NCBI GenBank assembly: GCA_963813715.1 | Contig: CAWFAK010000005.1 | Span: 1,024,001-1,088,000 of the forward strand | Direction: 5' to 3' | From: an uncultured Planctomycetaceae bacterium | Lineage (GTDB): Bacteria; Planctomycetota; Planctomycetia; Planctomycetales; Planctomycetaceae | DNA length: 64,000 bases | Part shown: in pieces, positions 1 to 64,000 of the stretch | How the letters are laid out: the number at the start of each line of letters is the position of its first letter | How positions within the stretch are numbered: position 1 is the stretch's first letter | Notes under the pieces: model-generated | The model's database searches: none | What the model was told of the DNA's origin: nothing | What the model saw: only the letters and a program-made list of their open reading frames with translations | Position numbers and translations under genes: made by a program

Positions 1-93
1 CTCACCAACCCGAGGCGTGAGCGAGGGCTCTTCGATCGCACTAATTCTTATGCCGGTGCGCTGATTCCCGGCCAGTTTCAACGGAAGCGTTGG

Positions 94-876
94 CTAGCGC
101 ACGCCGCCTCGGAATCCGCCGCCGCCGTAACCGCCACGAAAGCCACCTTCGCCGCCGCGGAATGCCGCAGCGCCGCGATCGCCTTCGAATCCGCCGGCCT
201 CGCCCCCGCGGAAGGCCGCCCCGCCGAGGCCGACGCCGCCGACCGGATAACCGACGCCGCCAACCGGAACACCGGCGGCGCCCACATAGGGTTGCTCGGG
301 CAGGATCTGCGTCGCACCTTCATCCGAAGGGAGAGCGTTGTTGTAACCCGCGACGGCTGCATTATTAACCGCAGTACCGTAAGCGGCCGCACCGTACGCT
401 GCCCCTGCTCCGGGAACGACTCCCACCGCGCCGTAAGCGCCGTTGGGGTGGTAAGCGCCGGCCGCTCCATAAGCTCCGTTCGGGTGATATTCGCCCGCGG
501 CTCCGTATGCTCCGTTGGGGTGATAGCCGTTCGCCTGGCCGTTGTAACTTCCCTCATGGCTGCCGCTGTAGTTGTTGCCGTTGTAGCTGCCCTGGCGGCT
601 GCCGCTGTAACTGCCGCCGCTCGAACTGCCTTCGTGGCTGCCGTTGTAATGATTGCCGCTATAGCTGCCTTCGTGGCTGCCGCTGTAGCCGCCGGCCCCG
701 TAGCTGCCCGAGTGGCTGCCGCTGTAGTGATTGCCGCTGTAGCTGCCCGAGTGGCTGCCGCTGTAGCCGCCGCCACCGCCGTGGTAGCCACCAAAACCTC
801 GAGCACTGACATCCGTGGGGCTGACGACGGCAAAGGTCAATAAGGCCGCCGAGGCGACCAGCAGTTTTATGGACAT
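94..876 (-). CDS. Secreted Gly/Ser/Tyr-rich low-complexity repeat protein
   Basis: ORF 94..918; likely start MSIKLLVASAALLTFAVVSPTDVSA (Sec signal-like) at 876; tandem GSH(S/E)GSY(S/N)G and YHPNGAYGA repeats; C-terminal FRGG repeats. Confidence 0.75.
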   Translation of the reverse strand: MSIKLLVASAALLTFAVVSPTDVSARGFGGYHGGGGGYSGSHSGSYSGNHYSGSHSGSYGAGGYSGSHEGSYSGNHYNGSHEGSSSGGSYSGSRQGSYNGNNYSGSHEGSYNGQANGYHPNGAYGAAGEYHPNGAYGAAGAYHPNGAYGAVGVVPGAGAAYGAAAYGTAVNNAAVAGYNNALPSDEGATQILPEQPYVGAAGVPVGGVGYPVGGVGLGGAAFRGGEAGGFEGDRGAAAFRGGEGGFRGGYGGGGFRGGVR

Positions 877-975
877 CGGTCTATTCCTTCTTTCAAAGCG
901 TGTGAGAACTTGATTCAAGATTTGTTCGCAACGTGTAATTGCGCGGGCAGAGCCGCGCGGCGATCTCGCGGACCG

Positions 976-1959
976 TTAGGCACCGACCTTCTTCACGCTG
1001 CGTTTGAAAATGACTTCTTTCAAATCCGGAAGGCGAACGCCCCCGGCCGTGCGGTCGGTCGATTTCAAGGAGAGCGTGTCGTCGTCCAACTTTTGAAAGA
1101 CCTTGACGGCCGTCGTCTTCGTCCCGTCGCCCAGGACGCCCGAAGACTGCGACCACCAGCCGTTCGCGATCGGCTTCCAAGTGTCTTTGGCGTAACCCGA
1201 GTCGGACGAGAAATTCCACGAGGTCAGCTGCTGCGTTTCGGGATCCCAGCCGATGATCTGCGTGCCCGACGACGCGGGAAGTCCGTCGTTGATCACCTGG
1301 TAGGTGCGTTCGACAAAGCTCTTGTTCTTCAGCCAGCGGCACGTGGTTTCGATCCGCGCATCGCCCTCTCCCGCGTGCCAGGTGCCGATCAGCCACTCGA
1401 AGTCGTCCAGCTTGTGATAGTTGGACGGGGTGGCAACCTTCATGTCGTGGACGGAGGACAACAGCCATTTGCCGTCTTGCAGCACGTAGATCGCCGTGTA
1501 ACGGCTGGAACCCGGCGCTCCCGCCGGAGGAGGTTGAATCATCGCCCGGCCGTCCTCGATGGCGGTCGAGTCATTGATCACGCGGACCGAGTCGGTCACG
1601 CTGCTGATCTTGGACTGCGGATTCGCGGCGAAAAACTCGGCATATTCTTTCTTGATCACGTCGCGGCCGACGTAACGCTGACCATCTTCGTCGATGTATT
1701 CGGCGTCGGCAGTCCACAGGCCGGCGATCTTGTCGGCGCTGCCGGCATTGAAGGCTTGATCGAAATCAGAAGCGGCCTTGCGGACCGCCACTTCGGCCGG
1801 AGAGGGAGCTTTGGCGGAAGCAGCTTCTTTAAAAGGTGCCGCGGCCGGAGATTCAACTTTGGTTGGCGGCGGTTCCTTGGCGGGCTCGCCAGCATTAACA
1901 AGGTTGGCTAACGCGAGAACAAATGCGCCCCGCGCGATCATCGAGAATGGACGTTTCAT
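976..1959 (-). CDS. SgcJ/EcaC-like (NTF2/DUF4440) secreted protein
   Basis: Signal peptide from MKRPFSM; AFNAGSADKIAGLWTADAEY...GRDVIKKEY...DGKWLLSSVHD NTF2-like pattern, second domain FEWLIGTW. Confidence 0.8.
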   Translation of the reverse strand: MKRPFSMIARGAFVLALANLVNAGEPAKEPPPTKVESPAAAPFKEAASAKAPSPAEVAVRKAASDFDQAFNAGSADKIAGLWTADAEYIDEDGQRYVGRDVIKKEYAEFFAANPQSKISSVTDSVRVINDSTAIEDGRAMIQPPPAGAPGSSRYTAIYVLQDGKWLLSSVHDMKVATPSNYHKLDDFEWLIGTWHAGEGDARIETTCRWLKNKSFVERTYQVINDGLPASSGTQIIGWDPETQQLTSWNFSSDSGYAKDTWKPIANGWWSQSSGVLGDGTKTTAVKVFQKLDDDTLSLKSTDRTAGGVRLPDLKEVIFKRSVKKVGA

Positions 1960-2107
1960 GATTTGGATTCCAAAAACGCGGTTCAATTGACGGACATTGC
2001 GAATTTCATCAGGCACTTGGAAATCCATTTCCATCCGAGGGGCAACTTGCCCCGCTTCCTCGCTCCCGCTCACAGACTTGTTGATCTTCACGTGTTGCAA
2101 GGCCGAC

Positions 2108-3523
2108 TCACTTCGCCTGAGCGATCCCAGGCGGCTGCCACGACCCTTCGCCCGGCGGAAGGATCGACGGCGGCGTTTCCTTCGGCCAGTAGAGGCGCAT
2201 GACGAGATAAATCGGGCCGTTCGGCGCGGGCAGCCAGTTGGAGTCCTTGTCGGCACCCGGCGAATCCTTCTGGATGTAAAGGGTCAGCGAGCCGTCGCCG
2301 TTTTTCTTCATGCCGGGCAGCATGGGCGAGTTGATCAGATAACGGTTGATCGGATTTTCGATCAGCAATTGCGTCTGGCCGTCATACATCGTGACCGACC
2401 AGAAGGCGTTGACGGGCGGGAACTGGTCCGCCGCAAAGGTGAGCGTGTAGTTGGACTTGCTGCCGTCAAGCACGGCGCCATCAGCCAGCGTCTTGGTCAG
2501 GGGGTACATGGCTTCGACAGCATCGTTGCCGTAGATGCCTCCCTTGGCGGCGGCGGCTCGCTTCAACCAATTGCCGTTGAAGAAATCGCGGTCACCGAAG
2601 AACGAACCAATTTTCCAGCCGTTGACGTTCTTCACTCCGTTGGCGATGTACTGCTCGATCTTTGCTTCGCCGTCCTTCATGCCCAATGCAAATTGTTCTT
2701 GTTGTTCGGGAGAGAGGTCCTTGAAGGCGAAGTGTTTTCCCGCACCGATGCCGAGGCGGGCGAGCTTGGCGCGGATTTCCTTTTCCTCGGGGCCGGCCGG
2801 GGCGAACTGCAAGGCGAAGTCGAGGTACTCAAAGAAGCCGGTCTTGACCAGTTCCTTGTCGATCTTCGGGAAATTGATCTCGGGTGCCGCCGGCGGGGCC
2901 TGCTGTTTGAGATAGGTCGAAAGCGGCTGGCCTTTGTAGCCGGCCTGAATCTTGACCACGTTGGGCATGTCGTCCGTATTGTCTGATGAGCTGCGTGCGG
3001 TAAGCGACTAACGAGAACTGCGTGGTGGACCGAAACACTTTCTTGATGCCCGCCGGGGTTTCGCCCTTCCAATCGGGTCCGACCACCAGGTAATCGCCGG
3101 CTTCACTGCCGGTCGCTCGGCTGCCGATGTAGCCGTAGTTGAAGGTGTTCCCATCGCAGAGCATCACCGAGTAGTATCGCGGTTTTTCGACAGCAGGCAC
3201 GGAGAGCACGAACGGCTCGGCGCAGATCCAACCACAACAGGGAATAGGGCGTATCGCTGTTCGGCGTGATGATGGCCGTGTCTTTGTAGGTGAAGACACG
3301 GGCTTCGTTGTTGATCTGATTGAACGGCGCCTTGTACTGGCCCGAGTTTTTGTCCACGCAATACTCGTACATCACCGCGTAGTTCATCACGATCGGCAGG
3401 CCGTAGATGAAGCCCTCCTCGGCAATGGCTTTGGTTTCGGCGGGTGTGATGTCCGCAGCCCGGGCAGCTGTCGAGCGCCAGCGTTGCGGCGAGCGAGGCG
3501 ACGAGCGCAGTTTTTGTTTTCAT
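2108..3523 (-). CDS. DUF1254/DUF1214 domain secreted protein (split by about 3 frameshifts)
   Basis: Consecutive fragments 3164..3523, 3103..3390 (IITPNSDTPYS), 2829..3299 (RYYSVMLCD), 2108..2968 (PPVNAFWSVTMY, NWLPAPNGP, MRLYWP). Confidence 0.85.
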
Positions 3524-3560
3524 GCCGGTTTTCCGTTCGGTTTTGTCGCGGTGCTACGTT

Positions 3561-3965
3561 TCACGATTTGGAATTCAAAAGAGAAAGGTTCGTAGAACTG
3601 TGCCGCAGGCAGGCGACACACCAGACACTCATCAGCGAGTGAAGAACCACGGCCGGCCAGAGCGCGACGCCGGAGAGTCCGTTGCGAAGGGCGGCGAAAG
3701 CGAGGAGGGCAGCAACGAGGACGTCGTAAACCAACATTGCGGCAACCAATCCGGTCGCCGCGCGACTCTGCGCGTCGGCTCGCGCCAGCCAGCAGGCAAT
3801 ACCCAAAGCCAGCAGCGCCGCCCCGCAGACACGAGCCACAGTCAGCGCGGCGGGTTCCTCCAGTCGTGCGCCGACGAGGAGCGCCACCGCTACCGAAGGG
3901 TAGCTCAGGAGCGCCAGCCCGGCTCCCAGTTCGATCAGCGCACTGGCGATTTGCAGGATTTTCAT
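3561..3965 (-). CDS. Small membrane protein, about 4 TM helices
   Basis: Hydrophobic ORF starting MKILQIASALIELGAGLALL; co-oriented with neighbours. Confidence 0.65.
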   Translation of the reverse strand: MKILQIASALIELGAGLALLSYPSVAVALLVGARLEEPAALTVARVCGAALLALGIACWLARADAQSRAATGLVAAMLVYDVLVAALLAFAALRNGLSGVALWPAVVLHSLMSVWCVACLRHSSTNLSLLNSKS

Positions 3966-4157
3966 CGAGGAACAACTGCTCAAGCACAAACACTCAGCGG
4001 AACAAACCTTGTCACTGGCCCCGAAGACTAAGGTTGGTCGACCTTTCCGGATCTGTCCGGCACGAGGAGCCTTGGTCGGCCCTTTTTCAGCCATCGCGCT
4101 GAAAAAGAAGGGGCGAGCGGCGCGAAAGGGGACCGCCCGCCCCGAGATTCGTTCCAG

Positions 4158-6023
<1,866 letters not shown>

Positions 6024-6130
6024 GCTGCCTCTCCGGTAGGAAAAGTTGAAAACCTGCGGGCGGGAAGCGGTCCGCCTCGATCTCGACTCCATTCCGCGAT
6101 GTTTTTCTCTTTGGTTCGATTGCACTCTCG

Positions 6131-6883
6131 TTACTGGCCAAGCTGTGCCAGCGCGTTGCGAAGCGGCGTGCTCGAAATCTGGATCAGACCGTCAAAGGCT
6201 TGGTCCAAATCCACGATCAGGAACATGGCGCCGGCAACCGACAGCGCACAGACCAAGAGCGTGATGATGACAGTGGGATTCCACGGTGAGAACAGGCCGA
6301 AGCTCGTAAACAGCACCGTGAGCCAGAACACGACGACGATGAGGAACGGCCGCGGTATCGCGCTCTCGTCTTCCTGTGTCAGCAGCAAGCGCGTTCGGGC
6401 GAGATCGGTACAAATCTGCAGGCATTGGGACTGCAGCGAGCGCTGGGCGTCAGTTTTCGGTGACAAGTCGCGGACGCGCTCATAGACCGTTGCGCCACTC
6501 GCCGTAATGGCGTGCGCGCCCAATCCTACAGACTGGGAAGCATCCGCGGGCCAAAGCCGCTCGAGCGACGATTCGACCAGACTGTGGAGCGCGGCCCGGG
6601 CTTCTTTCGTTTCGGGTCCGTAGCGGGCCAGCATTCGGTCGAGCAGGATCAGATTGGCCGACAACTGCTGAAAGCCGGTCCGCTGCGCATCGAATGAGCT
6701 CTTGGCGGAAGCGATCAAGAGGCCCAGAACCAGCGCGGACAGCGTGGCGATCAGGCCTGTGCCCAGCTTGACGACCTCTTTGGTCTCGGCGGTGAGATGA
6801 CGCTCGGGCAGCAGGGCGCGCAGCGTCATCCCGACCAGCGCACCACCAAAGGTGCACGCGAAAACAATCGCTCCGACTTCCAT
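6131..6883 (-). CDS. DUF4239 / bestrophin-like membrane protein
   Basis: TM pattern with GLIATLSALVLGLLIASAKSSFD and LIVDLDQAFDGLIQISS. Confidence 0.75.
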   Translation of the reverse strand: MEVGAIVFACTFGGALVGMTLRALLPERHLTAETKEVVKLGTGLIATLSALVLGLLIASAKSSFDAQRTGFQQLSANLILLDRMLARYGPETKEARAALHSLVESSLERLWPADASQSVGLGAHAITASGATVYERVRDLSPKTDAQRSLQSQCLQICTDLARTRLLLTQEDESAIPRPFLIVVVFWLTVLFTSFGLFSPWNPTVIITLLVCALSVAGAMFLIVDLDQAFDGLIQISSTPLRNALAQLGQ

Positions 6884-7899
6884 CGACCCCACAAAGAACC
6901 CTTTGATGCGTGGCCCGGCAGACCTTGATGTGTTGCCCGCGCCGCGCGACGCCTCGCGTCATCCCGCGAGTGCTGGGGCACGCTAACACACCCCAACTCG
7001 GAGAGATCACTGGTAGAACTGGCAGTCAGCAGCGGGAAAAGTATCAGCACCGATCGGATTCGGTGCGGAAAAGACGATTCCTCTAGCGACCGTTCGCGCA
7101 GATTTTCCGCAGACTGATGGAGGGCGGCCGCTCGAATCCGGCCAGTTCAAACTGACCCGCACCGCGCAGCAGGCGGCGGTGGCTCGGCTGCACCAAACTT
7201 TCAAGTGGCGTGAACTCGCTGCGATACTCCGTCGTCAACGAATCCACCCGATGATCGCGGAGTCGTTCCGCGATTCGATCACAACAAGCCGCTGCCTCGG
7301 AAAGTCGACAAGGGCTACGAAGTCAGCAAGACTTAACTCATCCACGCGCCAAGACATCGGGCGTGCAGCGAGAAAATGAGAAGCGACTGAAGAGAGAGGC
7401 TGTCACTGCCAGAAACGCTCGCCGTTCATCAGCGAGCGACCACAGTCTGACCGCGCACTGTGCCAAAGTCAACCGGGCGATCCGGGAGCTTGGTGTCCTC
7501 TGCGCCGATTGATGGCGCGGACGCCTTCCCGCGATGCGCTGAATTTCTTGAACGAGCCTATTGTCAGCTCGCGCTGAGCTTTCTCAATCCGGTGCCGCCG
7601 CGGAGGACAATCTGCGGGCAACGGCTGGCAGATAGGGAAGGGAAATCTCCGGAGCATTGGCCAGCAACATCGCGTGCTGGGCGGCGCGCAAGACTTGGCG
7701 ACTCACATCGTCTGAACCGCAGGGCGGCGAGGTCAAGGTTTTTAACTTTTGGCGGCGATCGCATCTCGCAGTCTGGCCGGGTGACTGTCGCCGAGCGAAG
7801 CTCGCTGGCAGTCGCCGTGCCGTTGCGCTATGCTCAGGCTGCTTCCTTCCTCGCCACGACCTGCCTCCTGCCCCTTGGCCCACCCGCAGGATCTGCTGA

Positions 7900-9286
7900 A
7901 TGTTGCAGATCGGCTCTGACCGCCTCTCGCGGCGCAACTTTTTGAACGTCGGCAGCCTGGCATTGGGCGGCCTGACTTTGCCGCAGCTCTTGAACGCGCG
8001 GGTCGAAGCGGCCAGTCAGAGACTGCCAATCACCGACAAGTCGGTCGTGTTCGTCTTCATGCAGGGGGGGCCGAGCCAGATCGAGACGTTCGATCCCAAA
8101 ATGACGGCTCCGGCCGGCATTCGTAGCGCCAACGGCGAGATCGCCACGTCGCTGCCAGGGATCACCTTCGGGTCGGCATTTCCCCAACTGGCCGCGAGGG
8201 CGCACGAAATCGCGATCGTGCGGTCGTTCACGACCGGCGATGCCAATCACGACATCAAGCCGATTGTTTGCAAGGCCACCGGCGGGGCAAATCTGGGCTC
8301 GCTCTATTCGCGCGTGGCCGGCACGAATCGCCCCGTAACCGGGATGCCGACGAACGTCGCCGTCTATCCGCAGGCCGTCGATTCTTCCACGCGGCCGCCG
8401 TTCAAGACGTTCGGCGACTTTGAATCAACGGGCAGCCTGGGGAGCGCCTTCTCCCCCTTCGCTCCGAGCGGCGGCGGAGATTCTCAAGGCCGATCTACGG
8501 CTCGGACTGCCCCTGTCGCGGCTCGACGATCGACGGCACCTGCTGGCCGGGCTCGATCGCATTCGCCGCTCGATCGATTCGGCCGGACTGATGGCGGGCG
8601 TCGACAGTCTCCGCCAGCAGGCGTTCGACACGGTCATCGGCGGCGTAGCCGACGCCTTCAACCTGGCGAAAGAGTCGCCCGCGACACTTGCCCGTTACGA
8701 CACGGCCCCGCTCATGCGGCCGCATCACATCGATCCCAAGTGGCACAACCACCTGCTCTATGAAGACAACGCCAAGTCCCTCGGCAAGCTGATGTTGCTA
8801 GCTCGACGGCTGTGCGAGCGCGGCTGCGGCTTCGTGACGGTGACCACGAATTTCGTCTGGGACATGCACGCCGACATCAATAACGCGGGCATGGAAGAAG
8901 GCATGCGCTACCTCGGCTTGCCGTTCGATCACGCGATCTCGACCTTCCTGGACGACGTGGCCGAACGCGGGCTGGGCGATAAAATCCTGCTCGTCTGCTG
9001 CGGGGAGATGGGGCGGACCCCGCGGATCAACTTCAATGGCGGCCGCGATCATTGGGGTAATCTGGCGCCGCTCCTCTTGGCCGGCGGCGGCTTGAATCGC
9101 GGCCACGTGATCGGCCAGTCGACGCGAGACGCGGGCCAACCGCTCAGCGAGCCGGTCACCATTCCGCACCTGGTGTCGACGGTCCTGCATTCGGTGCTCG
9201 ACGTCGGCGAACTCCGCGTGGCGCGCGGCATTCCCCGCGACGTGTTGAAGGCGGCGACCGGCGATCCGATTCCCGGGCTGGTCTAA
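7900..9286 (+). CDS. DUF1501 domain protein with Tat-like signal (one frameshift near 8475)
   Basis: SRRNFL, FMQGGPSQIETFDPK, WDMH, GEMGRTP, GRDHW; ORFs 7900..8763 + 8420..9286. Confidence 0.9.
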
Positions 9287-9295
9287 GCCGACGGG

Positions 9296-10615
9296 CTACT
9301 TCAGGTTCTCGTAAAACCGCACGTAATCGGATTCGAGCGTCCTCAAGTTGCCGAAGGCCCGGCGGAAATCGGCGAGGCGCTCTTTTTCCGAATAGACCAA
9401 GAGCGGATTGCGGCCGGCGAGCGACTTCAGGTAACGGCCGTAAGAGCCGTGCCGCGTTTCGGCCAGGAAGAACGTCAGGGCCCAGCCCTCGGCGTAGGCG
9501 TCAAGCGTGGCAGAGGCGTACGGGTCGTCGCTCGCGATGAAGTCCGGCAGCGAGTGCGGCCGGCGGCGCGACTTGAGGTAGTTCTCGAACCACAGATAGC
9601 GATTGCGGTTGATCCGCGTCATTGCGGAGGCGCTCTTCGAGTCGTGGATGCCTGGTGCCTCGAACATGGTCGCCATCCCTTCGACCACCCATTTGGGCGT
9701 TTGCGCGATCCGTGAGTGCAGCCCCGTGTTGAACGCGACCTGGTGCGTCGTCTCGTGCACGATCGTGCTGTGCAAGTCGCCCTCGATCGTGCCGTCGAAT
9801 CGCACGCGGGTCGGACCGTGATCGGGCTCCGCCTGGCTGCCGCCGGGTAAGAGTGTCTGCGATTCGTCGCCCCGATCGAAGGCGGTGCCCAACGATTCGA
9901 CGCGCTGCGGCCGGGCGGCGGCCATCCCCGGATCGTCCTGATCGAACAAGGCGATGCGGTTGGTCAGCCGCATGTAGTACCCCAGCATGCCGGCGGGCGG
10001 TTCGAGCTTGTCGTGGCGGCAGTACCGCACGAACGCCTCTCGATCGGGAAAGACGATCACCACCAGCGGAAACTCCGGCTCGCTGATCTTGAAGCCGCGG
10101 ACCGAGAAGTAGCGGCGGAAGATGCGATAGGTGTCCTCGCAGATTTCACCGATATGCCGGTTGTTGTGTTCCGCGCAAATCAGGAAGTGTCCGGTTCCCT
10201 CGATGCGGAACGACTTGGGCATTTCGCGGCGAAGGTGATCTCGCAACTCGGCGGATCGAGAACTCGTGGAAATGGTCCTCGACGGTGCGGACGGCTTCGA
10301 GCTGTCGGATCTCGAACGCTCGCAGCTGGCCGTCGCGCCCATCAGCCAGCAGGCATCGTGCCCTTTCGCCTCGAGTCGGCCTTCATAGTGCTTGCCGTTT
10401 TGCGTCAATTCCAACAGGCTGGGCGTGGCCGCGACGACCGGCCGCACGCCGAGACCGATCGCCACCGCGCAGAGCAGGCCGCGAAGCGTTCCGCTCCCGC
10501 CGCGGAAGAAACGCGGAAGATCAGCGGAACGCGGGAGAGAACCGAGCCCGACCGCAAACATGTCAAACGCGGCGCATGGCTGCCCCTCGAACACAAAGCA
10601 CATCGGCCACTGCAA
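9296..10615 (-). CDS. DUF1570 domain protein (HExxH zincin-like)
   Basis: TIVHETTHQVAFNTGLH, PKWVVEGMA, YAEGWALTFFL; start uncertain; probable compensating frameshifts near 10260-10340. Confidence 0.8.
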   Translation of the reverse strand: MQWPMCFVFEGQPCAAFDMFAVGLGSLPRSADLPRFFRGGSGTLRGLLCAVAIGLGVRPVVAATPSLLELTQNGKHYEGRLEAKGHDACWLMGATASCERSRSDSSKPSAPSRTISTSSRSAELRDHLRREMPKSFRIEGTGHFLICAEHNNRHIGEICEDTYRIFRRYFSVRGFKISEPEFPLVVIVFPDREAFVRYCRHDKLEPPAGMLGYYMRLTNRIALFDQDDPGMAAARPQRVESLGTAFDRGDESQTLLPGGSQAEPDHGPTRVRFDGTIEGDLHSTIVHETTHQVAFNTGLHSRIAQTPKWVVEGMATMFEAPGIHDSKSASAMTRINRNRYLWFENYLKSRRRPHSLPDFIASDDPYASATLDAYAEGWALTFFLAETRHGSYGRYLKSLAGRNPLLVYSEKERLADFRRAFGNLRTLESDYVRFYENLK

Positions 10616-10739
10616 ATATAGGTCTCTGCAAAGGGGCCGTCGGACGCGGGGCGTGTCTGTTGCGTTTCGGCAACGTAAACTGAAAGGTGGCGACGGGCCT
10701 CGCTCTCGCGGTCAGCTTTCGTCGCCGCGGAGTCTGCCG

Positions 10740-12140
10740 ATGGGGTCCGTTCGGGGCGATTATTCCGGATTGCGGTGGCGGTCCTGCCACCTGCTGGCGC
10801 TTGGGCTGCTCGTGGCCCTCTTCGGTCGGGCAAACGCCGACGATCGCCCGGCCGTGGCTAATCCGCAGACGGCGCGCGAAGTCGCCCGCCTGATCGGTCA
10901 GCTCGACGCGGACTCGCGGGCCGAACGTGGCAAGGCTCGGGATGCGCTCGTGGCTCTGGGGCCGGCTATTCTGCCGCTCTTGCCCGACGATCGACAGGTG
11001 CCCAGCGCCGCCGCGCGACAGCGCTGGCCGAAATTCGCGCGCGTCTACAACACGAATCGGCCGTCGACTCCCTGCGTCCCTCGCGAGTGACGCTTAAAGG
11101 CACCTTCGCGCTGCGGGACGTGCTTGCCACAATCGCGACTCAAACCGGCAACGGCTTCGACACGAGCGGACTGGATGCCGAGTTGCTGTCGCGTCCGGTT
11201 GCCGTTGATTTCCAGTCGCGCACCTTTTGGAGCGCCTGCGATCAGCTCGGGACGACGGCCCGCTTCAGCTTTGGGGCCGTTCGCAAAGGCCGTTTGCAGT
11301 TGGTCCGCGTGCCGCGGAACTCGGTGGCTCTGCCGTTGGCCGTCGCCGATGACGGCGCGTTTCGCGTTGCCGTTTTGTCCGCGAAGATTCGGCCGTCCGC
11401 CATCAGCCAGACGCTCTTCGCGCTGCGAATCGGTTGGAGCCTGCAGGCCGAGCCTCGCCTGCGGCCGCTGTTTGCCAGCATTGCGGGGCGCGATCTCTCG
11501 GTCGAGGCAGGTCGAGCCGGGCGATGCTTCCGGTGCTGCGCGGCCGTCGCTCAGCCTGCGGCCGATCAGCCCGGCCGCGAAGCTGGAACTCTCGATGGAG
11601 GAGGGACAGGAGCCACTCGAGCTCAACTCGGATTTCGAGTGGCCGGCCACGCCGAAGCGGCTCAGCCTCACGCTAAGCGGTTCGTTCGCGGTCGAAATGG
11701 CGGCTGCCCCAGAACGTTTCGTCTTCGACGATTTGGTTGCCGTGAATCCACCAGCCAAACGGATCGGCGGCGTCTCCGTCCGCTTGAGGCACGTCGAGCC
11801 GCCGGCCGGCGGAAATGAGACCGCAGCGCGCGTCGATCTGAGCGTGGTGTACGACCAGCAGGGGCCTGCCTTTGAATCGTATCGGACGTGGATGTATCAC
11901 AACGACATCTGGCTCGAAACCAAAAGCGGCCGCCGCATCATGCCCGAGCGACTCGTGGCGACGCAGACGGAAGCTGACGGGGCGCGCACGGTCGAGTACA
12001 ATTTTGCCGGCGTGACGGGAACTCTCGCCGACTATCGGCTGGTGTACATCGCACCGACGCTGATCACGCAGGCTCCCGTCCGGTTTCAGCTCAAAAACAT
12101 TCCGACCACTCGTGCCGGTCAACAAGGAACTTCGCCATGA
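10740..12140 (+). CDS. Secreted hypothetical planctomycete protein (frameshifted)
   Basis: Signal-like start, HEAT-like LIGQLDADSRAERGKARDALVALG, then WSLQAEPRLRP and FESYRTW segments across ORFs 10392..11090, 11087..11818, 11124..12140. Confidence 0.65.
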
Positions 12141-12628
12141 ACGCTCGCGACGCCGTGAAGTCGACGTACGCTTTGCCCGATCAGCTTTGCCGCGGGTATC
12201 TCGACGGCCTGACCGATGCCGACTTGCTCGTGCGTCCCGTGCCCAAGGCCAACCACATCGCCTGGCAACTCGGACACTTGATCACGTCGGAGCATGAATT
12301 TGTCGAAGGGCTCTGTCCCGGCCTGGCCCCACCCCTGCCCGCCGGCTTTGCCGCCAAACACAAGAAAGAAACGGCCGAGAGCGACAATCCGAAGGACTTC
12401 TGCACGAAGGACGAGTACCTCAAGCTCTACGATCAAATGCGGGCGGCGAGCCTGAAGATGGTCGACACGGTGAGCGAGAGCGACTACGACAAGCCCGCTC
12501 CGGAGAAATTCCGCAGTTACTGTCCGACCGTGGCTGCGGTGTTGCTCTTGGTGCCCTCCCACTGGCTGATGCACGCGGGCCAATGGGCGATCGTCCGCCG
12601 CAAGCTCGGCAAGCCGCCGTTGTTCTAA
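12137..12628 (+). CDS. DinB family protein
   Basis: NHIAWQLGHL ... HWLMHAGQW His triad pattern; ATGA overlap with the upstream gene. Confidence 0.85.
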   Translation: MNARDAVKSTYALPDQLCRGYLDGLTDADLLVRPVPKANHIAWQLGHLITSEHEFVEGLCPGLAPPLPAGFAAKHKKETAESDNPKDFCTKDEYLKLYDQMRAASLKMVDTVSESDYDKPAPEKFRSYCPTVAAVLLLVPSHWLMHAGQWAIVRRKLGKPPLF

Positions 12629-12691
12629 GGCGGAATGGCGATCGTCGTCCTGCGGCCAAATCGCCTTTGTCATTCTCCAGGTGATCGTCTT

Positions 12692-13057
12692 ATGCCGACG
12701 TTGATCGACAAACCCGTGTCCATCCAGGCGGCCGGCGATCCGCCGAAACAGATCACGGAATTCGTGGGCCGGGTGGCGACGCAAGAGACGGGCGTCAGCG
12801 TGGCGCGGATGGTGTCGCCCGCCGGCTGGAAGGAGCCGGGCCAGCGGCCGGAGTTCCGAGAGGTCACCGTCGTGTTGCGCGGTTGCGTCCGCGTCGAGCA
12901 CGAAGCGGGTGTACTGGAGGTGCGGGCCGGCCAGGCCCTCGTCACGCACCCGGGTGAATGGATCCGCTACAGCACCCCGGAGCCGGGCGGAGCCGAATAT
13001 GTCGCCGTCTGCCTGCCCGCCTTCTCGCCGCAGACCGTCCACCGCGACCCGTCGTAA
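12692..13057 (+). CDS. Cupin domain protein
   Basis: WKEPGQRPEFREVTVVLRG ... VRAGQA ... GEWIRYSTP ... CLPAFSP. Confidence 0.85.
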   Translation: MPTLIDKPVSIQAAGDPPKQITEFVGRVATQETGVSVARMVSPAGWKEPGQRPEFREVTVVLRGCVRVEHEAGVLEVRAGQALVTHPGEWIRYSTPEPGGAEYVAVCLPAFSPQTVHRDPS

Positions 13058-13103
13058 CAGCGGCTTCGCAGCTCGGTACGCGCAAGCAAGGCCGCCCGCC
13101 GCG

Positions 13104-14363
13104 CTACACGACGTCCGTTTCCGCCGCCGTCCAAGTCCCCGAGCCTGAGATAGTTACGCCGGGGCCGGCGTTGGGGGCGAAGATGGTCCAGGTGCCGCTG
13201 AGGACGTTTCCGTTGGCCGTTGGTACGCCTGTGCCGGAGAAGGCGAACGTCACCGGCGTCTGGTTTTCGAGGAAGGTGGCCAAGCCGTTGATGTTGCCGT
13301 CGCCACCGGCGGTCCCGTTGCCGAATCCCGAAACGTCGTTGAGGAACACGATGACGGACCCGCCGAAGATCTGAATGTTGATCGAGCTGCCGGCGATCGG
13401 ACTGTCGGTGATGGTGCCGTTGTCATCGACGGTCGCATTACCGGTGACCGTTCCCGCGTAGACGCCGTCGAGGTCCAGCACGCTTTCCAAGGTCCAGGTG
13501 CCTCGGCCCGTGACGAAGATGCCGCCCGGCAGATTGGCCCGGAAAGTCCAGACGCCGCTGCCGTTGACACCGTCGACACCGCGCGACGCCGGGCCGTTGG
13601 CGGTGACGGTAATCGTCACGCCATCCTCGACGAAGGTGACTGTGCTATTGATGCGTCCGTTGACGTCGATCGTTCCGCCCGGCGACGTCACGCCGGACGA
13701 ACTGGAGAAACTGCTCGAAACGACGCCGTTGGTGATCGCCGCCGAGAAGGTCCCGGGAGTGATCGGCGTGGTTGTCGTCGATCCGTTTTGCGTAACGGTC
13801 ACCGCTCCCTGGTACGTGCCGCTGTACGGTCCGTCGAAGTTGCTCAACGTCTGCGGGGCGCTTGCCGACCAACTTCCGCTGCCGCTTGCGGTCACGCCGC
13901 CGCCCAAGTTCACGGAGAAGGTCCAGCTGCCGGAAGCCGCCGTCTGAATCGCGTTGACGTTGGTGATTTTTCCCGCCACCGAGATCGGCACCGTCTGGCT
14001 CTGGTATTGGGCGTTCACCGTGCCGACGATGTTTCGGTTGACGTCGACGGTGCCCGTGCCGTTGCCGACGGGCGAGGTGAAATTGATGACGCCGTTATTC
14101 GTGGTCATCGTGAACGCCGTCGCAGTGACGGGCGTTTTGGTGATCGAGCCGTTGTTATTGACGGTCACGGTGCCGCTGTACGTGCCGGTGAAGTTGCCGT
14201 TGAGAATGGCCAGTGTGGCCGACGAGAGCAGCGTTCGCTCTTCGAGATTCTCGATGGCCGGCCACGTCAACGAGTTGAGCGCGCGGGCGCGAACGAGCAC
14301 GGGGATGGGAGCGGAATAGCGCGAGCAACTGCGGAACCATCGTGTCACCTCCGAAGTTAGCAT
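13104..14363 (-). CDS. Extracellular protein with planctomycete LEPR-XLL-type motif and three tandem beta-rich repeats
   Basis: IENLEERTLLS motif after a basic N-terminus; three ~120 aa units starting GxYxGT-like and ending GxW(T/S). Confidence 0.75.
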   Translation of the reverse strand: MLTSEVTRWFRSCSRYSAPIPVLVRARALNSLTWPAIENLEERTLLSSATLAILNGNFTGTYSGTVTVNNNGSITKTPVTATAFTMTTNNGVINFTSPVGNGTGTVDVNRNIVGTVNAQYQSQTVPISVAGKITNVNAIQTAASGSWTFSVNLGGGVTASGSGSWSASAPQTLSNFDGPYSGTYQGAVTVTQNGSTTTTPITPGTFSAAITNGVVSSSFSSSSGVTSPGGTIDVNGRINSTVTFVEDGVTITVTANGPASRGVDGVNGSGVWTFRANLPGGIFVTGRGTWTLESVLDLDGVYAGTVTGNATVDDNGTITDSPIAGSSINIQIFGGSVIVFLNDVSGFGNGTAGGDGNINGLATFLENQTPVTFAFSGTGVPTANGNVLSGTWTIFAPNAGPGVTISGSGTWTAAETDVV

Positions 14364-14778
14364 CCTTGAGACGGAGCAGTGCGTGGCCCGCAGAGCCGGC
14401 GGCCGATCGCTACGAAACGCTGAAAGCCGCAGCGCGAGCGCCAGACAGGTGGGATGATAGTTCGGACGAGTCGCGGTTGATAGCGGGATCACGCGGCACG
14501 CGTGCGACTGCGAAACGCGAATCCCCTGTCGTCGATGGCAAAGCACTGTCGCCGCCGCAAAAAAGCAAAATTGCGGCGGTGCGGCCTGGGCCGCGTGCGG
14601 ATCGAAGTCGCGCACTTGGCTGATCGTATTCGGGTTCCTTATCCCTGAATTATTCAGAAATCAGTCAGCAAAGATGCCGCATTCGGATGAAAGGAGTCGT
14701 GTCCTAAACTGTCGGATCTTAGTCATGGCGGCTATAAGCCCTGCATCGTTAGTTTTGAGAGGCACGTTGGAGTCAGGC

Positions 14779-15771
14779 ATGAAATCGCGGCGAATCGGAT
14801 TGCTCGGATTCGATGGAGTGATGGCGCTGGATTTGGTGGGGCCGATCGATGCCTTCAGCTCGGCTGTCTTCGAAGGTGCAGGGGCGGCGCTCAGTCCTTG
14901 CTACGAAATATCGGTGATCGGTCTGAGTCAAAGGCCATTCGTGTCCGAGTCGGGCATCGTCTTTCAGCCGCACACGACGCTCAAGAATGTTCCCGCGCTC
15001 GACACCCTCTTGATTCCGGGAGGTTGTGGACTACGCGTTCCACAGACTCAAGCGACGGTTGCTGAGTGGGTCAAAGCTCGGGCCGCGAAGCTCCGTCGCA
15101 TTGCGACTGTTTGCACCGGCATTTATGGCCTGGCACCGACCGGACTCTTGGATGGCCGCACGGTGACGACTCATTGGCGGTTTGCCCGGGATCTCGGCAA
15201 GCGATATCCCAAGCTCAATGTCGATGCCAATGCCATTTTCTGCAAAGACGGCCCGTTTTACACCGGAGCGGGAATCACGTCCGGGATCGACCTATCGCTG
15301 GCCCTGATCGAGGAGGATTACGGGCCGACCGTGGCGTTGGCGGTGGCCCGGGAACTGGTGGTCTACGTCAAACGATCTGGGGGGCAGGAACAATATTCCG
15401 AGCCGCTGAAATTCCAGACCCGTTCCAAGGATGGCTTCGGCGATCTGGCGGCCTGGATTCACGGGCATCTGGAGCAAGACCTTTCAGTCGAAACGCTCGC
15501 TCACCGGGCAAGGCTTTGTCCGCGGCATTTCTGTCGACGGTTCAAAGACGTGTTCGGCACGTCACCGGCACGGTTTGTGGAAGACCTGCGATTGGGTGAA
15601 GCGCGTCAGCGGCTGTCTCTGGCCGATCAATCGATCGAGACGGTTGCCCGATCGGTCGGGTTCGCGAGCCCCGACGCCTTCCGCCGCGCGTTTGAGCGGC
15701 GGTTCGGTATCAATCCCAGCTCCTTCCGCAATCGATTCGATGTCCGACTTCGACGCCGTCGCCATCCTTGA
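14779..15771 (+). CDS. GlxA-family AraC regulator (DJ-1/PfpI sensor + HTH_AraC)
   Basis: VCTG, TTHW, AGITSGIDL, KRSGGQEQYS, C-terminal double HTH. Confidence 0.93.
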   Translation: MKSRRIGLLGFDGVMALDLVGPIDAFSSAVFEGAGAALSPCYEISVIGLSQRPFVSESGIVFQPHTTLKNVPALDTLLIPGGCGLRVPQTQATVAEWVKARAAKLRRIATVCTGIYGLAPTGLLDGRTVTTHWRFARDLGKRYPKLNVDANAIFCKDGPFYTGAGITSGIDLSLALIEEDYGPTVALAVARELVVYVKRSGGQEQYSEPLKFQTRSKDGFGDLAAWIHGHLEQDLSVETLAHRARLCPRHFCRRFKDVFGTSPARFVEDLRLGEARQRLSLADQSIETVARSVGFASPDAFRRAFERRFGINPSSFRNRFDVRLRRRRHP

Positions 15772-15791
15772 GACTTCTTGGAGAAAGTCAG

Positions 15792-16613
15792 ATGAGAACG
15801 AGGTTTTTGCCCTTCTTCATTTTGCTGTCACTCGTGGCGATATCGTGGGGGGCTGCCCTGCGCGAAGCAAGCGCCGGTCCAATCACCGTGGACAAGGACG
15901 CGGCGAAACGCGGCAAGAAGATTTACGTGTGTCCTCCTTGTGGACTCGACTGCGACAAAGAAACGCACGACAAGCCGGGGGTCTGCCCGCGCTGCGGAAT
16001 GACCCTCGTGGAAAAAACGATTGAGTCGCACGCGTCGGGCGAAAAACCGCTAACGGTCGCCATTTTGCTTTTCAACGGCGTCGAAATCATCGACTACTCC
16101 GGCCCCTGGGAAGTGTTTGGTGCCGCTGGCTTTGACGTGCATACGGTCGCCTCAGCCCTGGGCCCCATTAAGACCGTCTTCGGCCAGAAAGTTATTCCGG
16201 ACTACACGCTAGAGAACAGCCCCAAGGCCGATATCGTGCTCATTCCTGGGGGAAACATCGCTTCGGCGCTGAACGATGCGAGAGTGATCCAGTGGATCCG
16301 GGCTCGCTCGAAAGATGCGAAGCAGGTGATGTCGGTTTGTAACGGTGCTTTTCTGCTGGCAAAGGCCGGTCTCTTGGATGGATTGTCGGCAACAACAGTT
16401 CGCGGAGGGATCGAGAGACTCGCCAAAGTCGCACCCCGAACTAAAGTCGTGCACAACCAGCGCGATGTCGACAATGGCAAGTTCATCACCACTGCGGGCC
16501 TTTCCGCCGGGATCGACGGGGCAATGCATCTGGTCGCGAAGACTCTGGGACACGATGCCGCCCAGGCAGTCGCCTACGGACTCGAATACCGATGGGACGA
16601 CGAGCCGAAGTGA
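15792..16613 (+). CDS. Exported DJ-1/PfpI protein with N-terminal heavy-metal-binding-type Cys module
   Basis: Signal peptide; YVCPPCGLDCD...KPGVCPRCGMTLV; IDYSGPWEVF, SVCNGA, AGLSAGID. Confidence 0.85.
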   Translation: MRTRFLPFFILLSLVAISWGAALREASAGPITVDKDAAKRGKKIYVCPPCGLDCDKETHDKPGVCPRCGMTLVEKTIESHASGEKPLTVAILLFNGVEIIDYSGPWEVFGAAGFDVHTVASALGPIKTVFGQKVIPDYTLENSPKADIVLIPGGNIASALNDARVIQWIRARSKDAKQVMSVCNGAFLLAKAGLLDGLSATTVRGGIERLAKVAPRTKVVHNQRDVDNGKFITTAGLSAGIDGAMHLVAKTLGHDAAQAVAYGLEYRWDDEPK

Positions 16614-16694
16614 GTCGGCTACGATCGCGACCATACGACGTGCCGTGCAAACGTACGGAGTCAATAAACTCGTCGTAGCGGCCGGATCCAACGA

Positions 16695-17417
16695 TCAGCC
16701 GACCAGCTCGACCTTGCCGGTGCCCAGGTGGTAGACGCCGCCGGCAACTTTCAATTCGCCCGAACGTGACGAGCTTCGCCAAAATCGGCTCCAGGCTTTG
16801 GAGTCGCCGGACGCCCTCGACGACATTTGCCTTGATCACGTTGGCGAGCTTGTTGCCGGGCTGCCCCGCCACCATTTTGACAACCGGTCGAATCGGGTTG
16901 ATGAGGGCGTCGATCGATCCGGGGAGTGCGTCGTTGGCCTCGATGTGCTCGATCGCCGCCTTGCACGCGCCGCATTCGCTGTGGCCCAGTACCAGGACCA
17001 GTCGGGTCTTCAGCTCAGCGACGGCGTATTCGATGCTCCCCTTCACCGTGGGCCCGCGCCGCTGACGACGTTGCCGGCGATGCGGATGACAAACAAGTCG
17101 CCGATGGCCTGGTCGAAAATTACTTCGGGAGCCACGCGCGAGTCCGCGCACCCGACGATGACGGCATGCGGAGCCTGTCCGTGCTCCAGTGGCAGAAAGT
17201 CCTGCGGAGTGCGTCCCGGGTGCCGGAGTCTGCCTTCGACGAACCTCTGGTTGCCGGCGAGTAACTGATGGAGTACCGCGTCGGGTTTCGGCTGCTCGGC
17301 CGCGTCGGCGGCGCCTCGCGGCGAGAGGCCAGTCAGACCGGACATCCCCATCACCCCCACGGTCGCCGCGGCACTCCCCATGAACTTACGTCGGGACAAT
17401 TGATCCAAGTTATCCAT
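16695..17417 (-). CDS. Beta-class carbonic anhydrase, Tat-exported (2 frameshifts)
   Basis: SRRKFMG Tat motif; GCADSRV; RIAGN; GHSECGA; C-terminus GVYHLGTGKVELVG in a third frame. Confidence 0.88.
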
Positions 17418-17460
17418 AACTCAGCTCCTTATAGGTCCGCGTACGCGAGTCGGCGGCAAT

Positions 17461-17495
17461 AAAAACAGCCACCTTGTGTGGCCACAAGTGGCTGT
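17461..17495 (-). terminator. Intrinsic terminator following the displaced tRNA 3' fragment
   Basis: Inverted repeat ACAGCCAC-CTTGTG / CACAAG-TGGCTGT followed by a T run on the minus strand. Confidence 0.6.
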
Positions 17496-17520
17496 GCGTG
17501 TTTCGGGGCAATCCAAAAAG

Positions 17521-17542
17521 GTGGTCGTGGCAGGATTTCGAA
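17521..17542 (-). repeat. Duplicated 3' end of tRNA-Val (att-like direct repeat)
   Basis: GTGGTCGTGGCAGGATT at 17521..17537 is identical to 21384..21400 and continues (T)CGAA into the T-loop. Confidence 0.85.
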
Positions 17543-17822
17543 GAATCGCCGAATTCCCTCGGAAATACAAGCGCCGCTACACGAAGCTGTGCTAAATCCG
17601 GTGCAGTTGGAGGCGATTTTCCCACTTTGACACCCGGGGACTGGACTCGGCTCGTGGCGGGGTTCGGGCATTTCCCCGCGTTGCTACAGAGTGCGCGTAA
17701 TCGATGCGGCTTGGGGCGTGCTCTCGGACCAGACACGACCGGACGTCGGCCGCCTCATCACCGGGCCCTACCGATCGATGAACGCGCGGGCCAGCCGAGA
17801 TCTCGGACTGACTGCGATCCGA

Positions 17823-18254
17823 TCACTCAAGGGGAGGCAGGATATCCGGCTCGATCTGATAACCGTCCGCGATCGAATTTGTCGTGTTGAACAAGCCGAC
17901 GATCGCCAGGACTTCTCCCAGGGCTTCGGTATCGAGGCCAAGCTTTCTTAACGCGGCCGTGTGCGAATTGACGCAATAGGAACAGCCGTTGGTCGCCGAT
18001 ACTGCAAGGGCAATGATCTCGCGTGTCGTCGCATCGAGCTTGGGTTGACGTCCTACTGCTTCAGGATGCATCAGCGCCTTGAGACTCGACCAAACCAAGT
18101 CGAGGTGGTCAGGGTTGGTTGCGAGCACTCGCCACAGGTTGGGCACAAAGGGAATGTTCTTCGTCCTCTTGATGTCAGCATACACGTCGGCCACTCTCCC
18201 GTTCGCATCTTCCTCAGCGACTGGAACGACCGTTGCAATTCTCTGAGCAGACAT
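17823..18254 (-). CDS. AhpD-like / carboxymuconolactone decarboxylase family protein
   Basis: REIIALAVSATNGCSYCVNSH (CxxC...H AhpD core). Confidence 0.9.
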   Translation of the reverse strand: MSAQRIATVVPVAEEDANGRVADVYADIKRTKNIPFVPNLWRVLATNPDHLDLVWSSLKALMHPEAVGRQPKLDATTREIIALAVSATNGCSYCVNSHTAALRKLGLDTEALGEVLAIVGLFNTTNSIADGYQIEPDILPPLE

Positions 18255-18389
18255 GGAGGAACCCTTTCGTGAAATGTTACGGTGGCCTCCGGCCGGCTTC
18301 TCGGCATGGCTCTGGTTCTACGACAAATGAAGGGTCCAGCCCACTCGTCTCCGGACTCTGTCTCCCCTTTCACTCCGAGATCCAGCTTT

Positions 18390-18623
18390 TCATTGTCCGT
18401 CTCCGATCGCACGGCCCTCGCGACGACCATCTTGCTCAACTCGCCGCGATTCGCAGAGGCTCCGGACGGCTTGCTTTTGCTCATCGGTCAGTTGCGACCA
18501 TGTGGCAATTTCATCAATCGTTCGCCGACACGCGACGCAGTAGAGCCTCGTGGCATCAAGCGTGCAATCGCCCCGACACGGAGAAGACGCCGCGTCAACG
18601 TCCGCCGGAGGAAAACGCTGCAT
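18390..18623 (-). CDS. DUF1289 family small Cys protein
   Basis: SPCRGDCTLD...CVACRRTIDEIATW signature. Confidence 0.8.
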   Translation of the reverse strand: MQRFPPADVDAASSPCRGDCTLDATRLYCVACRRTIDEIATWSQLTDEQKQAVRSLCESRRVEQDGRREGRAIGDGQ

Positions 18624-18637
18624 GGTAACTTACTCGG

Positions 18638-19231
18638 TTATTTCCGGACGGGCGTGCGGCGCGAGCCGGAGCCGATGAACGCCTTCGGCCCGGGTGCCGC
18701 AGGCGGAGTTTCGCCGGCGACCGATAGATTGAACGTGTAGTCCGTTTTACCGGGCGCTTGATGATCGATGAGGAACTCCGGTTTTTTCGAGCTGACCTCG
18801 GGGTCGTTGTAGAGATTCTTGAGCGAGTCCGGTCCCAGGAAGCCCATCCTCGGATTGTAGCCCAGCTGGGCAAAGAGCATTATATATTTGCCAGGCGGCA
18901 GCAGTGGGAATTCGAACGACCCATCCGGCTTGACGATGGCAGTTGCACTGCTGTTGGCCTTGGCTTCGGGCTTCGCGGCGGCGTAGGCGATCGCCACGAG
19001 GCGCGCGGTCTCGGATTTCGCAGCGGGAAGCTCATCGTCAACGGTGATCTTTCCGCCCAACGGATAAGCCGTCACCGGATTCATTCCGGCGCTTTCATAG
19101 GCTTTCTCGAGACGTTGAGCCGTGGACTCGCGTCCGCCACACCCGACGGGCACGAGGAAGATAAACGTCGCTGCGATCCCCCACGCGATTTTGCGCCGGT
19201 GCGCGCGGCGACTCAGAAGGGCGGGTGCCAT
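18638..19231 (-). CDS. Lipoprotein of the type that commonly follows DUF1559 genes
   Basis: Lipobox-like PVGCGG; GKITVDD, DGSFEF, PPGKY, DSLKNLYNDP. Confidence 0.75.
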   Translation of the reverse strand: MAPALLSRRAHRRKIAWGIAATFIFLVPVGCGGRESTAQRLEKAYESAGMNPVTAYPLGGKITVDDELPAAKSETARLVAIAYAAAKPEAKANSSATAIVKPDGSFEFPLLPPGKYIMLFAQLGYNPRMGFLGPDSLKNLYNDPEVSSKKPEFLIDHQAPGKTDYTFNLSVAGETPPAAPGPKAFIGSGSRRTPVRK

Positions 19232-19274
19232 TCCATCGACTCCACTCTCTCAAAGACGCGGAGAGATTCCGTCT

Positions 19275-19316
19275 AGAAGAAAGTCGGCCGCCCTGGACAC
19301 GTCCAGAGCGGTCGAC
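19275..19316 (-). terminator. Stem-loop / terminator between the DUF1559 gene and the lipoprotein gene
   Basis: GTCGGCCGCCCTGGAC / GTCCAGAGCGGTCGAC inverted repeat followed by TTTCTTCT on the minus strand. Confidence 0.55.
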
Positions 19317-19340
19317 CGGAGTTCGCAGGCGACGGTCATG

Positions 19341-20591
19341 TTAGAACTGGTCAGGCACGGCTTCGTGTCCGCGCGGCGTCATCAGCGCGACGAATGTGAC
19401 GATCGAAATATTCTCGCTCACCATGCGAGCGGATCCGTCGCACATGGCCACCCCACCCGAGCCCGGGTGGAAGCTGAAAATGGCGTTGTAGCCGATCTCG
19501 TTCGTGCAGTTGATGAAACAGACCGGCATTGGGCAGTTTGTGCTCGAAAAGCAACTCGGCTTACTGAGGCCGGTGAAGTCGGACCCGAGCACATAGGCGA
19601 CCGCGTTCGTCGAGGCCCAAGCGCCGCCTGAGTTAAAAGCGTGAGCGGCGAGGGGCGTGGGCAAAGTCGTCTTGCCGGCTCTTGTCCAGCAATCCGGCCG
19701 GCCCGCCATCTCAGTGCAGAAAAGCGTCGTGGACGTCCCGTCGGTGATCTGATCAATCGATAAGCCGCAGGAATTCGAGAGAAAGCTGTGAAACAGGCCG
19801 GTGGGCCCAATGAACCCGCTGCCTCCGGCGCCGGGAATGCCGAGTGCGTGTGTGTAAAACGCGTGGGCAGACGAATCCAGATCGCACAGGCCTTCGTAAT
19901 CCAAAGCACCGTGAAGGCGTTTGAAGGCAAAGCAGGTGCGACAGAATGTGAGACAGAATTCGTAGATCGCGTTTCCCTCGACAAATGGATTTTGCGTTCG
20001 CGGCGACGAGGGGCAGACGTAGGACGGTATGACGGCGGCCGCTGGGCGGGTGTAGGCACAGGGATCGAGGCACGGACAGCCAGAATTTGCAAAGGTGTAC
20101 TTAGTCGGGCACGGAACGCCCGACAGGCAGACCGGGGAGAAGATCGGCGCGTTCATGCAAATTCGGCTGTAAACCGTGTTGGCTTCCACGAACGGCAACA
20201 GCCGTTCCGGCCATGTGTGCAAATTATAGTCGTTGCGGCCAACGCTCCCGGGCACGCCAACTGTGAACAACGTCCCGCAGAAGCAATCCTGCAAGTAACC
20301 GGTCGCCACGCCGCACGTGCACACGAAGGGGGGTGGGCCGCAGAATGTGTCGGCGTTGTAGATCACTGTTGTCGCCGGCGGGAATTGGTTGTTGACGTCG
20401 TGATAATTGTGGGCTGCCAGCGCGATCTGCTTGAGGTTGTTGCGACATTGAGTGCGTCGCGCTGCCTCGCGCGCCGCTTGCACGGCCGGCAGCAAAAGCG
20501 CGATGAGCACGGCGATGATGGCGATCACCACCAACAGCTCGATCAGCGTGAACCCGGGCGGCGCCTGATCCAATCGTTTTCTTTTCAACAT
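19341..20591 (-). CDS. DUF1559 prepilin-type protein with H-X9-DG C-terminal motif, Cys-rich
   Basis: [65 protein letters not shown]. Confidence 0.95.
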
Positions 20592-20851
20592 GACAAGTCC
20601 TCGTTGTCTGGGGCCCGTCCGGATGGTTGATCCGGCAGCCCGCGCGGCAAACGGGGCCTCGCGTCGCGAAGAGGCGCATGCTCTCCCAATCCAGGCCGCG
20701 GGCGTTCGGCGATTCGCATGTTGCGCGGCGCACGCGCGAACGCCAACCGACGGACGGTGGATGAGAATCGCCGCGATGTCGCGCCATCAACGAGGTGCGC
20801 GGCAGCGCAAGAACGCGTGTCTTCGTTCCCCGAAAGACCCGAATGCAAAAC

Positions 20852-21054
20852 GACGAATGGGCAGGTCTTCTGGCTTCCGGATCGGCCTACTCACCGCACC
20901 TTCCCGCCCGGCTCGCTCGCGATGTGGTCGCGACCTTCGCAGGACAGTGGTATTTGCGGCTTTCGTCCCCGGTTACAGCGGCGGGACCGCGACGGATTCG
21001 CACCGTCTTCCCTATTCTTCGTCCGGGCCACAAGCCCGAGACGACACCCACGTC
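20852..21054 (-). ncRNA. Cobalamin (B12) riboswitch
   Basis: Minus strand reads AATAGGGAAGACGGTGCGAATCCGTCGCGGTCCCGCCGCTGTAA ... CCACTG ... GGGAAGG ... AGCCAGAAGACCTGCC (B12 box); P1 pairing between GACGTGGGT and GCCCATTCGTC. Confidence 0.95.
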
Positions 21055-21061
21055 GCGGGTC

Positions 21062-21089
21062 ATCCTAACGCGCGCGGAACGCTTGTCAA
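21062..21089 (-). promoter_or_regulatory. Sigma70-type promoter for the riboswitch leader
   Basis: TTGACA (21089-21084), 16 nt, TAGGAT (21067-21062); predicted +1 coincides with the riboswitch 5' end. Confidence 0.7.
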
Positions 21090-21326
21090 CTCACGCATTC
21101 GCAGGTCTGATCGAACTCTGTCCGCGATCAGTGGTGTCGAATGTATCACGGGATACCGTCGCATTCGGACGAGTCTCCTTCCGGATGCCTCGAGCCCCGC
21201 AAGCCGGATGATCCGGTGGTCTGTCCGCAAATTGACTTCGGTGGAGCGATAGCGGGTGATCACGAATGCGGCGCGGTCCGCGGACCCAGGGCAACGTGCA
21301 GCGACGCGAGCAGTCGTTACCAAATG

Positions 21327-21357
21327 AAAAGGCCACATTGTTCGGAAACAAGTGGCC
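21327..21357 (-). terminator. Terminator downstream of tRNA-Val
   Basis: GGCCAC-ATTGTT / AACAA-GTGGCC hairpin plus TTTT on the minus strand. Confidence 0.6.
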
Positions 21358-21384
21358 GAGGTGCCTGAGTGCAGGCCAATCAAG

Positions 21385-21458
21385 TGGTCGTGGCAGGATT
21401 CGAACCTGCGACCCCATCGATGTGAGCGATGTGCGCTAACCAACTGCGCTACACGACC
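21385..21458 (-). tRNA. tRNA-Val (anticodon CAC), CCA not encoded
   Basis: GGTCGTG/CACGACC acceptor stem, AGTTGGTTAG D-loop, CATCG-CTCACAT-CGATG anticodon arm, GGTTCGAATCC T-arm. Confidence 0.97.
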
Positions 21459-21503
21459 AGTCTGGCCGAATTTTACAGCAGACGGTCGGCGTTCGGAAGT
21501 GCT

Positions 21504-22514
21504 TTAGGGGGCTCGGCCTTCGCCCAGCCGTTTTAGCTCAGGCTCCAGGCGGCGCATGCCTTCCTCGACGGTCACGAGGGGCTTGTAGCCGAAGTCCCGC
21601 TGGGCACGGCCGATCTGGTAAGAGTGCGAGCCGCTGAGCTGTTGGGCCAGGAACCGCGTCATCGGCGGCTCGGCAGAAATGCGCAGAGCTTTGTAGATCG
21701 CTTCCAAGGTTGCCCCGACGGCGTAGGCGGCTCGGCTCGAAATCGATTTGTGGACTGGCGGCAGTCCGGCGAGGGCCAGGAGCTCGTCGATCCAGCGCCA
21801 GAGGTTCACCGGCTGCGCCTCGTTGATGAAGTAGGCATTGCCGGCGGGGGGCGCGCCGGGGTGGAGGGCGTCGGCGGCCTGCAGGTGGGCGGCGGCCACG
21901 TTTTCGACGTAGGACATTGCGATCACGTTGTTGCCGCCGCCGACGCGTCGCAACCGTCCTGAGCGCGCGCGGGCGATCAGGCGCGGCACGAGGTGATTGT
22001 CCCGCGGGCCCCAGATCAAGTGCGGTCGCAGCGCCACCGTCGCCAGCCCGTCGCTTCCGTTGGCGGCGAGCACCTCGCGCTCGGCCAGCGCTTTGGTGTG
22101 CGGGTAGTAACACAGGTAATGCGACGGGTAGGGATGGCTCTCGTCGACGTTGATGTGATCGGCCCCGTCGTAAATCACGCTGGGCGAGCTGGTGTAGATT
22201 AGGCGGGCGACGCGGTCCTGGCCACACGCGTCGAGAACGTGCCGCGTGCCGAGCGTGTTGGTCTCGTAGTAGTGCTTCCAGGAACCCCAAATTCCCGGGA
22301 CGGCCGCGACGTGGAACACGGTGTCCATGTTGCGGCAGGCGCGGTCGACGTCGTGGGGATTGCGGATGTCCCCCTCTTGGAATTCGACGCCCAATTCGGC
22401 CAGCCGCCGATGGGAGCGTCGCGCCAGCACTCGAACGCGATCGCCGCGGGCCGCAAGCTGCTCAGTGAGATAGAGGCCGAGGAAGCCTGCGCCGCCGGTG
22501 ACCAGGGCATTCAT
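21504..22514 (-). CDS. oleD: OleD-like 2-alkyl-3-oxoalkanoate reductase (3-beta-HSD-type extended SDR)
   Basis: [50 protein letters not shown]-coupled to oleC. Confidence 0.8.
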
Positions 22515-24279
22515 GGCTGGCCGTGCAGCGCGTTGGCCGCCCAGAGGCAGAGCCGCTCGCGATTGATCTTGGAGTTGTGGCGGAAGTCGACCGGCAGCGA
22601 CCGGTGAAAGAGAACGGTGTGGATGTCGAGCGTGAGTGGATTGGCGGCTGCCAGGTCGCGCAGCTCGGCCGCGAACTTTTGCCGATCGGCATTCCGCAAT
22701 GGGAACTGTTTCGGCCGGGGCTCGACGATGATCACGGGCGTTTGATCGCCGACCTGGCCCGGTTTGCGGATCACGCCGACGAGCGCACTGCGGGCGACGC
22801 GCGGATGCTCGTTGAAGATGGCCTCGCACGGCTCGGTGAAGAGGAGCCCCTTTGCCGTCGTCACGATGTGCGACTTGCGGCCGCAGTACCAGAGGCGTCC
22901 CTGATGGTCCAGATAGCCGACGTCGCCCATGCGATGCCAAAACGGAACTGGCGCCGTCGCATCGTGGTCTTCGTGCGGGTCGGCGATTTTGGCTTCGGCC
23001 TCGGCTAGCGGTTTGCGGAGGTAGCTGCGGGTGACGCTGGGGCCCTGGACGATAATTTCGCCGATCTGGCCGGCCGGCAGCTCGCGGGCCATCGACAGGG
23101 TAGCAATCGGCCCGTGCGTGATTTGGATGATCTTGATCGTCACTCCGGGAAACGCGCGGCCGACGCAGGTGCCGGCTCCGGTGCGCGTCCGCTCGGCCGT
23201 GTCATCGAGCACTTCGCGGCTCGAGATCGACGCAACGGGCAGGGCCTCGGTCGCGCCGTACGGCGTATATACCTCCGCGCAGGAGCAGTTGCGCGTCGTT
23301 TCTGGCAAACGGACCACGGCCGGCAGTTGGCGCGGCGCCTCATCAGATTTCGGTTCGGCATCGAGCAGATCGGTGAGCCGCTCGAGCAGGCTGACGGGCA
23401 CGGCGGCGCCGGCCGAGAACGCCCGCCGCAGCGAGCAGAGGCGGAGCTGATGCTCTTCGCAGTAGGTCACCACCCGTTGCCAAAGTGCGGGGGAGCCGAA
23501 CGACTGCGTGACGGTGTGGTCTTCGATCGCCTCGATGATGCGGGCTGGGTTCGCCTTGGCCGGTTTGGAGGGATTCATTTGCGGCACGACGGTCGTGGTG
23601 CCCATCGCGGCGTTAAACAGGCCAAAGAGCGGAAAGCCCGACAGGTCGACGCCGCCGGGCTGGATGCCGAAGCGGTCGCGAATCAGGTCGACCTGCGCGT
23701 TGAACATCCCGTGCTCGTAGATCACTCCCTTGGCTGGTCCGGTGCTGCCGCTGGTGAAGATCACCGCGGCCGGATCGGTGGCTTTGGCGGCGACGGTTTC
23801 AAACGGTTCCCAACGAGCCCGCGCAACTCTCGATAAGTCGGGCCTCCCCAAAACCAGCGACGGCCAACCGTGAGATTCAGCCGCGCCCGGCGAAATCGTC
23901 GCCGGTTGGCAATCCGCACCACGTGCACGAGCGGCAGGGCGAGGAAACCCTCGGGCTCGACGTCCTCCAGGCAATCGAGCAGCGAGGGCAAGCCCATGCC
24001 TGGATCGATCAGCACGATCACGGCCCCGGCCTTGAACGCCGCAAAGACCAGCGCGACGAACTCGATGCCGAAGCGGACCATCAGCACGAGCCGCGTCCCC
24101 GGACCAACGCCACGCTCGCGGAGGCCGCGGGCTAACAAATCGCTCTCCCGATCGAGCTGTCGGAAGGTGACGTGCGAATAGGCGGCGCGGCCGAGCGAAT
24201 CGCGTCCCGCGGCGGCGACGACAGCCACGGCATCGGGCGACTGCTCGGCCGTGGCCGTGAGTCGCAGTGCAATGTTCAT
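22511..24279 (-). CDS. oleC: OleC-like olefin beta-lactone synthetase (AMP-binding; frameshift near 23810)
   Basis: MNIALRL start, [57 protein letters not shown]. Confidence 0.85.
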
Positions 24280-24306
24280 CGACGGGGACACGCGATGGCA
24301 CCGCTC

Positions 24307-25128
24307 TCAATTCGAGGCACGGATCAGGATTTCGCCCTTGCCCAGCTCCAGAAAGTCTCCGCAGTATCTCCGATAGCGGGCCGCGAAGCACTCGTCGGGC
24401 ACAAAAAAGCCCATTTCCCGCAAGCGCAGCAGAGAATAGCGCAGAAACACGGGCGCGAAATCTCCGCTGGCCGGAAGGTCGACAGCAGGGCCGGCGGGCT
24501 GTGCGTGCCCAAGAGGCCGATCGTCCCGCGCTTCATGCCGGCCCCGGGTCGAATGCCCACCTCGCCGAAAAGCAGGATTGAACCGGCGATCAGGTTGAAG
24601 CCGGGAGCGAGTCCCGCGCGGCCGCCGACGGCGATCAGCCCGCGACGCATCGTGTGGCCGATCTCGTCGCCCGCATTGCCGTCGATCAGGATTTCGCCCC
24701 CCGTCATTCCCCGGCGACCGCCGCGATAGACGGCTCCGACCAGGTTGCCGGCCGAGCCGCGAATGTGAATGCGACCGCCGTGCATTTCGGCCCCGACCCA
24801 GTCAGCCGCGTTGCCGCTGACGGTGATGCTGCCGCCGCGCATCTCGGCGCCCAGATGCATGCCCGCGTTTCCCTCGACGCGGATTTGCCCGTCCGTCATT
24901 CGCGCGCCGATCAGTTTGACCTGCGCAGTCTCCCTCCCAGACGAGTTCGCTATCGGCCGCGCTGCCGGAGACGCGGAAGAAATCGCCGAGGGAAACGCGG
25001 GCATTGCCGTGCTGAATGACGGTCCGCCGCACGTCTTCGACCGATTGTTCGCGAACGGTCTCCAGGCGCACCGCATCGACCTCGAGCGGAATCGAGCTCG
25101 GCTGTTCTAAGCGGAGCACCAGGGGCAT
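24307..25128 (-). CDS. fhcC: Formylmethanofuran dehydrogenase subunit C / formyltransferase-hydrolase complex subunit C (2 frameshifts)
   Basis: [15 protein letters not shown], repeated GxxMxGGxIxxxGNAG beta-helix units, [30 protein letters not shown]. Confidence 0.88.
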
Positions 25129-25198
25129 CGTGCCACTTCTACGCATTGCCCCGGCGCGACGCAAGCAGAGCGAGCGGTTGCCGTCCAGCGGCCGGCGA

Positions 25199-26072
25199 CT
25201 ACGGACTGGACGTCCCCGTGCTCACCACCGGCTGGGCGTTCTGCTCGCTGCAGAGGACGACCAGCAGATTGCTGACCATCGCCGCGCGGCGTTCGTCGTT
25301 GAGCGTGAGGACGTTGCGCTGTGCCAGGTCTGAGAGGGCCATTTCGACGATGCTCACGGCGCCGTGCACGATCTTCTGGCGGGCGGCGATGATGGCGTCG
25401 GCCTGTTGCGCGCTCGAGCATGGCTCCGGCGATTTCCGGAGCGTAGGCCAGGTGCGTGAGCCGCGCCTCTTCGACCGCGACTCCCGCCTCGGCCAGCCGC
25501 GTCTGCAGTTCGGCCTTGAGGAAGGTCGAGACCTCATCGACGCCGCTACGAAGCGTGATCTCGTGCTCTTCGCCGTGGTCGTAGGCGTACGAGTTGGCGA
25601 GGTGCCGCACGGCCGATTCGCTTTGCACGCGGACGTAGGTCGTATAGTCGGCGACGTTGAAGCTGGCGCGGGCCGTGTCCTGCACCCGCCAGACAACGAC
25701 GGCCGCGATCTCGATCGGGTTGCCCTGCTTGTCGTTCACCTTGAGCAGGCCTCCCTCGAGGTTCCGCAGCCGCAGCGAAATCGGCTTGCGAATGACGAAC
25801 GGATTGGCCCAGAAGAAGCCCGTGTCCCGCACGGTGCCCCGATATTCGCCGAAGAGCAGCATCACCCGCGCCATGTTCGGCTGCTGGGCGAAGAGTCCAA
25901 CCGACGAAATGACGACGCCGACTGCCAACAAGAGGGCGATCACGATGATGACCGGCGATTGCTGCACGGCGCCCGTGATGAACAGGGCCAGTGCCAGCAG
26001 AGCGCCAGCGATGCAGACGAACAGCATCGTCCAACCGGAGGAGCTGGGATAGTTTTTCTCGGTCGCCATCAT
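25199..26072 (-). CDS. SPFH (band 7) domain membrane protein (frameshift near 25410)
   Basis: [55 protein letters not shown]. Confidence 0.9.
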
Positions 26073-26340
26073 TGGACTCCAAAGAGGTCTTCGCGAGAGA
26101 TTCTCGGTCAGCGACTTTTGCTTTTGACTTCGTTTGTGTGTTCGCCCCTGGAAACGTCGGCGAGGGGCGTTTGGATCACAGCGGGTTCTGACGCGCGGAC
26201 CGAAGGACGGTTGGCCAAAGGCTTTAACGGCAGCCCACGGCGCGGCCGGTTGTGACTACGTTAACCCAGTCCCGGGGGTCTTTGCACGAAGATTCCCTGC
26301 TGCGATCGGTGACCGCTCGTTTCGTGCGGGCGAGGGTTCG

Positions 26341-26376
26341 AAAAAGAAAAACCCAGGCTGTTGGGCCTGGGCTTTT
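26341..26376 (-). terminator. Intrinsic terminator after clpC
   Basis: CCCAGGC / GCCTGGG stem followed by TTTTTCTTTTT on the minus strand. Confidence 0.75.
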
Positions 26377-26398
26377 CAGGTAATCCAATCGGACAAGT

Positions 26399-28925
26399 TT
26401 ACGAAGCGCTCGGCGGCGCCGACTCCTTGTCGCCTGAGCCGGCTCCCACGAGTTCGCCTTCGCCCGTGCCGGTGCCGACGAAGTCGAGCTGCTTCTGGTC
26501 GCCCACTTCCTTGACCGTGACCAGAATGCGGGTCTTGCCTTCGAAGGCGCCTCGCAAGAGTTCTTCGGAGAGCGGGTCTTCGATGTAGGTCGACACGCTA
26601 CGACGCAGCGGCCGGGCGCCGTAATCGGTGTCCCCACCCCTGTCGATGATGAACTCGCGAGCTTCGTCGGTCAGCTCCAGCTTCAGGCCGCGCTCGGCCA
26701 GCCGGTTGTAGACCTTCCCCAGCTCGATGTCGACGATCTTCTTCAGGTTGTCGCGCGTCAGCTTGCGGAAGACGACGATCTCGTCGATACGGCCGATGAA
26801 CTCCGGCTTGAACTCGCGTTCGATCACGTGCTTCAGCCGTTCCCGCATCTTGTCGTAGTTGCTGTCCTCGTCCCGCTTGCCGAAGCCGAAGACGTCGCCC
26901 TGATTGATGACGTCGGCTCCTGCGTTGGTCGTCATGATCAGCACCACGTTGCGGAAGTCGACCTTGCGGCCGAAGCTGTCCGTGAGGTGGCCTTCTTCCA
27001 TGATCTGCAGCAGCATGTTGAAGACGTCGGGGTGGGCCTTCTCGATTTCGTCCAAGAGGACGACCGAGTAGGGCCGACGGCGAATCTTCTCGGTGAGCTG
27101 ACCACCCTCTTCGTAGCCGACATAGCCCGGCGGTGCGCCGATCAGCCGGCTGACGTTGTGCTTCTCCATGTACTCGCTCATGTCGATCTGCACGAGGGCC
27201 TCTTCGTCGCCGAACATGAATTCGGCGAGCGTCTTGGCCAGCAGCGTCTTACCGACGCCCGTGGGACCGGAGAGCAAGAACACGCCCGTGGGCCGCTTTG
27301 GATCTTTCAGTCCGCTGCGGCTGCGGCGGACCGCCTTGGCGATCTGCTTGATCGCTTCGTCCTGGCTGACGATCCGCTTGTGCAGCTCGTCTTCCATCGC
27401 GAGCAACCGAACCGCGTCCTCGCTCGACAGCCGCGTCAGCGGCACACCCGTCATGCGGGCGACCACGTCGGCGATCACGTCGGCATCGACGACGCCGTCG
27501 GTCTCGCGGGCCTTGTCGCGCCACTCGCGGGTGAGCGATTCCTTCTTCTTCTTGAGCTTGTCGGCCTGATCGCGGAGGCCAGCCGCCTTCTCGAAGTCCT
27601 GGTTGGCGACCGCTTCTTCCTTGGCGACGTTGAGCCGCTCGATCTCTTCTTCCAGTTCTTTCAAGTCCGGCGGACGGACCATCGACTTCAGCCGGATCCG
27701 GGCACCCGCCTCGTCGATGACGTCGATCGCCTTGTCCGGCAGGCAGCGGCCCGTGATGTAACGGGACGACAGCTCGACGGCCTTGGCCAATGCGTCGTCG
27801 GTGTACTGCACGCGATGGTGCGACTCGTACCGGTCGCGGAGCCCCTTCAGGATCAGAACGGTCTGCTCCTGGCTGGGCGGCTCGACCATCACGGTCTGGA
27901 AGCGGCGTTCGAGCGCCCCGTCCTTCTCGATGTACTTGCGGTACTCGTCGAGAGTCGTGGCGCCGATGCACTGCAGCTCGCCCCGGCTCAGGGCCGGCTT
28001 GAGCACGTTCGACGCGTCGATGGCCCCTTCGGCCCCGCCCGCGCCGACCAGCGTGTGCAACTCGTCGATAAACAGGATCGTGTTCTTCGCGCGGCGAACT
28101 TCGTTCATCACCGCCTTGATCCGCTCCTCGAACTGGCCGCGATACTTGGTGCCGGCGACCATCATCGCCAGGTCGAGCACGACCACGCGCTTGTCGCGGA
28201 GCAGCTCGGGAACGTTTGCGTCGACCACCATCTGGGCAAAGCCCTCGACGATGGCCGTCTTGCCGACGCCCGCCTCGCCCAACAGGACGGGGTTGTTCTT
28301 CTGGCGGCGGCAGAGGATCTGAATCGACGCGCTCGATCTCGCGCTCGCGGCCGATCACCGGGTCCAGCTTGCCCTGGCGGGCCAGATCGGTCAGGTCGCG
28401 ACCGAAACTGTCGAGGGCCGGGGTCTTGCTCTTGCCGGCCTTCTGCTGGGCGGCCGTGCCGCGCTCGCCGGTTTCGGAGGCTTCCAGCCCGTGGCCGAGC
28501 AGGTTGAGGACTTCCTCGCGAACGTCTTCGAGCTTCATTCCCAAGTTCATGAGAACCTGGGCGGCCACTCCTTCTTGTTCGCGGAGCAGGCCAAGCAATA
28601 AGTGTTCGGTGCCAACGTAGTTATGGTTGAGGTTGCGGGCCTCTTCCATCGCGTATTCGATGACTTTTTTGGCTCGCGGTGTCTGGGGCAGCTTGCCCAT
28701 CGTCACCATGTCGGGACCCGACTGGACGATCTTTTCGACTTCCAGACGGATTTTCCGCAGGTCGACGTCGAGGTTCTTGAGCACATTCGCCGCGACGCCG
28801 GAGCCTTCCTTCACCAGTCCGAGCAGGATGTGCTCGGTGCCGATGTATTCGTGGTTGAAGCGCTGCGCCTCTTGGTTGGCGAGCTGCATCACTTTTCGGG
28901 CTCGATCGGTAAATCGTTCGTACAT
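26399..28925 (-). CDS. clpC: ATP-dependent Clp protease ATP-binding subunit ClpC (frameshift near 28325)
   Basis: [12 protein letters not shown]lp_N repeats, GEAGVGKT and GPTGVGKT Walker A motifs, UVR-type M-domain, GAPPGYVGY. Confidence 0.96.
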
Positions 28926-29515
28926 CCGGTTTTCTCCCGTCCCGTCCAAGCTATTTGGACCGCAGGGTTTTTTCCCCGCTGCACACTCCACACGTCGCAA
29001 AGCCGTGCCACCCTGGGACGGTATGACACGGCTCGTATTAGTCGCCGTCGGGCGTTTTCGCCCGAAACGGGCGACCGCATTGACGGGCGGCCGATCAACA
29101 ATACGTCGTTATCGCAGCGGCCGCGGGCTGATTGTAAAAGTGTAAAGCGCTCGGCAAGCCCCCGTCGCAGCGATGTCGGTTCTCAGCAAGTTGCTTTTGG
29201 TAGAGCCGCAGCAACCGACAAAATCCACAAGCCGATCCATCAGCGCCGACCGATACAATCACTACGGTCGGACGCGTTGAACTAGCTCCAACGCGCTCCG
29301 AATTCTAGTGCTGGCCTAGGGGAAGGACAAGGTACGCCATGCACCGGTTCAGTCCAACCGTACCCAGTTTGAGCCGAAGATGACGGCAGTTCGAGGGACG
29401 AACAAATCGGCGAACCAACCGGCGCGGAAGTGAGAAGCTTTTGTACGCTTGGCGGGGTCGGACGGCATCGGGATGTGCCATTACCGTCGGATTGCGGAGG
29501 ATATGGGGAGCGCGG

Positions 29516-29776
29516 ATGAAGCACGCAGGTGACGAGGCACTCGACGGCCTGGAGGAACTGCTGGTGCGAATCCGCGAACTCGCCGGCTTGAAGGAGCGCA
29601 AGCGAGGCGTTTTCTACCGCGGATCCTCCGCGTTTCTGCACTTCCACGAAGATCCCGCTGGAATGTTTGCCGACGTGCGGACTGACTCGGACTGGCAGCG
29701 AGTACCGGTGAACAGTCGGGCGGAGCAGCGGGAGCTGGTGGCAAAGATACGAGCCGCCCTCAGCGGACCCGGTTAG
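29516..29776 (+). CDS. Small conserved hypothetical protein
   Basis: MKHAG...GVFYRGSSAFLHFHEDPAGMFADVR; GGGGAG RBS upstream. Confidence 0.7.
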   Translation: MKHAGDEALDGLEELLVRIRELAGLKERKRGVFYRGSSAFLHFHEDPAGMFADVRTDSDWQRVPVNSRAEQRELVAKIRAALSGPG

Positions 29777-29781
29777 TTCTT

Positions 29782-29822
29782 GTAGGGTGTGACAAGTCCG
29801 CCGCAGGCGGACGCAGGCACAC
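29782..29822 (+). repeat. GTAG-type REP-like palindrome
   Basis: GTAG tetranucleotide, then GTGTG...GTCCGCC-GCA-GGCGGAC...CACAC, between convergent genes. Confidence 0.65.
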
Positions 29823-29832
29823 GAACCGAGCC

Positions 29833-31020
29833 TTACGCCGCCACCCGCCGATTTTCGCGGGCGACCGTCACGCGTTCGAGGGCCGCGCGGTCGATCGTGA
29901 CGCCCAGGCCGGGGTCGCGGAGGGCGGGGGCCCAGCCGCCGAAGCCGAAGGTTAGATCTTCGGTCGTCAGACGTTCGGCGACGAGCAGGCGGTCAAAACT
30001 GCCTTCGCGGTAGCGTATGCCGGCGACCGAGGTTGCGAAGTGGCGGCCGGCCGCGGACAGAATTCCCGTCTCGCCGACCTGGCAGCCCAGTTGATAGCCG
30101 AGGCCGGCGCGGGCCGCCGCCGCGGCAATGCGTAAGGACGGAACAAAACCGCCGCACTTCGAGAGGCGGATGTTGAACAGGTCGCAGGTGCCGTGCTCGA
30201 TCGCCCGCTGGGCGTCGGACTGACTGCAGAGGGATTCGTCGAGCATCACCGGCACGCCCAAGCGCGAGCGGACTGCGGCCAGACCCTCGACTTCGCCATG
30301 CGGCACCGGCTGCTCGAGCGACGTGATGCCCAGCGGCACCAGCGGGGCGACGTGCGATTCCAGCTCGCGGCAGGTCCAGGCTTCGTTGGCGTCGACCCGC
30401 AGGTCGCAGCCGCCGCCGAACGCCCGCCGCACGCGGAGCACGGCTGCCCGGTCGTCGGTGCCGGCCACGCCCACCTTCATCTTGCACTGATTGAAACCGA
30501 ACAGGCGGAAGGCCACGCTGCGGAGTACGGCTTTGACGGGCGAAAGCGCGGTCAGCACGGCACTGTAACGGACCCGCTTTTCATTCTGACGCAGGCCTTC
30601 CGTCTCGGCGACCAGCGTGGTGACGTCGGAGAGCGGGCGGCCGCAGGCCCGGGCGACCGCGTCCAGCACGGCCAGTTCGACAGCACACCGCAGCGAATTG
30701 CCAAAGCAGTCGCGCTGGCCGGGCGGACTGACCGCGTCGAGGCGAATCCGGTCGCAGAGGGCGACCGCCTGGCTCAAGTCATGGATCGGCTCGCCCAGCA
30801 TGCGGGGCCAGTCGGCTGAGCGGAATTGTTCCCAGGCAGTTTCGATCGTCTCGCCGGTGACGTACGCGCGAGGCAGTCCCTCGCCCCAGCCTTCGGTGCC
30901 GTCGTCCAGGCGGCAGCAGACGACGATCGAGTGGGTGTCGGTCCGCGCGTGCGAGGCGTGTTTCACCTGGCTCCGCAGCGGGATCAGTACGTGATAGGCG
31001 TCGAGGCTCTGGATGCGCAT
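29833..31020 (-). CDS. Enolase-superfamily enzyme (MLE / dipeptide-epimerase subgroup)
   Basis: KMK, RVDAN, LEQP, LDES metal ligands; GCQVGETG. Confidence 0.85.
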   Translation of the reverse strand: MRIQSLDAYHVLIPLRSQVKHASHARTDTHSIVVCCRLDDGTEGWGEGLPRAYVTGETIETAWEQFRSADWPRMLGEPIHDLSQAVALCDRIRLDAVSPPGQRDCFGNSLRCAVELAVLDAVARACGRPLSDVTTLVAETEGLRQNEKRVRYSAVLTALSPVKAVLRSVAFRLFGFNQCKMKVGVAGTDDRAAVLRVRRAFGGGCDLRVDANEAWTCRELESHVAPLVPLGITSLEQPVPHGEVEGLAAVRSRLGVPVMLDESLCSQSDAQRAIEHGTCDLFNIRLSKCGGFVPSLRIAAAAARAGLGYQLGCQVGETGILSAAGRHFATSVAGIRYREGSFDRLLVAERLTTEDLTFGFGGWAPALRDPGLGVTIDRAALERVTVARENRRVAA

Positions 31021-31063
31021 GGGCGCGCCGAAGGTCGAGTACAGACAAGGGAGAATTAAGCAC

Positions 31064-31089
31064 CCGCCAGCTGACGCTGGCGGCTCGCC
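31064..31089 (+). repeat. REP-like hairpin, stem-TGAC-stem-CTCG family
   Basis: CCGCCAGC-TGAC-GCTGGCGG-CTCGCC; same architecture at 52278, 56462 and 56559. Confidence 0.65.
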
Positions 31090-31139
31090 GGGTCAAGCGG
31101 CAATCGGGCTTCTAATTCAAACTGCGGCGGCTGGCTAGC

Positions 31140-32471
31140 TTAGTTCGTCCCCAAGCCGGCTTTGGACTCGGCGGCGCGGGAGGTGGTGGCGGTCGCGGGC
31201 GTCGCCTCGATGCGGTAGAGGTGCGAGTCGGTCCGCAGCAGGAGGGCCCGGCCGCAGACGGTCGGCGTGGCGAGAATGCGACCGTCGAGCTCGTTGGCGG
31301 CGACCTGCTCAAAACTCTTGCCGGGACGGATCACCGTCGTCTTCCCCTGCTCGTTGACGCAGTAGACGTAGCGCCCCAAAGAGAGCAACGATGCCGAGAA
31401 GGTCCCGCCCACGCGATGCTGCCAAATCGGCCGCCCGGTTTCCGGAGAAATGCAGGAGAGCACCCCCTGATCGGTGACGTCGTAGACACGCCCCTCGGCC
31501 AGCACCGGCGATGCGCTGGCTCCAACCTGCCGGGGCATTTTCCACAGCACGTTGGAATGGGTCACGTCCCCGCGGCCTCCGAGTCGAATCGCCCAAAGTT
31601 GGGGGGCGGAAAAGTCGGTCACGACATAGACGCGGTCATGGTCGAGGAGTGGCACCGGCACTTCCGACCAACCGGAGTATCGGACGCACCAGAGTTCGGC
31701 TCCGGTCCGCGGGTCGAACGCGTTGACTTCTTCGGCCGCCGGGCTGATCAGCTGAGGCCGGCCCGCGACGTCTACCAGCGCCGGCGTCGAAAACGCTTTC
31801 CGCATATCGGGGCGCTTCTCATCGACCGAGATCGAGCGTTTTGACTTCCACGCGATCTGGCCGGTTTGTTTCGAGAGGGCGACGACGAACTGCCGGTCGG
31901 TCCCGTCGCAATTGACGATCAGCAGATCTTCAAACAGGACCGGCGAGCTTCCAGCACCTTCGCCGTGGTCGATCACCAAATCCTGGTTTCGCCAAAGAAT
32001 CTTCCCGGTCGCCGAATCGAGACAGGCAGTCCCCGCCGCGCCGAAATGCACATAAAGGCGACCCGGCTCGACGATCGGGCTGGGAGATGCGTGCGAATTC
32101 TTGGCGTTGATGTGTTGCGGATTGTCGGCGTGGAAGACTTCGACGTCCCAGCGGACCTTGCCCGTGTCGGCGGCCAGGCACAGCGCCCGCAACGAGTGGC
32201 CGCTTTCCGTGGCCGTCGTCAGCCAAATGCTCCCGTCGAGCGTGACTGGAGAGGACCAGCCGCGGCCGGCGATCGGCGTCTTCCAGACGATCCCTTCGTG
32301 CTCGCTCCAGGTCACCGGCAGATCGGTGCTGGCGCAGCGGCCCTGCCCATTCGGACCACGAAACTGGGTCCACTCGTCGGCCCGCAGCGACACGGCGGCG
32401 GCCAACAGGCAGAGACTGATGCCCAGAGCGGGCACCCGAGCGACTCGACACAGATTCTCCATCGGTGACAC
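31140..32471 (-). CDS. PQQ-binding-like beta-propeller protein (planctomycete BamB-like family)
   Basis: Signal peptide, WTQFRGPNGQG, GWSSPV, repeated TGxxxW blades. Confidence 0.9.
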   Translation of the reverse strand: MSPMENLCRVARVPALGISLCLLAAAVSLRADEWTQFRGPNGQGRCASTDLPVTWSEHEGIVWKTPIAGRGWSSPVTLDGSIWLTTATESGHSLRALCLAADTGKVRWDVEVFHADNPQHINAKNSHASPSPIVEPGRLYVHFGAAGTACLDSATGKILWRNQDLVIDHGEGAGSSPVLFEDLLIVNCDGTDRQFVVALSKQTGQIAWKSKRSISVDEKRPDMRKAFSTPALVDVAGRPQLISPAAEEVNAFDPRTGAELWCVRYSGWSEVPVPLLDHDRVYVVTDFSAPQLWAIRLGGRGDVTHSNVLWKMPRQVGASASPVLAEGRVYDVTDQGVLSCISPETGRPIWQHRVGGTFSASLLSLGRYVYCVNEQGKTTVIRPGKSFEQVAANELDGRILATPTVCGRALLLRTDSHLYRIEATPATATTSRAAESKAGLGTN

Positions 32472-32708
32472 GCTTCCTCGAATCCGATTTTCGCATGGGC
32501 CGAGAGCGCGCCGGCCGACTGTGTGCAGCCCTGTTCGGTCGCGAACAGAGCCGCCTGACTACTTCGATCCGGTCGATTCTAAGCGATGTCCCCGCACATT
32601 TCCTGTCCGCGGTCAGACGCAAGCCTTGGCGGAGCGACCGTTTGCACGCTTATAATGCGCTCGGACCCGCGTGAGACCCGAAACTCGCGACGCAAGGCAG
32701 GCGGCAAC

Positions 32709-33650
32709 GTGTCAGAAGCCGAACTCGAAAGTGAAGACCGGGGCCGATTTCCCGCCGAACGGCCGGCCGACCGCTATGTCGTCCGTTACGGACTGATGCG
32801 GCTGGTGGCTGAGTTCGCTGCCCGCGCTCCGCAAAGGCTCCTCCGCAGCACGTCGGTCATCGTCCGCAGCAGCCGCGGCGTCGAATGGGGCGAAGTCCTC
32901 TGCCCGGCCAGCGAGCGGACGGCTACCTACTTGGAAAGCCACGAGAGCATCGGGAAAATTCTGCGGCTGGCCAACGACGACGACGTCCGCCAGCGGGACG
33001 ACGTCTACCGGCAGGAGCGGGACGAGTTCCTGGGCTGTCGCGAGATGATCGGCGAGCGACACCTGGGAATGCAGCTGGTCGACGTCGAGCACTTGCTCGG
33101 CGGCGAGCGGCTCATCTTTTACTACCTGGCCGAGGAGCGGGTCGACTTCCGCGACCTGGTCAAGGCCCTGGCTAAGCGGTACAAAACCCGCATCGAGATG
33201 CGCCAGATCGGCGTGCGGGACGAGGCCAAGCTGCTGGCCGACTATGGCGATTGCGGCAAGCCCGTCTGCTGCAATACGCACCTTCGCGAGATGCCCCCCG
33301 TCTCGATGAAGATGGCCAAGATCCAGAAAGCAACCCTGGACCCGGCAAAGATTTCAGGCCGCTGCGGCCGTCTCAAATGCTGCCTTCGCTATGAGTACGA
33401 CACGTACGAGGAATATCGCCGCGACCTGCCCAAGGTCGGCACGATGGTGATGACGCGGATCGGGCAGGGGAAGGTGATCGCCCAGGAGATTCTGGCGCGG
33501 AAGCTTCTTGTCCGATACGACGGACCCCGCGACGTGCTGACCGAAGAGCGGGAGATTTTGACGGTCATCAAGGGAGGCGTTCGTCCCGCGGACGACGACG
33601 CCGACGATGACCGCCCCGCGGCGCCAGAGCGGCGTGCCGAGCGCAATTGA
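32709..33650 (+). CDS. PSP1/RicT (YaaT)-family Fe-S protein
   Basis: RVDFRDLVK, RIEMRQIGVRDEAK, CGKPVCC, KISGRCGRLKCCLRYE. Confidence 0.92.
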   Translation: MSEAELESEDRGRFPAERPADRYVVRYGLMRLVAEFAARAPQRLLRSTSVIVRSSRGVEWGEVLCPASERTATYLESHESIGKILRLANDDDVRQRDDVYRQERDEFLGCREMIGERHLGMQLVDVEHLLGGERLIFYYLAEERVDFRDLVKALAKRYKTRIEMRQIGVRDEAKLLADYGDCGKPVCCNTHLREMPPVSMKMAKIQKATLDPAKISGRCGRLKCCLRYEYDTYEEYRRDLPKVGTMVMTRIGQGKVIAQEILARKLLVRYDGPRDVLTEEREILTVIKGGVRPADDDADDDRPAAPERRAERN

Positions 33651-33932
33651 CCGGCGTCGCCGCCTTAAATTGAGCGTGACGGGGCGCGGGTGAGCGAAGA
33701 AAAATCAGCCGTCGGCTTAATTTCCGCATTGTGCACTTGCGGGCCAAGATGATAATCTCAAAAGCGTTCTGGTTGAGAACGGATCACTCTGCCAGTCGCA
33801 TGACCACAGGCGAGCGCTCGGCTGTTCGTGCGTTGGACGGCTCAAATTTTGGGTGCGGAACGACACGATTTCGTCCCGCGCGAGCGATTGCCGTATCGCA
33901 CTGCAGTCGCTCGGAAAGAGCGAGGCATTTTG

Positions 33933-34331
33933 ATGACGACGACCAGCCGGACTATCGAGCGGGAGGCTCGGTACCATCCGAACGCCTACCACTTCGTCTA
34001 CGACGCCCTGCGGTTCACGCAGCAAACTTTGAATCGCGGCGTGGCCGAGAGTGAAGAGTCGGAAGACGCCCACATCTCGGGCGTGGAGTTGCTCGGCGGC
34101 ATTCGCGAGTTCGCCTTGTTGCAGTTCGGGCTGCTGACTCGCACGGTCTTTCGACACTGGGGCATTCGCAGCACGGGCGATTTCGGACGAATCGTCTTCG
34201 AGCTGATCAGCCGCGGCAAGATGAGCAAGACCGATCGCGATCAGCTGAGCGATTTCTTCGACGTCTACGACTTCGAGGAAGCCTTCGACCGCAATTACCA
34301 GCTCGACGCGAAGAAGGTCTTCAGCCGGTGA
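33933..34331 (+). CDS. Minf_1886-family (Planctomycetes/Verrucomicrobia-restricted) protein
   Basis: [42 protein letters not shown]. Confidence 0.8.
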
Positions 34332-34791
34332 CCGGCCAACCGGCCGCTTCGCCGCTCGCTTCCGCCGACACCCCCTCGCGCCCGTCTCGCGGGCTGCTGT
34401 TGTTCGCGATCGCCGTCACCGTCGTCTGGTGCGCGCTGCTCATGGTGATGGCCTGGCTAACGGCCAACCCCGTCGCGCTCAATCGCGAACAGATTCTGCG
34501 CTCGGACCTGATGATCACGGGGAAGGTCGAGGGCGACCCGCACGCGGGCGAAGTGTCGGTCGTCCGCGAATGGAAAAAGAACGGCCTCAAGGGGTCGATC
34601 CACGTCGAGAACCTGGAAGACACGGGCGCTGCGCGGGCGAAACGTACCTGATGCCGCTCCTGCCGGCCGCCACCGGCTATCGCGTCGCCGAAGCCCGCCT
34701 CGCCAACTCGGCCGTGCTGGTTTATCCGGCGACGCCTGCCGCCATCGCCCAGCTCGAAGAGATCCTCGGCGCGCGGGCAGAGAAGAAGTGA
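34328..34791 (+). CDS. Membrane-anchored hypothetical protein (frameshift near 34635)
   Basis: TM helix then [12 protein letters not shown]; continues in ORF 34429..34791 (YLMPL...VYPAT). Confidence 0.6.
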
Positions 34792-34828
34792 TCGCTTCAA
34801 ATGGCGATGCGACAGGGCTCTTCACTGA

Positions 34829-35515
34829 TTACTGGCCAACGACCAGCTGTTGGCCGGTGAGTCCCGCGGATTCTTCGCTCGCCAGGAACAGGACGGTCTG
34901 AGCGGCATCGGCAGCGGGCGCCGGCTTTTGCGGGGCGCTCGCTTTCGCTTCGGCCGGCGGCTCGCGCCACGTCGGCGCGACGCAGTTCACGCGAATCCGC
35001 CGGGGCGCTGACTCGGCCGACAGGCTCCGCGCGAGCGCGGCGAGCGCGGCCTTACTCGCCGCGTACGCGCCCCAGCCCGCCCGCGGTTCCTCGGTCAGCG
35101 CCGTCGTCGCCAGCACGATCGACGCCGGCGAGTTCAAGTGCCGCTCGAGCGCGCGGATCGTCTGCAGCGCGCCCTGAAAATTGACGGCGAAGATTTCGGC
35201 GACGATTTCCGGCGTGCTCTCGGCCAGGCCGGCGGGTTGGAAGAGCTCGGCAACGGGAACGAGGATGTCGACGGCCCCCATGCGACGGAGCGTCGTCTCG
35301 CGGAGCAATTCGAGATCGGCCGGGCGCGTCACGTCGCCGGCCACGACGACGATGCGCGCCGGCGCCAGCTCCGCTAGTTCGTCCAGCTGGCCCCGATTCC
35401 GCGCGAAGAGGACGAGCTTCGCCCCCTCGCTGACGAACTTCTGCACGACGGCCCGGCCCAGCCGGCCGCTGGCCCCGGTTACCACCGCCACCTTATTCAA
35501 TAACCGCTGTGCCAA
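34829..35515 (-). CDS. SDR family oxidoreductase
   Basis: KVAVVTGASGRLG, YAASKAA, IRVNCVAP; start codon uncertain (TTG at 35515 used). Confidence 0.85.
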   Translation of the reverse strand: MAQRLLNKVAVVTGASGRLGRAVVQKFVSEGAKLVLFARNRGQLDELAELAPARIVVVAGDVTRPADLELLRETTLRRMGAVDILVPVAELFQPAGLAESTPEIVAEIFAVNFQGALQTIRALERHLNSPASIVLATTALTEEPRAGWGAYAASKAALAALARSLSAESAPRRIRVNCVAPTWREPPAEAKASAPQKPAPAADAAQTVLFLASEESAGLTGQQLVVGQ

Positions 35516-35674
35516 TGTTGCGCCACCGCCTGCGCGAACCTCCTCGACCGCTCGACCGTCGGTGTGACATGATAGCACGAGCGGGTCGGATCGGAGCGCG
35601 GCCGGCGCCTGCCGATTCCAGTCGCCGCTGCGACACAACCACCTGCGCGCCCCGCGATAGAGAAAGCCAACCGA

Positions 35675-36259
35675 GTGCCCCCACGAATCTGCGTTTTCTG
35701 CGGCTCGAAAACCGGCGAGGCCCCGGTTTACCGGACGGCGACCGTCGCGCTCGCAACTGAAATCGTGCGTCGCGGCAGCGGCGTGGTCTACGGCGGCGGC
35801 AGCGTCGGGCTGATGGGCGTGCTCGCCGATCGCGTGCTCGAGCTGGGAGGCGAAGTCATCGGCGTGATCCCTGAGGCCCTCGCCACCAAGGAATTGTTGC
35901 ATACGGGCGTCCGCGACATGCGCTGCGTCGCCGACATGCACGAGCGGAAGGCCCTGATGGCCGAACTCGCCGGCGCATTCATCGCGCTGCCCGGGGGCTT
36001 CGGCACGTTCGAGGAACTGTTCGAGATCGTCACGTGGGCGCAGCTCGGCTTTCATCGCAAGAACATCGGTTTGCTCAACGTCGATGGCTACTTCGATCCG
36101 CTCGTGGCGCTGATCGACCACGCGATTCGCGAAGGCTTCATTACCGCCGCGCATCGCGAGCTGGTCGTCGTCGAGAGCGAGCCGGCCCGGCTGCTCGACC
36201 ACCTAGCGACGCATGAAATGCCGCTCGTCCGGCGGTGGCTCAAGCGCGAAGAGATCTGA
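35675..36259 (+). CDS. LOG family protein (TIGR00730-type phosphoribohydrolase)
   Basis: ICVFCGS, YGGGSVGLMG, MHERKALM, LPGGFGTFEE. Confidence 0.93.
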   Translation: MPPRICVFCGSKTGEAPVYRTATVALATEIVRRGSGVVYGGGSVGLMGVLADRVLELGGEVIGVIPEALATKELLHTGVRDMRCVADMHERKALMAELAGAFIALPGGFGTFEELFEIVTWAQLGFHRKNIGLLNVDGYFDPLVALIDHAIREGFITAAHRELVVVESEPARLLDHLATHEMPLVRRWLKREEI

Positions 36260-36404
36260 GGGGCGGATCTTCGCGGCCGAGATCGACGGGAATAAATCGC
36301 CCGTTCTGCGCGTCTCAGGAATGCCCGAATCGGCCGGACACGCGAATCGGCTGCCCGTCACTTTCTTTCCTGCATTCACCTGCCTCTTGCCGGGAATTTC
36401 GACC

Positions 36405-39019
36405 ATGCGCGCGCGAAGCGAGTGCGCGCGGCGGCGCCGGTCTGCGCTTGCCGCGATTGGCTTGCTGTTCTGGGCGGGTTGCGACGCCGTGCGCGAAGAC
36501 CGCACGATCAACATCTCGCCCAGCGGCAACCAGGTGGCATTCCAGCACGGCGAGGGCGGGATCTTTATCGCGGACCCTCGGACCGGCGAGCTGCACCGCG
36601 TCTTCGATCCGGACCGCTCGATCGTCGCCGTCAGCAGCCCGCTCTGGTCGGCCGACGAAAGCCGCGCGATCTTCACGACGGCCCGCGACGCACCGCCGAC
36701 CGGGCCTCAGGCAGCGCTCGAGAAGAAAGTAGGCCTTCCCGCCGCCAATCCCGCGGGCACTCCCAATGGCCGCAAGTCGGCAGCGTCTCCCGTCGATTGG
36801 AATGACGCACCCGCGGGACGTTACTTTCTGCCGCTGCCCGTGGTTTACACCTGCTGGCAAATCGAGCGGGCAGCCGACGGCACGTTTAAAAAGCCCGTCG
36901 CGCTGTTCGAGGCCCACGCCGGACACGCCGGCTACGTCGCGGGCAACTGGGCCGTGCGTCAGTCTCCCAAGGGCGAAAAGATTCTCTTCGTCGATCAGGA
37001 GGCGCCGCAGGGGCACGCGGTCTGGTCGTTCGACATCAAGTCGACAAAGAAATCGCGCGTCTTTCCACCGGCCGGAATTGCCGCGCCGGGCTTTGTGCTG
37101 GCGGACTTCACGCCGGACGGTTCGCGCATCGCCTGCACGGCCGGACGCGACATGGGCGGGCTGGCAGTCACGGTGGGGCCGCATTGTGAAATGGATTTCG
37201 ACGCAGAAGATTCGGCCACTACGTACCAACTGGACGGTATCTGGATTCAGGCCGCCGCCGGCGCATCCTGGCGGCACGTGGCGCAGTCGTCCGTAAGCGC
37301 CAACCCGCAGCGGCGCGACGGGCTCGGCACGCTGATCGAGCGGCGGCCCGTCTTCTCGAAGGACGGTTCGCGGTTTGCCTTCGCGCGACCGGTCGAGGGT
37401 CCGGCGAGTTCGCGCACGTTGCTCTTCCGCGCTCAGACATCGGACCGCAAGGTCGAACAGATCTTCGCCGTCGACGGCCAGATCCTCGACCCGCACTGGT
37501 CGCCCGACGCGCGGCTCGGTTTCGTCGCCATGACTCAGCATCCCGAGCTCACGGTCATCGATGCGGCGGGCAAGATCGAACATCCGGTGCCGCATGATTT
37601 CGTCCGCAACTTCGCTGGCTGGAACCCGTCGGGCGACACGCTGGCCTACGTGATCGCCGAGCATCCGCCGCGCGATCTCTTCGCCGCCGTTCGCCCCAAA
37701 TCCGGGCCAGCCGCGCAACCCGCCAAGAAGGTAGAGAAAGCCGACAAGGACGAAAAACTGATCAATGGGTCGCCACTGTTGTGGCCCGATCCGCTGGCCC
37801 GCGATGCGCTGGTGGTATTGCCGAAGGGCGGCCAGCCGCGCGTCGTGATCGCCGGGCTGCGGTTCACGTTTCCCCAGTGGTCGCCCGCTCGCGAATCAAT
37901 CTCGGTGTGGGGGACCTTCACGCCGTCGCACCAGTCGTGGGTCGACGCAGTGCTGGGCCACGGGCTGACGATGCGCACGGGTGATCCGGCCGCGGTGATC
38001 GACGTGACCACGGGCAGCGTCCACTGGCTGGCCATCAAAGGGGACGAGCAGACACAGATCGGCCATTACCTGCAAGAGAAGCACGATTTTGCCGGGGCGC
38101 TTGACTGGTATCGCAAGGCGGAGAAAACGCTGCCCAAGCTGCAGCCCCTCACGCCGCTCGAGCTCGAGCAGGGGGTCGCCAGCGACGTCGCCCGCCGCCG
38201 CATGTTTGAATTCCTGGCGTGGCATTGCCTGGCGAAACTAGGAAAAGAGGCCGACGCCACCGCGCGATTGACCGTGTTCGAGCAGGCCTGCCGCATCCAC
38301 TGGCCGACCGCGCCGACGGCCGTCCACCGCCGGCGGGAAACGGCGCGACCACCGCAACGGCCGGCGCGACGACCGGCGCGAACGCGCCTCACCTCTCGCA
38401 GTCGACGGCGGGAGAGCCGGCCGAGCGCGTGGCCTCACTGATGCGGGCACTCGCCGAGGCGCAGGCTCTGCTCTCAGTCGATGATACGGAGGGTGCGATC
38501 AACTTCTTCCGCGCCCGGCTCGATGCGACCGGCGGCCACGGCCAGCCTGCGTCCGCCGCTAAGAAACCGCTCGATCCAACCGACCGCTTCGGCGACCTGG
38601 TGGCCCTTTCGCAGCTCGAGCTGTTAGCCGGGCGACCCGCCGCCTATCTGCAATTGGCAACCAACGAGTTGGGCCCGTGGATGGCGGCGAACCTGGAAGA
38701 TCGGCCGCAGTCGTCAACGACCAATGGGCCGGACGAACTCCGGTTCGTGTTGGCCAACGGCGTCGGACTCGCACTCAGTCCGCTGTTCGATTCGGCCTTC
38801 ACGCGGCAACTGCCCGCGGACCCAGTTGCCCAGGCGGCCGCCTCGTGGCGCGTTTTGCGTTCGCGGTGCAACAGCCAGTCGGCCAAATTGCTGGCGGACT
38901 TGGTGGTACGGGGCCTGTTGCCCGCGGAACGAAATCAGGATCGCGACGAACTGGACGCGCGGATCGCGAGGGACCCTGCGCACGCGTGGTACAACTGGGC
39001 CGTGCGGCCGGTCCCCTGA
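36405..39019 (+). CDS. Large exported TolB-like beta-propeller + TPR-like protein (frameshift near 38335)
   Basis: Lipobox-like WAGC; repeated WSPD/FTPDG/FSKDG blades; helical C-terminal part continuing in ORF 38219..39019. Confidence 0.6.
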
Positions 39020-39031
39020 TTCGAGCAGGCC

Positions 39032-39645
39032 TCAGACGTCGGCGGTTGCGCCGGCCTTTTCGAGCTGGGCGATCACCTTTGTGTAGCACTGCGGACAAAC
39101 GCCGTGGCTGAACTGCACGCCGGTGCGGGTCGAAATGTAACTTTCGACCTGCTCCCAGTAGTTGCGGTCATCCCGAACCTTTTTGCAGTAGCTGCAGATC
39201 GGAATCAGTTCCTGCAACTCGTGGATCTTGGCCATCGCGTACTGCAGCTCCCGGATGCGCCCGGCCAGGTCGCGCTGCAGGGTGACCATCCGTTCGCCGA
39301 CGCGCAAACGCGACTTGAGTTCGCGCCAGTCGTACGGCTTGACGACGTAATCGTTGGCTCCGCTGTCGAGCCCCGCGACGATGTCGTCGGTCTGATCCCG
39401 GGCCGTCAGCAAGATCACGTAGGGCGGTTCGGCACGATTGAGTTGTCGCAGCCGCCGGCAAACTTCGAGGCCGTCCATCTCGGGCATCATCCAATCGAGG
39501 ATCGCGATGCCCGGCGCATCCTCGCCCTCCAGAATCTCGTACGCCGAGCGTCCGTCGAGTGTGGCAACCACCTCGTGCCCCCACTTCTGCAACATGCGGG
39601 AGAGCACGATTCGCGAGACTTCGTCGTCTTCGGCAATCAGAACTT

Positions 39646-39649
<4 letters not shown>
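39032..39649 (-). CDS. Response regulator (REC + C-terminal Cys/His domain)
   Basis: AEDD, LDWMMPEMDG, KP; C-terminal IPICSYCKKVRDD..YW...FSHGVCPQC. Confidence 0.9.
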
Positions 39650-42767
<3,118 letters not shown>

Positions 42768-42771
<4 letters not shown>

Positions 42772-43490
42772 GGGGACGTTCCAGTCCGGTCGGCCGGGCA
42801 GGCAGCCTGGGCACAAGCACCGGGGGTGAAGAGGGGACAACCAAAGACGGGAGTATGGACTCCCGCGGCGACTTCCGTATTTCCGTCGAGGAGGGCACCG
42901 ATCGCGCGGCTTCCGGAGCTATCGCCCTCGTGGCCGCGCGAACGAGTGATCCCGCCGTTAAAGAGCAGCTTGCCATCGGCGTCGTACAGCACGACAAAAC
43001 CGGACGTCTCGGCGCCGAAGCAACGCGCGAGCGTGCCGTCGTCGTCGATCAAGCGAACGTGGGGAATGGCCGCCGCCTGTTCACGCAGCGACGTCTTGTC
43101 CCAGTTCGGGCCGGCGTCCGCCGGTTTGACGAAGACAACAGCCGCCTCTGTCTTGCCCGAGCGGTGCGCCAGGATCTCCGCGAATTCCCCCAGGCTCGCC
43201 TTCGAGCAGGGGCACCGCGGGTGGACGAACATGATCAGCCGGGGACGCGACAGTTCGGAACGTAACAGCCGGGCAGTCGATTGCCCGTCGGAATCCGACT
43301 CCCACTGCGGGAACTCGTGTGGGAAGACGGCCGGCGTTTGGCCCGCGTCCCCCGGCCGCGACTTATAGGCTTCGAGCGCACCCAGTCCGCTGACCACGGC
43401 GGCCAACCAGAGCAGGGGGACGAAATAAGCGAGCCGGCGCAAAACTGCGCGACCGGTCACGCGTCGCAGCGATGCCGTGCGGCCGAACAT
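42768..43490 (-). CDS. RedB-like membrane-anchored thioredoxin-fold protein
   Basis: TM anchor, MFVHPRCPCSKASL, FGAETSG, LFNGGITRSRGHEG, PVFGCPL; ATGA-coupled to the kinase. Confidence 0.7.
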
Positions 43491-43874
43491 AAAACGAACT
43501 CTTGAACTCACAAATCGGGGCGGATCGGATTCACAAATCGGGGCAGAGCGGGCGGGCGTCTCGGCAAGCGGATCAAGGTGGGTGATGCAAAACCTCAACA
43601 ACCGTAGGTCCCATTCCCGCGGCGGCAAACGGAAGTTGCACAGAATCGGCCGAAACCGGGCTTTGGGCCGGTGGGAAAAACCGGCGCAGCCGCTAAATCC
43701 GGACTGAAGCGCAGCCCAGGCCACAACCACTGAGCGGCACAACCAAGTGCGCGGGCACAACCGTTGTCGCGGCAAACGCGGGGCGGGTATCCTCCAGGCT
43801 CGTAACGAGCGCGAATTCCCCGTCGTCCGGGCGCCGGCCCGGCCAACACCGAGCTACCGAGGCCCTTTCTCGTC

Positions 43875-46143
43875 GTGTCTCAACCGTCCCGATTCCGCGG
43901 ACTGGCCCTGCTGGCCGACTTTCTGGTCCGCTATCGGATCGGTTTGTTCGTCGCGGGCGCGGTGATTTCGGCGTTTGCCTTCATCGAAGCGACGAAGCTC
44001 ACGCTCGAACAATCGATCGAGTCGCTCTACGCGCTCGACGATCCGCACCTGGTCGACTATCGCCAAAGCAAGTCGCTCTTTGGCGGCGACGAGTTCGTGA
44101 TCGTGGTCTACGAGGACCCGGATCTGCTCTCGGCCGACGGCCTGGCCCGCGTGCGGAGTTTTGCGGATGAGCTGAGCCAAGTCCCAGGCGTGCAGACCAA
44201 AAGCACGCAGAACCTGGCCGACGTCCTCACGCCGGCCAACATCCCCTGGCTCGTGCGGCCCCTCTTTCAAATGCGTCGCGACAGCCTGGTCGAGCTGTCG
44301 CGCGGCATTCTGATCGGCGCGGATCGCAAGACGACGGGCATCGTGCTGCGACTGTTTCCGGAAGACAAAACGTCGGTCTCCCGCGACGCAAACCATTCGC
44401 GGCGTCCGCACGATTGCCGAAGCGCACGACCCGCCCGCTTACATCGTCGGCGAGCCGGTGCTGGTCCACGACATGTTCCAGTACGTCGACCAGGACGGGC
44501 AGCGGCTGTTCTACGCTTCGCTGGTGCTGCTGGGGCTGGTGATCTTTCTGCTCTTTCGCAGCTTGCGCTGGGTCGTGCTCTCGATCGTGCTAGTGGCGGC
44601 CACCGTCGCCTGGACGAAGGCCATCCTCGTGTTGTGCGGCATGCGGCTGTCGATGGTCAGCTCGATGCTCAATTCGCTGGTGACGATCGTCGGCATCGCC
44701 ACCGTGATGCGGTTGATGGTCTACTACCGCGAGCAGCGCGCCACCTACGAGCCGCTGGAGGCGTTTCATAAAACGATCGTCGAGCTGTCGCCGGCAATCT
44801 TCTGGACCACCGTGACGGCCGCGGCCGGCTTCGTCTCGCTGCTCTCGAGCGATATCACCCCGGTCCGCAGCTTCGGCACGATGATGACGCTCGGCACGAT
44901 GCTCGTACTGTTGACCGGCGGCATGCTGCTGCCGGCCGGCGTCCTCTACAAGCCGGAATCGTCGGACATTCCGACGGGGACCACCGAGCGGCGACTGGTG
45001 GGCCTGCTGGGCGGGCTGACGACGTGGGTCGAACAGCGGGCCGTCTGGGTGATCGGCACGGTGGTGGTGCTGTCGATCGCCTCGTTCTTCGGCCTGTTCC
45101 GCCTGCGGTTAGATACGGATTTCACGCGGAACTTCCGCTCGAGCAGCCCGATCGTCCACGCGCTCGACTTCGTCGAAACTCGCCTCGGGGGCGCGGGGAC
45201 CTGGGAAGTGAATTTTCCGGCGCCGGCCGAGCTCACTCCCGAATTCCTCAACAAGGTCCGCGCGTTTGCCTCGCGTTTGCGCGAGCTGGAAGAGGCACGG
45301 CCGAACGAGCCCGAGCCGGCGCTCACCAAGGTCGTCGCCATCACCGACCTGCTCGACCTGGTCCCCGGTTCGTCCGACGACACCGAAGGCATTCGCCGCA
45401 AGCTCGAGTTGATCACTGCGTTCCAGCCGGAGTTCGAGCCCAGCCTTTACAACGCGGAGGCCGGCCGCATGCGGCTCGTGCTGCGGGCCAAGCAGCGCGA
45501 GCCGTCCGAAGTGCAGCTCAAGCTGATCGAGACCGTCGGCGCCTGGGGACGGGAGGAGTTCAAAGACGCCAAGACGACCGGTCTCTACGTGCTGCTGACG
45601 TTCCTGATCGAGAGCCTGCTCCGCGATCAGATCATCAGTTTCTTCCTGACGGTGGCGATGGTGGTGGTGATCATGGTGCTTGCCTATCACAACCTGCGGA
45701 TCGCGCTGGTCTCGCTCGTGCCCAATGTGTTCCCCATCCTGCTCGTCGTCGGGGCGATGGGCTGGCTGGGCGTGCCCGTGAACGTCGGCACGGCGATGAT
45801 TGCCGCCGTCTCGATGGGGCTCACAATCGATGCCAGCATCTTTTATCTTTACGGATATCGGAAGATCCGCGGGGAAGGGCGACCGCTGGCCGAGGCCTTG
45901 CGGGAAACGCACCAGGGATTCGGACGGGCGCTGGTCTTCGGCACGTTGGCGCTCGTGGTCGGTTTTTCGGTGCTGGCCCTGTCGCGGTTCATTCCGCTCG
46001 TCTATTTCGGAGTGCTGGTGAGCCTGGCGATGCTCGGCGGACTGATCGGAAACTTGTTGTTGTTGCCGTTGCTGTTGCCGCTGGTCGACAAAGATCCCCA
46101 GCCGCCCCGGCCGGATCCCGCACTCTCGGTGTCCGAGAAGTGA
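43875..46143 (+). CDS. MMPL/RND-family exporter (frameshift near 44390)
   Basis: Two TM bundles with periplasmic loops; TVTAAAGFVSL, SMGLTIDA, FIPLVYFG. Confidence 0.88.
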
Positions 46144-46148
46144 GCGGC

Positions 46149-47539
46149 GTGCCCACAGCTCCGCCGGGGCCTTCGCCCGGCAGCGCAGGCCGCCCGAGCC
46201 GCTGGCCAGCCGTCGCTTTGATCGTCGCGGCCGCTTTGATGCGGATCGCGGCCGTTGTGGTGTGGAGCGGTCATCTGGCGGACGACCGCGACGACTATTG
46301 GACGGTCGCTCGGTCTTATCTCGAGCACGGATTTTGGGCGCCGTTCACGCGGTTCCCCAATTCGTTTCGTCCGCCGCTGTTGCCGCTGTTGCTGGCCGCA
46401 CTGATCAAGTTGGGCGGCGGCTCGGTCGCGCTGGGAGTGCTGCAGATCGCGCTGGGGACGGCGACCGTGGCGCTGACCTTGGTCGCGGGCCGGCGGTTGG
46501 GTCTGGGACGCTGGTCATTCGCCGCGGCTTTGCTGGTCGCCTGCGATCCGCTGCTGATTGTCTACACGACCTTTCCGATGACCGAGACGCTGTTCACATT
46601 CCTGGTGATCGCGCTGGTTGTCGCTTCGTTGCCGCGAGAGACCTCGCTCTCTGTGGCAAGCGGCGCGAGCTTGTTGTCATCCGTCGGACGGGCGGCGGTC
46701 ATCGGGCTGTTGTTCGGCGCCTGCGCGCTCTGTCGGCCGACGATCTGGCCGACGGCCCTCTTGGTCGCGGTGTGGTTTGCCTGGGAAGCGCTGCGGACGC
46801 GGCGACTGCCGGCGTCGCTGCTGGTGAGTGCGTGTGGTCGGCCTGCGTCACGTGCGCGGTCGTGGTCGCCCCGTGGGCGCTGCGAAATTGGAAGATTCTC
46901 GGCTCGCCCGTCGTCACGACGACGCACGGAGGGTACACGCTGCTCTTGGGAAACAATCCGGAGTTCTTTCGGCACGTGTCGGAACGGCCGCTGCCCGAAT
47001 TGTGGAGCGACCGCGATCCGGACGCCTTCCAGCAAGCCTGGTTCACCCGGTTAATTGCCGAGCGAGACAAAGAGATCGGCCCGAGCGCGGACGAGCTGAC
47101 GCAGAATCGGTGGATGTACCAACAAGCCTGGAAAGCGATCGCGGCGGAGCCGGGGGTGTTCGTCCGCGCGTGCGTGCTGCGGTTCGTGCTCTTCTGGAAC
47201 GTGATGCCCCTCTTGCCTTCGCGCTCGACCTTGCCTCATCCGGTCGTTTGGGCGCTTTGTGTCGGCTACGTGGCGGAACTTGTTTTGTTCGTCGCGGGCC
47301 TGGTCGGATTGTTCAGACAGTTCAGACTCGTGCGGATTGGCGACCCCCGCTGGGTGCTGCCGCTCTGCCTGATTCTCAACTTCACGCTGGCCCACCTGGT
47401 CTACTGGTCCAACATGCGGATGCGCGCGCCGCTCGTGCCGCTGATCGGCCTGGTCGCGGCGGTCGGTTTGAGCACTTGGTTCAATCGACGCAAGGTCAAT
47501 AAATTCGTTCCCGGCGGCGGGTCGGTTGATCGACCGTAA
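46149..47539 (+). CDS. GT-C fold glycosyltransferase (ArnT/PMT-like; frameshift near 46835)
   Basis: DDRDDY, FRPPLLP, MTETLF, LCRP, PWALRN, GGYTLLLGNN. Confidence 0.8.
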
Positions 47540-47602
47540 ATATTTTATTTGCAATTGTTTACGGCATGCTTCGCAGCCGAAAGTCGGCGCGCGGAGTGCT
47601 TA

Positions 47603-47631
47603 TTGACACCCCCTTCAAAACGGGCCATAAT
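47603..47631 (+). promoter_or_regulatory. Sigma70-type promoter upstream of lptD
   Basis: TTGACA, 17 nt, CATAAT. Confidence 0.65.
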
Positions 47632-47771
47632 CCCAGCCCTTTTCCGGGGACGAAGTGCGCACAAATGTCAACCTAGTCATGGGTTGATGAATCGTCCCTG
47701 GTCGTCAGTTCGGTTTTACGTTTGCACGTCGACTCCGTTCCGTCCGTTCTTCCAAGGATCCGGGAGAGCCA

Positions 47772-50700
47772 GTGACGGGCTGTCAGCCCCACTTCAGCTT
47801 TTGGCTGCGCATGGCGCGAATACTCGCGCTTTGCGCCCTCGTTGCCGCGGTGCGCCGCGCGCGGCGCCCGCTGATGGCGGCGACGATCCGGCCGAACGCG
47901 TTGTGATTTCGGTCGAAGGCACCTACTCGCAGGAGTGGGACGACTCCGAGGGGCACGTGTCGATCCTCCGCGGCCATTGCCGCGTCAAACAGGGCTCGAC
48001 CACTCTCGAAGCGCAGAAGATGGTTCTCTGGCGGTCCACGCAGACGGCAGGAAAAGGGAAACGCGATCGCCTCACCATCTACCTCGAAGACGACGTGCGG
48101 GTCGAGGAACCGGGCTCGACGCTCAACGACTCGCCGATGATCGTCACGCTCAGCACGCGCGCGGGCGTGCACGTGCACGTCGTCAACTCGGAGTCCGCCC
48201 GGCCCGGGCGCGACGACGCACTCTACGTGCGGGCCGACAAGCGCCGCCGGCACTCCACCGCGCGGATCATCCGCACGTCGCAGATCGTCGAATCGCCCGA
48301 CGGCGGCCCCGAGCTCCGCAGCGAGCAGTTCTTGCGGACGCCAGCCCACATCCGGCGAATTCATATCCTCCCGCGCAGCGGCACCGATTTCGCCATGACC
48401 AGCCAGCAGGCGCCGAACCGCACGCCGCCCGAACAGGTCACCATTATCACCGGCGGGGTCAACGTCCGCATCGAAGGGCTCGACCAGCGGATCGGCGGCA
48501 AGCCGATTGGCATGGTGGAGCTGTCGGCCGATCGGATGGTGATCTGGTCGCGGAGCGAGATCGCCACCGGCGCGAGCCAAGGAGTCGTCCAATCGCAGGA
48601 CGAGCAGTTCGAGATCTACATGGAAGGCAACATCATCATCCGGCAGGGTGATCCGAACAACGGCCAGCTGATGCGGGAATGCAAGGCCGAATACGCCACC
48701 TTCGACGCGCGCGACAACAAGGCCCTCTTGCTTAACGCCGAGCTGAAGACTTATCTGCCCTCGATCCAGGGGACGATCCGCGTCTGGGCCGAGCGGCTGC
48801 GGCAGCTGGGACCCAACACGTTCCACGGCACGCACGTCTGGAGCACGACCAGCCCGTACGGCAAGCCGGGCGTTCGCGTGCAGTCGACCGACGTGTTCCT
48901 CGAAGAGCGCGAGCGACAGCAGTCGCCGATCTTCGGTCCGGATGCCAACGAGCCGCAGCAGGTGAATCCGGCCACGGGCGAGCCCGATCCGCAGACGCAA
49001 AACTGGATCACCTCGCTGAACAACGTCTTCTTCGTCGAGGACGTGCCGCTGTTCTATCTGCCCTACATCAGCGCTCCGGCCGACAAGTCGGAAATCCCGC
49101 TGCAGAGCATCCTCTTCAGCCAGGATTCGATCTTCGGCACCACCATCCGCACGATGTGGGATCCGTTCAAGCTGTTCGGCTTCATGGATCCCAAGGGCGC
49201 ACAGTGGAGCCTCCTGGGCGATTACTTCAGCCGTCGCGGACCGGCCGTCGGCCTGCTGGGAAAATACAAGGGCGAGAACCTGTTCGGCATCCCCGGCAAA
49301 TACTTCGGCGAAATGAATTCGCTGTACGTGCACGACGTGGGGACCGACGACCTGGGGGCCGACCGCCCGAGCATTACTCCCTCCACGCAGAACCGCGGCA
49401 TCTTCGAGATGCGGCACGAACAGCAGTTGCCCAACGGCTTCACCTTCATCGCCGAGGCCGGTTGGCAGTCCGACCGCAACTTCCAGGATTCGTACTTTCA
49501 GTCGGAGTTCGATCGCGGCAAGGACATCGAGACCCTCTTGTACTTGAAGCAACAGCAGTCGAACTGGGCCTGGACGGCCATCGTCCGCCCCAACGACCAG
49601 CCGTTCGAGTACGAGACGCAGTGGCTGCCGCGGGGCGACCTCTACGTCCTCTCGCAGCCCCTCTTCAACGGCCTGATGACCTACAGCCAGCATACGTCCG
49701 GCGCTTATGCCGAGGTACACCTGGGCGATCCGCCGAGCTCGCAGGAGGTCTTCACGCCCATCTCGTACTTCGCCCCCACGCACGGGGCCGACTTGATGAC
49801 GAGGCAGCAGCTCGACGCGCCGTTCAGCCTCGGTCCGATCAACATCGTTCCCCACGTGATGGGCGAAGCCGCCTATTGGGGCGACAGCTTCAACGGCGAG
49901 CCCGTCTCGCGGCTGTCGGCCAACCTGGGATTGAAGAGCAGCATGGAGATGTGGCGGGCCTTCCCCGAGGTGCAAAGCGACATCTTCAACCTGAACGGGC
50001 TGGCCCACAAGATCGTCTTCGAGACCGATTACGAATACACCAGCGTCAACCGCAGCCTCTCCAACATTTCCCAGTGGAACGAGCTCGACGACAATGCTCA
50101 GGAGCGGTTCCAGCGAGCGGCTCGTGCAAAATACGTTCGGCGGCGTGCTCCCTTTGCCCTTCGACCCGCGGTTGTACGCTCTCCGCACGGGGGCTGGGCT
50201 GTCGGTCACCACGCCCGACAACGAACTCCTCGACGATCAACAGTTCCTGACGCTGGCCGTCCATCAGCGGTTGCAGACCAAGGTCGGCCCGCCCGATCGG
50301 CAGCGGATCCGCGACTGGATGACGCTCGACCTGTCGGCCACGTTCTTCCCCGATCCCGGTCGCGACGACTTCGGCGCCGCCTGGGGCCTGCTGACCGCGC
50401 ACTACGCCTGGAACATCAGCCAGCGGACCACCATTCTGGCCAACGCCCAATACGACACCTTCACCGGGGGAGAACAGCTCTGGAACGTGGCCATGCTCAG
50501 TCAGCGGAGCGAGCGGGGCAGCGTTTACCTCGGACTGGCTCAGGTCAAAGGCGACTCCGGCGTGCTCGACAGCGATATCCTCACGCTGAGCTACAGCTAT
50601 CAGATGAGCACGAAGTGGATCTCGACGATCGGCACGGCCTACGACTTGGGCGAACACCGCAACGTCGGCCAGTCGTTCACCATCTCGCGCGATCGGCCTG

Positions 50701-50841
50701 GATTTCATCATCAACGTTGCCGGCAGCTACGACGTCAGCACGGGCAACACCAGCTTCGCGGTCTCGATCGAGCCGCGGATCGGCAACTTCGGCAATTCCA
50801 TGACCCAGTTGAGCAACCTGCTCGCCGGCCGGCAGCATTGA
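47772..50841 (+). CDS. lptD: LptD/OstA-like outer-membrane LPS-assembly protein (about 3 frameshifts)
   Basis: N-terminal jellyroll-like region (IYMEGNIIIRQG), VEDVPLFYLPY, QSDRNF, LNGLAHKI, long amphipathic beta-strand C-terminus; ORFs 47549..50803, 50094..50873 and a final frame ending at 50841. Confidence 0.75.
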
Positions 50842-50869
50842 TCGCCGCCATTATTCACGTGGAGGCCCC

Positions 50870-51295
50870 ATGAGTCTCGACCGTTCCGCGCTCGCCATCG
50901 CCGAACCCGTCCGTCTGACGCGATCCTCCCGCCCCGCCTGGAGGCAGCGGCTGGTCGACGCCGAGCGGGGCGTGATGCAGGGGATTCGCGGCGACAGCGC
51001 CTTCTTCGTCTATTTCTTCCTGTCGAGCGCCACGGTTGCCGCGTGCGTCGTCCTGGGCATCTCACTCATCCAGTGGACGATCGTGATCCTGGCCTTGACG
51101 CTGGTCCTTTCGGCCGAGATGTTCAACCAGGTGCTGAAGGCCCTGCTCTTGGGCTTCGGCCGGCCCGTCGACGATGCGGCCCGCGCGGCTTTGCGGATCG
51201 CCGTCGCGGCCGTGTTCGTGGCCATCACGGGCTCGGTGATCGTGATCGGGTTGATCCTGGGACAAGCGGCCGTCGACATGTTCGGCGGCGGTTGA
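50870..51295 (+). CDS. Diacylglycerol/undecaprenol kinase (DgkA) family protein, divergent
   Basis: Amphipathic helix + 3 TM; SAEMFN motif; AAAV in TM3. Confidence 0.7.
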   Translation: MSLDRSALAIAEPVRLTRSSRPAWRQRLVDAERGVMQGIRGDSAFFVYFFLSSATVAACVVLGISLIQWTIVILALTLVLSAEMFNQVLKALLLGFGRPVDDAARAALRIAVAAVFVAITGSVIVIGLILGQAAVDMFGGG

Positions 51296-51310
51296 ACGGG
51301 CGCGCTGGAC

Positions 51311-52288
51311 GTGGACTCCGAACGGCAAAGCTTCGTCGTCCAAGCGCCGCAAGCCGGTCGCACCGTCCTCTCCGCTCTGCGCGATTGGCTGCCCGGCCAG
51401 TCGTGGTCGGCCCTGCGAAAACTGCTCGCCGCCCGTCGCGTACTCGTCAATCACGCGCTCTGTCTCGACGAGGCCCGCCGCTTGAAGGAGGGAGAAGTCG
51501 TCGAAGCTGTCCGGCCGCGCCACCGTCCGCCGCCATCGGCCGGTGACGTCGGCGTCGTCTACCTCGATGCCGACGTGATCGTCGTCGACAAGCCGTCCGG
51601 CATGATCACGCTGCGGCACGCGGCCGAGCGGGACTGGTCGAGCGATAAGAAAAGCCTCCAGCCGGCGCTCGACGACTTGCTGGCCGAACTGATCGCCCGC
51701 CGCGAGCATGTCCCGCCAAAAGCGGTCGGCCCGATCTTTTCCGTCCACCGCATCGATCGAGAAACGAGCGGCTTGCTCGTCTTTGCTCGCCGGCCGGCGG
51801 CCCGCGACGCGCTGATCGCGCAGTTCGAGGCACACTCCGTCGAACGGATGTACCTGGCCGTTGTGCAAGGGGACATCGCCGCGCAGACCTTCGATTCCTA
51901 CCTCGTGGAAGACCGCGGCGACGGCCGCCGCGGCAGCACGGCGGTTCCGGGCGCAGGCAAACACGCCGTGACTCACGTTCGCCCCCTCGAGCGACTCGAC
52001 GGTTGGACGCTGCTCGAATGCCGCCTCGAAACGGGCCGCACGCATCAAATCCGCATTCACCTCTCCGAAGCCGGCCATCCGGTGTACGGCGACACGAAGT
52101 ACGCCCCGGCTCTGACCCCGGAGGCCCGGTCGCGAGTGCAGCGGCTGGCTTTACATGCGGCGATGCTTGGCTTTGACCATCCAATGGATGGCCGTCATTT
52201 GCGATTTGAGTCGCCACCGCCGAGGGATTTTCAAGCGATCGTTTCCGTTTTTCGCGCGACGAATGTCGGAGGAGAACCGGCGGGCTGA
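51311..52288 (+). CDS. RluA/RluD-family pseudouridine synthase
   Basis: S4-like N-terminus, VVDKPSG, HRIDRETSG, LETGRTHQIRIH, GDTKY, LHA. Confidence 0.93.
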   Translation: MDSERQSFVVQAPQAGRTVLSALRDWLPGQSWSALRKLLAARRVLVNHALCLDEARRLKEGEVVEAVRPRHRPPPSAGDVGVVYLDADVIVVDKPSGMITLRHAAERDWSSDKKSLQPALDDLLAELIARREHVPPKAVGPIFSVHRIDRETSGLLVFARRPAARDALIAQFEAHSVERMYLAVVQGDIAAQTFDSYLVEDRGDGRRGSTAVPGAGKHAVTHVRPLERLDGWTLLECRLETGRTHQIRIHLSEAGHPVYGDTKYAPALTPEARSRVQRLALHAAMLGFDHPMDGRHLRFESPPPRDFQAIVSVFRATNVGGEPAG

Positions 52289-52303
52289 CACCCGCCGCTC
52301 GCC
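52278..52303 (+). repeat. REP-like hairpin, same family as 31064
   Basis: CGGCGGG-CTGACA-CCCGCCG-CTCGCC, overlapping the stop codon of the pseudouridine synthase gene. Confidence 0.65.
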
Positions 52304-52309
52304 AAGGGG

Positions 52310-53557
52310 TCACAGCACGCGCATCCAGACCGCGCGGAGGTACTCGCCTTCGGGGCAGTTCGAGGCGACCGGATGGTCGGCCGCGGCCCCCGTCTTCTCC
52401 AGGATTTGGAACGTGCGGCCTTCGCGCTGGAGGCCGCCGTCGGGTGCGTCGCCGACTGGGCCGGCCTGGCGGGCTGCGCCGCGGAGCAGTTTGAGGAACT
52501 CCGCTTCGTCCAACAGGCCGCTGCAAGTGCAGGTCAACAGCAGGCCGCCCGGACGGACGAGTTGGATCGCCAGGCGGTTGAGGTCGAAATGTTTGCGGCG
52601 GCCTTCGTCGAACTCGTCGCGGGTGCGGATCAGCTTAGGGGGATCGAGCACGACGACGTCGTACTGCCGGCCGTTGCGGATCATGTCCCGCATGTAGGCG
52701 AAGACGTCGGCCGTGACGAAGTTGACGCGCACCTGGTTAAGGCCGGCATTTTCGCGGGCCAGGCGGATCGGATCTTCGTCGAGGTCGACCCCGGTCACCT
52801 CGGCCGCGTTGCCGAGCTTCTTCGCCTGCAGCGCAAAGCCGCCCGTGTAGCAGCACAGATCGAGCACCGATTTCCCGGCGCAGTAGCCGGCGAGCCGGCG
52901 GCGGTTCTCGCGCTGGTCGCAGAAGAAGCCCGTTTTGTGTCCCCCCTCGAACAGCACGCGAAAACGGGTGCCATGCTCCTGAATGGTGACCGTCGAGGGC
53001 GCCTGCTCCGACTGCAGCAGGCGGCCTTCGAAGGCTTCTTGTGCGACGGTCGCCGGCCCCGGCCGCACGATCCAGGCCCGCGTGCCGGTCAGTCGGGCCA
53101 GCCGCTCGAGCAGGTCGGCACTCCGCTGGTACATCCCCAGGCTGAAGGCCTCGGCCGAGAGGACGTCTCCCAGCTTGTCGACGACGATGCCGGAAAGGCC
53201 GTCCCCCTCCGAGTGAATCAGCCGATAAGAGTCGGTGATCGCGTCGAGCCCGAGCAAATCTCGCCGCAGAGCGACGGCCGACGTCAGCCGCTCGCTCCAG
53301 AAAGCCTCGCCCGGCGGTTCTGGCCCCGAGCTGAGCAGGCGGACGGTGATTTCGGCCCGCGGATTGAAGTGCCCGTAGCCGATGACCGTGCGACGATCGA
53401 GGCGGACGGCCACCAGGTCGCCGGGCCGAGCCGCCGCGTCGAACCGGTCGATCCGCTTGCGATACAGGTACGGATGCGAGGCCGCCGTCTTGGCCAGCAC
53501 GCTCGGGAGTTGGTCGAAGTCATCGGGAACCAGCGGCCGCTGCTCCGGCTGCAGCAC
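52310..53557 (-). CDS. rlmI: RlmI-like class I SAM-dependent rRNA methyltransferase
   Basis: PUA-like N-terminus, HSEGDGLSG, GHKTGFFCDQRENR, LDLCCYTGGF, LDPPK, EGEYL. Confidence 0.8.
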   Translation of the reverse strand: MLQPEQRPLVPDDFDQLPSVLAKTAASHPYLYRKRIDRFDAAARPGDLVAVRLDRRTVIGYGHFNPRAEITVRLLSSGPEPPGEAFWSERLTSAVALRRDLLGLDAITDSYRLIHSEGDGLSGIVVDKLGDVLSAEAFSLGMYQRSADLLERLARLTGTRAWIVRPGPATVAQEAFEGRLLQSEQAPSTVTIQEHGTRFRVLFEGGHKTGFFCDQRENRRRLAGYCAGKSVLDLCCYTGGFALQAKKLGNAAEVTGVDLDEDPIRLARENAGLNQVRVNFVTADVFAYMRDMIRNGRQYDVVVLDPPKLIRTRDEFDEGRRKHFDLNRLAIQLVRPGGLLLTCTCSGLLDEAEFLKLLRGAARQAGPVGDAPDGGLQREGRTFQILEKTGAAADHPVASNCPEGEYLRAVWMRVL

Positions 53558-53806
53558 GTCAGTGGGGATGCGCCCGGAGATTTCCCAGAAAACCGCGCGG
53601 GGGGCCGTCCGGACGGCTGTTCCGGGGGGGAACGATCAAACTGTCGCCGGGACATGTGGGGAAGTTCTTGAATCGATTGGGAATGGGGCGGTCGGCCGCG
53701 CGCGAAGCTTTTATCGTAAAGATCGCGAGTCCGCCTGGCGAGCGGCCCCGTCGCGGCGGTTTCTCCCCGTCGCCTTCAGATCCCCCTCGTTGGGTTCCGA
53801 TTGGAC

Positions 53807-53815
53807 TGCTATAAT
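53807..53815 (+). promoter_or_regulatory. Extended -10 element upstream of the iscA-like gene
   Basis: TGCTATAAT about 100 nt before the ATG. Confidence 0.5.
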
Positions 53816-53917
53816 TGGAAAGAACCCGCCGGGTGACCGGCTGAACGAGCTGGCTTGCCTTTGGGTCGCGGGTCGATTGTCGCCTTCAATTGAAAGCAGA
53901 GAGGGAGTCCGGAACCG

Positions 53918-54250
53918 ATGTCAGTCACCATTACTGAAAAGGCTGCCAAAGAAATCCAGCGCGTTTTGAGCGAACAAAAGATGCCGGAGACCACCGTGCT
54001 GCGTATCGGCGTGGCGGGCGGTGGCTGCAGCGGCTTCCAGTACAGCCTCGGCTTCGACGAACAGACCGACACCGCGAAGGACCATGTCTCCAAGCAGCAT
54101 GGGATTCCGGTCGCCGTCGACAAGAAGAGCGCCCTGTTTCTCGACGGGACGACGGTCGACTTCTATGACGGGCTCGAGAAGCGGGGCTTCACGTTCGAGA
54201 ATCCGAACGCCGTGAAGACCTGCGGCTGCGGCCACAGCTTTTCGGCCTAA
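53918..54250 (+). CDS. iscA: A-type Fe-S cluster carrier (IscA/ErpA/HesB)
   Basis: [22 protein letters not shown]. Confidence 0.9.
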
Positions 54251-54341
54251 GACGGGTTCTCGGCCCGATCGCTTCGCCCACTGATTAAATCGAGTGGCAC
54301 TGGTGGCTCGTCCGCCAGTGCTTCTCTTTTGCGCTCGCGCG

Positions 54342-54924
54342 CTAGCGTCCGCCCGGGCCGCGGGTGTTCTCTTCGATCGTCAGCAGCAGGTTGATCACCT
54401 CGCGGAAGGCGAAGAAGCCGAGGGCCGCGATCAGGCCGGCAGCGAATTCTCCCAGCGCGGTAGAAGATCGCGTACGTGCGGGCCTGGGTCGCCTCCATCA
54501 CGAAGGCAGCCCGCAGACCGAAGAGCAGTCCGCCAAACGCCGCCACCACCGCGAGGCCGGCAAGCACCGTGTAAATGGTGGCGATGGCCTCGAGGACTTT
54601 GAACGACCGCGTGGTGTACCGCATCGCCGGCGCGACCGACACCGTCGGCCCACGCGACGCTTCCTCCGCCACCTCCAGCTGAATGGCCGCGAGCGCGGAT
54701 AAGGGGACCGCCGACACCGGCGTGACTCGTGGCTCCGGCTCGTTGGCCCGCTCGACCGGTTCGGCAATTGCCTCGGCCAACATCGGCGCGTGGACGATCC
54801 GCGCCGCGGCTTTCTCTTCCGCCTCCCGACATTGCGGGCAGCGCGAGGGCGTTGGGGCCGTCGCCGGAATGGCGAAACGCCGCTTGCAAACCGGACAGGT
54901 CCACTGAATTCGTTCGACAGGCAT
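54342..54924 (-). CDS. Zinc-ribbon + 2 TM hypothetical protein (frameshift near 54455)
   Basis: CPVC...CPQC N-terminus, TM helices, C-terminal LLLTIEENTR in the shifted frame. Confidence 0.65.
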
Positions 54925-54951
54925 AGCCACTGTGCCGCACCGCGCGATGAT

Positions 54952-56419
54952 CTAGAGTTCGAGCTGCATTACTTCGTCGTACGTCTCGGCCGGAAACTTC
55001 TTGCCGCAAATCGATTCGAACTGCGACGCGGCCCAATCGCGGAAGACCTCCCACGGCTCGACCACCTTGCAGCCGCGGGCCCGCACCTCCTGCAGCAGCT
55101 CGGTTTCGTACGGCATCGCGCCCAGGTCCATCACCAGCATCGTCGGGCGGAAATAGCCCGCGTTGATCTCGGCTTTCTGGTGCCCCATCTTGATCGCCGC
55201 ATCCGCGATCACGACGACATCTGCCAGCGTATCGTACAGCGCATGAAACGGCACATGACGGACGTTAAATTTCTGCGCGAGTTGCTGGGAGACCTTTTCG
55301 TCCGGCCCCGTCACGCTGACGATGCCGCTGTGTTTTTGAATTCCGTACACGAGGGCCGGCGCCATCCCCCCCGAACCGACAACCAGCACGTTGCGTCGCG
55401 CGAGCGGCTGCTCGTCGGGCGACTTTTTGTCCAGTCGCCCCTCGAGGGCCGCCAGCGCCCGCCTCCAGATCGTATTGTACGCCGTCCAGCCGTCCGGCTG
55501 CCGCGCCAAGAGGTCTGCGTAGCCGCTGGGCTCGGCGGAACCTTCGCGTCGTCCGGCCGCCTGCGCCGCCTCCGACCGCCAGACTCGGCGCGACGAGCAG
55601 TGCGTGAATCTTCAAGCCCTCCAACCGCGTGAGCAGCTTGTCGAACGAGTGCACGGTCAGGGGCAAACACCGATGGCGATCGTCCAGCTTGCGGAAGGCC
55701 GCGTTCAGCACGCGGGCCGTGATCCCCGTCTGCCGCTCGATCGGTCCAACGAGCCCGACAAACCGCGTCTTGGGACCGATGTCGTCCCAGGCGTAGTTGT
55801 CCTTGAGCTCGCTCACCGTCGGCTGACCGGGGAACGATTCGAGTCCCTTCTCGAGCGCGGCGTACGACCAGGGGGCTTCGAGCATTTTTCCGAGCAGCGC
55901 GAGTGTCAGCGCGGCCCGGCCGAGCCCCAGTCCCACCACGGGCAGCGATCGCTTCTGCGACAAGAGCTTGAGCAACGGCCACGCCGCCTCGAACGTCGGC
56001 GTGGGCCAGGCGAACTTGATCGCGTCGGCCTTAACGGCGGCCGCTTCCTCGAATACCGCGTCCAGATCGGCAGGCGGACCCGAGAGCGACGTCACTGAGA
56101 TCAGCCGCTTGGTTTTGCCGAACCGCGGCACCTTCGCGGCCGTCTCGAGATCGAGCTCGATATATTCGGGCCCGGCGACGATGGCCTGCCGCAACAGCGT
56201 CATCCGCTCTTCGTCGGTCCCCTCGAACTTGCCTCCGTCCTGCGGGCGGCGGCAGGCAATGGCGACCGGCTTGGGGATGCCCTGCAGAATGTCGCCGATG
56301 TCGGGCTCTTTGACAAAGTAATCGACGCACAGCTCGATCAGGTCGCACTGACCGGCCGCGTTGAGCAAGTCGGCCTTGGCCAGCTTGCGGGACACCGGAG
56401 CGACGGAAATGCACAGCAT
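54952..56419 (-). CDS. Type I dehydroquinate dehydratase / shikimate dehydrogenase fusion homologue, degenerate (frameshift near 55540-55575)
   Basis: CRRPQDGG, IKFA and PGQ in the DHQase barrel; VVGSGGMA Rossmann motif; ORFs 55265..56446 + 54952..55509. Confidence 0.85.
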
Positions 56420-56461
56420 GATCGATCCGCCTCCCGTCGCTTTCATCGATTGTCGAGGAAC

Positions 56462-56582
56462 CGAGCGGCCAGCGTAAGCTGGCCGAGGCTCACCCGGACG
56501 AGCCCCAACCCATTTGAAGCAAATGCAAGTGAGTTGTGAAGACGGCTTTTTCGATCCTCCGCGGGTTTACACCCGCGGCTCG
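56462..56582. repeat. Inverted REP doublet (REPIN-like)
   Basis: CGAG-CGGCCAGC-GTAA-GCTGGCCG at 56462 and CCGCGGGT-TTAC-ACCCGCGG-CTCG at 56559, in opposite orientation. Confidence 0.65.
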
Positions 56583-56623
56583 GGATCGCGCGTATGAATC
56601 TGCCAGGGTTGCTGCCCGCAGTG

Positions 56624-59058
56624 TCAGTCCGCGGAGCTCTCCGCCTCGACCTGTGTCGTAATACTTCCGAGCCTTTTCGTAGGCCGCATTGGCTGCGGCG
56701 CGTTCGCTCTCTCGGAACCGGGTCGACTTCTTCCGATAGCAGACGTCGACGGCCCGCCGGCACCAGTCCGCGCTCTTGCGGCTGCGCGGATCGGCTTGCC
56801 CGCCACCTCGACGAAGACCGGATTCGTGTGCACCGACGGAAAAATCCGCACCGCGATCCAGCTCGACTTCGGCACGTCGATCTCGAAACTCATCGGCCGC
56901 GTCTCGCCGTCGGCAACAATCTCCTGCCGGGCGACCGGGTGGTCGTTCACGATGATCTCAACCGGCACCTTCCGCGTGTCGCCGATCCGCGCCCGTTCGA
57001 TGTGCCAGTAGGGCTTCTGATCGAGCCGCGCGTTGCGGATTTTCTCGGTCTGCTCCGTCGGCTTTTCCTCGAGCCGCGCGGCCACGTCGAAGGTCACCTT
57101 CACCTTGCCCGGTTTTGCGAGATCGAGCTGGCTGAGCTTGCCGTTCGATCCCGGCTCGCCGACCGCCACATCGTTCACCTTGAAATCGAAGATGTGGCTC
57201 CGCCCGTCGCCGCAGTAGCTGCGTCCGTCACGCACGCCCAAAATCCACGTGTCGTAGTCGAGCGGCTGATCGGGCTTCAGCTTGACGTAGATTCTTCCCA
57301 GCCCCACCTTGTCGCCGTAGATGCACGGGAAATCAGTCTCGCCGCTGATCCGCGTGCGAACGCCGCAATTCAGCGCGTGATACCAGATGTTGAGTTCCCA
57401 GATCGACGGCGTGTCGACGGCCGAGATGAAGTCGCAGACCCCGTTCGGCCCGGTGACGATGAATTCGTTCGCCCCGATCCCGTCGAAGCCGGGCATCGCG
57501 TAGTCGGGCAGCTTGTCGGCCGCACGCCCCTCCCACGCTTCCCCGCGGCGGTGAGAAGTCCAGGGCTTGCCGCGCGTCCCGTCGGGCAGAATATCGGGCA
57601 GCTCGAGCCCCCAGCCGCTGTGGCTGTAGCCGACGACCGCCCCCTGCTTCTGTCCCCATTCGAGGATCGGCTGCGTCCACGTCGGCCACTGCTCGATCAG
57701 CGTCGTGCCGGGGTAATCGTCTTCCTTCAATCGCAAGAGGCACAAATGCCCGGCGTGCGACGAGGGGAACCCGCTGACCTCGACGTCGTAGCGCATCAAG
57801 TAATTCGGGCCGCGACAGGGCCGAGACCTTCCCCTCGAAATACTGCTTCTGCGTGTACCAGCAGGGACCCCAGCTCAGCACGCAGCCGACGTTGAGGTCT
57901 TCGCCCACGACGTGCCGCATCATGTCGGCCGGCGTCACGCCTTCGGTCGGGCTGTCGTAGTGCGCACAGCCGGCCGCATGCACGTGATGATCGCCCGAGA
58001 ACCAGTGCCGCTCGGCCGGATGAATCCACCGCTTGAGATAGAAGTTCTCGTTCTGCGTCGCGCCCGGCCGAACCGTGGTTGTCTGCGTCTCGACGAGATA
58101 CTCCGGCCCGCGCGTGTACTCGAAGGTGTACTCGCCCGGCGGCAGCTCGATCGATTCGCCGTCGGCCCGATAGACCTGGTCGTGAAAGAAGAAGTCGGGA
58201 GCCAACCGCCGCGCCGGGTTCGGATAGACGTGCCCCAGCGTGTCGCGAACGGTAAAGCTGGCCATCGTCGGCTTGCCGTCAAAATCCTTGACGCCCAGCA
58301 CGACCTTCACCGCCGGCCGACAGTCGAACAGGATCGGCACACTGTTGCGAAACCCCAAATCCTGCGTCCCCGCCCCCACGTTGAACCCGAGCACCGCCTC
58401 CCGCTTCCCGCGATCGCGGCTGTAGAGCGAGGCGATGCGATACTCCACGCCCAACCCCGACAGCTCGCGCTTGAGCGGCTGCTTGTCGTACATCTCGAGC
58501 GCCAGCCACCGGTCTTTCACCTCGGCCGGCGCGATGGCCAACTTCGGATCCGTCCAGCGGCCGCTCCCGCGCCCCGTGCCCCTGCAAATAAACGGGCCCC
58601 AAATTCGGCGACTCGGGCCGCAACACGGGCGTAATCCCCGCCTGGTTGACCACCTTGACGAGAAACGTCCGCCACCCCTGCTGAATGAGTTCCTTCGCCG
58701 CCGGCCCCTCGACCGCCGAAACACGACTCTCCGGATTGATCGTCACCGCGACAAGACAATACGGATCAAGAATCTCTTGTATCTTCCGAATCGATTTCTT
58801 CTCGTCCGGGTCAGCCCAAGCCGCCTCGAGCGCTTTTTTATCCTCTTCTTTTAACGGCGCCCCCACAAACTTGAGCGCATCGACCACCCGCCGCGTCGCC
58901 GAAACCAACGGCTGCTGCTCAACCTCAACCACCAGCGGCATTTTTTGTGGCGGCCCAGCCGCGTGCAGCCGGGATGGCGCGCCCAACGCATGCAGGGCAA
59001 GCAATGCGACGACGAGGTTGAACGCGCGAAACCAACGAGCGCAAGGGGAAGCGTTCAC
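56624..59058 (-). CDS. CehA/McbA-type PHP-like metallohydrolase, exported (several frameshifts)
   Basis: Signal peptide; FSGDHHVHAAGC, SSHAGH, YSHSGWG, SGETDFPC, HTNPVFV across ORFs 58279..59244, 57333..58724, 56624..57799. Confidence 0.8.
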
Positions 59059-59240
59059 GATGATGCTCTCGCAAAAAGCGCTGGCGAGTTCGATCAAACC
59101 CTGGCGACAAGCTGGCGGGTGCTCTTCAGGCAAATTCCAATTTTTGCCCGGCGGGAATAACTCCATTCTGGGCACGCGGGGGCGAGGTGGCAAGCGGAGC
59201 GGCCGCGCGGTCGGTCGAGAGGTCTGACCCGCCGCCTCGC

Positions 59241-61640
59241 TCACGTCGGCGTCGCGTGTCCCCGGCCGTCGGCGTGCGGAGACTCCGCATTAGGTCTTCG
59301 GTTCAGGTCTGAAAACGAAAGAAAATCATACGGTTCGGACATTTGGTCGGTGTCTCGACCTATGAGCACGACTCGCCGGGCGGCGCATTTTTCGTGCGCC
59401 TCCCCCATCAAGCGATTGGCAGTGGCATTTCGCACTTCGCGACTTAGATCGCGATATGCAAAGCCAACTAAGGCGCATTCGGACTCGGTTCTCGGCGTCA
59501 TCATCATGACCGCATCTCGTCCGCTTTGCTTTCCATATCGGCGAACGAACGCGACTGCCTCCAAGAATCTGGTTTTCCATTTCCTGCTGGTCAAGATAGC
59601 CCGCGTCTAACAAGCAGGCGGCGATCTCCCACTTTTCGATGCGATCAAGCAATTGGACGCGATCTACCAGTCTGCGCCACCACGGAGTGAGCAGCCGCCG
59701 GGGTGGAGGCACCTTAAGCTGAGGATCGGCCCAGTTGGCCATGTAATAGCGTCGGAGCTCGTTTGATTGGGCTGTGAAGTTCATCTGCGGTTTTCGAGCA
59801 CCTTCGCAGACGGGCGGAGAGAGCGAGCTGCTGAGGTAATAAACAAGGAGATCCTCTTCGTCACCGCTGTAGTCGACTCGCTGCTCCCATTCGCTCCGCC
59901 GCCAAAAGTAGTGCAGTCGAATTCAGGAGACTCTAATGCATCCAACACAACGATAAGATCAGCGAGCGACAGAGAGACAACTGGACGCCGTTTGGGATCG
60001 ACCAATCCAGCCTTCACGAGTGCACTCCAGCAAAGCGTGTACGCAGGGAGCCAATCGAGCGTCACAGACACGCAGACGGCGCACCGTATATTTGAAGCGG
60101 GTAGCCGAACCGTTTTGCCGGATCGCAACTCGACGTCGAAGTCTTCCGTCGCGTCCTCCAGCCTGCTGGCGAATCGGCTTGATTGCGTAGCCGGTTCGTC
60201 GACAAGTCGCTCGAAGTCGCGTTTTAGGCGCGACTCACCGCCGCGCCTCGCTGAATCAGATACGCGATTTGACTTTGCCTCAATCACAAGCGCGATTGAT
60301 CCTAACACCACTACTAAGTCCGTCTCGAATCGTTGACCCGACTGCGGGTCATCCCAGGAGATGTTCCGTTCGACAACTCCTTGTGGAAATGCTCCTCCAA
60401 ATCTTCTGGAGAGCGTTTCCTCTAGGTAGTTGGCTCTTCGATCCAGATATCGATTCCATAATCTGTCGTGCGGCTTTAGTAGTGCCTCTGCGATTTCCAG
60501 GAAGAAGCTGTTGAACAGGCCGACAATCGGGACGAAGTACGTGTGATCACCTAACGCAATCAGTGGTTTTAGGCGGATCGGGCTTTGCGTCGCCAAGTGT
60601 TCGAAGGGAAATGACTTTAGGTCTCCGAAGCGATGGCTGAGGGTCTTCAACAATGCGTCAAGCGTCGACTGTTCGATCGCTCCCGGAAACATCGACTGCA
60701 ATTCTTTTCGGTCGAAGATGTAGCAATTGGGGAAAAACTGGTGGAAGAATGCAAGGCGACGAAGCGAGCAACCGAACTGGCAGCTTCAGCCCGCGGAGCT
60801 TGTCCAAGAACGCGGCGGCCTCTTCCTTGCCCTCGCCAACCAATTCGCACCAAGCCTCGACTGTTCCTCGCAACGTTGATCGTTGAAATCCGATCCCGAT
60901 AGCCTCCCTTAAGGCTGCGATGCGGTCGCAGCTGCAATCCATGATGTTGTCGCAGAAGGAAAGGAAATCGCCGGTGCTGAATCCCAGTTCGGCAATCACG
61001 TGAGGTTCCATCGGCGCAAATAAATCGCGAACGATCTCACGCATATGTTGCGGAAACGCCCAATTTCGCAGAATCCGAGTGTGAAGGCGCAGGCAATCGC
61101 ACCCACAACAGCGTGGCTACGTGATCCCTCCGCCTTCGCTAAATCTGCATAGGCGCACTCGTTCAGCGCGTCGAGGCACGACTCGGCCAATTCGACACAC
61201 TTGCCGAGACTGTCTTGAAGAGTTGCCTCGCGCCCCTGCTCTTCGGCGGGTATCGCGAGCACGAGAGATTGCAGAAGCTCAATCGCCGCCTGCGACGGCT
61301 TGGAGTCGCCAGTATAGTCGGTGATCGGACCGCTCACGGCGTGCAGTCCGTAAAGAGCGGCCGCGCTCAAGAGTTCCAGCGGTTCAAGTCGCTTGAGCAG
61401 ACGCTCCAAGTTTGCCTTCGATTCATCGAGGTCGGACTCGGCACGTCTCCCCGCCGCTGCTAGTACGGAGCGTCGTTCGTCATCCGTGAGGGACGCAAAT
61501 GGATTCTCCATGAGAAAGTTGTGCTGGATCGGCGTCGAAAAGCCCGGCGGGATCACTCCGCCCGAGGCGTCTGATCGTCTCTGACGCCGCGGACGCGCAC
61601 GTTGACCTGCCTTGCGTCTTCTGGCCACGGGAGTATCCAA
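59241..61640 (-). pseudogene. Large NERD / PD-(D/E)xK nuclease-domain protein gene, fragmented
   Basis: Five overlapping fragments; YLEE...ETDLVVV...VIEAKS nuclease motif, Q helix, GDEEDLLVYYL; lower GC than flanks. Confidence 0.65.
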
Positions 61641-61877
61641 GAGTTTCGAGTGCGCTTCACATTGAGAGGGCGCATTGGATCATGGAAGAGCGTCAATAAT
61701 AGGACCACCAACTTAGACAACGTATATCGAAGCGGGGTTCTGACGCCTGGGCTCCGGTTGGGCGAACCCCTGGGAGGGGTGGCACTCCTCTTGCGACCCG
61801 CGCGAGCGGGCGGGATAGGGAGCCTCTTTTCTCGTGTTCAAAGCCACCGAAATCCGGGTGACACTCCGTACATGAAA

Positions 61878-62142
61878 GAGTGTCGCCCCCTTCGGGGGCT
61901 CGGGTCATCCACGTGCGACCGAGATCCACGGGCTTACGCACCGTGGCTAGGGGAGTGCCGCCCCTCGGGGGCTCAACAGAAGGCGTGTTTCAACCTGGCG
62001 TTGAACGCGCTATCGTCGGCGGCGTGGGAGGTCTCTTCAGCCCCAACGGGGCGAGATTCTATAGCCCAGGTTGGAGCGCAGCGCAGGCCTGGGATCTCGG
62101 GCCGTCCCAATTCGGTCCCTCTTGAGCCCCAACGGGGTGAGA
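61878..62142. repeat. Inverted pair of tripartite REP/MITE-like hairpin units
   Basis: GCCCCCTTCGGGGGC, CCACGG..CCGTGG, GCCCCTCGGGGGC, then the mirrored GCCCCAACGGGGC, CCCAGG..CCTGGG, GCCCCAACGGGGT. Confidence 0.65.
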
Positions 62143-62565
62143 CAACCTCCGCTCGCGCAGTTCGTCGGCCGCGCATCGACCAGGCATTTCCATCGGTCCC
62201 AAGTCGAGCTTTGGATCGACGGAATTTTCCGAGTTGTTTCCAGACGCGTAGAAACGCGGGGTTCTTTGCCCGCCGCTTGGCGCGGTAGGTTGACGGAAGC
62301 CGGCATGTGGCGGAGTCGTTCGGGGTGCGCCACGGCAGCCGAGAACCCACTCTGCTCGGCGGGACGGGACACGTTCCAGCGAGTCCAAGGTCCAAAGTCC
62401 AAAGTCCAAGGTCAGAGAAGAGAGGCGATGGGGTCGGGGTCCGGTCCGGACACTTTCGCCAAGCGGGCGAGACCTGATTATTGCCAGCAAGGCACCAAGG
62501 ACACCAAGAAATGCTAAGCCGCTGAGTAGGAATTTACTTGGTGCTCTTGGTGCCGTGGTGGTTAA

Positions 62566-63843
<1,278 letters not shown>

Positions 63844-63867
63844 CTCTTGAAAAGAAACACAGCCGCT

Positions 63868-63895
63868 CTCCCGTCCGAAACGGCCGGGCGAGGGG
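63868..63895 (+). repeat. Right half of the REP hairpin interrupted by IS110
   Basis: CTCCCGTCCGAAACGGCCGGGCGAGGGG completes a CCCTCTCCC...GGGCGAGGG stem with the left half. Confidence 0.8.
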
Positions 63896-64000
63896 GGAAA
63901 GACTGGGACGGGACTGGTTGGGACGAAATACTGGGGGTTCGCTGGGTCCGAGGACGGGATCGGAGAGCGCGTGGCCGGTGGGGATTAAATTTTGCCCGGG

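Follow-up and report, generated by a model that had tools for sequence, protein, structure and literature searches.

A cobalamin riboswitch before a DUF1559 pilin-like gene in Planctomycetaceae: a candidate envelope module for corrinoid capture

Introduction

What does a cobalamin riboswitch control when the gene behind it encodes a pilin-like protein? The question is raised by a locus in the genome of an uncultured Planctomycetaceae bacterium (GCA_963813715.1), within the 64,000-nucleotide stretch of contig CAWFAK010000005.1 analysed here, the whole of which is called the window. The gene belongs to the DUF1559 family, which is among the largest planctomycete paralog families of unknown function; a single search returned more than 8,000 relatives, and PMC10632474 gives 68 DUF1559 genes, two of them essential, for P. 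limnophila, an organism with a strict B12 requirement (PMC12639061). No paper describing a riboswitch-pilin pairing, and no known case of a pilin under the control of a vitamin riboswitch, was found in the literature. A preliminary description of the locus had proposed that the riboswitch governs a DUF1559 gene, a lipoprotein gene and a DUF1289 gene, and that the pilin-like protein binds corrinoid or cobalt.

Riboswitch, promoter and leader

Upstream of the DUF1559 coding sequence lie the following features.

21062..21089, minus strand: sigma-70-like promoter, TTGACA-16-TAGGAT, with 10 of 12 consensus matches
20843..21064, minus strand: complete cobalamin riboswitch aptamer (RF00174), a covariance-model match of 114.4 bits
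20592..20842, minus strand: leader of 251 nt, the presumed expression platform, conserved among orthologs

The riboswitch, earlier called canonical, is genuine: the RF00174 match far exceeds the gathering score of 31.5 (E 6e-28) and spans model positions 1-189 of 189, and orthologous aptamers at seven related loci score 109-117 bits against the same model. Near the 3' side of the aptamer, the B12-box region AGCCAGAAGACCUGCC aligns to the RF00174 consensus AGCCAGGAGACCuGCC; it is invariant across the seven orthologs and gone from the truncated copy L002. The source genome holds the window copy of RF00174 and one truncated copy, and no more. The idea that both halves of a split operon (described below) retain a functional riboswitch was dropped, because the second copy is missing the 3' third of the aptamer.

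The promoter is present as had been claimed. Taken alone, such a site is not above chance (one found versus 1.0 expected in shuffles); its -35 region, GTTGACA, is invariant in all seven aligned relatives, the -10 hexamer TAGGAT is kept in five of the seven, and the site abuts exactly the 5' end of the aptamer. The leader, previously put at about 260 nt, is likewise present. In its consensus fold an upstream GCAUG...CCUCUUCG segment is paired with the Shine-Dalgarno sequence CGAGGA and the AUG, in a helix that shows one-sided changes only, with zero compensatory pairs, and the folding stability of the leader is that of shuffles (z 0.76). No terminator-like site was predicted within the leader; control would probably act on translation, by sequestering the Shine-Dalgarno sequence and the start codon. 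A terminator-like site with a 5-pair stem inside the DUF1559 coding sequence (20244..20231) was treated as chance, because the scan found 2 sites versus 4.0 expected.

The DUF1559 protein and its partner lipoprotein

Behind the leader stand two genes that are central to what follows.

19341..20591, minus strand: DUF1559 prepilin-type protein, 416 aa, 25 Cys (PF07596, N_methyl, TIGR02532, TIGR04294)
18638..19231, minus strand: partner lipoprotein, 197 aa, a beta-sandwich, with G30 and C31 invariant in the alignment

That the first gene is of the DUF1559 prepilin type is confirmed by PF07596 (126.1 bits versus a cut-off of 23.3, E 3.4e-36), by the N-methylation motif models PF07963 (26.1 versus 21.2 bits) and TIGR02532 (27.2 versus 16.3), and by the H-X9-DG C-terminal domain TIGR04294 (23.1 versus 19 bits). 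The class III signal motif reads G13/F14-T-L-I-E18, with Glu at +5, and 97 sequences all agree on F14, L16, I17 and E18. Matches to pilin and pseudopilin equivalogs all fall far below the curated cut-offs and cover residues 13-82 only (GspG, 35.8 versus 88.85 bits). With the AF2 model of the protein (pLDDT 86.6), all 15 matches at Z>=2 in a wide VIA-align search were pilins or pseudopilins, at Z values of only 2.2-3.8, and Foldseek against the PDB matched the helix only; a solute-binding-protein fold (cf. the Pfam name SBP_bac_10) was unsupported among the listed fold matches. Genes for a prepilin peptidase (Peptidase_A24), secretin and T2SSE/T4P ATPase were all found in the source genome.

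The lipoprotein model (AF2, pLDDT 78) resembles prealbumin-like sandwiches in the PDB by Foldseek (EMC7, E 5e-4; DUF3823). The carboxypeptidase regulatory-like model PF13620 scores 18.7 bits on it, under the threshold of 32.3; PF13620 is carried by the nearest named Atlas clusters, whose scores of 0.85-0.89 serve as leads only, and the Atlas search otherwise returned only unnamed planctomycete clusters. A homolog of the lipoprotein lies after the DUF1559 gene in 37 of 41 loci (L052-L092). In the window the two genes are 109 nt apart, and a small Cys protein gene follows 14 nt after the lipoprotein gene, so that the three co-oriented minus-strand genes of the preliminary description are indeed there.

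Modeling of the DUF1559-lipoprotein complex gave a score of 0.81, against 0.00 for the best of three controls. Of 157 solved complexes 116 attained a mark of 0.81, as did 2 of 215 mismatched pairs; these counts are only rough because author-built alignments were used. Runs of the complex model had at least 71% of contacts in common, with a partner pLDDT of at least 82. The model thus predicts a heterodimer of the two proteins; since close cousins of a true partner can also pass, the predicted binding may be a property of the cassette family and not of this pair in particular. Neither window protein has a Pfam match to the known B12 binders sought (BtuF/Peripla_BP_2, DUF4465, BtuG-type beta-propeller), and no B12-binder fold is among the listed matches for either model (Foldseek against the PDB for both, VIA-align for the DUF1559 protein), an absence that does not exclude binding.

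Boundaries of the unit

Around this pair the locus has been rearranged, as is seen by comparison with a sibling locus, L054, whose DUF1559 protein is 98% identical.

18390..18623, minus strand: DUF1289 small Cys protein (PF06945, E 2.5e-15)
17823..18254, minus strand: AhpD/CMD-like gene, inside the window-specific insertion
17452..18639, minus strand: window-specific insertion of 1,188 bp relative to the sibling, containing the DUF1289 and AhpD/CMD-like genes
21384..21458, minus strand: tRNA-Val(CAC), upstream boundary of the relocated unit, also upstream in the sibling

The DUF1289 assignment is secure (56.5 versus a cut-off of 27 bits for PF06945). Its membership in the system, as first proposed, is not borne out: window 19297..18640 and 17451..16671 are collinear with positions 4796-5450 and 5566-6346 of the sibling, which has 115 bp where the window carries the insertion, and no tblastn match to DUF1289 was obtained in any of 77 related loci. 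Because it sits in a window-specific insertion, shared with an AhpD-like gene and missing from the sibling, DUF1289 is placed outside the conserved unit.

Upstream, genomes with an unsplit operon have a Sua5-like gene and not tRNA-Val(CAC). The operon has been split in the window's lineage, and the intact riboswitch was kept by the pilin-lipoprotein pair, both in the window and in one other genome (G298). The earlier statement that no btuB, btuFCD, cbi or metE gene is nearby holds for the ORFs examined between 15000 and 26000.

Contigs of four metatranscriptomes (95-100% identity) cover the aptamer and the DUF1559, lipoprotein, DUF1289 and AhpD-like genes, and span the DUF1559-lipoprotein and lipoprotein-DUF1289 junctions. 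They are not counted as proof of transcription, because DNA carry-over is possible and they show neither strand nor level. The leader segment 20621-20747 is without cover in any run, and no inference is drawn from this.

Linkage across Planctomycetota

The pairing of riboswitch and DUF1559 gene had been open to the objection that it might be unique to this locus. It is not. In a survey taking the best-scoring loci per sample, the window's family yielded 59 riboswitch matches in 61 genomes. With the window and the truncated remnant set aside, prepilin/DUF1559 genes are directly downstream in 44 of the other 57, the rest being a TonB-dependent receptor (6, by coordinates), something else (3), contig ends (2) and two loci left unexamined. 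Linkage was also found at 12 of 17 loci in four further families of the class and in four of four named isolates (strain SH248, Planctopirus hydrillae JC280, Tautonia sp. JC769 and Paludisphaera soli JC670), and at none of 28 loci outside the class; of 20 loci from other classes, six have a TonB-dependent receptor behind the riboswitch and none a prepilin. For comparison, DUF1559 density in the source genome is about 50 genes in 7.5 Mb (62 matches).

Operons in relatives continue with DUF6580, Peripla_BP_2 (BtuF type), DUF4465+PEP-CTERM, or CobQ/CobO/CobT/nitroreductase genes. DUF6580 is a small polytopic membrane protein of about 190-225 aa, with zero matches to NCBIfam models; its gene and that for the BtuF-like protein belong to the same operon in close relatives and lie elsewhere in the source genome. 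In one relative (L041) the DUF1559 gene is followed by a DUF4465+PEP-CTERM gene; in Bacteroides, DUF4465 is a domain that binds B12. These BtuF-like, DUF6580, DUF4465 and CobQ/CobO/CobT neighbours tie the DUF1559 linkage to corrinoids.

As to whether riboswitch-linked DUF1559 proteins form a clade, the proposal stands in part: 43 of the 59 linked proteins on the tree make up one clade whose members occur only at riboswitches, but the window's own protein lies outside it, in another, lineage-specific subfamily, every member of which is paired with a homologous lipoprotein. In the family-typical clade a small ORF of its own, unrelated to the lipoprotein, is directly downstream in 19 of 27 loci, and no homology is detectable between the partner ORFs of the two clades. 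The riboswitch is carried only by orthologs of at least 74% identity (7 loci) and by none of 11 testable paralog loci. Since the nearest paralogs (56-72% identity) are without a riboswitch, B12 specificity would have to be recent. An argument from repeated recruitment is not firm, because a single origin for every linked protein survives the AU test (p 0.081, for a group named after the tree had been seen).

At the riboswitch, the DUF1559 gene and a BtuB-type receptor show an either/or pattern. Five of five genomes in which a TonB-dependent receptor stands behind the riboswitch lack the family-typical globular domain, and three of three controls have it in a single copy, at the riboswitch. In the source genome (82.6% complete) there are four B12-binding domain matches and no match for MetE, CbiC, FecCD or a TonB-dependent barrel, nor were relatives of CobQ, CobO or CobT found; G061, G298 and G299, assemblies without completeness figures, also gave zero TonB-dependent barrels and zero FecCD. 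Four genomes of the lineage are in this way without BtuB-type receptor or BtuC-type permease matches, and PF00593 and PF07715, the TonB-dependent receptor domains, have zero matches on all three window proteins.

Proposed function and alternatives

From these sequence comparisons we favor, as moderately probable, an envelope module that captures corrinoids, is repressed by B12 and takes BtuB's place. When B12 is plentiful, the riboswitch would turn off the two-gene module of DUF1559 protein and lipoprotein; repression by B12 is here the expected direction of control. The module would most likely act in the outer steps of corrinoid acquisition, either capture or passage of the outer envelope, holding the place that a BtuB-type TonB-dependent receptor has in other Planctomycetota, and the vitamin would then be handed over to the DUF6580 membrane protein and the BtuF-like protein. 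The ligand would be a corrinoid, contacted by one or the other of the two proteins, and the lipoprotein is as good a candidate for the binder as the DUF1559 protein. A broader and rather doubtful extension is that B12 import in the class is pilus- or pseudopilus-based: DUF1559 subunits, each specific for one ligand and paired with a lipoprotein of its own, would capture the cargo and bring it in by way of a secretin-type channel. The 50-70 DUF1559 paralogs of each genome would in that case amount to a set of capture subunits for different substrates, like the TonB-dependent receptors of other Gram-negatives.

Four other explanations bear on this reading. It could be the lipoprotein that binds corrinoid, with the DUF1559 protein as its membrane anchor, carrier or assembly partner, presenting it on a pseudopilus or aiding its crossing of the envelope. 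The predicted binding of the lipoprotein to the pilin-like protein fits this, as do the small downstream ORF of the family-typical clade and the DUF4465+PEP-CTERM partner in L041; however, the fold matches of the lipoprotein are generic sandwiches with no link to B12, and partners differ between clades, the pilin-like component being the constant element. We consider it somewhat unlikely; if true, the module would still capture B12, yet DUF1559 would gain no ligand. A dedicated secretion or display role, in which the pair acts as a minor pseudopilin of a T2SS-like machine, exports or anchors other B12-scavenging proteins and does not touch the vitamin, is suggested by the pseudopilin-like N-terminus, which GspG, GspH, GspI and GspJ models match below their cut-offs, and by the secretins and T2SS ATPases of the genome. 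It is made improbable by the operon of the window's lineage, which encodes no secreted binder but only the lipoprotein, DUF6580 and the BtuF-like protein, and by the alternation of BtuB and DUF1559, which suits a receptor-like role better than export.

The remaining two leave the pilin-like protein or the vitamin out of the account. The DUF1559 gene might be a passenger of a riboswitch that serves the downstream DUF6580/BtuF-like transporter genes, or have an envelope function that has nothing to do with B12, given that transporter-like genes share the operon in most relatives and that these genomes carry many DUF1559 genes, which are mobile within them. This is very unlikely in view of the first position that the gene holds at 44 loci in a single family and again in four further families, of the 43-member clade confined to riboswitches, of its single-copy occurrence at that site, and of the intact riboswitch retained in the window and G298 after separation from the transporter genes. 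Cobalt, the other ligand first proposed, would suit a protein with 25 Cys and 10 His, and cobalamin riboswitches also control cobalt transporters in B12 producers. It is disfavored to the point of being exceedingly improbable: with no CbiC, CobQ, CobO or CobT found, cobalt would feed no B12 pathway in this genome (82.6% complete), and what accompanies the gene in the operons of relatives is corrinoid genes rather than cobalt genes.

Significance

That a ligand-sensing riboswitch precedes particular DUF1559 genes, which alternate with BtuB within one bacterial family, is the first direct, testable clue to a function of these proteins. If the capture module is real, it would explain the B12 supply of B12-dependent planctomycetes in which neither BtuB nor BtuCD is detectable, and a pilin-type component would join the known kinds of vitamin uptake. 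On the broader pilus-import reading, the riboswitch-linked DUF1559 proteins would be the first of the family to which a ligand is assigned. The idea is testable at once, because cultured strains with the arrangement exist.

Comparison with known systems

The closest regulatory parallel is the btuB leader of E. coli and Salmonella, where the same riboswitch family heads a B12 acquisition unit whose first gene encodes the TonB-dependent outer-membrane B12 receptor, which works with BtuFCD; control of translation initiation is likely similar. Here a prepilin-type protein and a lipoprotein are controlled instead of a beta-barrel, while the btuB-like order, with a TonB-dependent receptor first, is real in Planctomycetota of other classes and in six genomes of the window's family. 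In Bacteroides, BtuG and BtuH are surface B12-capture lipoproteins in riboswitch-controlled btuB loci, working with the BtuB barrel. They share with the window lipoprotein the character of accessory envelope lipoproteins under a B12 riboswitch, and the proposed capture of B12 would likewise take place outside the inner-membrane transporter; in contrast, no BtuB barrel was found here, and neither window protein has a beta-propeller or DUF4465 among its listed matches. The inner-membrane step could be carried out by the DUF6580 protein of relatives, which as a small polytopic membrane protein may be compared with BtuM and ECF-type single-component B12 transporters, with the difference that DUF6580 lies outside the window. 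Type IV pilins and T2SS pseudopilins, including ComP and ComGC, have in common with the DUF1559 protein the G/FTLIE motif with Glu5 and a long N-terminal helix, but the DUF1559 protein, which has large insertions rich in Cys and the H-X9-DG C-terminus, is three times the size of a typical pilin. In competence pili, proteins of the pilin type are able to bind cargo and bring it in.

The riboswitch unit

The preliminary description of the window placed a DUF1559 gene, a lipoprotein and DUF1289 under a cobalamin riboswitch, and Rfam, Pfam and motif scanning recovered all of its listed elements on the minus strand.

Features of the riboswitch unit and its surroundings
Upstream of the unit: tRNA-Val(CAC)
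21089..21062, minus: promoter-like TTGACA-16-TAGGAT (motif scan), abutting the aptamer
21064..20843, minus: cobalamin riboswitch (Rfam RF00174), full length, 114.4 bits against a threshold of 31.5, E 6e-28
20842..20592, minus: leader of 251 nt between aptamer and DUF1559 gene
20591..19341, minus: DUF1559 protein, 416 aa (PF07596, E 3.4e-36), with an N-terminal methylation motif and an H-X9-DG C-terminal domain
19231..18638, minus: lipoprotein, 197 aa, its sole Pfam match (CarboxypepD_reg) under the cut-off
18623..18390, minus: DUF1289 protein, 77 aa, last gene of the row

The single promoter site in 3.8 kb equals the number given by shuffles, so that the scan by itself is no proof; the -35 hexamer is invariant in 7/7 aligned relatives and the -10 is retained in 5/7. 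A site scan of the leader found no terminator-like site. In a consensus fold of seven orthologous leaders, with no compensatory changes and with leader stability not above that of shuffles, an upstream segment pairs with the Shine-Dalgarno sequence and the AUG, and riboswitch control would appear to be translational.

Membership of DUF1289 in the system, as previously proposed, did not survive comparison: the domain was found in none of 77 related loci, and segment 18639..17452, carrying DUF1289 and an AhpD-like gene, corresponds to 115 bp in the sibling locus L054 (genome G298). DUF1289 thus lies outside the conserved unit, though it may be co-transcribed in the window because it starts 14 nt past the lipoprotein stop codon. 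Further downstream, a beta-carbonic anhydrase (16486-17417, minus) is represented by two ORFs that overlap, 17417..17043 and 17151..16486, against a single 261-aa ORF in L054; the cause is a frameshift, which marks a pseudogene or else an error of the assembly. On the other side of the unit, roughly 6 kb away, a weak secretion ATPase (T2SSE) match of 25.8 bits lies in a 651-aa frame (26984-27307, minus; G000:C5:1050984-1051307).

Linkage across genomes

The riboswitch-DUF1559 linkage is real and conserved. Among 61 genomes of the window's own family (sample f1; the related loci are titled Planctomycetaceae at NCBI), 53 have an RF00174 match, with 59 matches listed. With the window's protein as query, the riboswitch strand showed a downstream prepilin N-terminus in 28 of 29 non-window loci among the best 30; in the remaining one (L030, extended as L051) Pfam identified a DUF1559 gene. 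Twenty further matches gave a prepilin-type ORF directly downstream in 15 and none in three (L209, L215, L218), two ending at contig ends; the tally leaves out matches in G006 and G032. By coordinates, a TonB-dependent receptor follows six f1 riboswitch matches, one of them under threshold. As a chance control, the window's own genome (7.49 Mb, 18 contigs, 82.6% complete) holds 62 PF07596 matches in about 50 genes over its 7.5 Mb, and two RF00174 matches, the window's and one of 40.7 bits on another contig.

A class-wide sample of 101 genomes supplied 25 new loci, with linkage in 6 of 7 testable f1 loci and in 12 of 17 from other families (f82 8/8, f83 2/3, f84 1/2, f91 1/1, f81 0/3). All four named isolates have a prepilin-type gene immediately behind a riboswitch (strain SH248, Planctopirus hydrillae JC280, Tautonia sp. 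JC769 and Paludisphaera soli JC670). The arrangement, which the preliminary description had allowed might prove unique to one locus, therefore recurs in the family, the class sample and isolates. Across 151 genomes from other classes, the prepilin motif was found in 0/28 best-scoring loci of other families (0.7-1.5 kb covered) and in 0/20 other-class loci after extension to 2-7.6 kb; since the same scan recovered 26/29 family loci, the method is not to blame for this zero. First genes there encode a TonB-dependent receptor in six loci, several of which continue with FecCD or ExbB, and elsewhere beta-propeller proteins (four), TIG or PKD proteins, BtuF/FecCD or class I ribonucleotide reductase. 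The riboswitch-led secreted proteins with weak seven-bladed beta-propeller matches (L159, L164, L172, L174), TIG domains (L169, L176) or a PKD domain (L161) are candidates for further surface B12 binders.

Phylogeny of the linked proteins

A first tree comprised 97 prepilin-type proteins. Linked among them were 20 from the family, the window's and six of its orthologs; the 69 unlinked paralogs included 34 of the own genome, and one copy was untestable. In it, 18 of the 20 family-linked proteins form one clade (SH-aLRT 100) containing no own-genome paralog. A second tree of 126 rows, with 32 more linked proteins and without three very long own-genome rows, enlarged this clade to 43 proteins from five families, all linked, with support of 100; a further nine linked proteins group together only weakly (support 51). 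Not returned by the motif finder, and so absent from the trees, were L064 (linked) and L058 (cut), and 35 of about 50 own-genome genes were included.

The expectation that riboswitch-linked DUF1559 proteins form a clade is thus borne out for these 43 and not for the window's own protein, which with its orthologs forms a separate nine-row clade (support 99-100) within a set of about 45 unlinked paralogs of about 400 aa. Two members of that clade are not known to be linked: L056 is unlinked and L053 untestable. A single clade of all linked proteins was 39.5 log-likelihood units worse but not rejected by the AU test (p 0.081), for a group named after the tree was seen. Independently of the trees, a protein of the main clade (family-typical) matched the own genome and G061, a relative with a single chromosome, only in the N-terminal helix, to about residue 125 of 301. 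These data are read as a change of subfamily in the window's lineage, where a DUF1559 protein from a different subfamily took over the operon position of the usual B12-linked one.

The DUF1559-lipoprotein pair

Orthologs of the window's protein share 74-98% identity, and paralogs from the same MAGs 41-59%. By Rfam, a riboswitch lies upstream in seven loci, all at or above 74% identity, and in none of 11 other testable loci (L056 at 72% and ten at 44-59%); two loci end at contig ends. A lipoprotein homolog (25-89% identity) follows DUF1559 in 37 of 41 loci (L052-L092), linked or unlinked, and the two genes thus make up a generic cassette, of which one copy appears from sequence to be B12-controlled. 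Elsewhere in the own genome, three tandem DUF1559 genes about 2.7 kb apart (G000:C17:714066-720715) group together on the tree, suggesting recent local amplification of the cassette.

The DUF1559 model (pLDDT 86.6, pTM 0.84) has a helix (16-67) and a beta-rich, Cys-rich domain with 25 Cys. Foldseek matched the helix only, and each of the 15 chains returned by an independent search is a type IV pilin or pseudopilin (PilA4, ComP, PilV, EpsG and PulG among them; Z 2.2-3.8). The lipoprotein model (pLDDT 78) is a prealbumin-like sandwich. Modeled together, the DUF1559 globular domain and the lipoprotein scored 0.81, with 0.00 for the best of three controls, at least 71% of contacts common to the runs and partner pLDDT of at least 82. 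The mark used was reached by 116/157 solved complexes and 2/215 mismatched pairs, counts that are only rough as the authors' own alignments were used, and near relatives of a genuine partner can also pass. The models support a predicted binding of the two proteins.

The family-typical clade carries a conserved ORF of its own, about 100 aa long, which lies immediately behind DUF1559 in 19/27 loci and does not match the window's lipoprotein. Many members of this ORF family (L033-L051, L202-L214) have a lipobox and a V-Y-V-D-x-E-T-like motif, and it belongs to no Pfam or NCBIfam family.

A split operon

In G061 and G299 (L052, L059), a Sua5-like gene is followed by a single riboswitch leading four genes: DUF1559, the lipoprotein, DUF6580 and one that is BtuF-like. 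The operon is in two parts in the window's genome and G298. Behind the Sua5-like gene, DUF6580 and the BtuF-like gene are preceded by a riboswitch match that is weak (40.7 and 45.6 bits), and the pilin-like and lipoprotein genes adjoin tRNA-Val under a full riboswitch (in G298, at L054). Beginning at the promoter, the weak copy (L002, G000:C7:645891-649079, locus positions 1501-1689) is nearly identical to the window's riboswitch over roughly two-thirds of the aptamer; beyond that point it diverges, and it has no B12-box region. It is a truncated duplicate, and G298 shows the same (L225); the intact switch thus stayed with the pilin-lipoprotein pair, and DUF6580 and the BtuF-like gene may have escaped B12 control in the own genome. 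The BtuF-like (Peripla_BP_2) proteins (L002 2523-3188, L052 6339-7379, L059 6352-7329) begin at their first strand (MPEPR..IVSLIASATEIV), and no signal peptide is visible. They may be cytoplasmic BtuF relatives, or unconventional ones of some other kind, that work with DUF6580.

Ligand and relation to BtuB

In 20 family loci extended downstream, DUF1559 is followed by a DUF6580 membrane protein in ten (L033, L034, L037, L039, L042 and L048-L051 among them), a BtuF-type Peripla_BP_2 protein in L043, L046, L047, L049 and L051, a DUF4465 and PEP-CTERM protein in L041, and nitroreductase, CobQ, CobO and CobT in L035; L046 and L047 additionally carry a PF01902 protein. This protein, diphthamide-synthase-like and ATP-binding (L046 3706-4404, L047 3803-4615, both minus), occurs in two genera, in both of which it is encoded between riboswitch-led DUF1559 and the BtuF-like gene. 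These partners are corrinoid rather than cobalt genes, and of the B12 or cobalt first suggested, a corrinoid is well supported by gene context as the ligand link.

The own genome (82.6% complete) has four B12-binding domain matches, one in a 939-aa frame, no match for MetE, CbiC, FecCD or a TonB-dependent barrel, and no relative of CobQ, CobO, CobT, nitroreductase or DUF4465 by queries from related loci; G061, G298 and G299 also gave no barrel or FecCD match. Prepilin peptidase, secretin and T2SS/T4P ATPase have 4, 8 and 17 own-genome matches. PMC12639061 reports biomass improved by B12 in strain SH248 and a strict B12 requirement in P. limnophila.

In full-text literature, with subscription journals mostly outside, no paper was found that describes the linkage or joins DUF1559 and cobalamin, or B12 riboswitch and prepilin, and none mentions DUF6580. 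Titles and abstract openings of DUF1559 papers were not about B12, and listings for cobalamin riboswitches with Planctomycetes or pilin gave only unrelated papers.

Any TonB-dependent barrel occurs in only 19/61 f1 genomes, and in six of these 19 the barrel gene follows the genome's sole riboswitch match. The family-typical globular domain (residues 81-301 of the L049 protein), searched in eight genomes, was found in none of the five with a riboswitch-led TonB-dependent receptor (79-100% complete) and gave exactly one match, at the riboswitch, in 3/3 controls. A BtuB-type receptor and the pilin-like gene alternate behind the riboswitch, either one or the other. The mechanism considered moderately probable is that corrinoid would be captured by a pilin-lipoprotein heterodimer taking the place of BtuB.
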